Of a stretch of 64,000 nucleotides of DNA, positions 1 through 64,000 are shown one piece after another (the stretch's first letter is position 1; every line of letters starts with the position of its first letter). The notes below the pieces were generated by a model, which was given only the letters and a program-made list of their open reading frames with translations, ran no database searches and was not told where the DNA came from. A program made the translations under genes and the position numbers. Source of the stretch: a virus (taxonomy: Duplodnaviria; Caudoviricetes); IMG/VR virus record IMGVR_UViG_2919414237_000001, positions 3,338 to 67,337 of that record; one strand, 5' to 3'.

Positions 1-121
1 CAAAGCCGTACTTCTTAAAATGGCGCTTAACTTTTGCGCTGAACGGCTTTGGTTCACACCGAACCCGACCTCCTCGCAAAAATTCGCCAATGGACATGGA
101 CTGCGTCCTAGTCGTTTTCAT
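1..121 (-). CDS. Hypothetical protein, N-terminus only (MKTTRTQSMSIGEFLRGG...), truncated by the window edge
   Basis: ATG at 121 preceded by GGAGG; frame open to base 1; not in the ORF track. Confidence 0.5.
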   Translation of the reverse strand, partial: MKTTRTQSMSIGEFLRGGRVRCEPKPFSAKVKRHFKKYGF

Positions 122-239
122 ATTGGTCAGCCTCCGTCAAACTTTATTTCGGTTAGTAACCGATTGTACTTGCAATATTACGCTGAGGCCGGAATATGCT
201 GACGTTAAAGAACGTCGGCTTCTTAGCCCCGTTCCGTGC

Positions 240-464
240 TTACAATCTTAACCCACTTAATTGCGTCATGCTTAGGTTAGTAACCGCCTGAGCTGGCGCT
301 TTTTTTATTGTTCTGACGGCGCTTCCGCCCTCCATGTCGCGTTGGATAAGTCGTTTGATATACGCCGAGAAATTCGGATACTGCTCGACATGCTCCTTCA
401 TTTGTCGCTGAAACGGGTCGATTACGTTAAAACTAACGGACTTATTAACGATTTTCTTCGCCAT
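240..464 (-). CDS. Small ribbon-helix-helix-like DNA-binding protein
   Basis: KSVSFN strand followed by NFSAYIKRLIQRDM helix; GGAGG RBS. Confidence 0.6.
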   Translation of the reverse strand: MAKKIVNKSVSFNVIDPFQRQMKEHVEQYPNFSAYIKRLIQRDMEGGSAVRTIKKAPAQAVTNLSMTQLSGLRL

Positions 465-617
465 GCTATGCGCCTCCTAACTAGTTAACGACCAGTTCCT
501 TACTGGTTAATATACTGTATGGGCGACTGGCCGTCCGTGATACCACAAATGTTGCGTTTGTATAAAAAAAGTTATTTTCGGACAAGATGGAGGTAAAAAC
601 GCATGAGGTGACGTAGC

Positions 618-839
618 TTGTTCGGACTAGGAAAACCACGAAGCAAATTCGGTAAATGGATGGATCGGAAAGGAATCGAGCAGAAGGATGTCGCAGAGAA
701 AGCGAAGGTTAGCGAGATGACATTGACGCGCCTTTGTAACGATAAGAATCACAGGCCGCGCATATCTACGTGGATGAAAATTGAACGTGCGCTGAAATCG
801 ATGGGATACGATGTGGACCGTGACTATTTCGACTTATAA
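618..839 (+). CDS. XRE-family helix-turn-helix regulator
   Basis: QKDVAEKAKVSEMTLTRLCN HTH; GAGGTG RBS; TTG start. Confidence 0.8.
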   Translation: MFGLGKPRSKFGKWMDRKGIEQKDVAEKAKVSEMTLTRLCNDKNHRPRISTWMKIERALKSMGYDVDRDYFDL

Positions 840-842
840 ACG

Positions 843-872
843 AAGAAAAAGCCCCGGCAATTACGCCAGGGC
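843..872 (-). terminator. Intrinsic terminator after the 861-1286 gene
   Basis: GCCCUGGC/GCCGGGGC stem followed by UUUUUCUU on the minus strand. Confidence 0.6.
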
Positions 873-1286
873 TGATATTTCGCGATATGATTTTTCGTTG
901 CAGCGAATATGGAGCGTAACTTCTTCGCCAGTTTCCGGATTGATAAGGTAAACGAAAGCCTTCGAATTGTCTCGCTTGCGCCCGCCAATGGCTGCGCCGG
1001 CAATAGTTCCGAGGGGTCCGGCGACTACTGTTCCGACGATGGCGCCGCCTGCCGCCTTGCCTGCGCTACGTGTTGCGCCTTCTTCCCATTCGATACCGTC
1101 GAGTTTCCATTGGTCTTTCGATAAGAACGGAATGTTAATCGTGACGATTCCTCGCTGATCTTCCGCAATCATGACGGCTTTACGAATGCCGCCAGGTATC
1201 TGCTTGCCCGTCAAGTTTAAATCGTTGCCACCGGATAAAATATCGAGCTCAATTCGTTGCTTAAACGCATCTTTAAAAAATCCCAC
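861..1286 (-). CDS. Hypothetical protein with glycine-zipper-like hydrophobic segment (moron-like)
   Basis: AAGGAIVGTVVAGPLGTIAGAAIGG motif; GGAGGAG RBS with GTG start. Confidence 0.75.
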   Translation of the reverse strand: MGFFKDAFKQRIELDILSGGNDLNLTGKQIPGGIRKAVMIAEDQRGIVTINIPFLSKDQWKLDGIEWEEGATRSAGKAAGGAIVGTVVAGPLGTIAGAAIGGRKRDNSKAFVYLINPETGEEVTLHIRCNEKSYREISALA

Positions 1287-1315
1287 CGTAATCTCCTCCG
1301 TACTTTTTATAGTAA

Positions 1316-1344
1316 ATTTTACCTTATAATACGGTATATGTAAA
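1316..1344 (-). promoter_or_regulatory. SigA-type promoter for the 861-1286 gene
   Basis: TTTACA-17 bp-TAAAAT on the minus strand. Confidence 0.65.
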
Positions 1345-1385
1345 GGACGGGCCGGTTATGCGTGACCCGTCGTTAAAAATTTCGC

Positions 1386-1685
1386 TTATATTCGTCCGCC
1401 CACCGAAAACTTTTCGACATCGCTTGCGAACTCATCGCCGTTATCTTTCTTTACGATACCTTGCAAAGCATATCCGCCACTAGTCGCCAAGTCTTCGCGC
1501 GTTAACGTGATTTGACATACGCCATTGGTTGCGTCAGTAACGTTTGCCACCTTTTCGAATTTATCGCGTCCACTAGGCTTAATTACGATAGTTACCGTCG
1601 CCCCATTTAACGGAACGATGGCGCCAGCATCTCGCACTAAGAATTCGTAGACTGTTCCATTGTCGCCGACTTTTATTCCGGCCAT
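1386..1685 (-). CDS. BppU N-terminal-like structural protein
   Basis: VPLNGATVTIVIK...DATNGVCQITLTREDLATSGGYALQ pattern. Confidence 0.65.
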   Translation of the reverse strand: MAGIKVGDNGTVYEFLVRDAGAIVPLNGATVTIVIKPSGRDKFEKVANVTDATNGVCQITLTREDLATSGGYALQGIVKKDNGDEFASDVEKFSVGGRI

Positions 1686-1703
1686 ATCACCGCCTCCTCT
1701 TCG

Positions 1704-2939
1704 TTACATTTTCAATTTGCTTTGCATCCGTTGAGTGATTCCGAGCGTTGCCGACTTGTTTTGCGTAATATTTAGCACGATTTGAATGACTTCGTGATAT
1801 TCGTTCCAATCTTCGAGAATCGCTTGGAGCATATCGAAGTCGAGCGCGCCGTCCGAGTAAAAGCGCTGAGCCGTGTCAGCCTTGACGGAAACATCCGAGT
1901 AAATCGTTTGGTTCGCATCAAACTTCGAAGACGCGTCCGCATAGATTACGAGTTTTAAGTCCGTACTATTTACGCCCACTTGATAGAATTGTTGCGCTAG
2001 GTCGGCGCTGACCGTGATGTCCGAATAAACCGCTTGCTTGCTATCAAACACCGCAGCATTGTCCGCATATAACACCATACGAATATCAAACGGAGTGGAG
2101 CCATCAATGCCGCCTGAGAAGAATTCCTGAAGCGTATCGAATAGCGATGAGGCATCCGAGTAGAACGATTGACGCGTGTCATAGCCCGTCGCAGAATCGT
2201 TGTAAATCGCCTGTTTTATGTCCGTTTGAACGGTTGAGTCAACGTATAACTGCTCGAATGTATCGAATGACGTAAACGAATCCGAATAAAGCGATTGTCT
2301 TAAGTCCGTACTCACTGCTCCGTCTAAATAGAGGGATTGGCGTAAGTCGAACGCTGTGGAGCCGTCTGTTCCGGTTGGAGTCCCCGAATCTTCAATATAA
2401 AAATTATCCCATCTACCGTAAGCAGCAGTTGTTGAGCCTCTCCACGAACTTAATCCGTGGTTTGTTTTCGTCTGATTAATAGTTGACGTACCTGAAACAA
2501 TCAATGTTCCATTTCGGTATACGCTTATAGATGTACCGCTCAATACAATTTTAAATACATCATTAGCCGCGTTGTATATAGATGTAGTAGCTATATTTGT
2601 AAAGGTTGAACCCGAAAACGATTGAATCTTAATAGGATTCCCGTTTACAATTAACCCTGTGTTTGTGGTTGGATCATACCTCATGACTGCCATGAAGTAA
2701 TCAGACGTGTTAGATTGTATTGCAGTCACATTGATAGTAACATCTGATTGACCGCAGTCCACATAGGCAATAACAGGATTTGTTCCCGAATAAGGATATG
2801 CAACATTCCCTAATATTCCAAATACAGAACCGCTTCTATATTGCCATGTTTTCGCAGTACCACCATTATAGGAATCTGTCGTTCCTAAGCCTGTTGTACT
2901 GTCAGCCCTATTAAATGAATCTGAAACAATAACCGCCAT
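1704..2939 (-). CDS. Protein with N-terminal beta-sandwich (lectin-like) domain and 13 x 14-aa repeats
   Basis: SDSFNRAD start and WDNF end of a beta-rich domain; repeats xxxxxDxxQxxYxD at aa 193-377. Confidence 0.8.
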   Translation of the reverse strand: MAVIVSDSFNRADSTTGLGTTDSYNGGTAKTWQYRSGSVFGILGNVAYPYSGTNPVIAYVDCGQSDVTINVTAIQSNTSDYFMAVMRYDPTTNTGLIVNGNPIKIQSFSGSTFTNIATTSIYNAANDVFKIVLSGTSISVYRNGTLIVSGTSTINQTKTNHGLSSWRGSTTAAYGRWDNFYIEDSGTPTGTDGSTAFDLRQSLYLDGAVSTDLRQSLYSDSFTSFDTFEQLYVDSTVQTDIKQAIYNDSATGYDTRQSFYSDASSLFDTLQEFFSGGIDGSTPFDIRMVLYADNAAVFDSKQAVYSDITVSADLAQQFYQVGVNSTDLKLVIYADASSKFDANQTIYSDVSVKADTAQRFYSDGALDFDMLQAILEDWNEYHEVIQIVLNITQNKSATLGITQRMQSKLKM

Positions 2940-3193
2940 TAACTACCACCTACCCACCAATTACCATACACATCATCGAACGGTACGCCTTTTGCATTAC
3001 AGGCGTTCATTAAGGCTTGGTACGGCAATTGCTTTACTCGACCTGCTTTTGTCGGCAATTCTACGGGTGTAGCAATTAAATACTCACCATCGCTTCCGAC
3101 ATTCCCAACAAAAGGAGTGCCGTCTGGAACATCAGGCCTAATCGGATCATCATATGCACCCGTTCCGATTTTAGGTAAAGTATAGTAATTCAT
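2939..3193 (-). CDS. Hypothetical phage protein
   Basis: GGAG RBS; TAATG coupling to the next gene. Confidence 0.75.
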   Translation of the reverse strand: MNYYTLPKIGTGAYDDPIRPDVPDGTPFVGNVGSDGEYLIATPVELPTKAGRVKQLPYQALMNACNAKGVPFDDVYGNWWVGGS

Positions 3194-3206
3194 TAAGAAT
3201 CACTCC

Positions 3207-3617
3207 TTAAACCGCAAACTCACGGTAGTTAACCGTTAATTTAATATCGGTTTTATTTTGTACGGATTGACCTGACGGCGAAACAACCTTCATCCAAAAC
3301 GGCTTTCCTGTGGTATCTCCGCTTCCTGCCGCTCCAATATTTGCCATTGTGAGTGCCGCTCCTGCTGCGCCGTATGTTCCGGCTACTCCTGCGTTATCTG
3401 GCGCAAGGAATACCCAAGTGGATTCGTCTGTGCTGACGGCATCAGTCGGATCAATATTCACGTTCTGATAATATTTCGTCGCATCGTTATTAAACAAGTA
3501 CAACTTTTGCTCGACGGTTGAACCGGTAATCGGATGCTGCGTGCTAATCGGATTCGAATTGTCTCCCGTTGATACTACGTCAGTAAGTCCGCTATTCTTC
3601 GAAATTTTCAATGCCAT
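3207..3617 (-). CDS. Hypothetical beta-rich, probably structural, protein
   Basis: GGAGG RBS; T/G/V/N-rich composition. Confidence 0.75.
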   Translation of the reverse strand: MALKISKNSGLTDVVSTGDNSNPISTQHPITGSTVEQKLYLFNNDATKYYQNVNIDPTDAVSTDESTWVFLAPDNAGVAGTYGAAGAALTMANIGAAGSGDTTGKPFWMKVVSPSGQSVQNKTDIKLTVNYREFAV

Positions 3618-3632
3618 TCGTTATTCCTCCTT

Positions 3633-3664
3633 AAAATAAAAAGGCAGCCCGTTATGGACCGCCC
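3633..3664 (-). terminator. Intrinsic terminator after the holin
   Basis: GGCGGUCC/GGGCUGCC stem followed by UUUUUAUUUU. Confidence 0.7.
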
Positions 3665-3873
3665 TATCCTTGTAATTTCGCCTTCTGCTCCGCGCCTTTC
3701 TTACCAAAGAAGTTATGCTTCACGAATCCCCATACCGCAGCCGCTCCGGTCACTACTAGCGAAACAGTCACGTCATCCACATGCGGAATCTTTTCGTAGC
3801 CTTTCGATGCCAAATACGTATTCACAAAACCGAGCACCAACACGATAGCCCTTACGATAGTTCCTTTATCCAT
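3664..3873 (-). CDS. Holin, SPP1 family
   Basis: MDKGTIVRAIVLVLGFVN start, two TM segments, basic C-terminus, next to the endolysin. Confidence 0.85.
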   Translation of the reverse strand: MDKGTIVRAIVLVLGFVNTYLASKGYEKIPHVDDVTVSLVVTGAAAVWGFVKHNFFGKKGAEQKAKLQG

Positions 3874-3879
3874 TTTCCG

Positions 3880-4671
3880 TCACCCTTTCCGCACTTTTAC
3901 GTATTTCGTACTTCCCGTGATATATAGTCCGCTTTTAAGCTGATACATTTTCGCGCCGCCAACCGTTAGCGAGCGCAGAATCGTAAACACATCGCCTTTG
4001 TTAACGATTGGGCCGCTTTTATCGTTCCAGTTCGGCGAGCCATACGTATGCAAGGAATCGACTAGCACTTCGAGCAATTGGCGTTCAGGCTTCGCTTTTA
4101 CCGATTCTTTTACCGCAGGCTTTGGCGCATTAACGACCGCATCCACGCGCTTCTTAAAATCCGCAAATTTAGACGCATCACTAACCCAAGGCGCCGGACA
4201 TAGTTTTCCGGTGATATCGAAATGCCGGTAAATGTCCGTTTTCGGGTCGAGTTTAAATTGTCGGCATAAGTCCGCAACAACATCGACAGTCCGAGCGATT
4301 GTATCCGCGTGAATTGCTCCGCCCTTCTCTACGCACATTTCAACGCCGATAGTCGTTAAGTTGGCGCCCCCATTTTTATAATACGAAGCAGTTGCCGCAA
4401 GCTTAGCGACCTTGCACGGCTTTTCATTCGCATGGTAGGCGACTTCGTTTAACGGAATGTCAAGCGTTGCACTGTCGCGATCAACGAAGATGTGTGCCGA
4501 TGCATAGCGCCCGCCGCCTCCGTCTGAACCATCAAAAAATTGAACTTCTCTTTCGTCTGTTGCGCATGGGTCAGCCGTCCAGTGCATTACGATTCCTTTT
4601 ACTCCGAGTAATTTAATGCCGGGCCGTGAAAATTCGTTAATTTGCAAATAGTCCGTTTGCCAATTCGTCAT
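3880..4671 (-). CDS. Endolysin, N-acetylmuramoyl-L-alanine amidase (Amidase_2) with C-terminal cell-wall-binding domain
   Basis: IVMHWTA, ASAHIFVD, VAYHA, TIGVEMC, RHFDITGKLCP motifs. Confidence 0.93.
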   Translation of the reverse strand: MTNWQTDYLQINEFSRPGIKLLGVKGIVMHWTADPCATDEREVQFFDGSDGGGGRYASAHIFVDRDSATLDIPLNEVAYHANEKPCKVAKLAATASYYKNGGANLTTIGVEMCVEKGGAIHADTIARTVDVVADLCRQFKLDPKTDIYRHFDITGKLCPAPWVSDASKFADFKKRVDAVVNAPKPAVKESVKAKPERQLLEVLVDSLHTYGSPNWNDKSGPIVNKGDVFTILRSLTVGGAKMYQLKSGLYITGSTKYVKVRKG

Positions 4672-4762
4672 TGCTAATAGCTCCCTTTCTAGCGTATAAT
4701 TTAATTAAGGTCGGAACCGTGTACTTCGATTTTCAGGCGTAAGTCACGGGGCCGACTGGTTT

Positions 4763-5017
4763 TTAAAAAGCTACACTTACAATAATTGCGGCCAACGATA
4801 TTAACGCGGTTATCGTCAAACCAATCGCCCACATGGCGGTTTTTTTAATTCCGTCAATTTTAGTCGAGTTTTCATCCGACTTTGCTTTTGCTTCTTTCGC
4901 AATTTCCTTCGCTTCTTCCGCTTTTACTTTGATTTCGTTCATCATATCCATCTTCGTATCAATCCGGACTAGCCATTCGCGAATCTCCATCCAATCGCGA
5001 TTTGTCGGTTCCGTCAT
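4763..5017 (-). CDS. xhlA: XhlA/hemolysin-like lysis protein
   Basis: Coiled coil plus C-terminal TM (WAIGLTITALISLA); AAGGAGG RBS places the start at 5017. Confidence 0.75.
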   Translation of the reverse strand: MTEPTNRDWMEIREWLVRIDTKMDMMNEIKVKAEEAKEIAKEAKAKSDENSTKIDGIKKTAMWAIGLTITALISLAAIIVSVAF

Positions 5018-5083
5018 CTTACGCCCTCCTTTCCGGTCCATGATTTACGCAAAGAAAATGGCGGACACGGCGCCCGCCTATTA

Positions 5084-5326
5084 TTACGGCAATACTACGA
5101 CAGTGGTAATTAGCGCCACGGTATCGTCATACTCTTGCTGGTTGATATAACCTTTCGCCAATGCGTCGTCAATTTGCTCGCGTGTAAAGTTATTCGCCGC
5201 ATATTGCTTAACGGGTTGCCAATATTCTTCGGGAATACCCGCATAACCGTCGCGTGCTGTGAAGCGCTCAGTGCCGTAAAGGTAAATTTTCCTTGCGTAA
5301 GGACCAACTTTAAACGAATAAACCAT
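5084..5326 (-). CDS. Small tail-associated protein (XkdX-like position)
   Basis: GGAGG RBS; IDDALAKGYINQQEYD motif; located between fibre and lysis genes. Confidence 0.65.
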   Translation of the reverse strand: MVYSFKVGPYARKIYLYGTERFTARDGYAGIPEEYWQPVKQYAANNFTREQIDDALAKGYINQQEYDDTVALITTVVVLP

Positions 5327-5328
5327 TT

Positions 5329-5718
5329 CTATACCCCTCCGTTAGTTACGAAATCAGATAACGCTAATAAATCATCGTTCATTTGTTGAGTTTGCGCCTT
5401 CAACTCCGCAACCTGCTCCGTCAAAGCCTTCTGAAACACCTGTGGAGCATCCGGCTGACTCGGATCAGGATACGAAAACTCAATCGCCTTAGTATCCACA
5501 TTCACCCGATACCCGTTACACTCCGCAAAATCCTGCGAATAGGCTCCGAATGGCAATTCAATCACATCGAAGGTGTCTCGGTTGCGTTCGGATAATACCG
5601 TAAAGCTTGCGATGTCTTGGTCGATGGTTGTGGCTACGACTGAGCCTTGACGTTCTCCTGTGTCTAAAATAACGTTGCCTGTTGATATTTCATGATAAAT
5701 TCTTCTTCCGATTTGCAT
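5329..5718 (-). CDS. Putative tail fibre assembly protein
   Basis: MQIGRRIYHEISTGNVILDTGE start, recalled from Bacillales phage tail ends; C-terminal coiled coil. Confidence 0.65.
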   Translation of the reverse strand: MQIGRRIYHEISTGNVILDTGERQGSVVATTIDQDIASFTVLSERNRDTFDVIELPFGAYSQDFAECNGYRVNVDTKAIEFSYPDPSQPDAPQVFQKALTEQVAELKAQTQQMNDDLLALSDFVTNGGV

Positions 5719-5730
5719 TTAATCCCCTCC

Positions 5731-6180
5731 TTATGCTATCGCTAACCACTTATAGTTAACAGTTGCTCTTAGGACTGTTCCTGTCCACCCATTAGAAGTT
5801 AATGAAAATCTATTTGCACCATAAGTGCTATTGTATAAGCACGCTCCTGTCACGTTATCCGTACCATTAGGGTCAACCCCTGATTTCTTCGATGAGAAGG
5901 TTATATAAAATTCTGAATTAGATTGGTAAATAATAATCATAGATGGTGCAAATGCTAATCCTGAGAAATTATAACCCATGCTACTATCTGAATTCATATT
6001 ACCGTTTGCCCAACTTTTATTTCCAACATTAGCTAATGTCCCAACCGCACTAACCATCGTATCCCAAGAATCCGTATCATTCACCGTTCCACCCTTGCCA
6101 CGAATCGCACCGCCTAAGGAAGCTCTTATTTTCGAATCAAAGCCAAGTCTGTTATTCACTAATCGATTCATTCCCATCAC
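5731..6180 (-). CDS. Putative tail fibre distal/receptor-binding protein
   Basis: FSGLAFAPSMIII and NYKWLAIA-type C-terminus; position in tail end. Confidence 0.6.
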   Translation of the reverse strand: MMGMNRLVNNRLGFDSKIRASLGGAIRGKGGTVNDTDSWDTMVSAVGTLANVGNKSWANGNMNSDSSMGYNFSGLAFAPSMIIIYQSNSEFYITFSSKKSGVDPNGTDNVTGACLYNSTYGANRFSLTSNGWTGTVLRATVNYKWLAIA

Positions 6181-6482
6181 ACTACCTCTACGCCACTAAT
6201 AAATAAGTTAACAGCGTTCACAGTCCCTTGTAAGGCAGTAATTGCCTGAGATGCTGGAATAACTACGCTGCATGGGAGCGATACAGTATCGTTCGGATTT
6301 ATTGTGTATCCACTAATAATGTTCTTGCCATTAATAGAAATGGTAATTGTTGCAGCAGTTGCAGTAGTATTTACCATTGTAATATCTTTCACAATCGTTG
6401 TAGTTGACGCAGGAACAGTGTAAACCGTGTTGCTTGTCGTGCTCGGTGTATTGGCGTATAATTGTTTTGGTGTATTAGCCAA
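6177..6482 (-). CDS. Tail fibre-associated hypothetical protein
   Basis: T/V-rich; coupled to neighbouring genes. Confidence 0.7.
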   Translation of the reverse strand: MANTPKQLYANTPSTTSNTVYTVPASTTTIVKDITMVNTTATAATITISINGKNIISGYTINPNDTVSLPCSVVIPASQAITALQGTVNAVNLFISGVEVV

Positions 6483-6896
6483 CTAAATTGCCCCCATCCA
6501 ATATAGTATTTCTAAATCGTTAACCTTGTTTAATGATGCTTGAACATTCGCATCTAAGTCTGTTTTAGGTATTCCAGCACCAGGTTTCGTATATTTCAAC
6601 ACCGCAGTATCGTAAACGGTTTTTACGCTATTAGGCGTTGCCGCCGTCGTTATACTTGTGCTTGAAATCGAGTCCGTTAATTGCACAATACCCTTTTGTG
6701 TCGTGCTTGCATCATTGACCGTAGGGATTGGAGGTCTTTGTGCTGGGACCAAAATTCCATCTGCCCCTAACGTCGCTATCCCGCTCGCTACTCCAACTTT
6801 TCCATCAACACCGTTCGCCAATGCGTTCATATCACGCACCACATCAGCGCTAGTATTGCCGGCAATCAATGGCAAGCCTAAATTCGTTGTAGCCAT
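6483..6896 (-). CDS. Short tail fibre protein with phage tail fibre repeat
   Basis: DASTTQKGIVQLTDSISSTSITTAATPNSVK repeat motif. Confidence 0.8.
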   Translation of the reverse strand: MATTNLGLPLIAGNTSADVVRDMNALANGVDGKVGVASGIATLGADGILVPAQRPPIPTVNDASTTQKGIVQLTDSISSTSITTAATPNSVKTVYDTAVLKYTKPGAGIPKTDLDANVQASLNKVNDLEILYWMGAI

Positions 6897-6902
6897 TTTG
6901 CG

Positions 6903-7448
6903 TTACCTCCCGTTTAATATATCGTCATAAGTTTTACCACTCGCCACCATCGCATCATAACTCGCAAACTGCGTTTTTAATTGGTCGTAAGTGACGTAAG
7001 TAAATACGTAGCTAATCGCCAAGTGAGCCGGAATAATTTCACGCAATGCGTTTTGAATATCGGTCATATTCGGAGGCACACCGAGCGTGCTGACAAATTT
7101 AACCGTAACGGTATAATTCGCATTATCCTCGATAACTGCGACATCACCATTCGCATAGGACTCCGCCACGCTTTCAATCAAGCCGACCGTTACCGTGCCA
7201 ATTCCGCGCATCTTTGATTTAACGACGGACCGCCGTTGGTCAATCGGTTTGGTTTCATCGGTGGAAATCCCGCAAATCCGCTCCCAATTGGCGAGTCCCC
7301 AAGTCGCCGTGTCTACGAAGAACTGCGCAAGCACATCGTCAATGTCGGCGTTAAGTTGGTTGATTGCCGATTCATCTGCGCCCACAATCGCCTGAGCCTC
7401 TCGAATTTCTTCGTAATAGCGAGGCAAATAACCATTTAAATCCACCAT
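6903..7448 (-). CDS. Baseplate protein, YmfQ/DUF2313 (XkdU-like)
   Basis: QFFVDTATWGLANWERICG; IIPAHLAISY. Confidence 0.9.
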   Translation of the reverse strand: MVDLNGYLPRYYEEIREAQAIVGADESAINQLNADIDDVLAQFFVDTATWGLANWERICGISTDETKPIDQRRSVVKSKMRGIGTVTVGLIESVAESYANGDVAVIEDNANYTVTVKFVSTLGVPPNMTDIQNALREIIPAHLAISYVFTYVTYDQLKTQFASYDAMVASGKTYDDILNGR

Positions 7449-8503
7449 TATGCGGTCACCGTCCCGGCAACCGCTACGCTAGCGTCTGCAATCGTTATAT
7501 TTGCCGTGCCCCCGTTAACGGTTAGACTCGAATAATCGATAACTGATTCCGCGTCTAGCACTAGCGAAGCAATCTTCGAATAGCGCACGATTGAATCGAC
7601 GAATGCGAGCGTTTTAAGGTAATCAGTTAATAGCGAAGTGATTTCCGCTTTTGCATCATCGACTGTTTTACCGCTGTCGAGCGTTAATGTGACGCTTATA
7701 TTAATCGGAACCTCAGTCGCGCCGACCACCGTAACCGTTGCACCAATTGGGCGATTTTCTTCAATGTGCGAACTTACCGCATCCACAACCGACTGGGCCG
7801 GCGCTGTTTTATCGGCATCAAGCAAAACGACCTTAACGGTGCCACCGCCATTCCAAATCGGATACACTTTCGCATCGCCCACGCCCGCCACTTCTAGCGC
7901 CCATTGGCGATAATGTGCTGCGTTACCGCTAGTGACCGGATTTTGCACGCGATCTTTTAATCTAGCGAGAAGCGATTCGTCGTCTTCCGTATCAACTCCA
8001 CCGTCAAAGTTTGCCGCGTTTGTCACCGATACAATTCCGTATAAGTCGCCAGGTGCAAGCGCATTGATTTCGCCAATTGCTACGTTGCCGGCTGCGCCCG
8101 CTTCCTCCGCTTCAGCTCCGACCGTTGCCGTGCCTCCTACTATGGTTACATCCGCAGTAGTTACGAAAAATATCGGAGATGTTCCGCTCGTTTGTAATCG
8201 AGTGCCCGACGGCACCACCGTATTGTCAGGACCGGTTAAAGTAACGCTTCCAGTTGCCACGACTGCCTGCCGTCTTGTTACGCCATGCTCGCCCGCCCGC
8301 ATATCGAGATAGTTATCTTCGGTTGTGTCCGCGAATCCTAGCGTAAGAACCGCATCCAACTCGATATAGGCGTTTGCAATCTCAATGGCGGCGGGCATCG
8401 TTAAATCGTGCGTGACCGAGCCTTCGCGTTGGTCAATCTCTGGGTCTACGTTTTCGAGCATTGACGCATGTATCACGTCCGGCGTTTTATCCTCATACGC
8501 CAT
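7448..8503 (-). CDS. Baseplate J-like protein (XkdT-like)
   Basis: REGS, SGNAAHYRQWALEVAGVGDAKVYPIWNGGGTVKVV. Confidence 0.93.
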   Translation of the reverse strand: MAYEDKTPDVIHASMLENVDPEIDQREGSVTHDLTMPAAIEIANAYIELDAVLTLGFADTTEDNYLDMRAGEHGVTRRQAVVATGSVTLTGPDNTVVPSGTRLQTSGTSPIFFVTTADVTIVGGTATVGAEAEEAGAAGNVAIGEINALAPGDLYGIVSVTNAANFDGGVDTEDDESLLARLKDRVQNPVTSGNAAHYRQWALEVAGVGDAKVYPIWNGGGTVKVVLLDADKTAPAQSVVDAVSSHIEENRPIGATVTVVGATEVPINISVTLTLDSGKTVDDAKAEITSLLTDYLKTLAFVDSIVRYSKIASLVLDAESVIDYSSLTVNGGTANITIADASVAVAGTVTA

Positions 8504-8927
8504 TAATCGCCACCTCCTCCGTTGTAATTTCTTCGCCCGTTACCGTTACGAGCTGGAATGAAATATATAATTTATCGCCGTCTCGCGTTAAGATAACGTC
8601 TGATACGCTGTCAATCCGATCATCATAAATAAGCGTCTCTTCGACCATTCTCGGAATCTCTGATTCTAAAAGCGCCTGAGTTGCGTCTTCTCCGATAAGG
8701 TCCATTAATTCGGTGCCGTAGTCGTCCGAATAGATTGCGTATTTGCTTCGCTCTGTCATAAGCGACTTTAGCGCGAATTGCTTCGTTGCCTCATCGTCAT
8801 CAATGAATCCGCCGATTACGCCATTTTCAAAATCAATCGCCCAAGTTTTTGACGGTACGACCTCTTCATCGACCACTGTTTCCGGGTCAACTGTTTCGTC
8901 TATATTTTCCGGTGTAAGTGCCATCAT
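8493..8927 (-). CDS. Baseplate wedge protein DUF2634 (XkdS-like)
   Basis: TERSKYAIYSDDYGTEL; EETLIYDDRI. Confidence 0.88.
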   Translation of the reverse strand: MMALTPENIDETVDPETVVDEEVVPSKTWAIDFENGVIGGFIDDDEATKQFALKSLMTERSKYAIYSDDYGTELMDLIGEDATQALLESEIPRMVEETLIYDDRIDSVSDVILTRDGDKLYISFQLVTVTGEEITTEEVAINGV

Positions 8928-9208
8928 TCCACCGCCTTATCTATTACGTAATAAAATTGCGTATCATCATCGCCTATAACGATTACTTGGTCGCCAGCAA
9001 TCAGCGAATAAGTAGCGACAATTCCCGCAATAACTAAGTCCTCACGCTCGAGCACCAAACCGTCCGAGCTGAGCTTTACCGATAAGTCGGGCAGTGGCAT
9101 AACGACCGTTGCTAGTTCGATAGTTACATCGCGATTATGGCCGTGCTTTCGCATTAGTTGGACCATGCGAGAAGCCGCCGACCCTTCGATATTTATCCGT
9201 TTATCCAC
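8924..9208 (-). CDS. DUF2577 baseplate spike-like protein (XkdR-like)
   Basis: ELATVVMPLPDLSVK; QFYYVIDK; position. Confidence 0.8.
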   Translation of the reverse strand: MDKRINIEGSAASRMVQLMRKHGHNRDVTIELATVVMPLPDLSVKLSSDGLVLEREDLVIAGIVATYSLIAGDQVIVIGDDDTQFYYVIDKAVE

Positions 9209-10636
9209 CTATAACACCCGCCTTATCTGCATAAAATGATTCGCCCAATAACCGCTTGTATACGTTTCTTCCTTACATCCGTCATTTTGAAGATTAACGA
9301 AATACCCTTTTCGCGTTACGATGCCGACATGGGAAACGCCAGCACGATAGGTTCCTTGGAAGAATATTAAATCGCCTGGCTGTGCATCGCCTGTCGATAC
9401 TTTTGAACCTTTCGCAACTTGCGTGGATGTGCCGTGACCGAGATTAATTCCGGCAGCATGTTCGAATATATACCAGGTAAATCCGGAACAGTCGCCAGTC
9501 CCGCCCGGTATATTCTTGCTACCGAATACATAGCGAAGTTTTCCTTTATAACTCCGCGCAAGGTCGACCACTTTATTCGCTTTGTCGTTTGTTGCAGGAG
9601 AACGCGATGACGAAGAAGACGTTGAGTTCTTCGCAGGCTCTTCCGGCGCTTCGTAATTAATCTCGTTAAGTTCGAGCGTTTTGGAAACCTTAAGCGACAT
9701 CGTGTGCATTCCGCTTGAGTCGAAGTTATGCGAATCTGTAATAACGTAAAAGCCTCCGCTAAGTCCCGTCATTTTTTCGGTAACTTGGACGGTAGCACCC
9801 GCAAAAACGTCCTTATGACCGATAACATCAACGTTTGATTCAGTCGCCACTTTGTTAAGCTCTTTTAATAGCTCCGAGGCAATCGGCTTCAATTGAGCGT
9901 CTGTCTTATCGCTATCGTCCTGTTTCTCGCGCATAAGTCCGTACTTCTTAATCGAGTCGGAATCGCTGACCGTAACGCCCTTTGCATCCGGACCACTTTT
10001 GCCGGTATAACGGACTGAGTTACGCAAGTCCTCGATTGATGTCGTCATGCTTGCGCCAAGTATGTTCGAGCCATCCGAAATGATTAGACGCTTAACCTGT
10101 TTCTTACGCTCGCGAAGAACGAGCTTTCCTTTTTCGTTCGACAATAAAAAAACCTTGCCGGTCTTCTTACGAGTTTCCGTCAAGGCAATTACGATCATGT
10201 CGTATAAAGTTTTATCGCGCAAAACTAACTTCGGCAAAACGTAGCCAGTATCGTCAATGTCGCCGTAGTCAATTCCGTATTTCTTACAGAGGGATTTAAC
10301 GATGTCGCTCGCCTTCATCTTTACGAACTTTTGCGAATCCGTATTTTTCGTTAAGTAATGGTTATAGTCGCGTGCAGTAATCCGCAAGGATCCGTCGCTA
10401 TTTATTTCAGTGCCGAATATGACTCCGCGAAATACCTCGTCATCATCGACCTTTAAACGGATAGTCCGCCCCACTTCGACCTTAATCGCCTGAGTGGTGC
10501 CATTATTCGTATTGTTAAGCGTAAACTCGCACGACCGGCTGGCCTCCGTAATGTCGCCCGCCCAAGTTATTCCAGTGACAAATGGCGTTAAATACGTGAT
10601 TTTCGTTCCGACGAAATAAGCAACCGAAACACTCAT
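9209..10636 (-). CDS. Baseplate hub (XkdQ-like) fused to NlpC/P60 peptidase
   Basis: N-terminal WAGD...ASR hub; C-terminal YVFG, GDCSGF, PGDLIFF, SHVGIV. Confidence 0.9.
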   Translation of the reverse strand: MSVSVAYFVGTKITYLTPFVTGITWAGDITEASRSCEFTLNNTNNGTTQAIKVEVGRTIRLKVDDDEVFRGVIFGTEINSDGSLRITARDYNHYLTKNTDSQKFVKMKASDIVKSLCKKYGIDYGDIDDTGYVLPKLVLRDKTLYDMIVIALTETRKKTGKVFLLSNEKGKLVLRERKKQVKRLIISDGSNILGASMTTSIEDLRNSVRYTGKSGPDAKGVTVSDSDSIKKYGLMREKQDDSDKTDAQLKPIASELLKELNKVATESNVDVIGHKDVFAGATVQVTEKMTGLSGGFYVITDSHNFDSSGMHTMSLKVSKTLELNEINYEAPEEPAKNSTSSSSSRSPATNDKANKVVDLARSYKGKLRYVFGSKNIPGGTGDCSGFTWYIFEHAAGINLGHGTSTQVAKGSKVSTGDAQPGDLIFFQGTYRAGVSHVGIVTRKGYFVNLQNDGCKEETYTSGYWANHFMQIRRVL

Positions 10637-11295
10637 TTCGGAATCACCAACTTCTGCCCCGGATAGATTCTATTCGGATTTTTGCCGATGGTCTTTTTAT
10701 TGGCGTCATAAATCTTGCGCCATTTATTGCCGTCTCCGTATACCTTACTATCCGCAGCAATCTTCCACAGACAATCGCCTGACTTAACGGTATATGTCTT
10801 TAATTGCGTTGGCTTTTGCGCTGGTGGGCGCGATTTAGACTGTTTTGTAAACTTCGGCTTTGACGTATCAATAACCTTAACGGTTGGTTCCCGATATTCT
10901 TTTAAAGTAAGCGTAAAATAAATATCACCGGGAGCTCCTGCCTTTTCCGCTTCCACTTCGAAATCTCGGATTGTTACGAGGGTATTTGCGCCCTTAACTC
11001 CCGTTACAACATACCGAATAGGCTCACGTTTGCTACGCCATTTTTCGATTGTTGAAACGAAGGAGCTCGGCGAAATAAATCCGGAATAACTGCAATAAGT
11101 CGCGTTATAATCCTTGGGCCAGAACGTAGCAATCGAGAACTCTTTCAGACCACGATAGCCGATGTTTGTAACTTCGCCGAGTCCTTCGACTTCCGTTTCG
11201 GTGTAGGCAAACGGAGAGCTGTACGCATAGGATTCGGGATTGACGGGAAGACGAAGCTTCGTTTTTCCGGATATCAACCAATATTCAATCGCCAT
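10633..11295 (-). CDS. LysM-domain tail protein (XkdP-like)
   Basis: LPVNPE, GDIYFTLTLKEYR, YTVKSGDCLWKIA...IYPGQKLVIP. Confidence 0.92.
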   Translation of the reverse strand: MAIEYWLISGKTKLRLPVNPESYAYSSPFAYTETEVEGLGEVTNIGYRGLKEFSIATFWPKDYNATYCSYSGFISPSSFVSTIEKWRSKREPIRYVVTGVKGANTLVTIRDFEVEAEKAGAPGDIYFTLTLKEYREPTVKVIDTSKPKFTKQSKSRPPAQKPTQLKTYTVKSGDCLWKIAADSKVYGDGNKWRKIYDANKKTIGKNPNRIYPGQKLVIPK

Positions 11296-13394
11296 TATGC
11301 GCCAGCACCTCCCGCTGCTTCGACTTTATTCGCAATAATTTCCATCAATTTATCGGCTGCATTTTCAATGTCGCCACCAACTCCGTGAATGTTGATATCA
11401 CCGTAAAAATTGAAGGAACCTTTTCTTCCATTGTACGCTTGATTCTCTTCCGGAGTAAGAATGCGCTCGCCCTTATGGAGACTCGCGAGAAATCCGTTGT
11501 ACGGGACATTTGATAAACCGCTGGCAAACCTTCCGAATACTGGTCCGCTGTTGCTCGCCTTTGTTGCGCTGACACGGCTATTTCTAGCGTGCAAGTATGC
11601 ACCGCTTACTGCGCCGGTTCCTCCTACTCCTTCGCCTCCGTTATCGACCTTTGTATTGCCCCAATATACTTTCGGAACAATCGGAACGTTTACGCCTGGA
11701 ATCTTGTTGATAACTCGGATCATTGCGTTTATGCCGCTTATAACGGTATTTACGGCAGATGCTGCACCGCTCTTGATGCTGTCCCATACTTGGCCGAATT
11801 TTATTTTAACCGTATCCCAGTTTTGATATAGTTTAACGGCTGCCGTGATTAGCGCCATAAGTGGACCGGCAACTAACCACGCAATAGGGTTATTTTTTAT
11901 CGTGTTCCAAAATTCAACCGTTTTTGCCTTTACCGTTTCCCAATTCCTAACTACTACAACGATGATACCGACTAAAGCCGCGAGTGCGAGTATTACAAGT
12001 CCTATCGGATTTGCAAATAATGCTGCGTTAAAATCCCATTGTGCAATTGTTGCGAGCAATGTTCCAGCTCTATATGCCGCCATTAACTTGTTTATCGTTT
12101 GAACAATCATTAACGCCGCCATTGCAAATTTAAACGTTACGACAGCAGCAGTAATTCCGATTATAGTTTCTTTGATGGGACCCCAGTTATCGTGAATAGT
12201 TGTAGCGAGGTCTAACGCTTTTTGACCAACTTCTTTAATTTTGTCGCCCCACGATTTAATTTGCTCGGGCTTTAATTTCGCCACCCAATCCGCAAACTTG
12301 TTCGCTGCATCCTTGATAACCGGCATTAATGGGAGCAGTACTGATATTTGCAACGTTTCGAGTGCGCCTTTAAATTGCTCAACCGCTCCTGACGCGTTAT
12401 TCATCTTTTGCTTTGCGACATCGAGTGCCGTAACTTTCGACATTTCCGTTTGAAACTTCTTGACGCCTTTTGCACCAGCTTCGTAAAGGATATTGGCCGC
12501 CCTAATTGCGTCAGTGCCAAACGCTTCCTTAAACGCTGCTTGCCGCTCTCCACTCGTTAGATTCTTAAACTTGTCGTGAAGGACTTGCGCAATGTCCGCC
12601 ATAGATTTAATGTTACCTTTGGCGTCATAGAAGGCATTGCCGTTCTTCTCCGTCTCAAGCCCTAAAACTTCGAATAACTTTGCAGTCTTTTTCGTGGTTG
12701 GTTGCAGTTGTAGTAACATCGACTTTAGCGACGTACCAGCATCGGAACCTTTAAGACCCTTATTCGCTAAAACTCCGAGTGCTATCGAAGTATCTTTCAT
12801 CGATAAGCCAGCACCTGATGCAACCGCTGCTACTGCTGATAACGAATATTTTAAGTCGTGCACGTCCGTAGCTGATGCGTTAGCTGTTCCGGCAAGAATA
12901 TTCGCCGCATCGCTCGCCTTCATTCCGTCTTTACTAAACGAGTTAAGCGACGTCGACATAATTTCGGCCGCTTCTGCGAGATCGAGTCCGCCAGCTGTTG
13001 CGAGATTGAGAGCCGCTTCTAATCCGCCAGCTTTAACGGTTGCAGGCGTTATACCGGCCTTAAGTAATTCTTCGATACCTTTTGCAGCCTCAAGCGCTGA
13101 ATACTTTGTTTTAGCGCCCATATCTAGCGCTAATTTTTGCATTTGCGCCATTTGTTCGTTTGTTGCGCCCGTTAACGCTTTAATCGTGCTCATTTGCGAT
13201 TCAAAATCCATCGCTTTGTTTACGGATGAAAATGCCACGCCAACCGCTCCGGCAGCCCCCGCAAGAAGCCCGAGATGTTTAGCCACTTCGCTAATGCCTC
13301 CACGCATAAGACCCATAGAACGTCTTGCGTCTTGCATGCCCCGCGTAAATTGCGCTGAGTTAAGCCTTAACCTGGCTGTTAAGTCGAAAGCCAT
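11295..13394 (-). CDS. Tape measure protein, TP901 family
   Basis: FESQMSTIKALTGA, TKYSALEAA, GLKGSDAGTSLKSML; Trp-spaced repeats. Confidence 0.93.
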   Translation of the reverse strand: MAFDLTARLRLNSAQFTRGMQDARRSMGLMRGGISEVAKHLGLLAGAAGAVGVAFSSVNKAMDFESQMSTIKALTGATNEQMAQMQKLALDMGAKTKYSALEAAKGIEELLKAGITPATVKAGGLEAALNLATAGGLDLAEAAEIMSTSLNSFSKDGMKASDAANILAGTANASATDVHDLKYSLSAVAAVASGAGLSMKDTSIALGVLANKGLKGSDAGTSLKSMLLQLQPTTKKTAKLFEVLGLETEKNGNAFYDAKGNIKSMADIAQVLHDKFKNLTSGERQAAFKEAFGTDAIRAANILYEAGAKGVKKFQTEMSKVTALDVAKQKMNNASGAVEQFKGALETLQISVLLPLMPVIKDAANKFADWVAKLKPEQIKSWGDKIKEVGQKALDLATTIHDNWGPIKETIIGITAAVVTFKFAMAALMIVQTINKLMAAYRAGTLLATIAQWDFNAALFANPIGLVILALAALVGIIVVVVRNWETVKAKTVEFWNTIKNNPIAWLVAGPLMALITAAVKLYQNWDTVKIKFGQVWDSIKSGAASAVNTVISGINAMIRVINKIPGVNVPIVPKVYWGNTKVDNGGEGVGGTGAVSGAYLHARNSRVSATKASNSGPVFGRFASGLSNVPYNGFLASLHKGERILTPEENQAYNGRKGSFNFYGDINIHGVGGDIENAADKLMEIIANKVEAAGGAGA

Positions 13395-13432
13395 TTAGTT
13401 TCCTCCTTTCCGCAAAATAAAAAGGCGTCAGA

Positions 13433-14587
13433 TTATGACACCTCGTTTCGCAAAATATTTTCGATATTATCAAACTCGTAATAAGGTATTCTTAAAAGCT
13501 TGATGTTTCGTTCTTTACAGTAGTTATTTTTTAACTCATCTCGCTTTTTAACTGTTTCCAAATTCGACTTGAAGTATTCTATGTTTTGGAAATGGTGCAG
13601 TCCGTCGAATTCTATTAACAATTTAGGGTTATTACTTCCATCAAGTATTGCAAAATCAAACCTAAGTTTATTCTTGTACACTAAATCGTCAAACGTAAAT
13701 TCTTTCTCGAAAATTAAATTAGTTTGCGATTCTAAATAAGTTTGAATCCTTTTTTCTCCTTTACTACTTGCGCATTTCGGGCAACGATTCCCCGACATGA
13801 AATAGTTGGGAGCGGACTCGTATTCGTGACCGCATTCTAAATGTTTAAAAATTACTTTAGAATGACTGTCTTTATAATCAGATAATACTTCGTACTCTGA
13901 ATACTTAGCTACCTCAGATAAAAACCGTTCTTTAAAAATCTGTCTTTTAGTTGTTTTTGATTTTTTAATCGCGCAGTTATTACACGCTCCGTTACCTCTA
14001 AACAAATTTGCTGGTAAGGGATGACCAATATGGTTACACTTTTTACAACGTATCGTTACTGGTTCGCTAGTACCTTTATACTCGCTAAGTACATCAAAGG
14101 AGTCTAACTGCTCTTTTGTCAGTCTACTTAAAAATTCTTTATGCGTAAGTTTATTTGGAGGTACGGAACTTTTATATCTGCATTTAGGGCAGCGACCCCC
14201 TTCCCTAAATACTCTCGCAGAATTTTCGTAAATGTGTCCACAACTAGAATGCTTAAGTTTTATTGGGTTATTCATACCTGTATAGGTACTTAATACTTCG
14301 TAATCGCCACGCCCTTCTAGGTATACGAAATCTTTGTACTTTTTGTCGTCCCAAACATCCGCAGTTCCATCACATCTAGGACAAAACCTCTTTTTACTTA
14401 GAAATTTGTCTGGAGTTCTTGAAATTCTATATCCACAACGATGTTCAAACTCTATAGGTGTTTTAGCACTTACGTACTCGCCTATGACTACATACTCATT
14501 TCCGACTTTTTCCTTTACTTCAGCAACAAACTCCTCGTGTGTCTTACGTTTCCCTATCGCAATCTCCTCCGTTTCATTTCGTCCCAA
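13433..14587 (-). CDS. Free-standing homing-endonuclease-like protein: four Zn-ribbon repeats plus Vsr/PD-(D/E)XK-like nuclease
   Basis: Four CPxC-ending repeats; SKGEKRI, LRFDF, LIEFDGLHHF; AT-rich relative to flanks; start may be ATA at 14557. Confidence 0.8.
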   Translation of the reverse strand: MGRNETEEIAIGKRKTHEEFVAEVKEKVGNEYVVIGEYVSAKTPIEFEHRCGYRISRTPDKFLSKKRFCPRCDGTADVWDDKKYKDFVYLEGRGDYEVLSTYTGMNNPIKLKHSSCGHIYENSARVFREGGRCPKCRYKSSVPPNKLTHKEFLSRLTKEQLDSFDVLSEYKGTSEPVTIRCKKCNHIGHPLPANLFRGNGACNNCAIKKSKTTKRQIFKERFLSEVAKYSEYEVLSDYKDSHSKVIFKHLECGHEYESAPNYFMSGNRCPKCASSKGEKRIQTYLESQTNLIFEKEFTFDDLVYKNKLRFDFAILDGSNNPKLLIEFDGLHHFQNIEYFKSNLETVKKRDELKNNYCKERNIKLLRIPYYEFDNIENILRNEVS

Positions 14588-14620
14588 ATGCGTCTATCTC
14601 CATTCAGAAATAACGCTCCT

Positions 14621-14655
14621 ACTTTATATGTCGCGTGACATTCTGAATTCGCGCA
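14621..14655 (-). promoter_or_regulatory. 35-bp TGCGCGA-anchored motif, copy 1
   Basis: ACTTTATATGTCGCG-N13-TCGCGCA; same geometry as five other copies. Confidence 0.6.
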
Positions 14656-14700
14656 CTTCTACTACGTATGACGCACGACCTTTGAATTTCGGACGTATTC

Positions 14701-14735
14701 ATTAAATAATAGGAATGCCTTTGCAATTTCGCGCA
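14701..14735 (-). promoter_or_regulatory. 35-bp TGCGCGA-anchored motif, copy 2
   Basis: ATTAAATAATAGGAA-N13-TCGCGCA. Confidence 0.6.
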
Positions 14736-14745
14736 GGAAACGGAG

Positions 14746-14919
14746 TTATTTATTTTTGCGTCGTTCTTTCTCTTCTTCCTCGAAAACCAATTCCATCGAG
14801 GCGTACATAAACGCTCTGTGTCGTTGTTCTTTAGCAAAAACTTCATCAGGTGGGATGTGATGCCGTTGGAAAATCGCGTGCAATAACGCTGCTTCTCCCC
14901 CGGCCTCAATTAGTTTTTT
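14746..14919 (-). CDS. -1 frameshift extension of the tail assembly chaperone (LIEAGGEAALLHAIFQRHHIPPDEVF...ERRKNK)
   Basis: Slippery A AAA AAC at 14913-14919 just before the TAA; -1 frame open for 55 codons to TAA at 14746. Confidence 0.8.
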   Translation of the reverse strand, partial: KKLIEAGGEAALLHAIFQRHHIPPDEVFAKEQRHRAFMYASMELVFEEEEKERRKNK

Positions 14920-15305
14920 GCTTTATCGATTTGGTCGTCAAAATTATCGAACCCGGAAACTTCCATAATAGCTTGCGTTAGCTTCGCAAGTTCCCCGGCA
15001 AGTAGCGCCTTCTGGACGCAATCAGCCGCATCGGAAGCTTCGTACTTTTCTAATAGTTTCACGTCACCGAAATTTAAATTCGCACTTGCTGCCACGATTA
15101 ATAATGCGTTCATTTTTTGCTCGTCGATTTGGGCCTCTCTCTTTGCGCCCTTACCAACGTGATGAGTCGCTTGCTCCGTGATTTTTCCGAATGTCTTAAC
15201 GTCAATTGATTTAACGATTAAATCTACGCCTAACCGTTTAATCGGTACGGCTTTCTCCACTTTTAACTCCGCGCCTAATAGCGCTGATAATGCATCTTGC
15301 GACAT
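14910..15305 (-). CDS. Tail assembly chaperone (XkdN-like)
   Basis: Between tube and tape measure; LLAGELAKLTQAIMEVSGF. Confidence 0.88.
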   Translation of the reverse strand: MSQDALSALLGAELKVEKAVPIKRLGVDLIVKSIDVKTFGKITEQATHHVGKGAKREAQIDEQKMNALLIVAASANLNFGDVKLLEKYEASDAADCVQKALLAGELAKLTQAIMEVSGFDNFDDQIDKAKN

Positions 15306-15366
15306 ATATGTTAACCTCCCAGGTTATTTTCGAATTTAAAAAGGCGAGCAAAGCGCCCGCCATACG

Positions 15367-15801
15367 TTACATTTTGATTTTGTCTAGTAAGTCGTAACCG
15401 CTGAAAGTAAACGGAAGTTCTTCCTCAACAAGTGAGCCCACTTCGAATTTACTTAACGGAATTTGGTCGAACTGAACGCCTTTTAACATAACGCGCTCCG
15501 CTCCGTATGCTTCCGGATCATCTAACTTTAAAATAATCGATGTTACGTATGGTTTTCCTCTGTCGCTTGCAACGCTTCCGATTAGCGATGTGAAATCGGA
15601 TGTGATTTTGTAGCCGGAAATTGTTCCGCTACCTTTTATAGATGTTACTTTATGACCGGTCCAACGAGTACCCGACCGCTTAATTTCTTCTTTATCAATG
15701 TCCACGACCGCTTCGGCTGATTGGACGTTGGTGAGCCATACACCTTCGTGCCATACCTCGCCGTAGCTACCGTTAATTGTGCGAGTAGCATCTAAAGCCA
15801 T
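15367..15801 (-). CDS. Tail tube protein (XkdM-like)
   Basis: INGSYGEVW, KLDDPEAYGAERV, EEELPFTF. Confidence 0.92.
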   Translation of the reverse strand: MALDATRTINGSYGEVWHEGVWLTNVQSAEAVVDIDKEEIKRSGTRWTGHKVTSIKGSGTISGYKITSDFTSLIGSVASDRGKPYVTSIILKLDDPEAYGAERVMLKGVQFDQIPLSKFEVGSLVEEELPFTFSGYDLLDKIKM

Positions 15802-15815
15802 TTATCCCACCGTCC

Positions 15816-16865
15816 TTATACGTTAATTGTTAAGAAAATACGTTCCATTGAATCGATTTCCGTAAATGCAATCGCAAGGTAAACGGAGTCGCCAACGGAT
15901 TGGAATTGCGGATCTAATCCGACTACAATGTCCGTTAGTACATTCGATTGCTCAAGCGTTTCAAGATACGTCTTGACCGCGCTAATCAACGCCGCCTGAC
16001 CGTCAGCATTATTGTCAATGCGTCCGATATAGGTATCGTTAGCAGTTTTCGTCACATCGGTTAATACCGCTTGACGAGCGCGCTCCTTACGAATCTTACT
16101 GACGGAAGTTGTTAAGCCTTGCTCCACCTTAACCTTTTCGCCATCGTTCGTAAGAACTAGCGATCCTTTCGAAAGGGACGTTTTGATTTGCGAATTGGTC
16201 AAGCGCTTCGTAACGTCATCCACCGGCACCACGCGATAAGTAATGCTCTGATTAATCGGCGTACCTGCGATAAGCCCCGCAATATACGGAGCGTATTTCG
16301 CAGATGTATACGTGTTTCCGTCGATTGTAACTCCGCTAATTAAGTTGACAGCGTACTCATCAAGTAAACGAATTGAACGCGCATCTCCGACCGCTGGGTC
16401 GTTATCGTCCGCAGCTACGGCGCATCCAAATACGATCATAAAGTGCTTTCCTTCGTCCTTGTTCGCTTTAACCCACGTAAGAGCTGCGTCTTGTTCAGTC
16501 GCAACTACTTCTTCCGCATAAGCAAAGACGTTAAACGGACGAGTGTCATAAGCTAATCGCATATCTGCATAGTCTTGCGTTACTGGCGACGCCGGCAACG
16601 TATACACAAGCACCTCTTTTGCGCCAGCCTGTAACGCAAATTTAATTGGCTGAATATTCCCCGAACCAAACAATGCTCCAGCGTCAGTTTCGTTCGAAAC
16701 CGTGTAGAAATTTTTAGCGACTGCTGTCCCGCTATATGTTTTTAATGGAATCGCCACAGTACCACGTTCGCCACCGCTGATTTGAGCAATTGCGCTCTCA
16801 ACGAAATTAGCGTATAAGCCTGGACGAATCGGTAGTGACGTAGAATCCCAAGAACCGCCTGCCAT
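15816..16865 (-). CDS. Tail sheath protein (XkdK-like)
   Basis: RPGLYANF, YIAGLIAG, YIGRIDNNADGQ, MERIFLTINV; RBS places the start at 16865. Confidence 0.92.
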   Translation of the reverse strand: MAGGSWDSTSLPIRPGLYANFVESAIAQISGGERGTVAIPLKTYSGTAVAKNFYTVSNETDAGALFGSGNIQPIKFALQAGAKEVLVYTLPASPVTQDYADMRLAYDTRPFNVFAYAEEVVATEQDAALTWVKANKDEGKHFMIVFGCAVAADDNDPAVGDARSIRLLDEYAVNLISGVTIDGNTYTSAKYAPYIAGLIAGTPINQSITYRVVPVDDVTKRLTNSQIKTSLSKGSLVLTNDGEKVKVEQGLTTSVSKIRKERARQAVLTDVTKTANDTYIGRIDNNADGQAALISAVKTYLETLEQSNVLTDIVVGLDPQFQSVGDSVYLAIAFTEIDSMERIFLTINV

Positions 16866-16870
16866 TTGCT

Positions 16871-17317
16871 TCACTCCTTAATGCCCGCGTTAACGGACAT
16901 GATTTTTTCGTAAGTTTCAAAGTCGCGGGCTTCGCGTGTCTCCGTTTGTAAAACGGCAATCACCGCATTAACTCCGCTCGCCGACTTAAAAGGCGTTGTA
17001 AATGAAAAACCCTTCACGCGTATGTAGCGCAAAGAGTCTCGAATAGGAATCGCAAAATTCCCGTTATTAAATAGCCGGCTTAATTCGTCGACCTTCGTTA
17101 AAACGTCAACCGAACTCTTGCCGAAATAAATGAGCTGAAATTCTCGATCATTTCGGTATGAAAACCGCGTCTCCGTTTGTGTATCGTTATATTGCAACCG
17201 CACAACGAACGTGTTCGCAGCAGGTGATTCCGGCACGTCCTGTCGTTCGATTGTTGCAGTCGAATAGGTCGCCTTCAAAAAATCGTAGATTGAGTTTAAT
17301 TCGTTAACTACGGACAA
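16871..17317 (-). CDS. Tail terminator-like protein
   Basis: Position directly before the sheath; FQLIYF motif. Confidence 0.7.
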   Translation of the reverse strand: MSVVNELNSIYDFLKATYSTATIERQDVPESPAANTFVVRLQYNDTQTETRFSYRNDREFQLIYFGKSSVDVLTKVDELSRLFNNGNFAIPIRDSLRYIRVKGFSFTTPFKSASGVNAVIAVLQTETREARDFETYEKIMSVNAGIKE

Positions 17318-17323
17318 TTACCG

Positions 17324-17725
17324 TCACCATCCTTCGCGTTCAAGTTGCGTGCGTATTTCTTCCTCGACCCAACGCATCCATTTGTCTTTGTTTTCTTCGG
17401 CGGACTTGTCGAGGTATTTCTTTTCGCCACCGATATTTTTACCGCCAGCATCCAATTCGTGAATATAATAGGCGTAGTTAAAATTGCGCTCTTTTGCTAC
17501 GGACGAAATCTCAGCGGTTAAGTCCATATCCCGACCGCGAACCTCTTCCGCTTTAATTCCACGGCGAAGGGTTCCTTTGTCAATCGGCGCAATATTTCGC
17601 GCTTGTAGCACCCAGTCGTCGAGCGAATCGTGCAATCCGCGCCTGGCTCCTCTTGCCGCAGCTTCCGGAGAACGTGCGAGTAACGATGCCAGCCGCGTAG
17701 TATCTAGTTCGAAATCCCGTGCCAT
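17324..17725 (-). CDS. HK97 gp10-like neck protein
   Basis: APIDKGTLRRGI; NYAYYIHE. Confidence 0.85.
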   Translation of the reverse strand: MARDFELDTTRLASLLARSPEAAARGARRGLHDSLDDWVLQARNIAPIDKGTLRRGIKAEEVRGRDMDLTAEISSVAKERNFNYAYYIHELDAGGKNIGGEKKYLDKSAEENKDKWMRWVEEEIRTQLEREGW

Positions 17726-18063
17726 TATACGCTCACCACCGTTAGAATCGGCTTACCGTTTAACCGCTTGATATCGATTGTTAAAGGCGGATATTTACGG
17801 GTGATGCCGAGTTCATTCGTGTATTCGAACTCATCGGTAGGTTGCACGTCGGCAAGTTTATCGAAATAGATTTGCGCAGTGGATACGACTTCAGTCGAGC
17901 TGATGCTTTGGACTCCACTTGTGCCGGAAGATGAGCGAACTAATTTCGCGCCCTCCGTGATGGCGCACTTCATGTCGACGCGTTCTTCGGACTCTGTGCC
18001 GTCCCAATCACTGCCTGACTTGCGAATGCGTGTAACGGTTTGCTTCATCGGCATAATCGCCAT
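17725..18063 (-). CDS. Head-tail joining/closure protein
   Basis: Position and size; MPMKQTVT start. Confidence 0.7.
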   Translation of the reverse strand: MAIMPMKQTVTRIRKSGSDWDGTESEERVDMKCAITEGAKLVRSSSGTSGVQSISSTEVVSTAQIYFDKLADVQPTDEFEYTNELGITRKYPPLTIDIKRLNGKPILTVVSV

Positions 18064-18453
18064 CTACAACACCGTCCATTTCGGGCGTCGGCCACCGGTG
18101 CCACCAATATCGACGCCGTTTTCCTGGCCGATTAAGTGTCGCGCCGTTGCCGGAATCATCGACTCAATCGACTCCTTGCCGCCATCAAATGTAAACTGAA
18201 TGCCCGCCACTGAGAACGACTTCACTCCGTTTTGTTTCTGCGCATTGGTATCGTTGAAAGCTACCGTCAATACTGCTGCGTACTCATATACCGCATTGTC
18301 CGGAATCGTATATGCCGGATAGACGCGAGTCAGCGTTGATGAAGCGACATTTAACAACCGTTGTTTTTTCGCATCGTCGCTGTCGGTCCAATCGTCAATT
18401 ACGATTACGTTCGATTCGATATAAGAATCCGCGTCAAAAATATTAACCGCCAT
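18064..18453 (-). CDS. Head-tail connector protein
   Basis: ADSYIESNV...WTDSDDAKKQRLL; GVKSFSVAGIQFTF. Confidence 0.75.
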   Translation of the reverse strand: MAVNIFDADSYIESNVIVIDDWTDSDDAKKQRLLNVASSTLTRVYPAYTIPDNAVYEYAAVLTVAFNDTNAQKQNGVKSFSVAGIQFTFDGGKESIESMIPATARHLIGQENGVDIGGTGGRRPKWTVL

Positions 18454-18469
18454 TTAGTCCACCTCCGTC

Positions 18470-18676
18470 TTATTTACTGGAGGACTTTTTCGCAGGCGCT
18501 TTAGGCTTCGGCGCTTCCTCCGATTTTGGTTCGTCTACACGGACCACGTCCGCTAAGGTTTCGAGCACCTTAATTTCGCATTCTTTTTCGGTGCTGAATT
18601 CTCCGTTGTGGAATCGATGAAACTCATCGCAACAGTAGAAGCCCAGCTCCGGAAATCTTGACGTAAATTTTGCCAC
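18470..18676 (-). CDS. Hypothetical head-associated protein
   Basis: GAGGTG RBS; located after the capsid gene. Confidence 0.7.
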   Translation of the reverse strand: MAKFTSRFPELGFYCCDEFHRFHNGEFSTEKECEIKVLETLADVVRVDEPKSEEAPKPKAPAKKSSSK

Positions 18677-18736
18677 GTTATCACCTCAATAAAGAAAGCC
18701 CGCAATCGAATGACTACGGGCAAATTTGCGAATCTA

Positions 18737-19822
18737 TTAAGCTAAGTTTTTGATACGAGCGTGTGCTTTTTCTTGTTTAAACTCAAGAGTATATTCGCCT
18801 ACAAGAGTACCAGTAACATAGTCTCCTTGATCCCCTAAATATTTGTGAAAGAATTCACGCCCTACTAGTGGACGAACCGCCATACGGTTAGTGTCAACGA
18901 TCATCAATTCGTTAGCAGCAAGGTTATTGTTTAAAGAGATTTCGAATTGACCGAAGTCAGATACGAAGTGGTCAACTACTTGACCGCGAGTATTTTCGGA
19001 TTGCATAATGTAAAGCTTGTTGTTATCGAACGCAGAGATTGCGCGCTTTTGTTTCGCAGGAACTAGGATTTTGAAGTTTCCGCCACCGGCAAATCCGCCT
19101 TTTTCGTAGATTGCTTGTAAAGAGTCGTTTAGCAATGTCGCACTTACTGCCCCAGCAGCCGCATCAGTTACGTTAGATTGGATGAATGAACGAACACCAG
19201 CCATCTGACGAACGTTGCCGCTTTCGTATGCAACACCGTTGATAAGCGCTTTTTCTAATTGAAGAGCAAGTTCAAGCTGCTTCTTTTGCTTTTCGTACTC
19301 GTAAAGGTCGCTGATTCCGTATTGAGTAACCGCTTGAGCTGTTCCAGAAAGTTGGATAGCGTCATCGAAGATTTGAGTCTTGTTAGACTTTTGAGCGCGT
19401 GCTTTGTAACGTGCAGCGCGAGCGTCAGCGCCCTCAACGCCTTCGGAGAATTGGAATTCAACTTTCGCTTGGTCAGCGACAGCAGCCGCAGTAGTACCGG
19501 CATACGAGCGTACTACAGTAAGCGTGTTAGTAGCGATTGCAGTAACTTTTAATAGCTCATCGCCGATTTTGATAACGTCGTTTGCACGGAAGATAGAACC
19601 GTCAACTACAACGATAGAAGTATCAGTTGAAAGTTTAGCTCCGTTTACTTTTGTTTCGTCAGCGATCATTTCGTCTTCAAACCATTGGTGTGAAGTTTGC
19701 GTTACCGCTTCCGAAAATCCTAAAAGGTTTAAAAGTGGTGTTTGGTGCGGATTCAATAAAAGGATCTCGTCAACTACCGATTGTTTTTTGCCGATTAAAT
19801 CAGCGTTATAGATTTTTACCAT
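18737..19822 (-). CDS. Major capsid protein (DUF5309/SU10-like)
   Basis: TPLLNLLG, HQWFED, NKTQIF, VGEYTLE; follows the scaffold gene. Confidence 0.88.
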   Translation of the reverse strand: MVKIYNADLIGKKQSVVDEILLLNPHQTPLLNLLGFSEAVTQTSHQWFEDEMIADETKVNGAKLSTDTSIVVVDGSIFRANDVIKIGDELLKVTAIATNTLTVVRSYAGTTAAAVADQAKVEFQFSEGVEGADARAARYKARAQKSNKTQIFDDAIQLSGTAQAVTQYGISDLYEYEKQKKQLELALQLEKALINGVAYESGNVRQMAGVRSFIQSNVTDAAAGAVSATLLNDSLQAIYEKGGFAGGGNFKILVPAKQKRAISAFDNNKLYIMQSENTRGQVVDHFVSDFGQFEISLNNNLAANELMIVDTNRMAVRPLVGREFFHKYLGDQGDYVTGTLVGEYTLEFKQEKAHARIKNLA

Positions 19823-19859
19823 TGTTATTTTTCCCCCATTGTTTTAAATTTTTAAAGTA

Positions 19860-19887
19860 AAAAAGACGACCGTTTGGGTCGCCTGTC
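19860..19887 (-). terminator. Hairpin/terminator between scaffold and capsid genes
   Basis: AGGCGACC-CAAAC-GGUCGUCU followed by UUUU. Confidence 0.55.
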
Positions 19888-20556
19888 TTACTTTCCTAAT
19901 TGAACTTTTAATGCCGCGTATGCCATAAAGTCTTCGCGTTTTTGTGTACGTTTCGCCTTCTCGGCCGCCTCTCGCAATAATTGCTCGCTTGTCTTTTCGC
20001 TAGTGTCTCGATGCGAATTCGAAGGCTCGCCGATTGGCTTTTGCGGTTTCTTACTTTCGGCTAAAAAGCCGTATTGTTCAACAAGCGCACTCATCACGTC
20101 TTCCAAACCGTTAACCGCTCCGTCCTCGCCGATTGTTACGGCCGATAGATCCGCAAGTTTTAGAGCAGCATCGATTCGGTCAGCCGGGATGTTTGCGCCT
20201 GGTGCCGCCTTAATAAATTGATTCACAATTTGCTGGCGCTCGACTTTCGCTTGATATTCCTTTAGTTGGTTCGCGTAGTCGTTGCGCTCCGCTTCGAACT
20301 TTTTCGCCAATTCTTCCGCGCGTTCTTGCGCTGATAGCTCGGCGAGACGCTTTTCTTCGATCGCTTTTTCGTACTCGGATGCTTTCGTTTTTAGGTCGTC
20401 GTAATCAGCAAACTTGCTTTTAACGCGTCCTAATCGCTCCGATAAAATCTTATCGACTTCTTCCTGTGTGAACGTCTTTACTTCCGGTTTATTTTCCGGT
20501 ACCACTACCGTTTCTTGCTCTTTCACTACTTCGTTACTTGCGTTAATTTCGCTCAT
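19888..20556 (-). CDS. Capsid scaffolding protein
   Basis: KTFTQEEVDKILSERL; E/K/A-rich coiled coil. Confidence 0.88.
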   Translation of the reverse strand: MSEINASNEVVKEQETVVVPENKPEVKTFTQEEVDKILSERLGRVKSKFADYDDLKTKASEYEKAIEEKRLAELSAQERAEELAKKFEAERNDYANQLKEYQAKVERQQIVNQFIKAAPGANIPADRIDAALKLADLSAVTIGEDGAVNGLEDVMSALVEQYGFLAESKKPQKPIGEPSNSHRDTSEKTSEQLLREAAEKAKRTQKREDFMAYAALKVQLGK

Positions 20557-20637
20557 TGTAAAACCTCCGTTTGAGAGCCGTCGCTCATTAATTTAATCAT
20601 CCGAAAGTTTAACGCCATTTCGTAAGGCAATGAATCC

Positions 20638-21474
20638 TTAATCCACTTTTTTCAATTGTGTCTCATTTTTATCTGCGTGGCAGTCGTAGACATACTTCAC
20701 GTATTCAGGAACTGTCATTCTGTTAATTTCAGATAACCAACATACTAAACTATCAAATTTATCTTGTGATAAGTTATATCGCCCTTTGTTTAAATAAAAC
20801 CATTCAAATACATTCGAGTCATTCTTGCTCAAATTTAAATCATTACGTAACGGAATCATATTTCCGTAAATCGTCCCACAATGACCAGTTGCTAACGGGA
20901 TTACGTGGTCCCAATGGATTTCCTGTTCGCCAGTTAATGCACATCCGCCGTTAAATTTGTAAAGAATCTCGTTTAACTGCTCGTTGGTTACTGTATTTGG
21001 CAACTTCTTCTCTAAAGTTCTTCTTTTTGAATTTCTTAAAACATAAGTTTCCTTATTCAAAAGGTAATAACGTTTTAATCTTTCTTTTTCTTTGCTTTTG
21101 TTATGAGGTAGATTCCGGTAATAAAAACGCTTTTCAGAAATTTCTTTACGATACTTATCGTAATATTTCTTACTGAGCAATAAGTATTTTTCTCTGTCTC
21201 TTTTACTACGCATCTTTTGATACGCGCTTGTCTTATCCTTGTTGTTATCGCGCCATCTTTTGGAATTATGTCTTTCTTTCTCCCTTTGTTCAGATGTATG
21301 CCTAAATGCTTTACGGCAGATTACACAATCAGAGCGCCTACCTCCAACACCTGTCTTAAGTTTTGTAAACTCTGTTAAAGGTTTTTTCTCTTTGCATTTG
21401 GAACACTCTTTTACTAAAACTATTTCTCCGTTAATAATTACTTCTTCAATTACTACTCTCTTCGGCATAATCAA
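20638..21474 (-). CDS. Free-standing HNH endonuclease with N-terminal Zn finger
   Basis: KECSKC...SDCVIC; CALTG, WDHVIPL, GNMIPL, NLSKN; AT-rich. Confidence 0.88.
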   Translation of the reverse strand: MIMPKRVVIEEVIINGEIVLVKECSKCKEKKPLTEFTKLKTGVGGRRSDCVICRKAFRHTSEQREKERHNSKRWRDNNKDKTSAYQKMRSKRDREKYLLLSKKYYDKYRKEISEKRFYYRNLPHNKSKEKERLKRYYLLNKETYVLRNSKRRTLEKKLPNTVTNEQLNEILYKFNGGCALTGEQEIHWDHVIPLATGHCGTIYGNMIPLRNDLNLSKNDSNVFEWFYLNKGRYNLSQDKFDSLVCWLSEINRMTVPEYVKYVYDCHADKNETQLKKVD

Positions 21475-21576
21475 ACTCCTTAAGCCTGATTCCTTGGTAA
21501 GAAAGCCGTGAAGGACATCGAGGTCATGTCTTTTCGATTCGCGAAATCTGTCACGGCAAAATAAAAAAAAAGACCG

Positions 21577-22401
21577 CTATTCATAACGGTCAGGTCTGCG
21601 TATTGGTGAAACTGTGTGCCGACATCTTGGATGAAATATTTCACGCCCCGGCAAATCGCCAATATACGGATAATCTCCGGGCGCATCCGCGACCAGTTTC
21701 ACGATTCTGCCTTCCCAATTTCGGCACGCATCTTTTGCTCCGTGGCTCGATATTTGCCCGTAGTAAGCCTCGCGATCAACTGCCTCATTTATCGTCGCAT
21801 CCATCGTCATGCGCATCATTTTTGTGCGACTTAGCATATCGACGTAAACTTTCGGGTCCCAGCGTCGCCCTGCCGAATCGATTATTCCGGTGTTAAGCGA
21901 ATCGCCAAGCTTTCCACGAAGCCCCGCCATAATGTCCGCATTCATAGTCCGACGACCGTTAATTCCTTGCGCTAAGTTTTGGCGCATTGCCTCTCCGACT
22001 ACTTGTCGAACTGTCGCCTTAACTCGCCGCTCTACGTTCTGTGTCACCGCAAGCAAGTCCGCTTGTGTGTCCGCAACAGCCGCCGCGACTAATTCCTTGT
22101 TAACGCGATTAAACTTAACGATTTGCATCGCTTCAGCAGCCGTATTAACAACGCCAAGCGCCACGATTGCGTCAGCAACACCAGCTCGCGCCGCCATCGG
22201 GATATTATCCGCCACCCACTGCGCCGCATCTTCGTTAAGCCCCTTCAGAATGTCCGCGATATTTTTAAGCGTCGCCAACTGATTAGCACGCGAAAAGTCC
22301 GATAAATCAAAACGGTCGAGTTCGGACTTAATCCGCTCGACCGCTTGTTTGTAATATCGCACTAGCTCTTCGACTTGTTTATCGTAATTATGCTCCGCCA
22401 T
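21577..22401 (-). CDS. Minor capsid/head morphogenesis protein
   Basis: DSAGRRWDPKVYVDMLSRT; SSHGAKDACRNWEG; FHPRCRH. Confidence 0.88.
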   Translation of the reverse strand: MAEHNYDKQVEELVRYYKQAVERIKSELDRFDLSDFSRANQLATLKNIADILKGLNEDAAQWVADNIPMAARAGVADAIVALGVVNTAAEAMQIVKFNRVNKELVAAAVADTQADLLAVTQNVERRVKATVRQVVGEAMRQNLAQGINGRRTMNADIMAGLRGKLGDSLNTGIIDSAGRRWDPKVYVDMLSRTKMMRMTMDATINEAVDREAYYGQISSHGAKDACRNWEGRIVKLVADAPGDYPYIGDLPGREIFHPRCRHTVSPIRRPDRYE

Positions 22402-23986
22402 TTCCTACACCGCCGGAGCCTTCGTTAAATATCGATGCGTCAACCGTTCCCATTGTGCGCTGCTCATCCGCATCAATCCGGTCGATGATTTCGCGTGCCT
22501 TTTCGTCATCAACCGCATCCTGACGTTTAATTGCGCTCTGCACGTCAATCGTAGGTTTATTACCTGTACGGATAGCCATGATTTCGGCTTCTTCTTTTAA
22601 ATTCTTCGGTATCCCATCAGACCAGTTGATTGTCGGATAAACCGGTTCGAAATCATAGTCTCCGTGTGCTATGTCTAATAATTGACAAATCCATAACGCG
22701 TCTCTTAGCGCTTTATCATAATGAGTACGAATTCTTTTTATTTTGCTAATTATAGGCATGAAGCGAGCCTTAATTGCGGCAGAATCGGTATGACTCGTTC
22801 CTCCTCCGCTGGAGTTGTCGCCTAATACAGTTCCAAACAACCATTGCGGAGTCTCAGCGATTTGGAAGACCAGTGAAATTAATACCTCGAGTTCCTTAAA
22901 CGCGGAATCTAATTGACCGCTAAAATCCATATAGCCCGGCGTTGCATCCTCTTTCGTAACCGGAATATACGCGCCACTTAATCGGACTTGAGTTTCACCA
23001 CTTCCGGTATCTAATTCCGGACCGTACGCAGTTGGGTCGGAATTTTTCATGAGCACGTAATCAATTGCAACGACACGATCGTTTATCGCAGCTAATAACG
23101 ATTCTAATTTTTCAAGTCCTCCGACGCCTTCCCAATCGTCATCAACGCTCTTATACGGGATGTGATGAACGAGCAAGTACGGAACGCCCGTCGGAACTAC
23201 GTCCTCTTCGCGCCCTGTCGGAACTTTTTCGCCAATCTTGTAGACTTGCAACGGATAGCCCCAACGCGTATCAATACCGCCCTCATATTCGAATAAGCGA
23301 TAGCGTTCGTAAATAATATAGCCTGGCACATGGCGCTCAACGTTCAAGAACGGCTTTTCGTCGTTTGCACTAACCACGTACTCAACCGTCGCAATATTAA
23401 CCGCCTTAAATGACTTAATGTTTCCGCGAGATGTTTCCGGGAACACGCATTCAGCGCTAATGTGCTCGATAATCGGCTCCATTTCTACGTCGGGCAGCTC
23501 AGCACCCAAGCGCAATAATTCCGAGTAATCAATGCGCGAACCGTAACGCGTTTTAATCCACGCATCACCGCGATAACCGTTGCCGGTCGTGCTTTCGTGG
23601 ATTAGTTTAACGAGGTCGTTTTCCTCGACGTAACGATTGACCGCGACCTGTTGATCGCTATTGTCCGGTAGGCCCGATTCAAAACTCGGGGGCTCTCCGA
23701 CAAGTAGATCAGCCGGCTTGGTTACGATGATGTCCGCTAAGTTCACCGCAATATATAACTGCTCGAGCTGTTTCGCGTGTGGCGTGTCTTTTAAGATGGC
23801 CGACGCCCTTTCGTATACTTCGAATTGCTTCCCTTGAAACAACTTCTTCAAGCGCTTGTATTTCGAAATACGCTCACGGTCAGCAATCGGAGGAAACTCC
23901 TCGCCAGGCTGAAACGAATTATACGTATATGTGGTTTGATTTTCCGCTAATTTTTCAACTTCCGCTTTACTATTAAACCCAAGCAA
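22388..23986 (-). CDS. Portal protein, SPP1 gp6-like
   Basis: NLADIIVTKPADLLVGE, VHHIPY, IETPQWLFG-like segment; size and position. Confidence 0.88.
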   Translation of the reverse strand: MLGFNSKAEVEKLAENQTTYTYNSFQPGEEFPPIADRERISKYKRLKKLFQGKQFEVYERASAILKDTPHAKQLEQLYIAVNLADIIVTKPADLLVGEPPSFESGLPDNSDQQVAVNRYVEENDLVKLIHESTTGNGYRGDAWIKTRYGSRIDYSELLRLGAELPDVEMEPIIEHISAECVFPETSRGNIKSFKAVNIATVEYVVSANDEKPFLNVERHVPGYIIYERYRLFEYEGGIDTRWGYPLQVYKIGEKVPTGREEDVVPTGVPYLLVHHIPYKSVDDDWEGVGGLEKLESLLAAINDRVVAIDYVLMKNSDPTAYGPELDTGSGETQVRLSGAYIPVTKEDATPGYMDFSGQLDSAFKELEVLISLVFQIAETPQWLFGTVLGDNSSGGGTSHTDSAAIKARFMPIISKIKRIRTHYDKALRDALWICQLLDIAHGDYDFEPVYPTINWSDGIPKNLKEEAEIMAIRTGNKPTIDVQSAIKRQDAVDDEKAREIIDRIDADEQRTMGTVDASIFNEGSGGVGNGGA

Positions 23987-24008
23987 GTGGCGCCCCTCCT
24001 TTCGCTAT

Positions 24009-24446
24009 CTAGTCGCCTAATAAATCGTCCAATTCTTCGAGCTCGCGCGCTAAGTCTTCATTGCTACGTGCTGAACTGTTGTCAACCGTTTCAATTTGTG
24101 TTTTCTGCGTAAGTAGTCCGTAGCGTTGCAGATAAAGTGAAATTGCCTTGACTGAAGGCTGGTTCGAGTTAATCAATTTCATTAACTGACCGTAAACTCC
24201 GGATCGATACTCCGCAAAAAAGTCGTCTGCAAGTTCGTTTTTATAGTCGATGAAATTGCGATTCTGTTTCCGCCAGCTCCACAACGTTTTGTACGTAACC
24301 CCGACTTCATCTGCGATTTGTTCTTGCGTTTTCTTGTCGCCACCATCGCGCAAATCATTTTCAACTAATAAAAAAGCCGCCTTCTGTTGAGGTAGCGTTA
24401 ACTTTGCTTCGAGTTCTTTTAACTTTTTAGATGCCATTTCGTTCAC
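24009..24446 (-). CDS. phBC6A51-family HTH protein, putative small terminase subunit
   Basis: TQEQIADEVGVTYKTLWSWRK; SVKAISLYLQRYGLL. Confidence 0.75.
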   Translation of the reverse strand: MNEMASKKLKELEAKLTLPQQKAAFLLVENDLRDGGDKKTQEQIADEVGVTYKTLWSWRKQNRNFIDYKNELADDFFAEYRSGVYGQLMKLINSNQPSVKAISLYLQRYGLLTQKTQIETVDNSSARSNEDLARELEELDDLLGD

Positions 24447-24453
24447 CTCCGTT

Positions 24454-25536
24454 TTATAAATAACTTGGCTTTTTACCGACCGCTGCTTTCGGTCTTTTTA
24501 CGGCTTCAACTGCCATATTTAATGCGTCAGGTCCGTCATCATGCCAGCGCGAACCGTAGCGCTCAAAGTGCTCGAGCAAAATTGCATGATCTCGATTAAA
24601 TACGATGTTTCCGTTTTCTATGTCGGGCAGCATCGCCTCGATACGGAGTTCTTTCCGCTGGCGTTGCTGAATTTTCTTTACGCGATTATGTGCCGGATAG
24701 CCGACGAACTGGAGCGCTTCTTTCAATTTATCAACGAAAAACTCTTGCGCCATTTGTGCTTCAGCGCCAATAATGTCCGGCTGGTACTCTTTAACTTTGC
24801 GCGTTATGATTTCAAGGAATTTATCCGGATGCAAGCGCTCGATAAACGCATCCACTACGTATGTCTTCTTCGTAATTTTATGCTTAGCGACGGTCACTAG
24901 CGCCGAATAGTCGCCCTTCTGTTTACCCATCGCAAAATCGAGTCCCATTCCGATATAGAAGTCCTTATGCGAAAATGTCCGCCCGCTATCGTAGTAGTAA
25001 AACCGATCCGGATGGAATATTTGCGACTCTTCGTCGAGTGGGTTATTCATAAATTCCGTATTGAACGCCTTGGACCCGTAGTTAACCTTTTCGAGAAATA
25101 AATTCGTTAACGGGAATCGGTCGGGCCATAACACTTTCGCCCCTTCGTCCATTGCTTCGCGATTTTCTTCGTAAAAGTTAAGCGCCGCTCTTGCGTTAGA
25201 CGTGGCCGTTTCTTCTTCCGCGTTTTCCATTTCGGCAAGCTCCGCCTCGGTCGGCTGGTACTCTTTATAGATGCGCTCAAACTCCGCCCAAAGGTCCATG
25301 CGTTTAGGCCATTCGATAATTGCCGGGAATTTATTCTTAATAAAGTCGCGACGTTCGGTAAGTACGTAATTAAGCAAGGAATCGACATGCACTAGCGTTC
25401 CCATAAAGATAACGGCTGTCTGCGTTGGATCATATGCCGGCATTAAGTCCTGGTTAAGCCAGTCTTTCGCTTTCTGACGGAGCTCGGGCGTATTATTAGA
25501 GTCCCGCGACTCCAAGTCATCGAGTAAGATTAAATC
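24454..25536 (-). CDS. terL: Large terminase, exon 2 (Walker B and nuclease domain)
   Basis: DLILLDDLE, FMGT, EFMNNP, DFAMG, HDDGPDA. Confidence 0.92.
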   Translation of the reverse strand, partial: DLILLDDLESRDSNNTPELRQKAKDWLNQDLMPAYDPTQTAVIFMGTLVHVDSLLNYVLTERRDFIKNKFPAIIEWPKRMDLWAEFERIYKEYQPTEAELAEMENAEEETATSNARAALNFYEENREAMDEGAKVLWPDRFPLTNLFLEKVNYGSKAFNTEFMNNPLDEESQIFHPDRFYYYDSGRTFSHKDFYIGMGLDFAMGKQKGDYSALVTVAKHKITKKTYVVDAFIERLHPDKFLEIITRKVKEYQPDIIGAEAQMAQEFFVDKLKEALQFVGYPAHNRVKKIQQRQRKELRIEAMLPDIENGNIVFNRDHAILLEHFERYGSRWHDDGPDALNMAVEAVKRPKAAVGKKPSYL

Positions 25537-25794
25537 CATTCCGTTCTATCAGCGCAGTTTAAACGCTCTCTCCGCTTTTCCATCGTCGGAGTGTCGGACT
25601 ATATCTTCACCGTCGTCTTTACGTTACGGTGGGACGCTTTCGTGGAGGTTTCTGCGTTTCTCGCTTACCGCCTCTAGTCTCTACACCTTCCGCACATTCC
25701 TGTACGGCTTGGCTCGGTATTAGCCGTTTATGGAGGCCTTCACCGAATTAACGCCCTCTAGTTACGAAGTTTCCAACGTAACGCCCAATTTAAT
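25537..25794 (-). ncRNA. ORF-less group I intron (258 nt) in terL
   Basis: 5' exon ends in U, intron ends in G; P (AAUUCGGUGAA), Q (AAUACCGAGCC), R (UGUAGAGACUAGA), S (AAGAUAUAGUCC); P10 AUUAAAUU pairs with exon GAUUUAAU; splicing restores QRP|DLILLDD. Confidence 0.93.
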
Positions 25795-26475
25795 AGGCCT
25801 TTGTGAACCATTTCTAAAACCACGAATTTGCGTTCCGAGCGAAGTTGCTTCCATCTTAATATTCGTCGTCGTTAAAAACGCCTCTTCGCTGTCCTTCTCA
25901 TTTCGCGTTTTCTGTTCGTGCAATAAGACGCCAAAGTCTTCGCGAAGTTTAAGGTTATATTTCAGTTGGCCGGCGACCCATTTTATGAACTTCTTTGACC
26001 CCGCGTTTGTTTCCGAAATAATGAGGATCATTTTCCGCTTGCGAAACGCGATTTCATGAACCGGAAAGGCATTCGATAGGTATGCGGATTTTGCGTGTCC
26101 CCGGCTGGCCGCCCATGCAATACGTGCCGTCCTGTTACGATTCGATACTGCGTCGAGTATCCGTGAAAGTTTAACGTGAAAGTCGGGCGCATCATCCATG
26201 TCAACGCGACTAGTCGGTACGAGGTTATCCGGATTGCCCGGGTTCCGCGCTTCCGAAAAATATTCGTAAAAGAAGTAAAGCATATCGACTTCGGCACGAT
26301 GTACCCGCTTGAGTCGTGTTAACTCCGCTTTATCCGTGCGGAATGTTTCGATATGATAGTCGGTTGCTTTTCCGGACTTAATTGCGGAAGCTAATTTACG
26401 AATGCGTTCCGTTAATAAGTCGATGCGTTGTTGCCGTTGGTCGCGCGTTATCCATTCGCCGTTTACCATCGCCAT
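25795..26475 (-). CDS. terL: Large terminase, exon 1 (ATPase, Walker A region)
   Basis: ASRGHAKS; GTQIRGFRNGSQRP; 227 codons in frame with exon 2 after splicing. Confidence 0.92.
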
Positions 26476-26912
26476 ATGATGCGTCCCTCCTTTCTATGTA
26501 TCCGAGATTCCAACCGTTAGGCATGCGGTTAGACACCTCGAGTTCAAAAAATTGTAGCGCAGTTTTTCTGACCAAACCGGCGGTCCCACGCCAGGGCGGT
26601 TGGGGGACACGGTTCGACATGCGCCATGATGTATAGCGTTGTATATTCATACGTACATTACGGCGTAAAATATGATTTTGACGAACTAATCGCATAAACA
26701 AACGTTGTCATATCAACGCTGGATCACTACGCAGATAATAAGCGTATGCATTCGTTTATACATTGGCGTTATATCAACGTTTAGCTGCGCCATGACTACG
26801 ATTATTTCCCTGCGTTTATGTATAATGAATAGCGTTCGACCCCTTGAGTTTCGACAAGGCGTCCGCTCCGGCGGCTTCGTGTTGATGCGCCCGCCTATTC
26901 GCTATCATATCG

Positions 26913-27092
26913 CTAAGGCTTAAGCACCCGCATAATGAGTAGTACAATAGGCCACCCGAATACCAACGGAATGCTATCCCGTACATTTCTCAACCTACTA
27001 TCCGCCTGCACAAACGCAAAGTTTATCGTAACTACTACCGCTATCCCTACGGCAATATAAACGCCAATAATCGCTAGAATAATCGTTAACAT
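26913..27092 (-). CDS. Small membrane protein (59 aa)
   Basis: GGAGGAG RBS; MLTIILAIIGVYIAVG... hydrophobic; not in the ORF track. Confidence 0.6.
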   Translation of the reverse strand: MLTIILAIIGVYIAVGIAVVVTINFAFVQADSRLRNVRDSIPLVFGWPIVLLIMRVLKP

Positions 27093-27479
27093 GATCGGCT
27101 GGCTCCTCCGTTCTTACTTACGCTGCATTACCGCTACCCCTACGCAATAAGACGAGTTTCTTCTATATAAATACATTCCGGATATGTTAGCGTAATATAA
27201 GGCAGATTCGTACCGTTATTGTTAACGTAATATGTATTACGCAATATTACCTCTTCGTACTATAGACCGCGAAACAACGGATTTTACAAGCTAGCATTAC
27301 GCAGTCATTACCGAGAAGTCTTACGACTTCATAAACCCTTGTAGTCCGGCGCTGCCGTCCTACTACTATTCATACCTTTTCGCTGGTCTTTAAAAAGCGT
27401 AAGCAATAAAACGGAAGGGTGGCGCCGAACGTATTTAGAGAGGCGCAAGGTCCTATAAGAAAAGAGGAAGTATGCGCCT

Positions 27480-27577
27480 AAAAGTGCCGTCAGCCCTACG
27501 GAGAGTAAGCGCGAAGGCACTTTTAAACTATGACATATTACCGCCAAAATCGCCGTTAGAATGACATATTACCGCCA
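27480..27577. repeat. 9-bp inverted repeat plus two 17-bp direct repeats
   Basis: AAAAGTGCC/GGCACTTTT at 27480-27524; ATGACATATTACCGCCA at 27530 and 27561. Confidence 0.85.
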
Positions 27578-27580
27578 CGC

Positions 27581-28462
27581 CTAAAACGGAAGGTCTTCGA
27601 TATCCACTAGCGCCTGACTAACGCCCCTCTTCGACTGTTCGAATTGCATGCGCACAAACTCCGTTAACTCATCGTAATCGACCTTTTTGCGGAACATCAC
27701 GTCGGGATTAATTCGGTAAAGCTGCCCGCCGAACGATTGCAACGACATAATAAAGCCGTGCGATATTAGCTCCTTCATCGCTTTGTTTACGAGGTCACGA
27801 TCGACATTTACCAGGTCCGCGAATTGACGGTGCGACATATGCGTTATTTTCATTTCGTCCGTTTCCTCCGGATTGATGCTGAGATAGTAATGCGCATAAT
27901 TAAAGAACGGAAGCATCTTGTATAGAATGCCCGCTGTCTGAATCGAAATCTTAGCGATGTCCGTCCGCGTTTTAACCTGGTAAAGCTTCGTATAGAACGT
28001 GTCGCGGACGTATTTACCGATTGAATGATACTCTTCATTAACGCAATAAACGACCGTGCGCCCTTCGCACTCTTTTGACATGACGCCCACCTCGACCATC
28101 TTATTGATAAGACGAATAGTTTGGCGCTCACTTTTTCCGATTGCTTTGGCGGCGAGTTTCGTTGTCATGCGTTCTTTACCGCTGAATAGTTGACCACCCG
28201 TGTTCATACGCAAATATGGAAGCAATTTCATCAGTGCGCCAAGCTCGTTAACGTCAAGCAAATCGTTAAGCTCCGCAACCTTATCGTGGTAGCAGTTGAC
28301 GTAATAACGGATTGGACCACGTTCAGCGGCCTCCTTACGTTTCTTACTCTCGCGCCATTGTTCTAATTCTTCGCGTGGTACTGCGGAAACCTCGTCCTCA
28401 TATCCATAGACAATCATTTTACCCGTTTCCGGATCGTGGTATTTTTGAATAGCGTTACTCAT
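27581..28462 (-). CDS. Tandem winged-HTH protein, RepL-like
   Basis: ELGALMKLLPY, LAAKAIGKSERQTIRLINKM, FADLVNVDRDLVNKAMKELI, YRINPDVMF. Confidence 0.7.
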   Translation of the reverse strand: MSNAIQKYHDPETGKMIVYGYEDEVSAVPREELEQWRESKKRKEAAERGPIRYYVNCYHDKVAELNDLLDVNELGALMKLLPYLRMNTGGQLFSGKERMTTKLAAKAIGKSERQTIRLINKMVEVGVMSKECEGRTVVYCVNEEYHSIGKYVRDTFYTKLYQVKTRTDIAKISIQTAGILYKMLPFFNYAHYYLSINPEETDEMKITHMSHRQFADLVNVDRDLVNKAMKELISHGFIMSLQSFGGQLYRINPDVMFRKKVDYDELTEFVRMQFEQSKRGVSQALVDIEDLPF

Positions 28463-28535
28463 TAATATTCCTCCCCATAATAAAAAGCCCGCCGAGGCGA
28501 GCGTGGTAGTTTCGTATTTGATTCGTAGTGCGAAT

Positions 28536-28643
28536 TTACTCTGCTTCGGCTAATGCCTTGCATCTCTCACAAACATCCCAAATAAAATCTTGATATTCCA
28601 CTTTTGTTGTAGCATCTTCGCCCATACAAAGTTCACAATTCAT
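28536..28643 (-). CDS. Micro zinc-finger protein (35 aa)
   Basis: MNCELC...VCERC; AAGGAG RBS. Confidence 0.5.
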   Translation of the reverse strand: MNCELCMGEDATTKVEYQDFIWDVCERCKALAEAE

Positions 28644-28648
28644 TATTT

Positions 28649-28771
28649 TCACTCCTTATCAAAGCAGTCTCGGCATTGACCATGTTCGTATTATTCGGGT
28701 GGATATAATGTAGCTTCAATCTCTTCAATTTCAACTATTTTTCCACAAGTTTCACATTCGTAATTATGCAA
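28649..28771 (-). pseudogene. Micro zinc-finger ORF with an in-frame TAA
   Basis: CETC...TAA at 28691-28693...CRDC in the same frame; AGGAGG RBS. Confidence 0.45.
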
Positions 28772-28837
28772 CCTTATTCCTCCTTACGTCACAATTTAAG
28801 TCTATTGTTCAATTAATCTCTGTTCGGTGTTTTCATC

Positions 28838-29824
28838 CTACACCGTTTCTAATCGTTGATTCGCAATCCGAACGTATTCTGTCTCGCGCTCAAATCCGAT
28901 AAAATTACGGTTAAGACGCGCGGCAGCTACCGCAGTCGTTCCAGAGCCCATGAAGCAGTCCAAAACAATATCTCCTTCATTTGAAGAGTATTTTATAATG
29001 TCCTCAATAAGTCTTACGGGTTTTTGCGTCGGATGTTTCGTCTTCCTATCTTCGCGAAACGAGTAAGACCACACGTTTTTAATTCCGTCTGATGCTTTGA
29101 ATGTATAACGTCGTTTTTGGCATTCTTCATAAGCTGCATCGTAATCTGTTTTCAGTTCGTCATATGGTTTCTGAAAATACCCTGTGGCTTGTAGCCTTTC
29201 GTAATTTATTCGAGTGGGAAGGCAATTCTGTCTATTGTTTCCGAAGAAATGCGTAGCTATGTTTGACCCTTCTTTAGCCCATCCGTTGCGCCAAAATAGT
29301 TTGTTTATGTCGTTTGCTATTCCATACTTATGCAACTCACTCCGCAAGTAATCGCGCACGACATTCTGTGCGGCCTCATTGCTCCCGCTCTCATCAGTAA
29401 ATGTATAAAATAAACAATACTCTGCAATATTTAAGTAGTTGCGAAAATGATTTTGCGAACCGTATAAATCTTTAACAAATGAATTATCCGGCTTGTCAAC
29501 TGTAATCATCTGTTTGTATATAAATCCTGTATTCTCTTCAACGCATTGCATTAGTTTTGAAATCTGAGTCATATCATTGTGAAACCAGTAGAACGAGCCG
29601 GTCGGCTTCATCACGCGCTCGCATTCTTTAAACACTAATGCCATCCAGTTAACGTACTCGTCAACCGTATTCCACTTATCCCAACGCTTATCCTTCCCAA
29701 TGTTATAAGGCGGATCAATTACGATTAAATCAACGCTCTTATCCGGAATCATCCACATGCCTTCCAAGCAATCCATCTGATAAATCCGATTCAATTCAAG
29801 GCTTCCTAATAATTTTTTCGTCAA
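28838..29824 (-). CDS. DNA amino-methyltransferase (N6A/N4C, beta class)
   Basis: DPPY, HPTQKP, LDCFMGSGTT. Confidence 0.93.
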   Translation of the reverse strand: MTKKLLGSLELNRIYQMDCLEGMWMIPDKSVDLIVIDPPYNIGKDKRWDKWNTVDEYVNWMALVFKECERVMKPTGSFYWFHNDMTQISKLMQCVEENTGFIYKQMITVDKPDNSFVKDLYGSQNHFRNYLNIAEYCLFYTFTDESGSNEAAQNVVRDYLRSELHKYGIANDINKLFWRNGWAKEGSNIATHFFGNNRQNCLPTRINYERLQATGYFQKPYDELKTDYDAAYEECQKRRYTFKASDGIKNVWSYSFREDRKTKHPTQKPVRLIEDIIKYSSNEGDIVLDCFMGSGTTAVAAARLNRNFIGFERETEYVRIANQRLETV

Positions 29825-29909
29825 CTAATTCGTTCCCCTTTCGTTAGCGAGCGCCGAAACGCCCGCCCTCATAACGTATAGACACAAAATCGATAAAAAT
29901 AAAGTAGGT

Positions 29910-30383
29910 CTAATTTCCCATTTTTCGTACAATTACCGGCTGGACCTTCGTAAAATCGTGATACGTTTTCTTACGGTCTTTATTGCGGATGCGAGCCTTC
30001 TTATCTACGAATCTATTTTCATAATCTGACCGCTCTCTTCGCGTTGGCCTTCCGTGCTTTTGTCCATCCGCAGCATTGCCGTCCATTCCGTTTGCCGACT
30101 TAACTTCCCGACTGTCGCGCCGATCGAATTGGCGCTCGCTTAGAAACGGGTATTCCGTGTGCGAAATCTTGTGTTCGTTGTTATCCGTCAATTCTTCATG
30201 CAAAATAAGATCCGCTAACCGCTCAAGCGTCACCGCATCCGGCATTTCACCCGTCTTAGCAAAATAATCCTCGATAAGTCCGTCAATCCGCCCCAAGCGC
30301 ACCTCTCGCGGCATCTCTCCCCGTCTAGTCGCCTGCTGTAATTGCGTGATTGCTTCGTGTAATTCCGTCTTATAGTTCGCCAT
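29910..30383 (-). CDS. Hypothetical phage protein
   Basis: GAGG RBS places the start at MANYK (30383); LERLADLILHEEL motif. Confidence 0.7.
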   Translation of the reverse strand: MANYKTELHEAITQLQQATRRGEMPREVRLGRIDGLIEDYFAKTGEMPDAVTLERLADLILHEELTDNNEHKISHTEYPFLSERQFDRRDSREVKSANGMDGNAADGQKHGRPTRRERSDYENRFVDKKARIRNKDRKKTYHDFTKVQPVIVRKMGN

Positions 30384-30756
30384 TAATCGCATACCCCTCT
30401 CCGTGATGACTCCAAAAATAGTAAACTTCCGAAATTGCCTCGATCGCATTGTTAACGTGTTGCTCAACGGCCTGCTGCGAAACGCCCATCCGCCGCCCCG
30501 CCTCTTCCTGCGTCAAGTCAAGCTCGTAGACCAAGCGGAGCGCCTCGGCCTGGCGCCGTGTTAACGCTGCCAACTCGATTGCCGTCGATAGGTCAGCCAA
30601 TAATACAACCGCATCATAGTCGCCTTGATATTGCCTATTTAGCAAGGCGTGGTAGTCCGATAGTAAGATGCGGAGGCCGAGCGGATTGTCGAGCGCTGGA
30701 TACTTTTCTTGCAAACTGCGTTCATTTACGTGTAAATCTCGTTTAACGTGGCCCAT
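30370..30756 (-). CDS. Sigma-70 region 4-type HTH protein
   Basis: LTRRQAEALRLVYELDLTQEEAGRRMGVSQQAV; start at 30756. Confidence 0.8.
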   Translation of the reverse strand: MGHVKRDLHVNERSLQEKYPALDNPLGLRILLSDYHALLNRQYQGDYDAVVLLADLSTAIELAALTRRQAEALRLVYELDLTQEEAGRRMGVSQQAVEQHVNNAIEAISEVYYFWSHHGEGYAINGEL

Positions 30757-31403
30757 TATTTCGCCTCCCCTTCGCAAATTTTCACGATATGCTCGCATAA
30801 CTCTTGCGGAATCCTACTCCGCTCCACCGACCCCTTCAGCCCTTGCGTGCCTGTTTTCGCTCCACGCGGCGCCGGTTGATGGTGGCACGCTTTATTGCCG
30901 TTATGGCACACCGGTTTAAATTTGGGATCCGGATGATTTGTCCAAAGGTCGGTCGGTTTGGCGCGCATGTCTCCGTATTGGCAGTACCAAACGGTATAGC
31001 GCGGCAAGTCCGCCATGAATCTCATCTTCCGCATGCCTCCGCGTGGATTCTCGATAAAATAAAACTTCGGATTCAATTCGCGAATCAGGCGCAGCATATT
31101 CTGATTAACTTTGTCGCAAAACTTCGCATAATCCGATTTAGGCGCCAGATTGCCGTCTGGTTCCCGGGTTCGGTGATGCGAGATGGCTGCGATACTATAC
31201 GAAGTACAGTCGGGCGATGCCCAGATGACGTCAGGTCGGCCGAACCTTTCGAGAATGTCGGCGGCTGTAATTTTGCCGATGTCTGCGTACCAATTAATTT
31301 CCGGGTGCTTTTCGTCCCATTCGACGCTGTATACTTCGTGGCCGGCGGCTTCGAACGCTTTTCCGATGGAGCGCGTGCCAGCGAATAATTCAAGTACTCT
31401 CAT
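30756..31403 (-). CDS. Short C5 cytosine methyltransferase-like protein
   Basis: LELFAG, WASPDC, FIENP motifs; no clear target-recognition domain. Confidence 0.8.
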   Translation of the reverse strand: MRVLELFAGTRSIGKAFEAAGHEVYSVEWDEKHPEINWYADIGKITAADILERFGRPDVIWASPDCTSYSIAAISHHRTREPDGNLAPKSDYAKFCDKVNQNMLRLIRELNPKFYFIENPRGGMRKMRFMADLPRYTVWYCQYGDMRAKPTDLWTNHPDPKFKPVCHNGNKACHHQPAPRGAKTGTQGLKGSVERSRIPQELCEHIVKICEGEAK

Positions 31404-31474
31404 GCGTTACCTCCTTGATTAATTCGTTTTCATTCGTTATAATTGCGTTAAAACTAACGTAAGGACGTGATCCC

Positions 31475-31846
31475 ATGCCATTCGAACCGTTACAAATCGC
31501 CCGTCGAGGCGGTAAATCATTAACAATCGATAAGCATCACCGTATTCGCCTATCCGCTATAATGCGTAAGGAGCTCGCGTTAACTCAATTTACGCCCGTC
31601 ATAATCAGCGTTGATGTTGAAAACAAGCGAGTTGGCGTTGTTAAACAGGATCTTGCGAAAGTGCCTAACGCTTCTGTAGTGCGCCCCGACAAGCGCGGCT
31701 ATCTCGGTGTTGCTGCCGGAAAGCAAGTCGTTAGTAAATTGGCGCTGGCCGACGCCGACCTTCCACTTAAATTCGAGTATGTCGGAAAAGTTGACGAAGG
31801 TAGCGTGTTTTGGCATTCGTTTGAGCTCGTAAAACCTGCGGAGTGA
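31475..31846 (+). CDS. Hypothetical protein, possibly AbrB-like fold, counter-oriented
   Basis: LTIDKHHRIRLSAIMRKEL pattern; RBS; upstream TATAAT. Confidence 0.65.
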   Translation: MPFEPLQIARRGGKSLTIDKHHRIRLSAIMRKELALTQFTPVIISVDVENKRVGVVKQDLAKVPNASVVRPDKRGYLGVAAGKQVVSKLALADADLPLKFEYVGKVDEGSVFWHSFELVKPAE

Positions 31847-31850
31847 TTGC

Positions 31851-32747
31851 CTATTTCACTCCGTTTAATCCTTTGAAGATGTGCGCGATAACATCGACTG
31901 TCCATCCGTTGCCTACCGCTGAGTACCTAGCGGAATCGGACACGCAATCTGTGTAATTGTCCGGTAAGGTCTGCATCCGTTCGTACTCGATCGGCATAAA
32001 CTTTCTGCATCTTCCGTCCTGGTATACTTTCTTTTGACGGTTGCCTCCGTCACCATCAGCGAGAAGAGTATTGCATTTCGCGTTTTGGTTGTATACCTCT
32101 TTCATGTTTCGTTGAAAACCTTTTTGTACATCTAAAGTACACTGCACTTTCTTATCATCGCCGTTATAGATAAACGGTAAGTCATACCAGTACTTGTCAG
32201 GAACTTCATTTGCCGGAACAATGATATCTTTAATAAACACCCCTTTGTCTTCTGGTTGCGAAATGTTTGGTATATTAGTCCAATACAACCTCTTACGTTC
32301 AGCAGCGCTTACTAATGAAGAATTTATCAATATAGGTTCTACTCCCAATATTTCGGTTATTATATCTTCCCATTCTTTTTCCATAACTACATTTTCAAGT
32401 AAAAAATATCTAGGTTTTATATATTTGAATACTCTCTCGTAATGATAGAAGAGTTTACTTTTTGAGCCTTCCAAACCTTTTGCATCATTTCTATTTAATT
32501 TGTACGGGCTTAGATCCTGGCAAGGTGACCCTCCAATGAGAAAATCTATTCCCTGAAGACTAGATAAATCGCCATCTCTTACCTGAGTCACATCGCCCAT
32601 TTGGGTCGTATTCGGATAATGTTTCTGCGTAACTTTTATGGCTTTTGGTTCGATTTCACTAGCGAAGTATTTATCTATTTTTATACCTGCACGTTCGAAC
32701 GCCAACTGTCCGCAGCTAATCCCGTCAAATAAGCTTAATACGTTCAC
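31851..32747 (-). CDS. C5 DNA cytosine methyltransferase
   Basis: LSLFDG, GGSPCQ, LLENV, ERMQTLP, GNGW. Confidence 0.93.
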   Translation of the reverse strand: MNVLSLFDGISCGQLAFERAGIKIDKYFASEIEPKAIKVTQKHYPNTTQMGDVTQVRDGDLSSLQGIDFLIGGSPCQDLSPYKLNRNDAKGLEGSKSKLFYHYERVFKYIKPRYFLLENVVMEKEWEDIITEILGVEPILINSSLVSAAERKRLYWTNIPNISQPEDKGVFIKDIIVPANEVPDKYWYDLPFIYNGDDKKVQCTLDVQKGFQRNMKEVYNQNAKCNTLLADGDGGNRQKKVYQDGRCRKFMPIEYERMQTLPDNYTDCVSDSARYSAVGNGWTVDVIAHIFKGLNGVK

Positions 32748-33328
32748 CCAATCGCCCCCATAATTTCGTCTATCTTGTCTTGTAGATCGCCAACACTTCC
32801 GTCATTGCTTACGCTATAATCCACCGCAAACCCATCAATCGCGCTTTCCGTAATATGCTCGAGGTCATTCTCGTTAAAATCATCGCCCGCCTCAATCGCC
32901 CGAGCAATCCGCACCTCATCCTGAGCCGTTACGCGAATCAGCGTAAATCCATTCCGCCAGCACCAGTCTACTTCGTTTTGCTGGCGGACGTCGGTCAGCA
33001 CGATGCCCACACGGTCATGGCCGGTATTCACGCGGAAGTCAATCGTGCCGGCCACTTTGCGCTCGGCATGGCGTATCCAGACATTTTCGTCAATACTCCG
33101 CATTAATTGCCCAACATCTTGGTAGAGCGCCCTGGGCTTCGAAGATTCCGAAACCCACGGAAATGTTTCGTGTGCAATGCGTTTGAGTGCGTCACCGAAA
33201 GCAATGCGGTCGAATCCGTATTTGATGTGCAGATAGTGAGCAGCGACGTCTTTCCCCGAACGTAATTTGCCGCACAGGGCGATCTTAACGACTTCGACTT
33301 CCCGTTCAACAGTTATCGTACTCTTCAT
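32744..33328 (-). CDS. Deoxynucleoside monophosphate kinase
   Basis: GKLRSGKD P-loop; AFGDALK; TDVRQQNE; HITES. Confidence 0.85.
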   Translation of the reverse strand: MKSTITVEREVEVVKIALCGKLRSGKDVAAHYLHIKYGFDRIAFGDALKRIAHETFPWVSESSKPRALYQDVGQLMRSIDENVWIRHAERKVAGTIDFRVNTGHDRVGIVLTDVRQQNEVDWCWRNGFTLIRVTAQDEVRIARAIEAGDDFNENDLEHITESAIDGFAVDYSVSNDGSVGDLQDKIDEIMGAIG

Positions 33329-33774
33329 CGGCTGCCCTCCGCATAATACTTATTGATTGCGTCAAGGACTTGCGTGCGACTGTCTAGCTCGCGAATGTCC
33401 TCCGAGTTGGACTCCGCCTGTTCTGCGAAAGTTTCAAGGTTGCGTTGGGCGGCGGCTAGTTGCGATTCTAATTGCGTTACGCGCCGGGCTAAGTTGGCGA
33501 GCATGTCGATGACTTGCGGTGAGGCTTGCGCTGTGTCGACCGTGGGTTCATCGACCAATTCTAGTACCGCGTAGTTTCTTGGGTTAATAGCGCCACATCC
33601 CGCGCTAACGTAACCACCAGAATCAACGTTTCTCGCAATAAACACGTCGCCGTATTTTACGCCTATTCCGCTACTATCTTTCGTGTAAATAATTCTTTCA
33701 CCAACCTTAGCCTTCCGATGAACCTCAACGTAAGTCACTCCGTCAATTTCATGCGCCTTAACTTCCTTCATCAT
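33325..33774 (-). CDS. Hypothetical phage protein
   Basis: GAGGAGG RBS places the start at 33774; RKAKVGERI motif; C-terminal coiled coil. Confidence 0.7.
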   Translation of the reverse strand: MMKEVKAHEIDGVTYVEVHRKAKVGERIIYTKDSSGIGVKYGDVFIARNVDSGGYVSAGCGAINPRNYAVLELVDEPTVDTAQASPQVIDMLANLARRVTQLESQLAAAQRNLETFAEQAESNSEDIRELDSRTQVLDAINKYYAEGSR

Positions 33775-33860
33775 TCCCGATTCCTCCTCGTTAAGTTTCG
33801 TTTGACTTGCGTTTATAATTGCGTTAAAATTAAGACAATAAATCAAAGGAGCGTGTTATT

Positions 33861-34055
33861 ATGCGTTGTTCCGTCTTATATAGTAAAAAGGGCGACATTT
33901 ATGAAGTTAAAATCGATAATCCATTCGCCGAGCCATACCGGATTGATGCCGCCGTCTTCCGTGAGTTCTTACGTAAGCACGGTCACGGTAAGGATGGCAT
34001 TCCGATGTCCGGCATGATTAACGTTTATAGAAGCGAATTTTTCGCTATTTTATAA
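33861..34055 (+). CDS. Small counter-oriented hypothetical protein
   Basis: AAGGAG RBS; upstream TATAAT. Confidence 0.6.
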   Translation: MRCSVLYSKKGDIYEVKIDNPFAEPYRIDAAVFREFLRKHGHGKDGIPMSGMINVYRSEFFAIL

Positions 34056-34554
34056 TTCGGATCTGTATCCGCTGCCTTCCGAATTGGAGGGCGTTTTTAT
34101 TGTCGCTTGCTAAATAATCGATAATCGTACCGCGAATGGCTCCGCCCGTGTCTAACGCAATAGCCCGCTCGAGTGTTCCGTCCTTGAACCGAAGTTCAAC
34201 CGTCGTGCCTAGCGGAATCACACTCGGATCAGTTGCAATAATGCGCTTGCCTTCGTAGTGAGTCCGATTGGTAACGTCGAGCCCCGTCTTGGTGATTCCG
34301 GAGCAACCTTCGGCACAATCAGCGGTGTACGCTGTTGCGGTGAAGTCGCGCCACTGAGACGCTCTCAGGCGCTCAATTTCGGCTCGTAGGCGCTCGTTCA
34401 CTTCGCGCTGCTCAGTTAGTCGTTGCGTTAATACTTCCGCTTGCTGGCGCCACTCCTGAGCCGCAGGCATCGTTTGCTGGGCGAGCTGGCCTGCGACAAT
34501 GGACGGCGGATTTAGTAAGTTATACGTTAACATCATCGTTGTTAGTAAGCCGAT
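34045..34554 (-). CDS. 3D-domain (cell-wall lytic transglycosylase-like) protein
   Basis: ATAYT, IATDPSVIPLGT, ALDTGGAIRG, IDY; RBS suggests an ATC start at 34554 (first ATG is 34536). Confidence 0.85.
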   Translation of the reverse strand: MGLLTTMMLTYNLLNPPSIVAGQLAQQTMPAAQEWRQQAEVLTQRLTEQREVNERLRAEIERLRASQWRDFTATAYTADCAEGCSGITKTGLDVTNRTHYEGKRIIATDPSVIPLGTTVELRFKDGTLERAIALDTGGAIRGTIIDYLASDNKNALQFGRQRIQIRIIK

Positions 34555-34571
34555 AGTATCACCTCGTTGTA

Positions 34572-35363
34572 TTAGTTAAAGAATGCTTCCGTCCACGGCT
34601 CAACTTCGATAACTGCCGCTTTTAATTCTTCCGCTAAATCCGTTATTTCCTTCTGACCGCCCGCTCCCGGCTTCCTTTTCGAGTAGAAGTCGAGCAAAGC
34701 GCGAAGATTAACCGTTAGCACTAGACTAGTAGCTGCTGCATTAGGAAGGACGGCTCTCGCATCTTCAGCAGGCACGCCGGCCTTCCGCAATCTATCGTAA
34801 GTTACCTGAGCCGTTCGCATAAACTCTTCGAACACTTCTTCCGCGGTATAATTCTTCCACTCAGTAACCTCGTAATCATCGTCAAATTCAACCGCATATT
34901 GATAATTTGGTATTTCGTTGTCCCCAATACTGTCTGGTGTAACAAAATCAAAACCACCGCTTCGATCATTGCTGCCAAATTTGACGTACCTTTGCGATTG
35001 TACTGAGAAGGAGAATCCTACGCGATGCCTGGTAAGTTGTGCAAGTAAGGCGCGACTAACATCTTCGACTGCAAAAACGAAACTGATTCCTTCGAGCGTT
35101 GACGTATGCTTGCTCGCAATAATCATGCGAATTAAGCGGTCCGCCTCCGACCCTTCCTTGCCGTCGGTCGCCTTAGTGCCGAAATACTTTTCGCCTTCAT
35201 TAATGACGATTTCGCTTGGCTTGCCTGGCGAGTAGCACGTTCTGATCGCGGTTAGTGCGATTGCCTTTCCGCTAGTGAATGGCATAGCGAAGTCGAGCTC
35301 CGCCTTTAATTTATCGACAAATTTGCGAGATAGTTGCGTGTGGGCCAATAGTTCGACGTTCAA
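34572..35363 (-). CDS. thyX: FAD-dependent thymidylate synthase
   Basis: QLTRHRVGFSFSVQSQRYV signature; EDARAVLP; NLRALL. Confidence 0.95.
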   Translation of the reverse strand: MNVELLAHTQLSRKFVDKLKAELDFAMPFTSGKAIALTAIRTCYSPGKPSEIVINEGEKYFGTKATDGKEGSEADRLIRMIIASKHTSTLEGISFVFAVEDVSRALLAQLTRHRVGFSFSVQSQRYVKFGSNDRSGGFDFVTPDSIGDNEIPNYQYAVEFDDDYEVTEWKNYTAEEVFEEFMRTAQVTYDRLRKAGVPAEDARAVLPNAAATSLVLTVNLRALLDFYSKRKPGAGGQKEITDLAEELKAAVIEVEPWTEAFFN

Positions 35364-35735
35364 TTACTTCGCCTCCTTAACTTCGTAACCTTCTTTGTCG
35401 CTATTTCCGTCTTGCCTTGCGTGATTCTCGGCGTTCTTTTCCATATAAATAGAATGAATCGTTTCAGGCATTAAGCCGACAACGCGAGATAGCGAAAGTA
35501 GGAAGTGCCACATATCGATAACTTCGCCTTGCAACGCGGTCTCATCGATTGCCTTCGGATTCTTCCACCATTTCCAGTTAACCTCGCGTCTGATTTCGTC
35601 AATTTCGCTTTCCATTGCGATTGTGATCCCCGTCACCCATTCGCTGACATCCTTCTCAATGCCGCGTTCTTTAATGATTCGACCATCAAGTCCGGCCTGC
35701 ATTTCGAACATTTCCTGTAATTTATCGTTAATCAA
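35364..35735 (-). CDS. Dimeric dUTP diphosphatase
   Basis: EIDEIRREVNWKWWK; EVIDMWHF; KNAENHARQ; GGAGG with TTG at 35735. Confidence 0.88.
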   Translation of the reverse strand: MINDKLQEMFEMQAGLDGRIIKERGIEKDVSEWVTGITIAMESEIDEIRREVNWKWWKNPKAIDETALQGEVIDMWHFLLSLSRVVGLMPETIHSIYMEKNAENHARQDGNSDKEGYEVKEAK

Positions 35736-35840
35736 TCTCGTATCCTCCCGTTCTTGTTTCGCGTTCAATTCCGCCAGCGTGCACAACACCGAAAACCTGT
35801 CGCACATGAGGCGGCGTAGCGTGTGGATCATTCGGTAAAC

Positions 35841-36203
35841 TCATTCGTTATCAACGCGGTAAAAGGACACCGATTCCGAGTAATACCCGTTTGAACTCCC
35901 GAACCAACGAATCGTAACGTAGCCTTTATTCGTCGCAAATTTATAAAATGTCCACGTCGAACTTTCACACCAACTGTCCTCGTCGTCTTTGCCAGCCTCG
36001 ACCACCTCTTCCGCCATAGTTAAAGGCGAACCTACTAGGTCGTTTAAATCACCGATAACATCTTCGATATATACAGATTCGCAGCAATCTTGCTCGTGAT
36101 ACATACGATATACTTCACCGTCCTCTGTGCGGAAGGTTATTTCGTCATCGCCTCGCTCAATATTCGCAATAGTTTTTCCGATTAGATTATCGTAACTGTT
36201 CAT
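35841..36203 (-). CDS. Hypothetical phage protein
   Basis: HEQDCCESVYIED; WFGSSNGYYSE; start at 36203. Confidence 0.7.
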   Translation of the reverse strand: MNSYDNLIGKTIANIERGDDEITFRTEDGEVYRMYHEQDCCESVYIEDVIGDLNDLVGSPLTMAEEVVEAGKDDEDSWCESSTWTFYKFATNKGYVTIRWFGSSNGYYSESVSFYRVDNE

Positions 36204-36204
36204 A

Positions 36205-36810
36205 TTATTTAGCCTCCATAAATTCGATATGTTTAACGTTTTCAACCGGCTTAATCAACGCCTCAATCGTCCGCTCCACGCTCGCCTCCGCCTTGTCAAA
36301 CGCTTGCCTATTGCGCTTGATGTCGTCGATTGCCCCCGTGCGTGCTTTGCCGAACATCGCCTGGAGCTGCGCCTCGTTTAAGTCTTTGCGGAACATGCCG
36401 ACGTCTTTGCTGACGCGGGCTTTATCAAACGGAATGTCGACGCTGATAATCTTCGGTTGCGGAAACTTTACCGTTACCGTGTTGCCGTGCGTTGTTACTT
36501 GGATGTCCGCGGTTTGAATGCCGAGCTTAAACGTGCCGGTTGCCGCCAGCTTATACGTTTTGTCTCCGTACCATTCACTATCGTTATACTCGATTGTTTT
36601 CGCAACCTTGCCGGTCAAGCCGACGAGTTCGGCCTTCGTTGATAACGCGTTGATGACCGCCTGCTTGTCGACGTAGTGGGCTGACGCCTTTTCGACCGGA
36701 ATCGGCTTGGCGCCCGGATCGAATACCGTGTTGACGTAGAGGCCGCCGGCTACTGCGAGCGAGGCGACCATTAGCGTACCTTTTGCCGCTTTTTTAATCA
36801 TCTGGGTCAC
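36205..36810 (-). CDS. DUF4230-like membrane-anchored protein
   Basis: N-terminal TM; GTFKLGI; VKFPQPKIISVDI. Confidence 0.7.
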   Translation of the reverse strand: MTQMIKKAAKGTLMVASLAVAGGLYVNTVFDPGAKPIPVEKASAHYVDKQAVINALSTKAELVGLTGKVAKTIEYNDSEWYGDKTYKLAATGTFKLGIQTADIQVTTHGNTVTVKFPQPKIISVDIPFDKARVSKDVGMFRKDLNEAQLQAMFGKARTGAIDDIKRNRQAFDKAEASVERTIEALIKPVENVKHIEFMEAK

Positions 36811-36992
36811 TCCTTTCGTGCTGTCCGATTCGCCGAGAAGCCGTTTGGAAGTCCGTGGGCACTGAAGCGAAAACTAGGTTGCTTGACGGTGAGGGTTCCG
36901 CAGGTGGTGCAGACGGTTGACGTCGTGTTCATCGGAACCAGTTCGTCTTTAACTTCGTTGCATTTTTCGCATAGAAATGAATAGAATGGCAT
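36807..36992 (-). CDS. FmdB-family zinc-ribbon protein
   Basis: MPFYSFLCEKC...CTTCG. Confidence 0.75.
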   Translation of the reverse strand: MPFYSFLCEKCNEVKDELVPMNTTSTVCTTCGTLTVKQPSFRFSAHGLPNGFSANRTARKE

Positions 36993-37191
36993 TAGCGGAC
37001 CTCCTTTTTGTGTCGCTTAATCTTCGTATAGTTCATTAATCAGTTGCTTGTTCTATAAAGCCGATTAATGAATCTATTTCAATTTGTGTATCAATATCTG
37101 CCGTATTGCGGCTAATATCAACCAACTTTTCGATTATCTCTTCTAAAAATGAGTTCATTTAGTTCTCTCCTTTTTAGTACGCTATATCTAT

Positions 37192-37908
37192 CTAGTACGT
37201 ATTCCCGCGGGCTTCCAAATCCGCAAACTCTGGCGCCATATCGTGATTTCGCAAGATATCTTCGACCACACCTACGGCATAATGTCGCTCGATATCCATT
37301 AGATTAACGTGATCGAAAATGTCGTGTGCTCCTCGCTCATACAATCCGTTAAGCAACTGGTACATCCCGTTTGTGGAAGGCTTTCGTAGTCTTTGCGTGT
37401 CTACTTGCGCAAAGTTTCCGCAGAATACCATTTTCGTTCCCGGCCCTAATCGCGTAGCCACTCCGTGCATTGTTCCGACGTCGAGATTTTGAACTTCGTC
37501 CACTAGCACGAACGACTTGTGAAAGGTTCCGCCTCGCATCGTTTGAATCGGATCGAAGAATATCTGCGCCTTGTCTCCGCCAGTCATTAGGTATTGAACG
37601 ATACGCTTTGATTCGTCCGACATGGCTTCGAGATTATCGAGAAACGGTCTGATAAACGGGTAAGTTTTTTCGTCAATACTGCCGGGCAGATGTCCGATTT
37701 CCATTCCGAGCTGCGCTTGTAGTCGCGTGTAAATTAACTTGCGATATCTTCGCGTTTCAACTACGTTTTCAAGTCCGACTGCTTGAGCGATGAGTGATTT
37801 ACCTCCGCCAGCCGGTCCGGTGATGAACATGTAAGGCTTTTCGTTATTTAACGCTTGCATCGCGCCCTTTTGCGCTTGATTGCGTGCCGATACTCCGAAA
37901 AATGCCAT
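37192..37908 (-). CDS. phoH: PhoH-family ATPase
   Basis: GPAGGGKS; MRGGTF; VDEVQN; GNFAQVD. Confidence 0.9.
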   Translation of the reverse strand: MAFFGVSARNQAQKGAMQALNNEKPYMFITGPAGGGKSLIAQAVGLENVVETRRYRKLIYTRLQAQLGMEIGHLPGSIDEKTYPFIRPFLDNLEAMSDESKRIVQYLMTGGDKAQIFFDPIQTMRGGTFHKSFVLVDEVQNLDVGTMHGVATRLGPGTKMVFCGNFAQVDTQRLRKPSTNGMYQLLNGLYERGAHDIFDHVNLMDIERHYAVGVVEDILRNHDMAPEFADLEARGNTY

Positions 37909-37911
37909 TAA

Positions 37912-38112
37912 TTACTTCGCCTTCCTTTCGCTAATCGCAAAGTTATAGAGCACAACTGCGTTCATTAAGAACGAAACGCCAACGGTAAAGTCATCCGGCT
38001 TGATGCCGAGGAGTAATGCGAGTAAGCTTCCGACATAGATTGCGAAACATGCCGTATAAAGATATTTCAAACGCAAGCACCTCCGTATTTTAGTGGCGGG
38101 CGATAACCGCAT
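37912..38112 (-). CDS. Small membrane protein
   Basis: Two hydrophobic segments. Confidence 0.6.
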   Translation of the reverse strand: MRLSPATKIRRCLRLKYLYTACFAIYVGSLLALLLGIKPDDFTVGVSFLMNAVVLYNFAISERKAK

Positions 38113-38128
38113 TGGTCACAGCCCTTAC

Positions 38129-38163
38129 ACTTGTTATGTCGCGCGAGTTGGGGGTTTCGCGCA
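38129..38163 (-). promoter_or_regulatory. 35-bp TGCGCGA-anchored motif, copy 3
   Basis: ACTTGTTATGTCGCG-N13-TCGCGCA. Confidence 0.6.
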
Positions 38164-38164
38164 G

Positions 38165-38572
38165 TTATTTCAATAATTTTTCCGAAATCATTCCGCGCAT
38201 AAATTCTTTATTACGAGTGTTCTTATACGGATTGGCGTAAACAACCCGTTTAATTCCCGCTTGGTTCAATAATTTCGTACAGTTTTCGCAAGGCTCATGC
38301 GTTACGTAAGCCGTTGAACCTTCCGTTGAAGTCAGCGCCAGTAATATTGCATTCTGTTCCGCATGAATGGTCCGAATGCATCGTCCTTCATCGTTAAGTA
38401 GGCAACCTGCGTCCGTACAATGCTCATGTCCGCGAATTGATCCATTGTAGCCGGTCGATATAATCCGATTGTCTTTTACGAGGACACAGCCGACGTGCAA
38501 CTTGCGACACGTCGACCTTTCCGCCACCATGAAGGCGATGTCCATGAAATACTCATCCCAGGACTTGCGCAT
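38165..38572 (-). CDS. dCMP deaminase
   Basis: RSTC, STGYNG, HAEQNA, HEPCENC. Confidence 0.93.
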   Translation of the reverse strand: MRKSWDEYFMDIAFMVAERSTCRKLHVGCVLVKDNRIISTGYNGSIRGHEHCTDAGCLLNDEGRCIRTIHAEQNAILLALTSTEGSTAYVTHEPCENCTKLLNQAGIKRVVYANPYKNTRNKEFMRGMISEKLLK

Positions 38573-38573
38573 A

Positions 38574-41500
38574 TTACAGCCCGCACTTTAGTTGAGCGCC
38601 GCAGTTACTGCACGTATTGCAACCGCCTGCGTCAATGATTTCGCCTTTTCGGCAAACCGGGCAAGTTTCGCCCACCTCGTTGCCATAAGTTACGTCAGTC
38701 GAACGAATTTCATTAATCGTGTCGACAAGAACGACTTTCGGTGATTCGACTTCGGTATCTTCAAACGTATTCTCTTCCGCTTTTAATGAAAGGACCTGCG
38801 AATCACGCGAGCCGTCGACATAAACCGTTCCGCCTTTTGCTCCACCTCTATATAAGCGCTCATAAACAGCCTCTACTTGCTCGACAGCATAACCTTTCGG
38901 AGCATTAACGGTTTTACTTAACGAAGAATCAATCCATCGCTGAATAATACACTGAACGTCAACGTGAGCCTCTGGTGATAGTTCCATCGCGCTGATGAAC
39001 CAATGCGGTAAATTAGATTTGTCTACGCCAGGGTTTGCGTCAAGATATTCTTGAACGATCTCCGCATTGACTTCCATAAATTTACCGAGTCTACCGCTAC
39101 GGAAGTAAGAAAATGAGAAGTACGGCTCAAGTCCGGTACTACATCCGACCATCGAACCGGTGCTTCCTGTTGGTGCGACCGTCAATAGGTGCGAGTTACG
39201 GATTCCGTGCTCAAGTACGCCTTGACGGATATCTTCCGGCATCTTCTTCATATAACCGGAATTAATGAATAGTTCGCGACCGTTTTCCAAGTTATTAAGG
39301 AACGGGAACGGCCCTTTTTCTTTCGCGAGTTCAATTGATGCGCGATAACCGGTAGTCGCCATAACTTCGAATACTTTATCGACGATTCCATTTCCACGTT
39401 CACTGCCGTATTCAGCTTCGCAATAGATTAGTAGATCGTGTAAACCCATAACACCCATGCCTAAACGACGCTCGCCTAGCGCTTGCTTCGTGTTTTCTTC
39501 CATGAAGTATGGAGTTGCGTTGATTACGTTATCCATGAAGCGAGTACCGATTTCGACAACGCGTTTTAAGCGGTCATAGTCGACTTCTTTCGTTTCTTTG
39601 TTCGCCATGTTAGCGAGATTGACTGCCGCCAAGTTACAAACGGAATAAGGCGCTAGAGGCTGCTCTCCACATGGGTTAGTTGCTACGACCTTTTGACCGT
39701 AAGACACTGCGTTAGTCATTTCGTTAGCGTTATCGATAAAGAAGATGCCAGGCTCGGCACTATATGTTGCGCAAATATTAATCAGATTCCATAACTCTTT
39801 CGCTTTGATTGTGCGGTATGTCTTAATTCCGAAACCAAGCGCTTCCCATTCGCGAACATCTCCGTATTCATGCCAGTTATCGTTATAAAGCGCCTTGTCA
39901 TATTCGCTGTAATTTTCGATGTCTGGGAAACGCATCTCATACTCCGTACCATTCTCGACCGCATCCATAAACTCTTTCGTAATGGCAACGGAAATATTTG
40001 CACCGGTTAAGAATTCCGGATTGTTAATGGAATAAGTACCGCCATCTGCTAACTTTTGTTGCGCTTGCTTTCTCGCTGGCCCATCCGGCAAATGCATCGC
40101 AGAAGTTTCATAAACTGCTTTTTCGTCCGGAGTTAATGGCGTGAATTTTAGCTTTGCTTGCGCCAATCTACGAATCTCTTCATCGTTTGTATTTTCGACT
40201 AAGAATCGAAGAATACGAGGATTCTGCATTTTCGAAATAATAAAGTCGAGAATATCCGGATGCCAATCCGCAAGCATAATCATCTGAGCTCCGCGTCTTG
40301 AACCGCCCTGCTCGACTAAGTGTGTTAATTTCGCAATATCATCGAGCCATGAAACGGAGCCGGACGACTTTCCGTTAACACCTTTTGCAATAGCGTTTTT
40401 TGGACGCAACGTTGATCCATTTGTACCTACGCCACCACCGCGCGACATGATTTCCATCACTTTATTGCGGTGCTCTCCGATACCTTCGCGTGAGTCTTGC
40501 GGATAAGGCATAACGTAACAGTTTGATGTTAAATATCCTGTTCCAATAACAAATGAATGTGTTTCTGGTTCTTCGCAACAGAATACTTCTTCGTTGTATC
40601 CTAATGGTTTAACTGATATTACATCAATGTTTGTTCTTCTAGCTAAAGGTGAAGACGTAAACTTTTCATAGTGTGATTGTTTGATTAAGTCACTTGCTGC
40701 GATAGTTGATTTAATTAACTGTAAAGCATAGCAAGGTGAGTAATCTCCGTTGTATGGATTTAACTCTCTTGTCATACGAATATCAGAATGTACAAAAGGT
40801 GTTCTATATAAGTTATCAGCAATGCATTGAAGATCTTCTTTGCTTGACTGATGAATCATTACTGAACCACGTTCATCGCATGATCCGTCTGTTGCGATTA
40901 ATCCTACAACAAAACCATACCAATAATCATTAGATTCTGATTCCGAAGGAAGTTCTTTAAAATGTTTTGGCAATCCATACACTCCTACATAATCTCCGTT
41001 GTAGTGAGGCGTGACTGTATAGTTGCCAAAGAATTCAGCTAATTGTTCTTTTTCTCCGTGAAGGAGAACCATTGTATGAGAACCGTTTTCTAATGTTCCA
41101 TCTCCGTAAACGACGCCGTGTTGGATGCCTTTTTTGTATTCTTCGGAATCACCTAATCGTAAATGTTGACCAACAACAGGTATTTTCTGTCCTTCTAATT
41201 CTAAAGTAGTCACTTTGATGTAATTAGATTTTTTTCTATCATATGTGTACCACTCATGGCCTGCTGTTGTTTTGATCTTTTCGCCGTTAGCGAATTCTAC
41301 TTCATATAACTCTTGAATTCCAAACGATTTAAATTCAGCTTTTCGAATTATGCCATCCATTGAATAAACTTCATATTCGCCTTTAAGGTCTTTGATTTTT
41401 TGTGGGCCGTAGTAAGCTGTTTGAACGATGGTATCCCCTGCAAAGCAGTTAAAATATGTTACGTCAGTCTCCGACCCAGCTCCGTAAATGACGCGACCGC

Positions 41501-42002
41501 CTGGCACGAAGTCAAGCGACGATAAAATTTCGTAGAAATCATTGAACGCCTGCTCTCGTTTTGCTTCGTCAGTTTCAACCGCCGCCAGTCCTCGCGCATT
41601 CCGTTTCGCAATTTGCTCGTAATAGATTTCGAGTGGTTTGTCAATAATATCTAACGGACGGGTCACGATGCCGGTCGCAAGTTCCTCCGCATCTTCAAGA
41701 ACTCCGACAAATGACTCGTCTAATTTAACGCTGGCTTTACGTTCAGTCCAATCAATTGCGGTGATATAGCCGTAACCGCGCGCAGGAAATTTCGGATCAG
41801 TTTTAACCGTCAGCACAACGAAGTCGCCGACTTTTAGCGTTTTCTTTTCCGTATCCTTAAATGTGTATCGGTCGAGCATGATTAGGCGTGATACTCCGCT
41901 AAATGCCATTTTCATATCGTCTGTAACCGGAAACACCTGCTTAAATTGCGCAATATCCTCGTTTAATTTCGCTTTTAATTCGTTAGTGTAAGTTGTAGTC
42001 AT
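38574..42002 (-). CDS. nrdJ: Class II (B12-dependent) ribonucleotide reductase with intein
   Basis: PGGR, MSRGGGVG, RRGAQM, TNPCGEQ, CNLAAVNL, VAPTGS, C-terminal CPVC...CSNC; no small-subunit gene present. Confidence 0.92.
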   Translation of the reverse strand: MTTTYTNELKAKLNEDIAQFKQVFPVTDDMKMAFSGVSRLIMLDRYTFKDTEKKTLKVGDFVVLTVKTDPKFPARGYGYITAIDWTERKASVKLDESFVGVLEDAEELATGIVTRPLDIIDKPLEIYYEQIAKRNARGLAAVETDEAKREQAFNDFYEILSSLDFVPGGRVIYGAGSETDVTYFNCFAGDTIVQTAYYGPQKIKDLKGEYEVYSMDGIIRKAEFKSFGIQELYEVEFANGEKIKTTAGHEWYTYDRKKSNYIKVTTLELEGQKIPVVGQHLRLGDSEEYKKGIQHGVVYGDGTLENGSHTMVLLHGEKEQLAEFFGNYTVTPHYNGDYVGVYGLPKHFKELPSESESNDYWYGFVVGLIATDGSCDERGSVMIHQSSKEDLQCIADNLYRTPFVHSDIRMTRELNPYNGDYSPCYALQLIKSTIAASDLIKQSHYEKFTSSPLARRTNIDVISVKPLGYNEEVFCCEEPETHSFVIGTGYLTSNCYVMPYPQDSREGIGEHRNKVMEIMSRGGGVGTNGSTLRPKNAIAKGVNGKSSGSVSWLDDIAKLTHLVEQGGSRRGAQMIMLADWHPDILDFIISKMQNPRILRFLVENTNDEEIRRLAQAKLKFTPLTPDEKAVYETSAMHLPDGPARKQAQQKLADGGTYSINNPEFLTGANISVAITKEFMDAVENGTEYEMRFPDIENYSEYDKALYNDNWHEYGDVREWEALGFGIKTYRTIKAKELWNLINICATYSAEPGIFFIDNANEMTNAVSYGQKVVATNPCGEQPLAPYSVCNLAAVNLANMANKETKEVDYDRLKRVVEIGTRFMDNVINATPYFMEENTKQALGERRLGMGVMGLHDLLIYCEAEYGSERGNGIVDKVFEVMATTGYRASIELAKEKGPFPFLNNLENGRELFINSGYMKKMPEDIRQGVLEHGIRNSHLLTVAPTGSTGSMVGCSTGLEPYFSFSYFRSGRLGKFMEVNAEIVQEYLDANPGVDKSNLPHWFISAMELSPEAHVDVQCIIQRWIDSSLSKTVNAPKGYAVEQVEAVYERLYRGGAKGGTVYVDGSRDSQVLSLKAEENTFEDTEVESPKVVLVDTINEIRSTDVTYGNEVGETCPVCRKGEIIDAGGCNTCSNCGAQLKCGL
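40521..41447 (-). mobile_element. Intein (309 aa) with LAGLIDADG endonuclease
   Basis: TYFN|CFAGDT ... GYLTSN|CYVMP; block B TTAGHEW; motifs GVVYGDG and GLIATDGS. Confidence 0.93.
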
Positions 42003-42184
42003 TCGTTTCTCTCCTTTAAATTCCGTAGTTCTTCCTCAATTCCGATAATCCCATGCGAAACCTGGCGATACTCTACCATTTTCGCCCGATAAGCGTCAGC
42101 CAGGCGCCGCAAGCCGTAATCAATCTCGTGACGCTGGCGAATCAGTTCTGCGTGCAATTTGGCGAGTGTTTCTTCGGTGGTCAT
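41999..42184 (-). CDS. Hypothetical coiled-coil protein
   Basis: Overlapping start/stop with neighbours. Confidence 0.65.
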   Translation of the reverse strand: MTTEETLAKLHAELIRQRHEIDYGLRRLADAYRAKMVEYRQVSHGIIGIEEELRNLKERNE

Positions 42185-42477
42185 TTCTTGCGCGCCTTCA
42201 GTATCTGCGATAACTCTTCGCGAGTCTTGCCGAGAAGTTCAAGCGCTAAATCTAAATACTCGTAATCTTCGAATTCCTCTCCGCGACAATAGTTGCAGCT
42301 TGTTTCCTGCTCGTAAGTCGAGCCTTTCAGTGTATACCCGTCTTCTTCCTGACGGTACCCATCCGCTTCCGCACACCCATCCGAACACCAAGAACGGCCA
42401 CACTCGCAAGATACATAATCTCCGCAATCTGGAAAAGTTTCTCCGCAAGTTTCACATGCATACCAATCGACACCCAT
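42181..42477 (-). CDS. Cys-rich zinc-binding hypothetical protein
   Basis: CETC, CECG...CSDGC, CNYC. Confidence 0.7.
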   Translation of the reverse strand: MGVDWYACETCGETFPDCGDYVSCECGRSWCSDGCAEADGYRQEEDGYTLKGSTYEQETSCNYCRGEEFEDYEYLDLALELLGKTREELSQILKARKK

Positions 42478-42479
42478 CG

Positions 42480-42980
42480 TTATCCCTCCGTTTTAATTAA
42501 TTTTTCACGAATCAGATACGCCAGAGCTATGGCGGCCGCATCCGAGTGATCGTCGCTATCAAACTTATAGTCTTCGCCTAGTCCGAGCAACTTGCGGACA
42601 CTAGCGGCGACCTCCGGCTTCTTGGCCGCCCCATTTCCTGTGACCGTCTTCTTAACGTTACTTGGCGTCAGATGTTCGTTAACTTCGTACCCATACCGCG
42701 ACAACGCTCGCTCTACCGCACTCCAGGCGCCATGAATCTTGTTATTTTGTACGTAGTTACGCGCAGGAGGCCACACCTCTCGGGCGATAATATCAAACGG
42801 CCTATTTTCGCGAATAAAAAGCAATGTGAACGCCTCGATTTCCTCGTACCGGAGCGCCTGGGCCGTCGATGAGTCAGTCGTAAAGTTGGCCGTTTTGATT
42901 AGGCGAGGCTTGCCTTTTTTGACCTCGATGATTGCGAACCCCGGAGAGGTTAGCGAGAGGTCTAGCCCGAGAACTCTCAT
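42480..42980 (-). CDS. ruvC: RuvC-like Holliday junction resolvase
   Basis: VLGLDLS, ARE, VKKTVTGNG, DDHSDAAAIA. Confidence 0.9.
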   Translation of the reverse strand: MRVLGLDLSLTSPGFAIIEVKKGKPRLIKTANFTTDSSTAQALRYEEIEAFTLLFIRENRPFDIIAREVWPPARNYVQNNKIHGAWSAVERALSRYGYEVNEHLTPSNVKKTVTGNGAAKKPEVAASVRKLLGLGEDYKFDSDDHSDAAAIALAYLIREKLIKTEG

Positions 42981-43258
42981 CGCTCCACCTTCTCATAAGT
43001 CTGTTCGAAGATGTCCGGCTTACATGGATAGAACTCGCCTTGTACTCCGCGAATTATATAATCACCTTCCGATACTCTCATTTCTCCTTCGAGCGTTTGA
43101 ATTTCACCGTATATAACATCTCCACCGTATTGGCTATATAGAGTTACAGGTTTATTTGGAGCGTATTTAATGAAGTCGGGCGCGCCTTTGGTGAAATTCT
43201 TTTTCGTAAACTGCCATGCCTCAATCTCAACGGGTTTCTTTCGATATTTAGCCATCAT
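42977..43258 (-). CDS. Conserved phage protein
   Basis: KYRKKPVEIEA; TLEG; GDYIIRGVQGEFYPCKPDIF. Confidence 0.8.
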   Translation of the reverse strand: MMAKYRKKPVEIEAWQFTKKNFTKGAPDFIKYAPNKPVTLYSQYGGDVIYGEIQTLEGEMRVSEGDYIIRGVQGEFYPCKPDIFEQTYEKVER

Positions 43259-44229
43259 TCGGCACCTCCTTCGCGAACATCCTGAATAAACATGAACGCG
43301 TCAACGTATTGATCCTTTACATATTGCGGAAGCCCTGACCGCTGCGCCCGCTTGACTTGCGCCTTCAACGTCTGGAACTCATCGTCCGACAAGTCGAGCG
43401 CACATGCCGTCTTGAATCCGTTAAATGTCCAACGCGATAAATCTAGAGCTGGCGGCGTATCCATATTAATACAGCGCGTGATTTCCGCAAAGTTATCAAG
43501 CAGTTCTGCACGGTCGGCATCCGTTATCTCAAAGCCAAACGCCCGAATGTCCGGAGTTACTTCGTATTCATCGTCGCTCATTACCCACGCCTTTTTCGCT
43601 GTGTTAACGTAGAGGATAATGTAGTAATCGACGTTATACATAATCGAGTAGGCGACGCATTGCTTACGGTGGCCTTCCTCGGCTTCTCGCATTGAGTGAA
43701 CCGACGTCTTGGCTGGCGTGCTTTGCTTCGACTTTATCTCGAGGCCAACACGGATGATTTCGCCATCTTCGTTTACATATTGCATGATTCCGTCACATGT
43801 TCCGTACAGATAGAAGCGTTGGCCATTATGAATAACTTCGTGATTCTTTTTCGCAAAGTCTTCGAATACTGGCGTGCCGTCTTCGTTCTTTTCAAAACGG
43901 AATGGGCATCCAGGCAACTTGCGTTCCATTGCGAGGACCGTCCGCTGAATGACGTCGCCGATCGCCGTTCCGATTTCCTGCCATCTTCCCTGATATGGGG
44001 GCTTAGGAAACGAATCCCTTTTTGCACGCTTGGCTTTGACGTATAATTCTCGCGGGCAAGCTTTCGAGTTGGACGGCGAGAAATACGGACGCTTCGGCCA
44101 CACTTGCGGTGGATTTGCGTACCATTGATGGATCTGACGGTCTAGTTCGTTGTCGAACGTTTCAGGCATAGAATACCACCAGTCTAGTTCCTGCGTGAAA
44201 TGGCGTGCAATTTCGTTTATATTCGTCAA
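43255..44229 (-). CDS. PD-(D/E)XK exonuclease (Cas4/RecB-like)
   Basis: CPREL, GTCDG, LEIKS, QCVAYS. Confidence 0.8.
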   Translation of the reverse strand: MTNINEIARHFTQELDWWYSMPETFDNELDRQIHQWYANPPQVWPKRPYFSPSNSKACPRELYVKAKRAKRDSFPKPPYQGRWQEIGTAIGDVIQRTVLAMERKLPGCPFRFEKNEDGTPVFEDFAKKNHEVIHNGQRFYLYGTCDGIMQYVNEDGEIIRVGLEIKSKQSTPAKTSVHSMREAEEGHRKQCVAYSIMYNVDYYIILYVNTAKKAWVMSDDEYEVTPDIRAFGFEITDADRAELLDNFAEITRCINMDTPPALDLSRWTFNGFKTACALDLSDDEFQTLKAQVKRAQRSGLPQYVKDQYVDAFMFIQDVREGGAE

Positions 44230-44514
44230 TTATTCGTCCTCCCCAGAAAGATATTCTAATGGGTTATAACCGCTTAGCGTATCGCCAAACTTATCTTCTA
44301 ACTCCTTCAAGGTCAGCGGAGATACTTCGATTTTTGTTATATAACTTTCCTCGATAGTTCCGTAAACCTCGCTATGCTTTCCGAGCACTTCACCGAAATA
44401 AGCGTTCTTACCAACCGCGTCAGTTACCTCCGATTCAGTTGCGATAAATAATCCGTAAAGCGCGCCCATTCTACCGCAATCACATTCGAAACTATATAAA
44501 TGCTTTTCGTTCAT
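44230..44514 (-). CDS. Hypothetical phage protein
   Basis: DCGRMGALYGLF; YFGEVLGKHSE; start at 44514 (upstream ORF extension is spurious). Confidence 0.7.
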   Translation of the reverse strand: MNEKHLYSFECDCGRMGALYGLFIATESEVTDAVGKNAYFGEVLGKHSEVYGTIEESYITKIEVSPLTLKELEDKFGDTLSGYNPLEYLSGEDE

Positions 44515-44708
44515 TCCGATTCCCCCTCGTAATGTTTTCCGTTGATTACATAAACCTCCGGACTCTCTGGCGCCAAGAACGTCTTCACTAAGAAAGCGAG
44601 TAACGTAATCGTCGCCGCCTGTATCAGCGTAATGTGAACGGAAGGCCAGGCGAATGGGACCGCAAAGTATACCACCGCCATGACTACCACGTAATAGAGC
44701 GCGATCAC
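44511..44708 (-). CDS. Small membrane protein
   Basis: Two TM segments; overlaps neighbours by 4 nt. Confidence 0.65.
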   Translation of the reverse strand: MIALYYVVVMAVVYFAVPFAWPSVHITLIQAATITLLAFLVKTFLAPESPEVYVINGKHYEGESE

Positions 44709-44890
44709 AGCTCTCTCCTACCTTCGATTTGGAAAAACGCGCCTGATATTTCGTTAAGCTTCCGCTCGTCACTTTCGGACAAATGGTATTCGGAAAGGAT
44801 GCCGATTAAAGCTTCCGTATAAGTTAGCATCGTTTGGAACAATTCCGTGTCTTTTACATCAACGGATATTCTAAACTTATTTTCGCTCAT
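44705..44890 (-). CDS. Hypothetical protein
   Basis: Translational coupling on both sides. Confidence 0.6.
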   Translation of the reverse strand: MSENKFRISVDVKDTELFQTMLTYTEALIGILSEYHLSESDERKLNEISGAFFQIEGRREL

Positions 44891-45162
44891 TAGCGCACCA
44901 CCTTCGCATGTTCAATCGCGTCAAGGATTTCTTCCGTTCCGACCAGTCCGACTAGGCGGCCGACTTCGACTCCGTTGCGGAAGAACGCGAGAACAGGGAC
45001 GGAGTTTAAATTGTATTTATCAATAACTTCCGGATGTTCCGTAATATCAACGTTTTCTAACGTCACACCAGCGACAAACAAATCGATATCCCCTAAATAA
45101 TTCGCTAATGCTGTACAAGGGCGGCACCCTGGACGGCTAAATTTCTTGATCGTTATCATCAA
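44890..45162 (-). CDS. Thioredoxin-like protein
   Basis: GCRPC; SVPVLAFF. Confidence 0.88.
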   Translation of the reverse strand: MMITIKKFSRPGCRPCTALANYLGDIDLFVAGVTLENVDITEHPEVIDKYNLNSVPVLAFFRNGVEVGRLVGLVGTEEILDAIEHAKVVR

Positions 45163-47320
45163 ACCACTCCTCGTTATTTACTTTATCGAGCCATCGCTCT
45201 GGATTTATTTCGACGTCACAACGGACCGGACACGCCAGTTTTACCGCTTGCTCCATCGTTGATTTAATTTCGTTTAAGCCTTCTTGCGTAATATCTTTCG
45301 GACAATCGAACACAAGTTCGTCGTGAACCTGTAGCAATATATACGAATCATATTTCGGTAACACCGATTGCAAGTCGCAGATTGCTTTTTTCAGTACCGA
45401 GCCAGCGCTCGCTTGAATCGGAAAATTTCCCGCCATTCTCTCCGCGCTTAATACCTTCCACTTTTCTCGCGATTTCACTTCGGAATGTAATCGGCGTTTT
45501 CGTCCGAATATATCCGTTACGAATCCTTGTTTCTTAACTTGTCGGTGTTGTTCGTCCATGTAGCGCTTGATTCCCGGATAACCTTTAAAATAATCGTCGA
45601 TAATTTTTTGCGCTTCCTTCTTCGATATTTCCAGCGTATCAGCAAGCTTACCGGCACCCATTCCGTAAACAATTCCGAAGTTTACTATTTTCGCTTGCTT
45701 CCGATATTTCTGATGCGGTGAGCCATCTGTATCCTTATTCGCCTCGATTTCCTCGTAAGTGTAACCGCTAATTAATGCCGCAGTAGTCGAGTGAATGTCC
45801 TGGCCTTTTTCGAACGCTTCAATCAGTATCGTTTCATTCGCCATGTGCGCAAGTACTCGGAGCTCAATCTGCGAATAGTCAATCGATACTAGAATGCGGT
45901 CAGGTCCGGTCGCCAAGAATAAGTGGCGTATTTCCGGGCGCTTTGCCGGTATCTGTTGCGTATTAGGGTCCTTGCAAGTGAACCGCCCTGTCGCAGCTCC
46001 CCATGTGTTATGCCACGGATGAATCTTGCCGTCGTGTTTAACTTCTTTTGGTAACTTTTGCGTAAAGGATGAGCGTAGTTTTCCGATTTCCTTATATTCG
46101 AGCAATAACGGAATAACGGGATGCTCGCGCTTTAACTTCTTCATAAACCGGCTATTCGTCGAGCCTTTTCCGTGATCGGTCAGTTTTAAATCTCCGAATA
46201 ACTTTTTACTTAACTGCGCTGGGGAATTAAGGTTTATTTCCTCGCCGAATAACTCGGTTATCTTGCGGTATAACTCCGCTTCCTCAACCGCTAACTTTGC
46301 GTCAAGTTCCGCAGCGTGGTCCGTATCAAACCTAATTCCGCGAATATCTGACTTAATAAACTGGCGCGCCACTGGCATTTCAATCTCGAACATTAAACGC
46401 TTGAGTTGCCGTAAGTCCTCGCGCTTTTCATATTGCGCCATAATCCAATCGTAAAGTTTCAGCGTTTTCTCCGTATCCCCTGCCGCATAAGGTAACGCAA
46501 CATCAAGCGGAACTTCGTTAAACTGCACGTTCGGAAATAACTCGTCGAAGTTATCGCTGGGTTGCTTCAACCAATCAGTCAGCAAGTTTTTCAAACGGTG
46601 ATCGCGATTCTCGTCAAGGCTCATCGCCATTATGCGTGTGTCAGCGTGAAGTGCATCCGTTAAGTTCATTCCGTATTTAACCGCAAACCATTTACAATCA
46701 AATGGAGCGTTGTGCATTACAATTTTCGAATGCTCTAACACGTCTTTTACTTCGCTTACTATTTCACGGTCATTCCATCCGTCATAACATATCGGATTAT
46801 CAACATGGTTTAATGGAACGTAATAACTCGCTTTCCTTGTGGAGACGGAGAACCCCGCAACGTTGCCGCGCCACGGGTCTAGCGCTCCATTGTTTTCGCC
46901 GAATGTTTCGCAGTCAAATGCGATGATTTCGGACGATTTAATATCGTCAACCATTCCGTGCAACATTTCGAGTGTACTTACAAGGTAATAATTGCTCGGA
47001 GTCTTCGCCACAAGCTCCGCCAGTTTCTGTTCGCGCTGACTTTCCGCCAGTTGCTTATATAACCGCAAAGCCTCCGCCTTACTAAATCGCTTGGAAGCGT
47101 CAGAGGGCGACCTGCCTAACGTGCCCTCTGCGAATGCCTTCCGTACTTCTAATAATCGCACCTGATCCGCTTCCGAATTTTTCATATCGAGGATTCGCGA
47201 CCACGCCTCTTCAATACTCTCAGTCGCCGCCTTCTTTTTCTCAACCGCCGTTGCCAACCGCTGGCTTGCGTCTGTATCTGTCTTCGGTAAACCGTAAGGT
47301 AAATTTAGCGAAATCTTCAC
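45137..47320 (-). CDS. polA: DNA polymerase, family A, with 3'-5' exonuclease
   Basis: AFDCET, HNAPFD, YAAGD; DYSQIELR, KIVNFGIVYG, QVHDE. Confidence 0.95.
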   Translation of the reverse strand: MKISLNLPYGLPKTDTDASQRLATAVEKKKAATESIEEAWSRILDMKNSEADQVRLLEVRKAFAEGTLGRSPSDASKRFSKAEALRLYKQLAESQREQKLAELVAKTPSNYYLVSTLEMLHGMVDDIKSSEIIAFDCETFGENNGALDPWRGNVAGFSVSTRKASYYVPLNHVDNPICYDGWNDREIVSEVKDVLEHSKIVMHNAPFDCKWFAVKYGMNLTDALHADTRIMAMSLDENRDHRLKNLLTDWLKQPSDNFDELFPNVQFNEVPLDVALPYAAGDTEKTLKLYDWIMAQYEKREDLRQLKRLMFEIEMPVARQFIKSDIRGIRFDTDHAAELDAKLAVEEAELYRKITELFGEEINLNSPAQLSKKLFGDLKLTDHGKGSTNSRFMKKLKREHPVIPLLLEYKEIGKLRSSFTQKLPKEVKHDGKIHPWHNTWGAATGRFTCKDPNTQQIPAKRPEIRHLFLATGPDRILVSIDYSQIELRVLAHMANETILIEAFEKGQDIHSTTAALISGYTYEEIEANKDTDGSPHQKYRKQAKIVNFGIVYGMGAGKLADTLEISKKEAQKIIDDYFKGYPGIKRYMDEQHRQVKKQGFVTDIFGRKRRLHSEVKSREKWKVLSAERMAGNFPIQASAGSVLKKAICDLQSVLPKYDSYILLQVHDELVFDCPKDITQEGLNEIKSTMEQAVKLACPVRCDVEINPERWLDKVNNEEWFDDNDQEI

Positions 47321-47487
47321 GTATCCACCTCGCTAACGTTCATCGTCCGGTAAAACTCCCGCACCGTCTCCGCGCCACCATCATCCGCCCATTCGCGAAA
47401 GCACTGCTCGTCGCAAAAGTAGAGTTCCGCTCGGTCATCGTAGAGGGCGGTCGTTACTTGGGCGTTACAGTTTGCGCATTTAGGCAT
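47317..47487 (-). CDS. Small zinc-ribbon protein (56 aa)
   Basis: MPKCANC...FCDEQC; coupled to polA; not in the ORF track. Confidence 0.6.
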   Translation of the reverse strand: MPKCANCNAQVTTALYDDRAELYFCDEQCFREWADDGGAETVREFYRTMNVSEVDT

Positions 47488-48067
47488 CGAAGCGCGCCTC
47501 GACTGGCGTGATTAGTTCTACGTTATGCTTATAAATCCAACCGCCTCCTTCAAGCGTTAAACCTCGTTCATAATCTCCGTAACCTTTTGGTGCCACCTCT
47601 TTCACAATGCGTAGGGTTCCTTTTTTATATGCAGGGCTTCCTTTGGTGATGACGATATCGCCCTTCTTAAACTCGTTAGGCTTCCGACCGATTTTCGCCC
47701 ATTTTTCTTCAAGTTCTTTTCGTTCCGTCTTGGCAGCGAGTTCGCGTTTGGCTTCGGCGACTTCTTCGTCGGTTGCGCGTACAACATCAACAGTTGCAAC
47801 GCCTCCTTTTCCTCCGAGTAATGAATCGGACACAAAAACTGGCCCTTTCGTTCCCTGTGCGTGTTGAAGGATAGTTACAATTTCGCCTATCTCAAACGGA
47901 TGAGGACACTCCGGTCCTTTATTGCCATTTCCTACAACCTTCGCATAATCTCCGACTTTCAACGGCTCGGGCTGCGCCTCTTCCTCAACCGGAAACTTAA
48001 CGCCCATTTGCTTCAATTCCTCGATAGTACCTTCGAACGTCATTTCGCCAATAATAATTTTCGCCAT
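47480..48067 (-). CDS. Hypothetical phage protein
   Basis: LKVGDYAKVV; WAKIGRKPNEFKKGDIV. Confidence 0.7.
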   Translation of the reverse strand: MAKIIIGEMTFEGTIEELKQMGVKFPVEEEAQPEPLKVGDYAKVVGNGNKGPECPHPFEIGEIVTILQHAQGTKGPVFVSDSLLGGKGGVATVDVVRATDEEVAEAKRELAAKTERKELEEKWAKIGRKPNEFKKGDIVITKGSPAYKKGTLRIVKEVAPKGYGDYERGLTLEGGGWIYKHNVELITPVEARFDA

Positions 48068-48069
48068 TA

Positions 48070-48456
48070 TTAAACCGCCTCCGCTTCCGTATTATTTAAC
48101 TCAATCCAGCGTTTCTTTGCCGTCTGCTCCGTGCTCCAATATTCGCCTAATCCGGTACATTCGAACATAAAAGCACGATTACCGTCAACACCCACTATCA
48201 GATCGACTTCATCCGGCGTGTAAGGCTTTCCGTTACCTTTCTTTGCGTAAATTACTAACGCGTTATCGCGGTCAGTCCGCACCCTTAGCGTTTTAACCTG
48301 GACGCGGTGGGCGCGCCCGTTAGCCGGGTCACGCGCTAGGAAATCGTAAACTTCCGGGACTAGAGGCTTTGCGACCTCATACCCGAGAGTTTCCATCATT
48401 AATTTTGCTGCGACTAATTCGGAGATTGCTCCGGTAATTTGCGTTTCGTGCGCCAT
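48070..48456 (-). CDS. PD-(D/E)XK endonuclease (group I intron-associated type)
   Basis: GAISE, PEVYDFL, RVQVKT, YTPDEVDLIVGV. Confidence 0.75.
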   Translation of the reverse strand: MAHETQITGAISELVAAKLMMETLGYEVAKPLVPEVYDFLARDPANGRAHRVQVKTLRVRTDRDNALVIYAKKGNGKPYTPDEVDLIVGVDGNRAFMFECTGLGEYWSTEQTAKKRWIELNNTEAEAV

Positions 48457-48677
48457 TATTTCACAGCCTTTCCGGTTTGAAACTCGAACATAGTAACTTC
48501 AATACCTGCTCGCGCATCTTTAAAGTCATTTAAGGCGATAATTATTCCAAGGATTCCGATAACCCAGTGACCTTTTGCGAATGAGCCTATCGCTAGAATC
48601 GTCCACAATACCGCTAACATATAATGTGACTTTTTACCGAAAACCCATTTAAAATGCATTCTATTCCTCCTCCTCAA
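48456..48677 (-). CDS. Small membrane protein
   Basis: Two hydrophobic segments. Confidence 0.55.
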   Translation of the reverse strand: MRRRNRMHFKWVFGKKSHYMLAVLWTILAIGSFAKGHWVIGILGIIIALNDFKDARAGIEVTMFEFQTGKAVK

Positions 48678-48861
48678 ACCTTATAGAAACTACGTGAGCT
48701 GCACTTATAATTCCGTTGAAGATGTAAAAATTTCCGTTAAAGAATATATTAGAAAGCGCATCTACTAATTCTTCAGGTGTTCGAATCGGTTTTTCCGACT
48801 CAAGTAAAAGCGGTATTTTTTCGCCTGTAACTAGCGTAATTTCTATCCTAGTATTAAACAT
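48661..48861 (-). CDS. Hypothetical protein
   Basis: AGGAGG RBS. Confidence 0.6.
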   Translation of the reverse strand: MFNTRIEITLVTGEKIPLLLESEKPIRTPEELVDALSNIFFNGNFYIFNGIISAAHVVSIRFEEEE

Positions 48862-48876
48862 CCGATATTCGCCTCC

Positions 48877-49650
48877 TTAAAATTCGAAATTATCTTCTTT
48901 TAAGTCCGTGCCACTTGCGCCAATGCTTAACCCGATTAAGCTAATATCAAAGCCAGCCGCCACCAAGCTCTCCGTCATTTCCTTGTCGTCAGCTTCGTAA
49001 AGCAGTCCGTCAAATAGCGACATATCGAATTCCTTCGGTAACCCGTCTACGGCATCGTAAGCTTCGAAATTCTTGCGTTCCTTATCGTCCAAGTCCTCGT
49101 CTAAATCGAATAGTAACGATAGCATAACCGTAGTCTGTTGGCCGGACCCTGACTTCGAAAGTTCGAACGCCACCTTGCCGAGCTTCTTTTCGTTCTTTTT
49201 AATGACCGCATGGACTGTTTGCGCCTGCTTTTTCGATAGGTCGATAATGATCGGCTCGCCTGTCGCCAGGTCGATAAATCCGAGTGCATAGCGTTCCTTC
49301 GCTTTGAATTGGTACGCAAGCTCTGCGTATTCCTTTTCCTTATCCGCGTTGCCTGCGTCTTGGGCTTTGCGTTTTATGTCGTTGTAATACTGAAATGCGG
49401 AATCCCAAGGCGTGTAATTTTCTACCGGATAGCCTTTCGCGTTTTTAATGGAAGGATTTTTCGCAACGAAACTATTTACGCGTTTGAATATCCCATACGA
49501 GTAAAACCTGATAAGATCGGCAGTTCCCAACACGCGGACCTTGTAAGAGCTGCCGGATTTTAACGAAGCAAATTCTGCTTTGTTTCCGCCACCTTCGTTT
49601 ACTGCGTTAAGTGCGTTTAGCGCATCTGCGCCACTTTGAAATTGACTCAT
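48877..49650 (-). CDS. ssb: Phage single-stranded DNA-binding protein (gp32-like)
   Basis: Aromatic-rich core, acidic C-terminus (DLKEDNFEF), located in the replication cluster. Confidence 0.7.
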   Translation of the reverse strand: MSQFQSGADALNALNAVNEGGGNKAEFASLKSGSSYKVRVLGTADLIRFYSYGIFKRVNSFVAKNPSIKNAKGYPVENYTPWDSAFQYYNDIKRKAQDAGNADKEKEYAELAYQFKAKERYALGFIDLATGEPIIIDLSKKQAQTVHAVIKKNEKKLGKVAFELSKSGSGQQTTVMLSLLFDLDEDLDDKERKNFEAYDAVDGLPKEFDMSLFDGLLYEADDKEMTESLVAAGFDISLIGLSIGASGTDLKEDNFEF

Positions 49651-49659
49651 TAAATCGTC

Positions 49660-50325
49660 TCCTTTTCGGTTAATATTCGAACACCGGATAATTCCCGCGC
49701 CCGCTAGCGACTACTTACGGCGGAGTGACTTCATGACCTTTCGGCAATGTTTCCGCATCTCCAAATTCCGCTAAGAATGGCGACGGCTGCCTGTTCCGTC
49801 CTCGTAAGTAAATCGCTAGCCGACGCAGGCTTAACGGTACTTTCCGTTAGTCGTCCGCGAAAATGGCTCACGAACAACCGACGGTGTCCAAGGATATCTC
49901 GGACCTTCCCGTTTTCCTGCGAAGGTTATGGCCGCTGGCGGATTGCTCCGCTAATTAAGGTAAAATGTCGCCCTAACCCGTTTCATCAAGCGACTTGCGC
50001 GGTGCCCTCGCTAGTTAGCCGGCATCATTTCATCACCGCGTTCCCTGAGTAAGACGCATAAATTTGTTAGGCAGTGGCTTCGGAAGGAATCCCGAAACTG
50101 GATATATCACAGTATGTTTTTGTCGCCCCCTGCGCGGGATTACCGGACTACCCTCCGATACAAGCGATTTGTTCACCTTCGCTTCAGGCCGGGTCATCCG
50201 CCCATGGTCGCTTCGAAAGTCGCCAAGTCCTGGACGGTGGGCCGGCCGTTACGTACAGTCAGCTTGCGTCAGCGCTTTTGTTCGAAGCGTTCACGGACGG
50301 GCGATAATTGAATCGCCATCCATTC
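49660..50325 (-). ncRNA. Candidate large structured RNA or leader upstream of ssb
   Basis: No credible ORF; 25-bp helix with minus-strand G-U pairs, at least 8 other hairpins, GNRA loops. Confidence 0.6.
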
Positions 50326-50495
50326 GTTTATTTGCGTGTGCTGTCGTAAGTTGTGCCGTAAAATTTCACGTACATCGCGATCATCTGCTTGCGTTTAACC
50401 TCAGCGATGCTTATTAATGCGCCCATCATTCTCGACCTCCTCGATTTTACAAACTCCGTACATGACGTATGCAATAAACGCGATAGCTACGATAT

Positions 50496-50663
50496 TCAAT
50501 ACCATCCCGGCTTCACCGCCTTAATCGGACGGAGGCTGACACGCTCGTTCTCTCCGTCGCATAAGCGGATTGGATCGTGTTGCAACCGCTCAATCTGCCG
50601 CTCAACTAACGTATTCTTTTCGGATTGTTGTGCATAATATTTATTAACGGTTGAATTTTTCAC
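50496..50663 (-). CDS. Small hypothetical protein (55 aa), first of three micro ORFs down to ~50330
   Basis: GGAGG with GTG; downstream ORFs coupled. Confidence 0.5.
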   Translation of the reverse strand: MKNSTVNKYYAQQSEKNTLVERQIERLQHDPIRLCDGENERVSLRPIKAVKPGWY

Positions 50664-50795
50664 GCGGAAATACCTCCGTAATATTGATTTAATTATTTTT
50701 TAATGTTATTGTTATTTACGATTATGTTCGTTATGACGTATAATAGAAACGAGGAGTAGGACGTAATGCCTATTCGCCCTACTGACCTCGATAAA

Positions 50796-51407
50796 TTAAA
50801 GCGCAACTAAGAAATCGGAATAGTCGCCGTATTTTTTAGAATCGAATTTGCCCGCCAGGCGTTCGAGTGTGCGTATTACAGTAGAGTGGTGTAAACCGAG
50901 AACCTTCGCAATTGCCGTTGCGGTAGGCTTCGGATGTTGAAGGAATTCATTAACGACGCCAATCGTTTTTGCATCCGCATCGCTCAGAAGATAGTCGATC
51001 AGCGCCAACTGGTCGGCTTTTTTCTTTGCGGTAATAAAATCTTCGAGATTGAATTCGTCGGCGATTTCGAATGCCACTTCGGAACCGTCATCGTTTTCAA
51101 CTGGTGCTGCGTATACTTCGAATTCGGACAGTCGCTTTTTCTTTCGGTAGATGTCGTTGCGTTTGAAGCGAATGCTACGATTGAGCATGTTGATGAAATC
51201 CGCTCGACCGTCATACTTTTCGATGCAACTCATCAAAGTGTCTTGGTAGGCTGCGATGACTTCGTCTTTACTCGCCCTGATCGATTTGCCAACCGTTTCA
51301 AGGCTGCGCCAGTTTGCGGATACCATTTCGTAGATCTGCGTGAACGTTTCGTCACTTCGATCGTTTTGATACTTCAGCACCAGGTTATTAAGTTGTTGGT
51401 TATTCAT
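50796..51407 (-). CDS. Phage RNA polymerase sigma factor (sigma-70 family)
   Basis: Region 2-like YQDTLMSCIEKYD...FINML; region 4 HTH TATAIAKVLGLHHSTVIRTL. Confidence 0.8.
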   Translation of the reverse strand: MNNQQLNNLVLKYQNDRSDETFTQIYEMVSANWRSLETVGKSIRASKDEVIAAYQDTLMSCIEKYDGRADFINMLNRSIRFKRNDIYRKKKRLSEFEVYAAPVENDDGSEVAFEIADEFNLEDFITAKKKADQLALIDYLLSDADAKTIGVVNEFLQHPKPTATAIAKVLGLHHSTVIRTLERLAGKFDSKKYGDYSDFLVAL

Positions 51408-51433
51408 TTCAACACTCCTTTTATCGTGGCTTC

Positions 51434-51468
51434 ACTTTATTAAACGTATGGGTTTAAAAAGTCGCGCA
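51434..51468 (-). promoter_or_regulatory. 35-bp TGCGCGA-anchored motif, copy 4 (upstream of the sigma gene)
   Basis: ACTTTATTAAACG...TCGCGCA. Confidence 0.55.
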
Positions 51469-51624
51469 CATTTTTTTTTAAAATTATTTTTTAATGTACT
51501 TGCACGTTTTGCTTGTATTAAATATAGCATGGGTAACTGGAAATATGTAGAAAGTAAACAAACTTCCAATTCCGATATTTCGTTTACCAAGGTGAACAGT
51601 ATACCAAAGTATACATTATTGAAC

Positions 51625-51654
51625 AAAAAACAAAAGGCAGCCACGATGGCTGCC
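51625..51654 (-). terminator. Intrinsic terminator after aimP
   Basis: GGCAGCC-AUCGU-GGCUGCC followed by UUUUGUUUUUU. Confidence 0.8.
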
Positions 51655-51689
51655 ATAAAATACTTCATAATATTCACTTTTATATTCGA

Positions 51690-51827
51690 TCAACCGCCGA
51701 CTTTATCTGAGAAAAGGATAAACCCTCCAACCTTGTCGCTAGCAATATCTTTGCCTCCGTGACTAAGCACTAATGGAACAACGATGATGGCTGCTGCGAT
51801 TAAAACACCTAATAAAATTTTCTTCAA
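51690..51827 (-). CDS. aimP: Arbitrium pro-peptide AimP (45 aa)
   Basis: MKKILLGVLIAAAIIVV signal peptide; C-terminal SDKVGG twice; TTG start after AAGGGG; directly after aimR. Confidence 0.85.
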   Translation of the reverse strand: MKKILLGVLIAAAIIVVPLVLSHGGKDIASDKVGGFILFSDKVGG

Positions 51828-52983
51828 ATTTAACGTCCCCTTTAATTTCAATTTTGATTTTAATGAAGTCATCGACTAACGCTGATGTTTCTCCAAGCTT
51901 CTTAGCTTCTCTAGCCGCAATACTGGCGAATAAATAGTTAGATTGCTTGAAAAAATAACGTCTGCATTCGTGCATCTTTTCTAAAGAGTTTCTTGCGCAG
52001 GCTCTTAATAAGACTAAAAAATCATCTTCGCCCTGTTGAAAAATCGCCTCCTTCAGTAGTTTTAATTCGAATTCGCTACCCTTATTGTTTTGCAGTCGTA
52101 GTAGTATCGGATCAGAATCTGCATCTAGCTTGAAGTTTAAATAAAGTTTAGCGTAATCCAAGTTACGTCGAGCCATTTTTTCTATGCTGGGCTCTCCGAG
52201 TGTTTTGGCGATTTCGTATCTTATTCGAAGATTTTCGATACACTCGTTTCCATCTTCGGACAAGTACGACATCCCCACTATATCAAACGCACCAGAAACT
52301 GTTTTCGCGCATATATTTGCATTAATAATTAATGAAGCATAATAACGCGCAGATTCAACATCGTTAAAATGCACGCTAACATGGCCAAGTAATTCAGCAA
52401 TTCTATGTAAGTAACTTTCTTTGATGAATAAATGCCTATCATTAAATTGATAAACCAGTTTCTCAGCTTCTTTTGCTGTTTCTAATATTAAATGATACTT
52501 TTCGAAATAATAATAGTTATAGCACTTGATGATATCAGATAAAATCGCCAATTCTCCGGCTAGCTGCCCTACCTTATTCAACCTACTTACGATATCCTTG
52601 GCGCCGATTTCATCTGTATAAAAGTCGTAAAGTATTGAGTAAACTGCTACGTACTTTGAAACAGTTTTATCATTTGCGTATAAATCAATTAGTTGTTTTA
52701 ATACTTTTTTATTGCGAGTTATGGAAGCATACTCGAAGCTTTGCTTGATGGATTCTGTGGTATTTATACGCAAGCACCAGTTTGCCATAATTTCTTCTTG
52801 ATTATCCGGAAAAAGAACATACGATAATCTAAGGAGTTTACGAAAACTAAGTCCTCCTTTATTATTAAGGAAGCGAGATAATTCTTGTTTAGTACAACCA
52901 ATGAGTTTTGCGACTGTTTCAATATTCAAAGTGTCATGATCTTCAATAAGGTTGTAAATCTCTTTAGAAAGTGCGTTCACCAA
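51763..52983 (-). CDS. aimR: AimR-family peptide receptor
   Basis: N-terminal XRE HTH (VAKLIGCTKQELSRFLN), IKQSFEYASITR, TPR-like helical body, followed by a secreted peptide. Confidence 0.88.
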   Translation of the reverse strand: MVNALSKEIYNLIEDHDTLNIETVAKLIGCTKQELSRFLNNKGGLSFRKLLRLSYVLFPDNQEEIMANWCLRINTTESIKQSFEYASITRNKKVLKQLIDLYANDKTVSKYVAVYSILYDFYTDEIGAKDIVSRLNKVGQLAGELAILSDIIKCYNYYYFEKYHLILETAKEAEKLVYQFNDRHLFIKESYLHRIAELLGHVSVHFNDVESARYYASLIINANICAKTVSGAFDIVGMSYLSEDGNECIENLRIRYEIAKTLGEPSIEKMARRNLDYAKLYLNFKLDADSDPILLRLQNNKGSEFELKLLKEAIFQQGEDDFLVLLRACARNSLEKMHECRRYFFKQSNYLFASIAAREAKKLGETSALVDDFIKIKIEIKGDVKFEENFIRCFNRSSHHRCSISA

Positions 52984-53089
52984 AAATCCCCCTTAAAATT
53001 TATTGTTAATTTTTCCCTTAGTTGGTATAATTAAATTGTACCACAAATGTTCACTCAAGTATACACGAAATAGGAAGGAAGTGGATAAA

Positions 53090-53302
53090 ATGATAGACTT
53101 TTCTCCTCTCCACAAAACACTAGAAGAAAAGAATATGGTAATTAGTGATATGCGTGATAAAATCCTTCATCCTAAGACCATCGCAGCAATAAATAAAAAT
53201 AAAGACGTCAACCTAAGCACAATCGAAAAGATTTGCTTATTCCTTGACGTCCCCATTGAAAAAGTTGTCCGTTTTATTCCGGACGGCTCCAAACAAAAAT
53301 AA
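53090..53302 (+). CDS. Cro/CI-type HTH regulator
   Basis: FSPLHKTLEE; VNLSTIEKICLFLDVPIEKVV; start at 53090. Confidence 0.85.
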   Translation: MIDFSPLHKTLEEKNMVISDMRDKILHPKTIAAINKNKDVNLSTIEKICLFLDVPIEKVVRFIPDGSKQK

Positions 53303-53327
53303 ATTAATATAACGAGGTGAAGCACCG

Positions 53328-53549
53328 CTGATTACGGTCGGAAGGTGCTTGCTACAAGATCGGCTCGACGAAATCGGAATGTCGCAAGTCCAACTAGCGG
53401 AGAAAATCCGCAAAACTCCGTCCTACATATCGGACATCGCCAACGGACGCCATACCCTTTCGCTCAAGAACGCCAAACTAATCGCCGATGCAATCGGATG
53501 TCACATCGACGACCTATACGAATGGCACTATGTTAGCAAGCACCGTTAG
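53328..53549 (+). CDS. XRE-family HTH regulator
   Basis: MSQVQLAEKIRKTPSYISDIANG; GAGGTG RBS suggests a CTG start at 53328. Confidence 0.85.
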   Translation: MITVGRCLLQDRLDEIGMSQVQLAEKIRKTPSYISDIANGRHTLSLKNAKLIADAIGCHIDDLYEWHYVSKHR

Positions 53550-53561
53550 CAGAGGTAAGTA

Positions 53562-54533
53562 TTATTGCTTACCGCGACCAGGACTACGTAAACTTACGTA
53601 TATTTGCGGACAGCTTTCCGCCGACTCGACCGCTTCAACTAACGCCTCTACCCCACATTTCAACAACGCCTCATTCGCGTCCTTACAATCGCTTCTCACA
53701 TACGCATGCCTAACGCGTGTGTGCCCTTTCATCGCCATCTCGATTTCCCTCCGCAGTTTGCCGCCTGCCTTATCGTTATCCGTTGCGATAATTAGTTCCT
53801 CGATGGGCGATCGTAATATCAAATCCCGCTTCCAATGGTTAAAACTCGCGCCACCTACTGCGATGGCCGCTACGCCTGCTGTCTGCCAGCTCAGCGCATC
53901 AATTTCCGCCTCACAAATGACCGTCGTTGCCTCCGCCCGCTCAATTCCGTACACTAGCTCGCGAATAGGACGTCCGCCCTTTACGTAATAAAACGTCTTA
54001 CCGTAAATTTTGCGATATTTGACGTTGGCCAGGCGCCGGTCAGCCGAAAACCACGGAATGACGGCCGCCTGGCTTTGCGCATCATAAAGAACGCCCATTT
54101 GCCGTTGGACGCGCTCGCTAATTCCGCGATTTTTTAAATACGTATAATCTTCAGTAAATTTCGCTAAGATGTCGCTATTCAGCGGTTGCCTATTCCGCTG
54201 AATACGTAGATTAATAGGTTTGAGCGTAACGGTATCGCTGGCCTCTTCTTGCCATCCGTACTCAGTCCGCAAGTACTCTTCCGTTTCTTCATACGTTTCG
54301 TTGCGTAAATATGCAAGCAATTTTGCGAAGTTGCCGCTCCGCCATTCCTCGTCATACGCTCCGCTATCGGCCCATGTGCCTGCCGGAATGTCTCCGTAGG
54401 GCTCGAGGCGCACGAAAAAGGACGGAGAGTGGTCGTAGCGAAACGGCGATGCTGCGATAAGTTTGTGGGAAGACCAGCGCGGTTTAATCCACGTATACTT
54501 TTCGAGTTCCGCGCGAATATCAACGTTTTGCAT
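53562..54533 (-). CDS. DNA primase (TOPRIM)
   Basis: SPFR...PSF, KYRK, ICEAEIDALS, IATDNDKAG, KDANE. Confidence 0.9.
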   Translation of the reverse strand: MQNVDIRAELEKYTWIKPRWSSHKLIAASPFRYDHSPSFFVRLEPYGDIPAGTWADSGAYDEEWRSGNFAKLLAYLRNETYEETEEYLRTEYGWQEEASDTVTLKPINLRIQRNRQPLNSDILAKFTEDYTYLKNRGISERVQRQMGVLYDAQSQAAVIPWFSADRRLANVKYRKIYGKTFYYVKGGRPIRELVYGIERAEATTVICEAEIDALSWQTAGVAAIAVGGASFNHWKRDLILRSPIEELIIATDNDKAGGKLRREIEMAMKGHTRVRHAYVRSDCKDANEALLKCGVEALVEAVESAESCPQIYVSLRSPGRGKQ

Positions 54534-54668
54534 ATTGTATATCTCCCTTTCTCTAATCTAACTATACGACTAAAAAACGTAGGTGAAAAGGGTGAATTTT
54601 GTCGAATTTAATTTTTTGCAATAATTTTTATATCTTCGTAATAGAAACGTTACAAACGAAATAAATTA

Positions 54669-56021
54669 TCAGAAGTTGAACTGGCTGACGGCTGCCTCAC
54701 CCGTTTCCACCTCGCGCACAATACCGTAATTTGGTAAATATAAAACTTCGACTTGCGTTCCCTCGCCACCATTCCGCCCCTTACCGATTTCAATGATTCC
54801 GGCCCCATCTAACGTATCAATTCCGAACACATTCGCAGCATCCTCGAGCACCGCTTTGGTCTTTTTAATTTCCGCACGCTTTGGCGGTCTTAACTCCCGG
54901 TTGCCCTCATCGTCGCGGTCGTCCTTAACCTCGTCCGCCTGGGTGATAACGTGAATCACTGCGCCTGTCAATCCGGCAAGTCTCCGAATCCTCTTCGAAG
55001 TGTTCGCAACATCACCTCCGGCCACTTTCGACGTATTCGCTTCGTAGTCCATCAGATAAATCGGATCCACGACCACCACGTCAGCCTTTGTCGCAAGGAT
55101 ATCCGCCTCCAACTGCTTCACGTTCCGTGTAAAGAAGTCGGCATCGTCCGCAGCTCTTAGCGTAATATTGCCAGGCATATAGTCGCCTTCCGCCATTTGC
55201 AATAGGAATACTTCAAAGCCTGCCTCGAATTCATCCGAAAGTTTTCCGGTTAGGAGCGCCCGATTCTCGAAGCCTGCCTCGTAGTCGACTCCATCAATGT
55301 TCGCGTTCACAATGCCCGCCTTGGCGCTGATTGCCGAGTAAGCCCGCGCCATCCACTCAAATCGCGACATTTCCATCGCCCACACTAGAACGTTCGCCCC
55401 TTGCATGGCGGCCTCAATCGCTTCTTCCATCGTAAAGACGGATTTACCGCGACCGGATCGCCCGTGCCAAGTGTACATGTTTCCGCTGAGGTATCCGCCG
55501 ACTTGTTCGTTAATGGACGGAAATTTCGACTTCCGTATTTTGAATGATTCGCCGGCTTTTCTGCGTTTATATTCCGCAAGAAACGACTCAGCGTCCGTCT
55601 TGATGTCCGTCCCTATTTTCGAACTAGTGTTCGTATTTAGTTTAATACTTTCGACTTCCGATTGCAACCAGTCAAACAGCGAAAATATGTCTTTTTGCCC
55701 AACTTTTTCAAATTGTTCGCCAAGCTTGCCGTTAACCAATTCCGCAAATTGCACTTTTGCCGAGTGCTTCTTAATTTCGCGAGCTAAAAATTCGTAGGAA
55801 TCTGAAACTTGCGGTGTGTAGACGAAATCGGAACATTCAGCGGTAACAGTTGCATATCCGGGCGCCTGCCCACGATTCTTCTCCGCAAAATCAAGGATAA
55901 ACCGGAGGGTCTGCCTATCACCCTCCGTAGCACAATCCTTCGTTGTAATGCCGTATTTTGTCAGCGCTTGGACGTTGTTATCGTCGATTACTTTGCTTAG
56001 TAACATTTGCGTATAATGCAT
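54669..56021 (-). CDS. dnaB: DnaB-like replicative helicase
   Basis: GRSGRGKS; VVVDPIYLM; ITQ; KGRNG; start at 56021. Confidence 0.92.
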   Translation of the reverse strand: MHYTQMLLSKVIDDNNVQALTKYGITTKDCATEGDRQTLRFILDFAEKNRGQAPGYATVTAECSDFVYTPQVSDSYEFLAREIKKHSAKVQFAELVNGKLGEQFEKVGQKDIFSLFDWLQSEVESIKLNTNTSSKIGTDIKTDAESFLAEYKRRKAGESFKIRKSKFPSINEQVGGYLSGNMYTWHGRSGRGKSVFTMEEAIEAAMQGANVLVWAMEMSRFEWMARAYSAISAKAGIVNANIDGVDYEAGFENRALLTGKLSDEFEAGFEVFLLQMAEGDYMPGNITLRAADDADFFTRNVKQLEADILATKADVVVVDPIYLMDYEANTSKVAGGDVANTSKRIRRLAGLTGAVIHVITQADEVKDDRDDEGNRELRPPKRAEIKKTKAVLEDAANVFGIDTLDGAGIIEIGKGRNGGEGTQVEVLYLPNYGIVREVETGEAAVSQFNF

Positions 56022-56049
56022 TCGCTCACCTCTTTCACAATATAGCATA

Positions 56050-56660
56050 TTTTATTTTGCGTTCGCACTGTCATTAATTAGTGTACTTGTTTCGCAAAAT
56101 ATTCGAAGTGCGTATCAATAAGTTTTACTTTTCCCTTTGCGTTTTCCACACTTATTGCATTCCCAAAGAGACCGATTATACCCGTTTGCCCAACAATCAT
56201 AACCATAAAGGTTTCTTACAAACACATACTTATGCAAGCAAAATAGTTTTTTGAGCATCGTTTCACCCCTTCGCAATTTTCATCATTCGTGAATTAGATT
56301 CTCGAAGTGTGTATTAATTCAAATTCTCGTCATCTTCTTGGGTAACTCCATCGTCAATACAATCTCTACACAAATTATCGTTTCTTTTAATAGGGTTAGA
56401 CAAAAAATGTTCTCCACATCTAATACATTGATTAATCAATAAAATCACCCTTTCTCATTACACGATTCGAATCAAAGACAACTTTTTCTCGAAATGTGAC
56501 GTTAAACTCTTTTCAAAAAGTGCACAGGTATAATTTTTCTTACCCCTCGCAAATAGACCAACCTTCGTCCATTATTTTCAAATTCATCAAAATCACATTC
56601 ATAAGTAATGTTCCTACCTTCATAACTATCTTTAATAAACATTACTTTATCGCCCTTTTT
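56050..56660 (-). other. AT-rich cluster of 30-50 aa micro ORFs, two with CxxC pairs
   Basis: e.g. MLKKLFCLHKY...WECNKCG and MINQCIRCGE...LCRDC, each with an RBS. Confidence 0.5.
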
Positions 56661-56662
56661 AT

Positions 56663-57223
56663 CTAGTCCGCATCAGTTAACTTCTTCAACTCGGCATCAA
56701 TCGCAAATACCCGATCGCCAAACTCCTCGTTACCCGTCTTTTCCAGCATATCCGCAGCCCAAATCCGCATATCTAGCAAGTTATCAATCTTCTCGCCACG
56801 CTTCTTCCGTGCTGCCTTCTTCTCTTTCGCCAACTGTGAGCTCAATTCCCTTGCCGTCGGTTTACGTTCCGCCATTCCCATCGCTCCCTTTTCGTATTCT
56901 TCGATTTCTTCTAACGACTTCATAACACCCATCGCCCAATCCGGATACACTGGCGCCGCAGGCTTTGGATTTTCCCGCACATACGCAGCCGCATGGTCTG
57001 CGTCAGTCACAAACTCGACATCCTCTCCGTCAGCCTCCAAAAACTCGCCAGTGTAGGCGTCAATCACTTCGTACACGATTTCGTTATACTCCTCTTCCGG
57101 CAGGCAGTTCCGGATTAGTTGGTACGCGATGACCATAAACAGCCGCCCATCGTAGCCCTCGACCGTTACTAGGTCGCCGTGGTCTGCCGGTAGTTCAAAT
57201 TCGAATTCTTCGCTGTCTCTCAT
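56663..57223 (-). CDS. Hypothetical phage protein
   Basis: GDLVTVEGYDGRLF; KIDNLLD. Confidence 0.7.
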   Translation of the reverse strand: MRDSEEFEFELPADHGDLVTVEGYDGRLFMVIAYQLIRNCLPEEEYNEIVYEVIDAYTGEFLEADGEDVEFVTDADHAAAYVRENPKPAAPVYPDWAMGVMKSLEEIEEYEKGAMGMAERKPTARELSSQLAKEKKAARKKRGEKIDNLLDMRIWAADMLEKTGNEEFGDRVFAIDAELKKLTDAD

Positions 57224-57405
57224 CTGCGCGTCAACCTCCTAAACTGCGCTTCAACCTTTGCGCACGCCTCAGCGTAAATTTGTCGTTGAAATTCGTTAAC
57301 AGGAATAATCGTCTCTTTTATCCACGGATGATTTCCCCAGTATTGATAACGGAAATTCATTTCTAATAACGCTATTTTAGCATCAAGAGTATAATCGCGT
57401 TTCAT
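57220..57405 (-). CDS. Hypothetical protein
   Basis: Coupled to neighbours. Confidence 0.55.
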   Translation of the reverse strand: MKRDYTLDAKIALLEMNFRYQYWGNHPWIKETIIPVNEFQRQIYAEACAKVEAQFRRLTRR

Positions 57406-57408
57406 CTA

Positions 57409-58152
57409 CTATCGCCTCCCACGAAAACTATTCCCGCTGAAATGCAACACCGCGCACATATCGCGCATCCGATCGTAAAGCCTAGCGTCAAACACGACAG
57501 CCATCTCCTCAATCGGCAAATTCGATGTGAAAACGGTGGGCAGTCCGTTAGCCGTCCGATAATTCACAATCGCATGCACATACGAGCGAAACGCCTCACT
57601 GGCCGACCGGACCCCGATATCATCGAGCACCGCAAAAGGCGCCGTCTGTGTCCGCTGAATCGTTGCACGGATTTTCGCCATTTCCGCGTCGTCGTTCGTC
57701 ATTGTTGCGAGATTGTAGTCGGTCTGAAAGTTATTCGTGTCTAAAAATACCGCTGGTACTTGCGAAGGTTGCCTATTCCTGCGCAAGGCTCCTAAATAGC
57801 TTGCGATAATCCATTCGTTCATAACGCTGATCGCTGATGTCGTTTTCCCATTTCCGGGACTTTCGCTCCACATATAAATCGATTTAATTCTCGACGCCCC
57901 TTCGTCAAATTGCCGTTCGAACGTGGAGCAGTATTTTTCTAATGTCGCGTATATCTTTGCCTGACTTTCGCGAGCTGGCGAATTCTTTAGCGTTAATAAT
58001 TTATAATCGTCCGGTGCTCCCGCGTTTGCAATCCGCCCGCCCTTGCCGGAATATCCGTGAAGACTGATATATGCGGAACATTGACGGTTACATTGCGCAG
58101 AGCTGGCGAGTTTGCACCGCGATGATAAGATGCAGTTATTTGCGTGTGACAT
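57409..58152 (-). CDS. dnaC: DnaC/IstB-like helicase loader ATPase
   Basis: PGNGKTT; VLDDIG; VFTSNL; RLYDRM. Confidence 0.9.
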   Translation of the reverse strand: MSHANNCILSSRCKLASSAQCNRQCSAYISLHGYSGKGGRIANAGAPDDYKLLTLKNSPARESQAKIYATLEKYCSTFERQFDEGASRIKSIYMWSESPGNGKTTSAISVMNEWIIASYLGALRRNRQPSQVPAVFLDTNNFQTDYNLATMTNDDAEMAKIRATIQRTQTAPFAVLDDIGVRSASEAFRSYVHAIVNYRTANGLPTVFTSNLPIEEMAVVFDARLYDRMRDMCAVLHFSGNSFRGRR

Positions 58153-58227
58153 CCGATTCCTCCTTTACTTTCAGTAAGTTTGACGGAGGTACTTGCCGGT
58201 GCGCTCCGTCTTATAGGAAATGTCTGC

Positions 58228-59007
58228 CTACCGCGTTTCTAATTCGTTTTTTAAGCGTTTGTTGGCGATTTCTACGTATGTTAGTTCGGTTTCAAAGCCG
58301 ATAAAGTTGCGATTTGTTCTAACGCAAGCTACAGCTGTAGTTCCGCTGCCCATACAATTATCCAGGACGATATCCTCTTCGTTTGAATATGTGCGGATCA
58401 GATACTCAAATAGAGCCACCGGCTTTTGTGTTGGATGTACCTTTTTATCTTTTCGGCTATTCCCGTTCGGAAATTCTATGATTGTCTTTGGGTATCGTAG
58501 ATTATTTTCTTGTTTAATTCCGCCATTTACCGTTCCATATACAGTATCTTCTTTATGAGTTCTCCGTTTTCCATTTTTTCTGATTCTGTAGTCATCCTCC
58601 GCCAACACTTCCATTTGCGGATTATATGTTACTCTGTTTTTACTGAAAACTAAAACGGATTCATGCAATCGCATCGGTGCATACTTTGCAGACAAATGAC
58701 CAGTCGGGTTCTTTTTATTCCAAATCCATTCGTGGCGAAATAAGTCCGGGCTACTCATAACTAGAGCGCTTGTAAACGGCTGTGCTGCCGTTAGTACAAT
58801 TGCGCCGCTGTCCTTAATGATCCGATTGTATTGCTCCCATAACGGTTCAAATGGTATTACCGTATCCCACTTACATGCGGTCGTACCATAAGGAAGGTCG
58901 CATAATATCATATCGATTGATTTATCCGGAATCTGCTTCATTCCCTCTATACAATCCCACTGGTAAACTCTATTTAGTTCTAAACGTCCGAGTAATTGGT
59001 TTCTCAT
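58228..59007 (-). CDS. DNA amino-methyltransferase (N6A/N4C, beta class)
   Basis: CDLPYG; HPTQKP; LDNCMGSGTT; start at 59007. Confidence 0.93.
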   Translation of the reverse strand: MRNQLLGRLELNRVYQWDCIEGMKQIPDKSIDMILCDLPYGTTACKWDTVIPFEPLWEQYNRIIKDSGAIVLTAAQPFTSALVMSSPDLFRHEWIWNKKNPTGHLSAKYAPMRLHESVLVFSKNRVTYNPQMEVLAEDDYRIRKNGKRRTHKEDTVYGTVNGGIKQENNLRYPKTIIEFPNGNSRKDKKVHPTQKPVALFEYLIRTYSNEEDIVLDNCMGSGTTAVACVRTNRNFIGFETELTYVEIANKRLKNELETR

Positions 59008-59220
59008 TTGTACCTCCTTCGATTTATCCTCGTAGTGTGACATTAATTAATTAAGAATAATGTCACTTATTTCATGTAATGCATTTGAGTAATGACTAGA
59101 TTCCAATACTTTTTCTATATCCTTCAATTTCTTTTCATACAGTTCAATCCTATCTTGCTGAGATTTTACCGTATTTTTCAATGCTTCAATAATTCGATTT
59201 TTGGATTCTAAATTCACTTT

Positions 59221-59442
59221 TCATTTCTCCTTTCGTTCGATCAATCGGTATTGAGATGTCGGAAATCTGAAATAACGTTCGCCATCCCTTACATCTATAT
59301 CGCCATTATTGTGGACGTTATCTACTTCGAAAATGCCTACATATGACACGTAAACTAAATCGTATATAGTCGGCATTCTATCGGTTATCCTATCGTATTT
59401 AGCGAATACGTAACGCCAGTCTTGCGTTCTTTCTACCAACAT
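59221..59442 (-). CDS. Hypothetical protein
   Basis: GGAGG RBS. Confidence 0.6.
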   Translation of the reverse strand: MLVERTQDWRYVFAKYDRITDRMPTIYDLVYVSYVGIFEVDNVHNNGDIDVRDGERYFRFPTSQYRLIERKEK

Positions 59443-59454
59443 CTTTAAACCTCC

Positions 59455-59859
59455 TTATAACCAATCGTCAATCGCTTCGTTCTCAACTTCCGCCCGCATC
59501 TGCGATTCCTTTACCGCCTGCCTCCGCCGTTCCGACGCCACCACCCGCGCCCACACATCCGTCTTCCATTTCCAAAACCACGTAAAGCTAACGGTCGGCC
59601 ATTGTGGTGTGCATCGGTGCGTCCGGAAGCATTCGTCTATAAACGCTTTGACCACTTCCGGCTCATACTTGCGAGGCTTGGCGTTCTTGCCTTTCGTGCC
59701 GATTAGCGTTCCGATTAATCCTCTTTCGACTTGCCAGTTTCGACCTGGCGGTGTGTATTCCGTGCCATAGACTGCGAGATGCCTGTCGCAAAGGTATGCG
59801 ATAAAATCATTCGTTGACCACTTGGCGACGGGCTTTTCGTTATAGGTCGCTTTGGCCAT
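59455..59859 (-). CDS. Conserved phage replication-region protein
   Basis: WSTNDFIAYL; VVKAFIDECF; ends IDDWL; near the DnaC-like loader. Confidence 0.7.
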   Translation of the reverse strand: MAKATYNEKPVAKWSTNDFIAYLCDRHLAVYGTEYTPPGRNWQVERGLIGTLIGTKGKNAKPRKYEPEVVKAFIDECFRTHRCTPQWPTVSFTWFWKWKTDVWARVVASERRRQAVKESQMRAEVENEAIDDWL

Positions 59860-60064
59860 TCCGCAACGCCTCCCTCGCGATATCTCTGCAATAGTGCTCG
59901 TGATAAGATTCGCCTGTATCTGCGATGTCCTCTAACGCACCCCTTAACCGCTCAATCTCCGCAAGCAACTTCGGCACGTCTTCTTCAACGATAAATATCG
60001 CCTCATCCGTAGTCGCTGCCTCCGCTCGCTTGCGAATTTCCGCTAATTCCTCCGGCCTCATCAT
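59840..60064 (-). CDS. Hypothetical protein
   Basis: EIRKRAEAAT...DVPKLLAEIERL motif. Confidence 0.65.
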   Translation of the reverse strand: MMRPEELAEIRKRAEAATTDEAIFIVEEDVPKLLAEIERLRGALEDIADTGESYHEHYCRDIAREALRNGQSDL

Positions 60065-60243
60065 CGTTCAACCTCCAGTATTTTAATTTCGTTCTCCATT
60101 TCCGCAAGCCTCCCGAACCGATAGCCCTCGATTAAAACGTGAATTTCGTGCTCGGTCAGCTTGCGTTGCCATTTCGTCTGCAAATAGTCGATGACTTCGT
60201 TATAAAAAATTCGATCGTATTCGAATGGCTGGCGCTCCATCAC
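60061..60243 (-). CDS. Hypothetical protein
   Basis: Coupled to neighbours; RBS. Confidence 0.6.
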   Translation of the reverse strand: MMERQPFEYDRIFYNEVIDYLQTKWQRKLTEHEIHVLIEGYRFGRLAEMENEIKILEVER

Positions 60244-60387
60244 GCCCCCACCTCCGGCAACTTAATATCGAGAATCCGCAGCGCCTCTTTAAAGCCGTCA
60301 ATCGTGCCTTGCGTATATTCATCGGCAGGCGCTTCGGTTAAATAACGCAGATACTTCGTCAGTGTTGCGACAAGGGCTGGCGATAAG

Positions 60388-60717
60388 TTATTCATCCGCA
60401 TTCACCCCGGCGATTTTGATTCCGAGTAGGTCGAGCGTGTGTTCAACGCATGTTTTTTCGGCCGCGTAGTAAAGATTTTCGTAATACTCGCGCACCTTAT
60501 CTTCCGGCGACTTCTCGATTTGGTATCCGCAAATCAGCGCCTCCATTAATAAATCGTAGTCGCCGTCGAAATGGCGCAAGATGATTTCGGACTGTTCCGT
60601 TTCGTAGCCTAGCGATAGGATGTCCGTGAGAGCCTCCGTTTTGGTGTCGGCTAGGTTGACGAAGTGGGCGATGGCGGTGGCTACGGACGGTGGGACAGTT
60701 ACTTTTGCGTTGTTCAT
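60388..60717 (-). CDS. DUF1642-like hypothetical protein
   Basis: KVTVPPSVATAI; LMEALICGYQIE. Confidence 0.65.
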   Translation of the reverse strand: MNNAKVTVPPSVATAIAHFVNLADTKTEALTDILSLGYETEQSEIILRHFDGDYDLLMEALICGYQIEKSPEDKVREYYENLYYAAEKTCVEHTLDLLGIKIAGVNADE

Positions 60718-60732
60718 TGCGATTCCTCCTTT

Positions 60733-60933
60733 TTAGTCAATATCATTAACATGCGGAAACATGTTCTCATCAAACGAAATGCTGACGAAATAATATTCGT
60801 CCTTATTAACTCTTGCGTTAGTCATGGCGCTTTTTAAGAAGTTGAGTTTCGGATAGCCGATGTGCGTTCTTTGTTTCTTTCCGCCAAAGAATTCACCGGT
60901 CTTTTTATTTACCGCCATATAGCATTTATCCAT
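60733..60933 (-). CDS. Hypothetical protein
   Basis: AAGGAG RBS. Confidence 0.6.
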   Translation of the reverse strand: MDKCYMAVNKKTGEFFGGKKQRTHIGYPKLNFLKSAMTNARVNKDEYYFVSISFDENMFPHVNDID

Positions 60934-61020
60934 TTTCGCTAATCTCCTTTTGCATAATCTTTTAATATTTATTAATCGTAATTGCGTATTTGCGTTAGCG
61001 AATATGCAATAATCTTTTGT

Positions 61021-61131
61021 TTCTCTTTTACGTATTTCTCTTTTACTACTTTCTCTTTTTACAGTGCGACCAGGTCATACGATGGATAGTGCGGTCTAAT
61101 CACACTACCGTTAGTGCGGTCTGGTCACACT
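61021..61131. repeat. Candidate replication origin: 3 x TTCTCTTTT (15-bp period) plus 3 x AGTGCG...TCA(C/T)AC (25-bp period)
   Basis: Repeats start at 61021/61036/61051 and 61063/61088/61113; AT-rich flank. Confidence 0.7.
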
Positions 61132-61176
61132 AAGCGTCATATCAACGTTTCTGACGCCTTATCTTCGAAATGCGAA

Positions 61177-61362
61177 TTACTGCCAATCCTCTAAATTTGT
61201 TTCAACACCGTTTTCCTTTACCGCAAACCACATATGATAATTTTCGAAAAACCATTCTTTTATATCATTTAAAACTTGTTCTTTTGAAGGTTCTTGCCTA
61301 TACGCTTTTGGAGTTGTAACGCGTATCCCATCAACTTCAAAAACAAAAACTTTGTTTATCAT
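61177..61362 (-). CDS. Hypothetical protein
   Basis: GGAGG places the start at MINKV (61362). Confidence 0.55.
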   Translation of the reverse strand: MINKVFVFEVDGIRVTTPKAYRQEPSKEQVLNDIKEWFFENYHMWFAVKENGVETNLEDWQ

Positions 61363-61511
61363 TCGACTACCCTCCGATTTTTGTGCCTTAAATACTGTTT
61401 TAAATCTAATAACCCACAACCTAATATTTGTAGTGAAAATATGATAAATATCCCTAATACAAAACGCCATTCATTATCCATTTTCACAATCTCCTTATTT
61501 CACATTTTCCA

Positions 61512-62060
61512 TCAAGTACGCTTTTTCTTCGATTGATACGCTGAAAAGTCCGGTTTTACAATTTCACCAAACTCATTTACGATGTAGCCGTCGTCAGTAA
61601 TCCTCGGACAGTAAGACGGAAAGTACCATTTAAAACGCTTTGTCCCTTCGTAATGCCCTGTTGTGCGAATAACTCCGTTAGTTTCGAGAACGTTCGCCAG
61701 CAAATTGATTCGGCTTCGGTCAATCCGCAAATGCTCCTGAATCGTTTCGTAGTTTAAAAAGCAAGCGCCGAAGCGATCGTTCAAACTTCCGTCAGCTCTT
61801 TTGTGATTCCCGTCGATGTATGACTGTAGTAGGAAGTAAAACGCCACCACATCGCGAATCTCCGGCTTGCGTTTGTAATCCGCATAAACTACGTCGAGCG
61901 CTTCGTTAATGATGCGTGGAAATACCTTCCGCATAAGTTCTCTGTTATATACTTCGAAGCCTTGTTCATTGTCTAGTAATATCGATTTGTCATTCGGCAA
62001 TGGTTTGCGGTGTCTCTGCGGTTGGTCATCCGAATTGTTGAACGCCAATACATTCGACAT
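61512..62060 (-). CDS. Winged-HTH protein, putative replication initiator
   Basis: FGACFLNYETIQEHLRIDRSRINLLANVLETNGVI wHTH; upstream of the iteron-like array. Confidence 0.6.
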   Translation of the reverse strand: MSNVLAFNNSDDQPQRHRKPLPNDKSILLDNEQGFEVYNRELMRKVFPRIINEALDVVYADYKRKPEIRDVVAFYFLLQSYIDGNHKRADGSLNDRFGACFLNYETIQEHLRIDRSRINLLANVLETNGVIRTTGHYEGTKRFKWYFPSYCPRITDDGYIVNEFGEIVKPDFSAYQSKKKRT

Positions 62061-62102
62061 TTATTCGCCTCCTTTATTTATTTCGAAGGGTACCACCCTT
62101 AC

Positions 62103-62137
62103 ACTATATAATAGGAACGCCAAATCATTCTCGCGCA
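62103..62137 (-). promoter_or_regulatory. 35-bp TGCGCGA-anchored motif, copy 5
   Basis: ACTATATAATAGGAA-N13-TCGCGCA. Confidence 0.65.
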
Positions 62138-62166
62138 CTTTTTCGCAAAAAAATAACGCCGCCTCA

Positions 62167-62331
62167 TCAGCGCCGCTTGTAGCAGTTTCTTATTGCCTCC
62201 GTTATCTCTTTAATGACTGGATTGCCTTTCGCCTTTTCTTCCTCGAATAGTTTTCGTCTTTCTTCCGAAGACATTAACGGTAATGTTGAATGAATAATTA
62301 CGGTTGTATCCCCTGACTTGTACTTATACAC
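62167..62331 (-). CDS. Small protein (54 aa) divergent from the integrase
   Basis: GAGGAG with GTG; MYKYKSGDTTVIIHS...; not in the ORF track. Confidence 0.6.
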   Translation of the reverse strand: MYKYKSGDTTVIIHSTLPLMSSEERRKLFEEEKAKGNPVIKEITEAIRNCYKRR

Positions 62332-62345
62332 GTTTATCACTCCTC

Positions 62346-62380
62346 AATATATAATAGGAATCTATTTGAAGAGTCGCGCA
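62346..62380 (-). promoter_or_regulatory. 35-bp TGCGCGA-anchored motif, copy 6
   Basis: AATATATAATAGGAA-N13-TCGCGCA. Confidence 0.65.
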
Positions 62381-62440
62381 GTAGAATTATAGTTTACTTC
62401 ATGTGTAGTGGCGATTATAATACGTGTAGAGGTGAGTTGT

Positions 62441-64000
62441 ATGAGTCGTCCTACGGACCAATCAATTTATATTTATTTACGTAAGAGCCGCAAAGATATT
62501 GAAGAAGAGAAAAAAGCTGTTGAAACGGGCGAAACTTTCGACACCCTTGAACGTCACCGTAAAACACTACTTTCAGTTGCAAAGAAAGAACGACACACCA
62601 TCGTTAAAATATTCGCTGAAGTTGTGTCGGGCGAATCCGTGACAGAGCGCCCTGAAATTCAATTTTTGTTGCGAGAGTTAGAGATTAATCCAGTTGATGC
62701 GGTATTAGTGATGGACCTAGACCGTCTAGGACGTGGCGATATGCTCGATCAAGGATTACTCGACAGAGCATTCCGGTATTCTGGAACGAAAATAATTACG
62801 CCGACCGAGATATACGACCCTGCGTCCGAAACTTGGGAATTAGTTTTTGGTATCAAGTCGCTAGTCGCCCGCGAAGAATTAAAAGCCATCACGCGCCGTA
62901 TGCAACGAGGCAGAGTTGCTTCAGCTAGTGAAGGTAAGTCAATTAGCAAGGTTCCTCCGTATGGGTATAACCGTAATGAAAATTTAAAACTTAAGCCCGA
63001 TCCGGAAACAGCGTGGGTCGTAAAGAAAATGTTCGAAATGATGCGCGACGGGCATGGTCGCCAATTTATTGCGCAAGAATTAGACAGGTTAGGAATTAAA
63101 CCACCAAATCCTAAACGAAAAACTTGGTCGCCGAGTAGCATTACCGCAATAATTAAGAACGAGGCTTACATCGGTTCGATTATATGGGGACAAGTCGATT
63201 ATGTTAAACGAAACGGTAAATACCAAAAAAAGAAACTGCCTCGAGAAAGGTGGACCATAAAAGAAAACGCTCATGAACCGCTAGTGTCCCGTGACCTATT
63301 CGAAGCTGCTAATAAAGCACATTCGGGGCGGTGGCGCCCTTCTACAGTGACCAATAAACGACTCTCTAACACATTAGCCGGCATATTAAAGTGTGAAATA
63401 TGTGGGTATACAATGATGTACCAGCCACGCCCTGATCGTCCTCATGATTTTATAAGATGCACGCAACCAGGCTGTAAAGGCGTACAACGCGGAGCGACTT
63501 TTGAACTGGTTGAAAACAAAATAATAGAAGCATTAGAAAAAATGTATTACGAATTAGTCGATATAACCCATTCGGATGACCCTACAGAAAATACGGATAT
63601 TCCATATAAAAGGGTATTAATTGAAAAGAAAAAAGAAGAAGTGTCAGCATTAAAAATACAAAAAAGTAACTTACATGATTTTCTCGAAAGAGGGATTTAC
63701 GATATAGATACTTTTATGGAACGACAAGATAATTTAGTTAAACGTATTGACACATTAAGTAATGAAATTCACACCCTTGAAGACGAGATAGAAAGAGAAG
63801 AATCTCGCAATTCTGTAATAGATCAATATTTACCAGAATTAAAAAACGTTCTTCAGGCTTATTCCGAAACAGAGGATGCAGAGCGAAAAAACGCATTATT
63901 AAAAACAGTAGTTGAAAAAGTTACTTACTTACGAAAAACAGATTGGCATAGGCGCGAAGAGTTTGAAATCCAAATTTACCCTAAGTTTAGGCCGTCATAG
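62441..64000 (+). CDS. Large serine recombinase (integrase)
   Basis: YLRKSR, EVVSG, DLDRLGRG, PPYGY, LAGILKCEICG Zn ribbon, coiled coil; GAGGTG RBS places the start at 62441. Confidence 0.95.
   Translation: MSRPTDQSIYIYLRKSRKDIEEEKKAVETGETFDTLERHRKTLLSVAKKERHTIVKIFAEVVSGESVTERPEIQFLLRELEINPVDAVLVMDLDRLGRGDMLDQGLLDRAFRYSGTKIITPTEIYDPASETWELVFGIKSLVAREELKAITRRMQRGRVASASEGKSISKVPPYGYNRNENLKLKPDPETAWVVKKMFEMMRDGHGRQFIAQELDRLGIKPPNPKRKTWSPSSITAIIKNEAYIGSIIWGQVDYVKRNGKYQKKKLPRERWTIKENAHEPLVSRDLFEAANKAHSGRWRPSTVTNKRLSNTLAGILKCEICGYTMMYQPRPDRPHDFIRCTQPGCKGVQRGATFELVENKIIEALEKMYYELVDITHSDDPTENTDIPYKRVLIEKKKEEVSALKIQKSNLHDFLERGIYDIDTFMERQDNLVKRIDTLSNEIHTLEDEIEREESRNSVIDQYLPELKNVLQAYSETEDAERKNALLKTVVEKVTYLRKTDWHRREEFEIQIYPKFRPS

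Follow-up and report, generated by a model that had tools for sequence, protein, structure and literature searches.

The window analysed here, a stretch of 64,000 nucleotides from a virus of the Caudoviricetes (positions 3,338 to 67,337 of IMG/VR record IMGVR_UViG_2919414237_000001), encodes on its minus strand an arbitrium receptor, AimR, followed by a precursor peptide, AimP, in which the hexapeptide SDKVGG occurs twice, once internally and once at the C-terminal end. On balance, we regard it as likely that this AimP is a double-dose arbitrium precursor carrying two selected, identical signals, with the internal copy predicted, by analogy, to be released and active. The evidence comes from related precursors, in which the two copies are kept identical and change together, and from a phage Rap-Phr pheromone of the same layout whose two copies are both matured.

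The aimR-aimP pair and its doubled hexapeptide

The receptor gene, aimR, spans 51763..52980 (-) and encodes 405 residues from a GTG codon at 52980 (an alternative start, TTG, lies at 52983), with the stop codon at 51765-51763. Its product combines a helix-turn-helix (HTH) at the N-terminus with a TPR-like domain. It reaches 229 bits with the NCBIfam equivalog NF038310, lysogeny_AimR (cut-off 70), and 97.6 bits with Pfam PF22871 (cut-off 26.7; E 1e-27), and matches the solved arbitrium receptor structures 9f36 and 7q0n with E-values of 4e-14 to 9e-13. Having passed the family models, this large minus-strand gene is a genuine aimR, and the arbitrium aimR-aimP pair proposed in the initial annotation is confirmed by NF038310, by PF22871 and by the solved AimR chains. 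The receptor shares about 40% identity with the AimR of Wbeta-like phages and about 24% with those of phi3T and SPbeta.

Directly downstream of aimR lies a small gene for a precursor with a Sec signal, as is typical of arbitrium systems. This gene, aimP (51690..51827, -), consists of 45 codons and a stop; it begins with TTG, continues with Lys-Lys and a hydrophobic Sec-type signal, and ends with a pro-region. The ribosome-binding site, AAAGGGGA, is found at 51836..51843 (-), 8 nt before the TTG and inside the aimR coding sequence, where it coincides with Lys-Gly-Asp codons of aimR. The same arrangement, AAAGGGGA or AAGGGAGA together with TTG-AAG-AAA, is common to most of the related loci, and a longer reading of 60 residues from an ATG at 51872 was rejected, the ribosome-binding site with its TTG-Lys-Lys start being the conserved one. 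The 65-nt overlap between the two genes (51763-51827, -), which covers the last ~21 aimR codons in another frame, is likewise a feature of the family: the C-terminal tail of AimR (consensus ...FEENFIxCF...SIxA) overlaps the start and the signal peptide of AimP. Such a long overlap probably keeps gene callers from annotating aimP; only five relatives were present in a protein database of 5.8 billion sequences, and the peptide encoded in the window was itself recovered in the protein search, as P0002.

The pro-region reads ...KDIA-SDKVGG-FILF-SDKVGG-stop. The internal hexapeptide (copy 1; 51723..51740, -) follows KDIA and is encoded by AGC GAC AAG GTT GGA GGG; it is separated by the four-residue spacer FILF (51711..51722, -), which has a bulky hydrophobic residue at both ends, from the C-terminal hexapeptide (copy 2; 51693..51710, -), encoded by TCA GAT AAA GTC GGC GGT. 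Copy 2 is located where the mature arbitrium peptide canonically lies, and the TGA stop (51692-51690) comes directly after it. The initial annotation, which had described SDKVGG as encoded twice with all six codons different, proved exact in coordinates and codons on the minus strand, and its placing of both copies outside the aimR overlap agrees with the position of the aimR stop at 51765-51763. A repeat arising by chance, roughly estimated at ~1e-5 for an exact six-residue repeat in a 45-residue peptide, was rejected because the repeat recurs in orthologues.

Relatives, codon differences and history of the duplication

Loci carrying relatives of AimR were gathered from viral, genome and metagenome collections and the small ORF at the 3' end of aimR was taken; further AimP sequences were then added by profile searches with the AimP alignment. 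A homologous small ORF was present at the aimR 3' end in 70 distinct AimR-AimP pairs, and nearly all of these peptides end in GG. In four of the 70 pairs (the window, L001, L002 and L024) the terminal hexapeptide recurs unchanged inside the precursor; to these the profile searches added two more precursors with identical pairs, P0108 and P0109. Within the clade of KVGG-type peptides the identical pairs consist of SDKVGG twice in the window, L001 and P0108, SEKVGG twice in L002, and ADKVGG twice in P0109, the spacers in these four relatives being of four to five residues. The AimR of L001 is 84% identical to that of the window and the AimR of L002, from Bacillus sp. AFS073361, is 68% identical. 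Other members of the KVGG clade carry a diverged, GG-ended internal module (L088, P0113 and L078), or have a single copy or a visibly shortened internal remnant (L003, L004, P0110, L010, L011 and P0112, with decayed copies in L010, L011 and P0112). Neither a tblastn search of plasmids with AimP nor a scan of genome contigs with the single protein returned a match, and a sample of 400 genomes from the order yielded two distant matches only.

Variation in the five identical-pair precursors of the KVGG clade falls mainly outside the hexapeptides: all nine linker and spacer columns are variable, as against four of the 12 columns of the copies (hypergeometric P about 0.002, from a manual count). 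These four columns are position 1 (S/A) and position 2 (D/E) of the hexapeptide, altered identically in both copies. The pattern is that of the Phr105-type pheromones, with peptide segments more conserved than flanks and spacer, and with substitutions within the copies that are synonymous except for the paired changes. The spacers of the relatives read FVTPY, MMTPF, IVTY and LVTQY, and their first residue is always F, M, I or L and their last F or Y. The residue that precedes the copy is Ala or Val for the internal hexapeptide and Phe or Tyr for the terminal one, and what comes next after the internal Gly-Gly is in every case a bulky hydrophobic residue (the KVGG clade has F, F, M, I and L there, and L024 has I).

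Both copies had been proposed to be under purifying selection, and this was upheld by the five precursors, in which the copies are identical, flanks and spacer vary, and the S/A and D/E changes are paired. Judged from these comparisons, the identical amino-acid sequence is maintained by selection acting on each copy, since in the three lineages for which DNA is at hand the copies have long been separate and conversion has not homogenised them. The covariation of the two copies is suggestive but statistically not strong, the changes being conservative (D/E and S/A) and the independent lineages few. A survey of homologues had been put forward as a check on the duplication, and its outcome is divided: five precursors, the one in the window included, keep identical copies, but in sister lineages the internal copy has diverged or decayed and is dispensable there. 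The internal copy is thus not essential to the system, because it has diverged in L088, P0113 and L078 and decayed in L010, L011 and P0112.

The complete recoding of the repeat is less informative than had been supposed. In the window, copy 1 and copy 2 differ in six of six codons and at 8 of 18 nt, all synonymously. Two independent encodings drawn from the codon usage of the prophage are expected to differ in 3.95 of six codons, with a probability of 0.07 that all six differ, and the copies of the orthologues differ in 5/6 (L001) and 4/6 codons (L002). The claim that the recoding is noteworthy in itself was therefore not sustained; the six-codon difference is explained by old, saturated synonymous divergence, given a P of about 0.07 and the 5/6 and 4/6 of the orthologues. 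On the same figures (3.95 expected, 0.07 for all six), active recoding to avoid DNA repeats found no support.

The codons do, in turn, date the separation of the copies. In the window, L001 and L002 the serine codon of copy 1 is AGY and that of copy 2 is TCN; in the terminal copies of clade members Ser is always TCN, and an Ala or Pro residue is encoded by GCT or CCG. Since AGY and TCN are not interconvertible by one synonymous step, the copies have been separate since before the split of the window, L001 and L002, a depth corresponding to 68% AimR identity. The copies within each of these three precursors differ at 6-8 of 18 nt, all synonymously, and pairwise comparison of the orthologous copies gave 17 synonymous codon changes, the sole non-synonymous one being the paired D/E change. 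For the window, L001 and L002, gene conversion was rejected on the 6-8 differences per 18 nt and on the AGY and TCN codons shared by orthologues; the codon-level test covers these three precursors, P0108 and P0109 being known as proteins.

The MAFFT alignment and the codons are consistent with a 30-nt unit, coding for a four-residue linker and the hexapeptide, having been duplicated in tandem in an ancestor shared by most KVGG clade members, and the spacers of L002 and L011 still show traces of the linker (x-T-A). The clade comprises 8 AimR rows in the AimR tree, with an SH-aLRT support of 100, and the forms with identical duplicates are placed on two branches: the window and L001 are sister to L010, with its decayed internal copy, and L002 is sister to L088, with its diverged module. 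The placements of L010 and L088 imply that retention, divergence and loss each happened repeatedly. A further duplication was found in L024, an IMG/VR contig that groups with the B. cereus-type members of the AimR family, where a 10-residue unit ending in EIKPGG occurs twice (1166-1315, +) and the duplicate units show 3 synonymous differences in 27 nt. As read from these units, the duplication in L024 is independent and recent, and such duplications keep arising. No doubled EIKPGG was found in cultured phages, the only match being to phage Booya, which has a single copy.

Prophage setting and neighbouring genes

Its gene content identifies the window as a temperate siphovirus-like prophage, with genes for a tail protein, a tape measure protein, a major head protein, a portal and a terminase, together with a DNA polymerase, a primase, a DnaB-like helicase and a methyltransferase. 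A nucleotide search against cultured phages gave no match. An arbitrium system is expected in a temperate phage and next to a lysis-lysogeny switch, and the window has structural, replication and integrase genes, with Cro/CI-type HTH genes beside aimR. The prophage boundary is probably marked by a large serine recombinase gene (62408-64000, +; PHROG integrase, E 9e-102), which extends beyond the window. The host is a soil relative of Bacillus with a genome of 5.4 Mb, which shares a genus-level group with Bacillus sp. AFS073361 and a family-level group with Mesobacillus zeae.

Two genes of the prophage have an unusual structure. The match of the 361-residue terminase large-subunit ORF to its PHROG profile is confined to the C-terminal part (profile positions 404-711 of 760), and a separate ORF lies immediately upstream (24454-25539, -, and 25762-26475, -), so that the gene may be split or interrupted. 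The ORF of the ribonucleotide reductase large subunit (38574-42002, -) is 1142 residues long with a profile match from residue 491 on, and may contain an intein or be extended at its N-terminus.

Past the aimP stop, at a distance of 35 nt, lies a hairpin that resembles an intrinsic terminator (51626..51654, -), with an 8-bp stem of which 6 pairs are GC, followed by a T-run; a similar hairpin follows aimP in L001. About 230 nt beyond the hairpin is a gene of 203 codons (50796..51407, -) in the position that aimX has in SPbeta phages. Its product is sigma-like, with a weak full-length similarity to ECF-type factors (TIGR02937, E 1e-4, at 21.8 bits, which is below the cut-off), and Pfam and PHROG gave no match for it. 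A tblastn search found a homologue in 54 loci, three of them by partial match, and in nearly all of these it lies ~230-550 nt past the end of aimP. By this positional analogy the 203-residue protein is the probable, putative regulated output of the module. Its identity to the window is 81% in L011 and 49% in L001, and the AimR proteins show the opposite order, with 67% in L011 and 84% in L001 (L010 was also compared): the receptor-peptide pair and the downstream gene have recombined as separate modules.

Upstream of aimR, and divergent from it, is a small gene of the Cro/CI-type HTH family (53090..53302, +; Pfam HTH_26, E 3e-7) with a probable ATG start at 53090, conserved in L001 in the same position. 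A second small gene of the switch region (53349..53549, +) encodes a Cro/CI-like HTH_3 protein (Pfam, E 1.5e-14) that falls among the transcriptional repressor families of PHROG.

Downstream of the sigma-like gene, the stretch 50199-50647 shows 77% DNA identity to L011, as does its second half (50503-50647) to L004 and L012; the neighbouring proteins are far more diverged than this DNA. A large structured RNA was rejected, given a folding z of 0.07 and thus no unusual stability, and the stretch probably holds conserved small genes and not a structured RNA. A skipping-rope RNA (49712-49810, -; Rfam RF02924, 51.3 bits against a gathering score of 36.7) sits between a phrog_6883 gene and a stretch of ~1 kb with small ORFs alone; no match to it was found in L001.

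Candidate maturation of the precursor and relation to known systems

In the mechanism that we propose, AimP would contain a maturation unit of 10 residues, made of a four-residue linker and the hexapeptide, duplicated in tandem. Following Sec export and removal of the signal peptide, host extracellular proteases would cut before each SDKVGG, with P1 being Ala at the internal copy and Phe at the terminal one, and a second kind of cut would fall between the internal Gly-Gly and the hydrophobic residue that opens the spacer. In this way each precursor would give two identical hexapeptides, which would be re-imported and bind AimR, and the higher signal-to-receptor ratio would lead to lysogeny at a lower infection density. 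The internal copy may be freed at a slower rate or conditionally, since its release takes an extra cut of a different kind. Gly-Gly followed by a hydrophobic residue would suit a thermolysin-type neutral metalloprotease, and a cut after Gly-Gly is a poor one for proteases of the subtilisin type.

That both copies have tracked the changes in the signal is the best reason to regard the internal copy as a ligand of the same kind as the terminal one. A rival reading is that the C-terminal copy is the only signal, the internal one being kept as a recognition or docking element for the maturation protease or for export, or as an uncleaved pro-form in competition for uptake by Opp or for binding to AimR. 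The characterised arbitrium peptides are all C-terminal (background knowledge; PMC8878798), several relatives function without an intact internal copy, and freeing that copy takes an unusual cut after Gly-Gly; nevertheless, a processing element need not follow the S/A and D/E changes of the terminal copy so exactly, and in Phr105 both copies are matured and the immature fragments show no productive receptor binding (PMC11343458), so we consider this explanation unlikely. An improbable variant is that two different products are made, the terminal hexapeptide and a longer internal species that retains spacer residues or the upstream Ile-Ala, their differing affinity or kinetics providing a two-speed signal or an agonist with a modulator. 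Such an outcome would accord with the residues before the copies, which consistently differ (Ala or Val internally, Phe or Tyr terminally), and with Phr3T, which yields two non-identical products of different affinity and cooperativity (PMC11343458), but active flanks should be conserved and the flanks are the most variable part of the precursor, and the strict identity over six residues argues for the same ligand.

It is also conceivable, and in our view very improbable, that the identity of the copies is a functionless by-product of recurrent duplication or of gene conversion, that is, of concerted evolution. Intragenic duplication does recur, as the young L024 with its 3 synonymous differences per 27 nt indicates, and P0108 and P0109 are compared as proteins, without DNA; against this stand the 6-8 differences per 18 nt between the copies of the window, L001 and L002, and the AGY and TCN codons shared by orthologues, which exclude conversion since a split at 68% AimR identity. 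The double-dose reading can be extended to the clade as a whole, which would then form a natural series of signal diversification by intragenic duplication, in which the internal copy, where it has been kept, is freed by a different host protease and gives a protease-gated, two-speed signal reading both host state and infection density. We put this extension forward tentatively and consider it rather doubtful; if true, the phage would read the physiological state of its host besides the infection density.

Arbitrium is a model of virus-to-virus communication, and the tuning of its dose-response and the origin of new specificities are the questions that the doubled precursor addresses. The KVGG clade offers precursors with two identical copies, with two different modules or with one copy, and three alleles that were changed in both copies, and it is suited to testing whether copy number sets the threshold for lysogeny and whether duplication precedes a change of specificity. 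None of the arbitrium papers in the library searched mentions KVGG, and experiments on an AimP with a doubled peptide were not found; a preprint of 2025 only speculates that arbitrium diversifies via duplication, like the Rap-Phr systems.

The system shares with the arbitrium of phi3T and SPbeta the receptor family, a C-terminal hexapeptide signal and a location in the switch region of a temperate phage, but it differs in its AimR (~24% identity) and in its peptide, those of phi3T and SPbeta being of the xxxRGA type and released from a one-copy precursor, without a sigma-like gene downstream. In phi3T and SPbeta aimR and aimP are not known to overlap, and the output is aimX. In the related loci of the B. 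cereus type that were examined, aimP has a TTG-Lys-Lys start at, or overlapping, the aimR 3' end, and many have a homologue of the 203-residue gene downstream. They differ in having the terminal hexapeptide once per precursor (L024 excepted), in a peptide that ends in PGG instead of VGG, and in hosts of the B. cereus group. The Wbeta-like arbitrium (EIKPGG/TIKPGG; Stokar-Avihail 2019, in the account given in PMC8878798) belongs to the same AimR clade, at ~40% identity, and uses a peptide of the xxK-x-GG form.

The initial annotation had presented the doubled peptide as a departure from the canonical single one, which overstated the case. A survey of RRNPPA systems reported the mature peptide in multiple copies in AimR, NprR, Rap and PlcR propeptides, with repeats in 3 of 11 atypically long AimR propeptides (Felipe-Ruiz, Marina & Rocha 2022, PMC9765709), and the doubled pheromone of phi105 was dissected in 2024 (PMC11343458). 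The layout is thus already known from phage Rap-Phr systems, and from the survey's mention for AimR-type propeptides, and the gain made here is incremental. The survey differs from the present analysis in that it dealt with atypically long propeptides only and gave no evolutionary or functional analysis of AimP repeats; the 45-residue AimP, being of normal length, falls outside its scope, and the available part of the supplementary text of PMC9765709 contains no KVGG-type peptide. The pseudo-repeated Phr3T, from a Rap system of phi3T, resembles the L088, P0113 and L078 precursors, which have an internal, GG-ended module unlike the terminal peptide and of putative activity.

The nearest counterpart is Phr105, from the Rap-Phr system of Bacillus phage phi105, which carries two identical ERPVGT hexapeptides with a four-residue spacer (Felipe-Ruiz et al. 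2024, PMC11343458). The two have in common a phage-borne RRNPPA propeptide with identical internal and C-terminal hexapeptides and a four-residue spacer, and in both families conservation is higher in the pheromone segments than elsewhere in the propeptide, with relatives that have identical repeats, pseudo-repeats or single copies. They differ in the receptor, which for Phr105 is a Rap and not a DNA-binding AimR, and in the output, which is host sporulation and competence signalling and not lysis-lysogeny. Rap proteins lack a DNA-binding domain, and the receptor of the window, with its N-terminal HTH, is an AimR; the module is therefore laid out like Phr105 yet is not a member of the Rap-Phr systems. 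Release of both copies as active pheromone, shown for Phr105 and Phr3T only (PMC11343458), is experimental there, whereas for the AimP of the window we infer it. Extracellular proteases mature both copies of Phr105, the terminal one being processed by many and the internal one requiring WprA, and the immature fragments are inactive; it was proposed that the duplication provides a higher pheromone-to-receptor ratio and an extra regulatory layer (PMC11343458).
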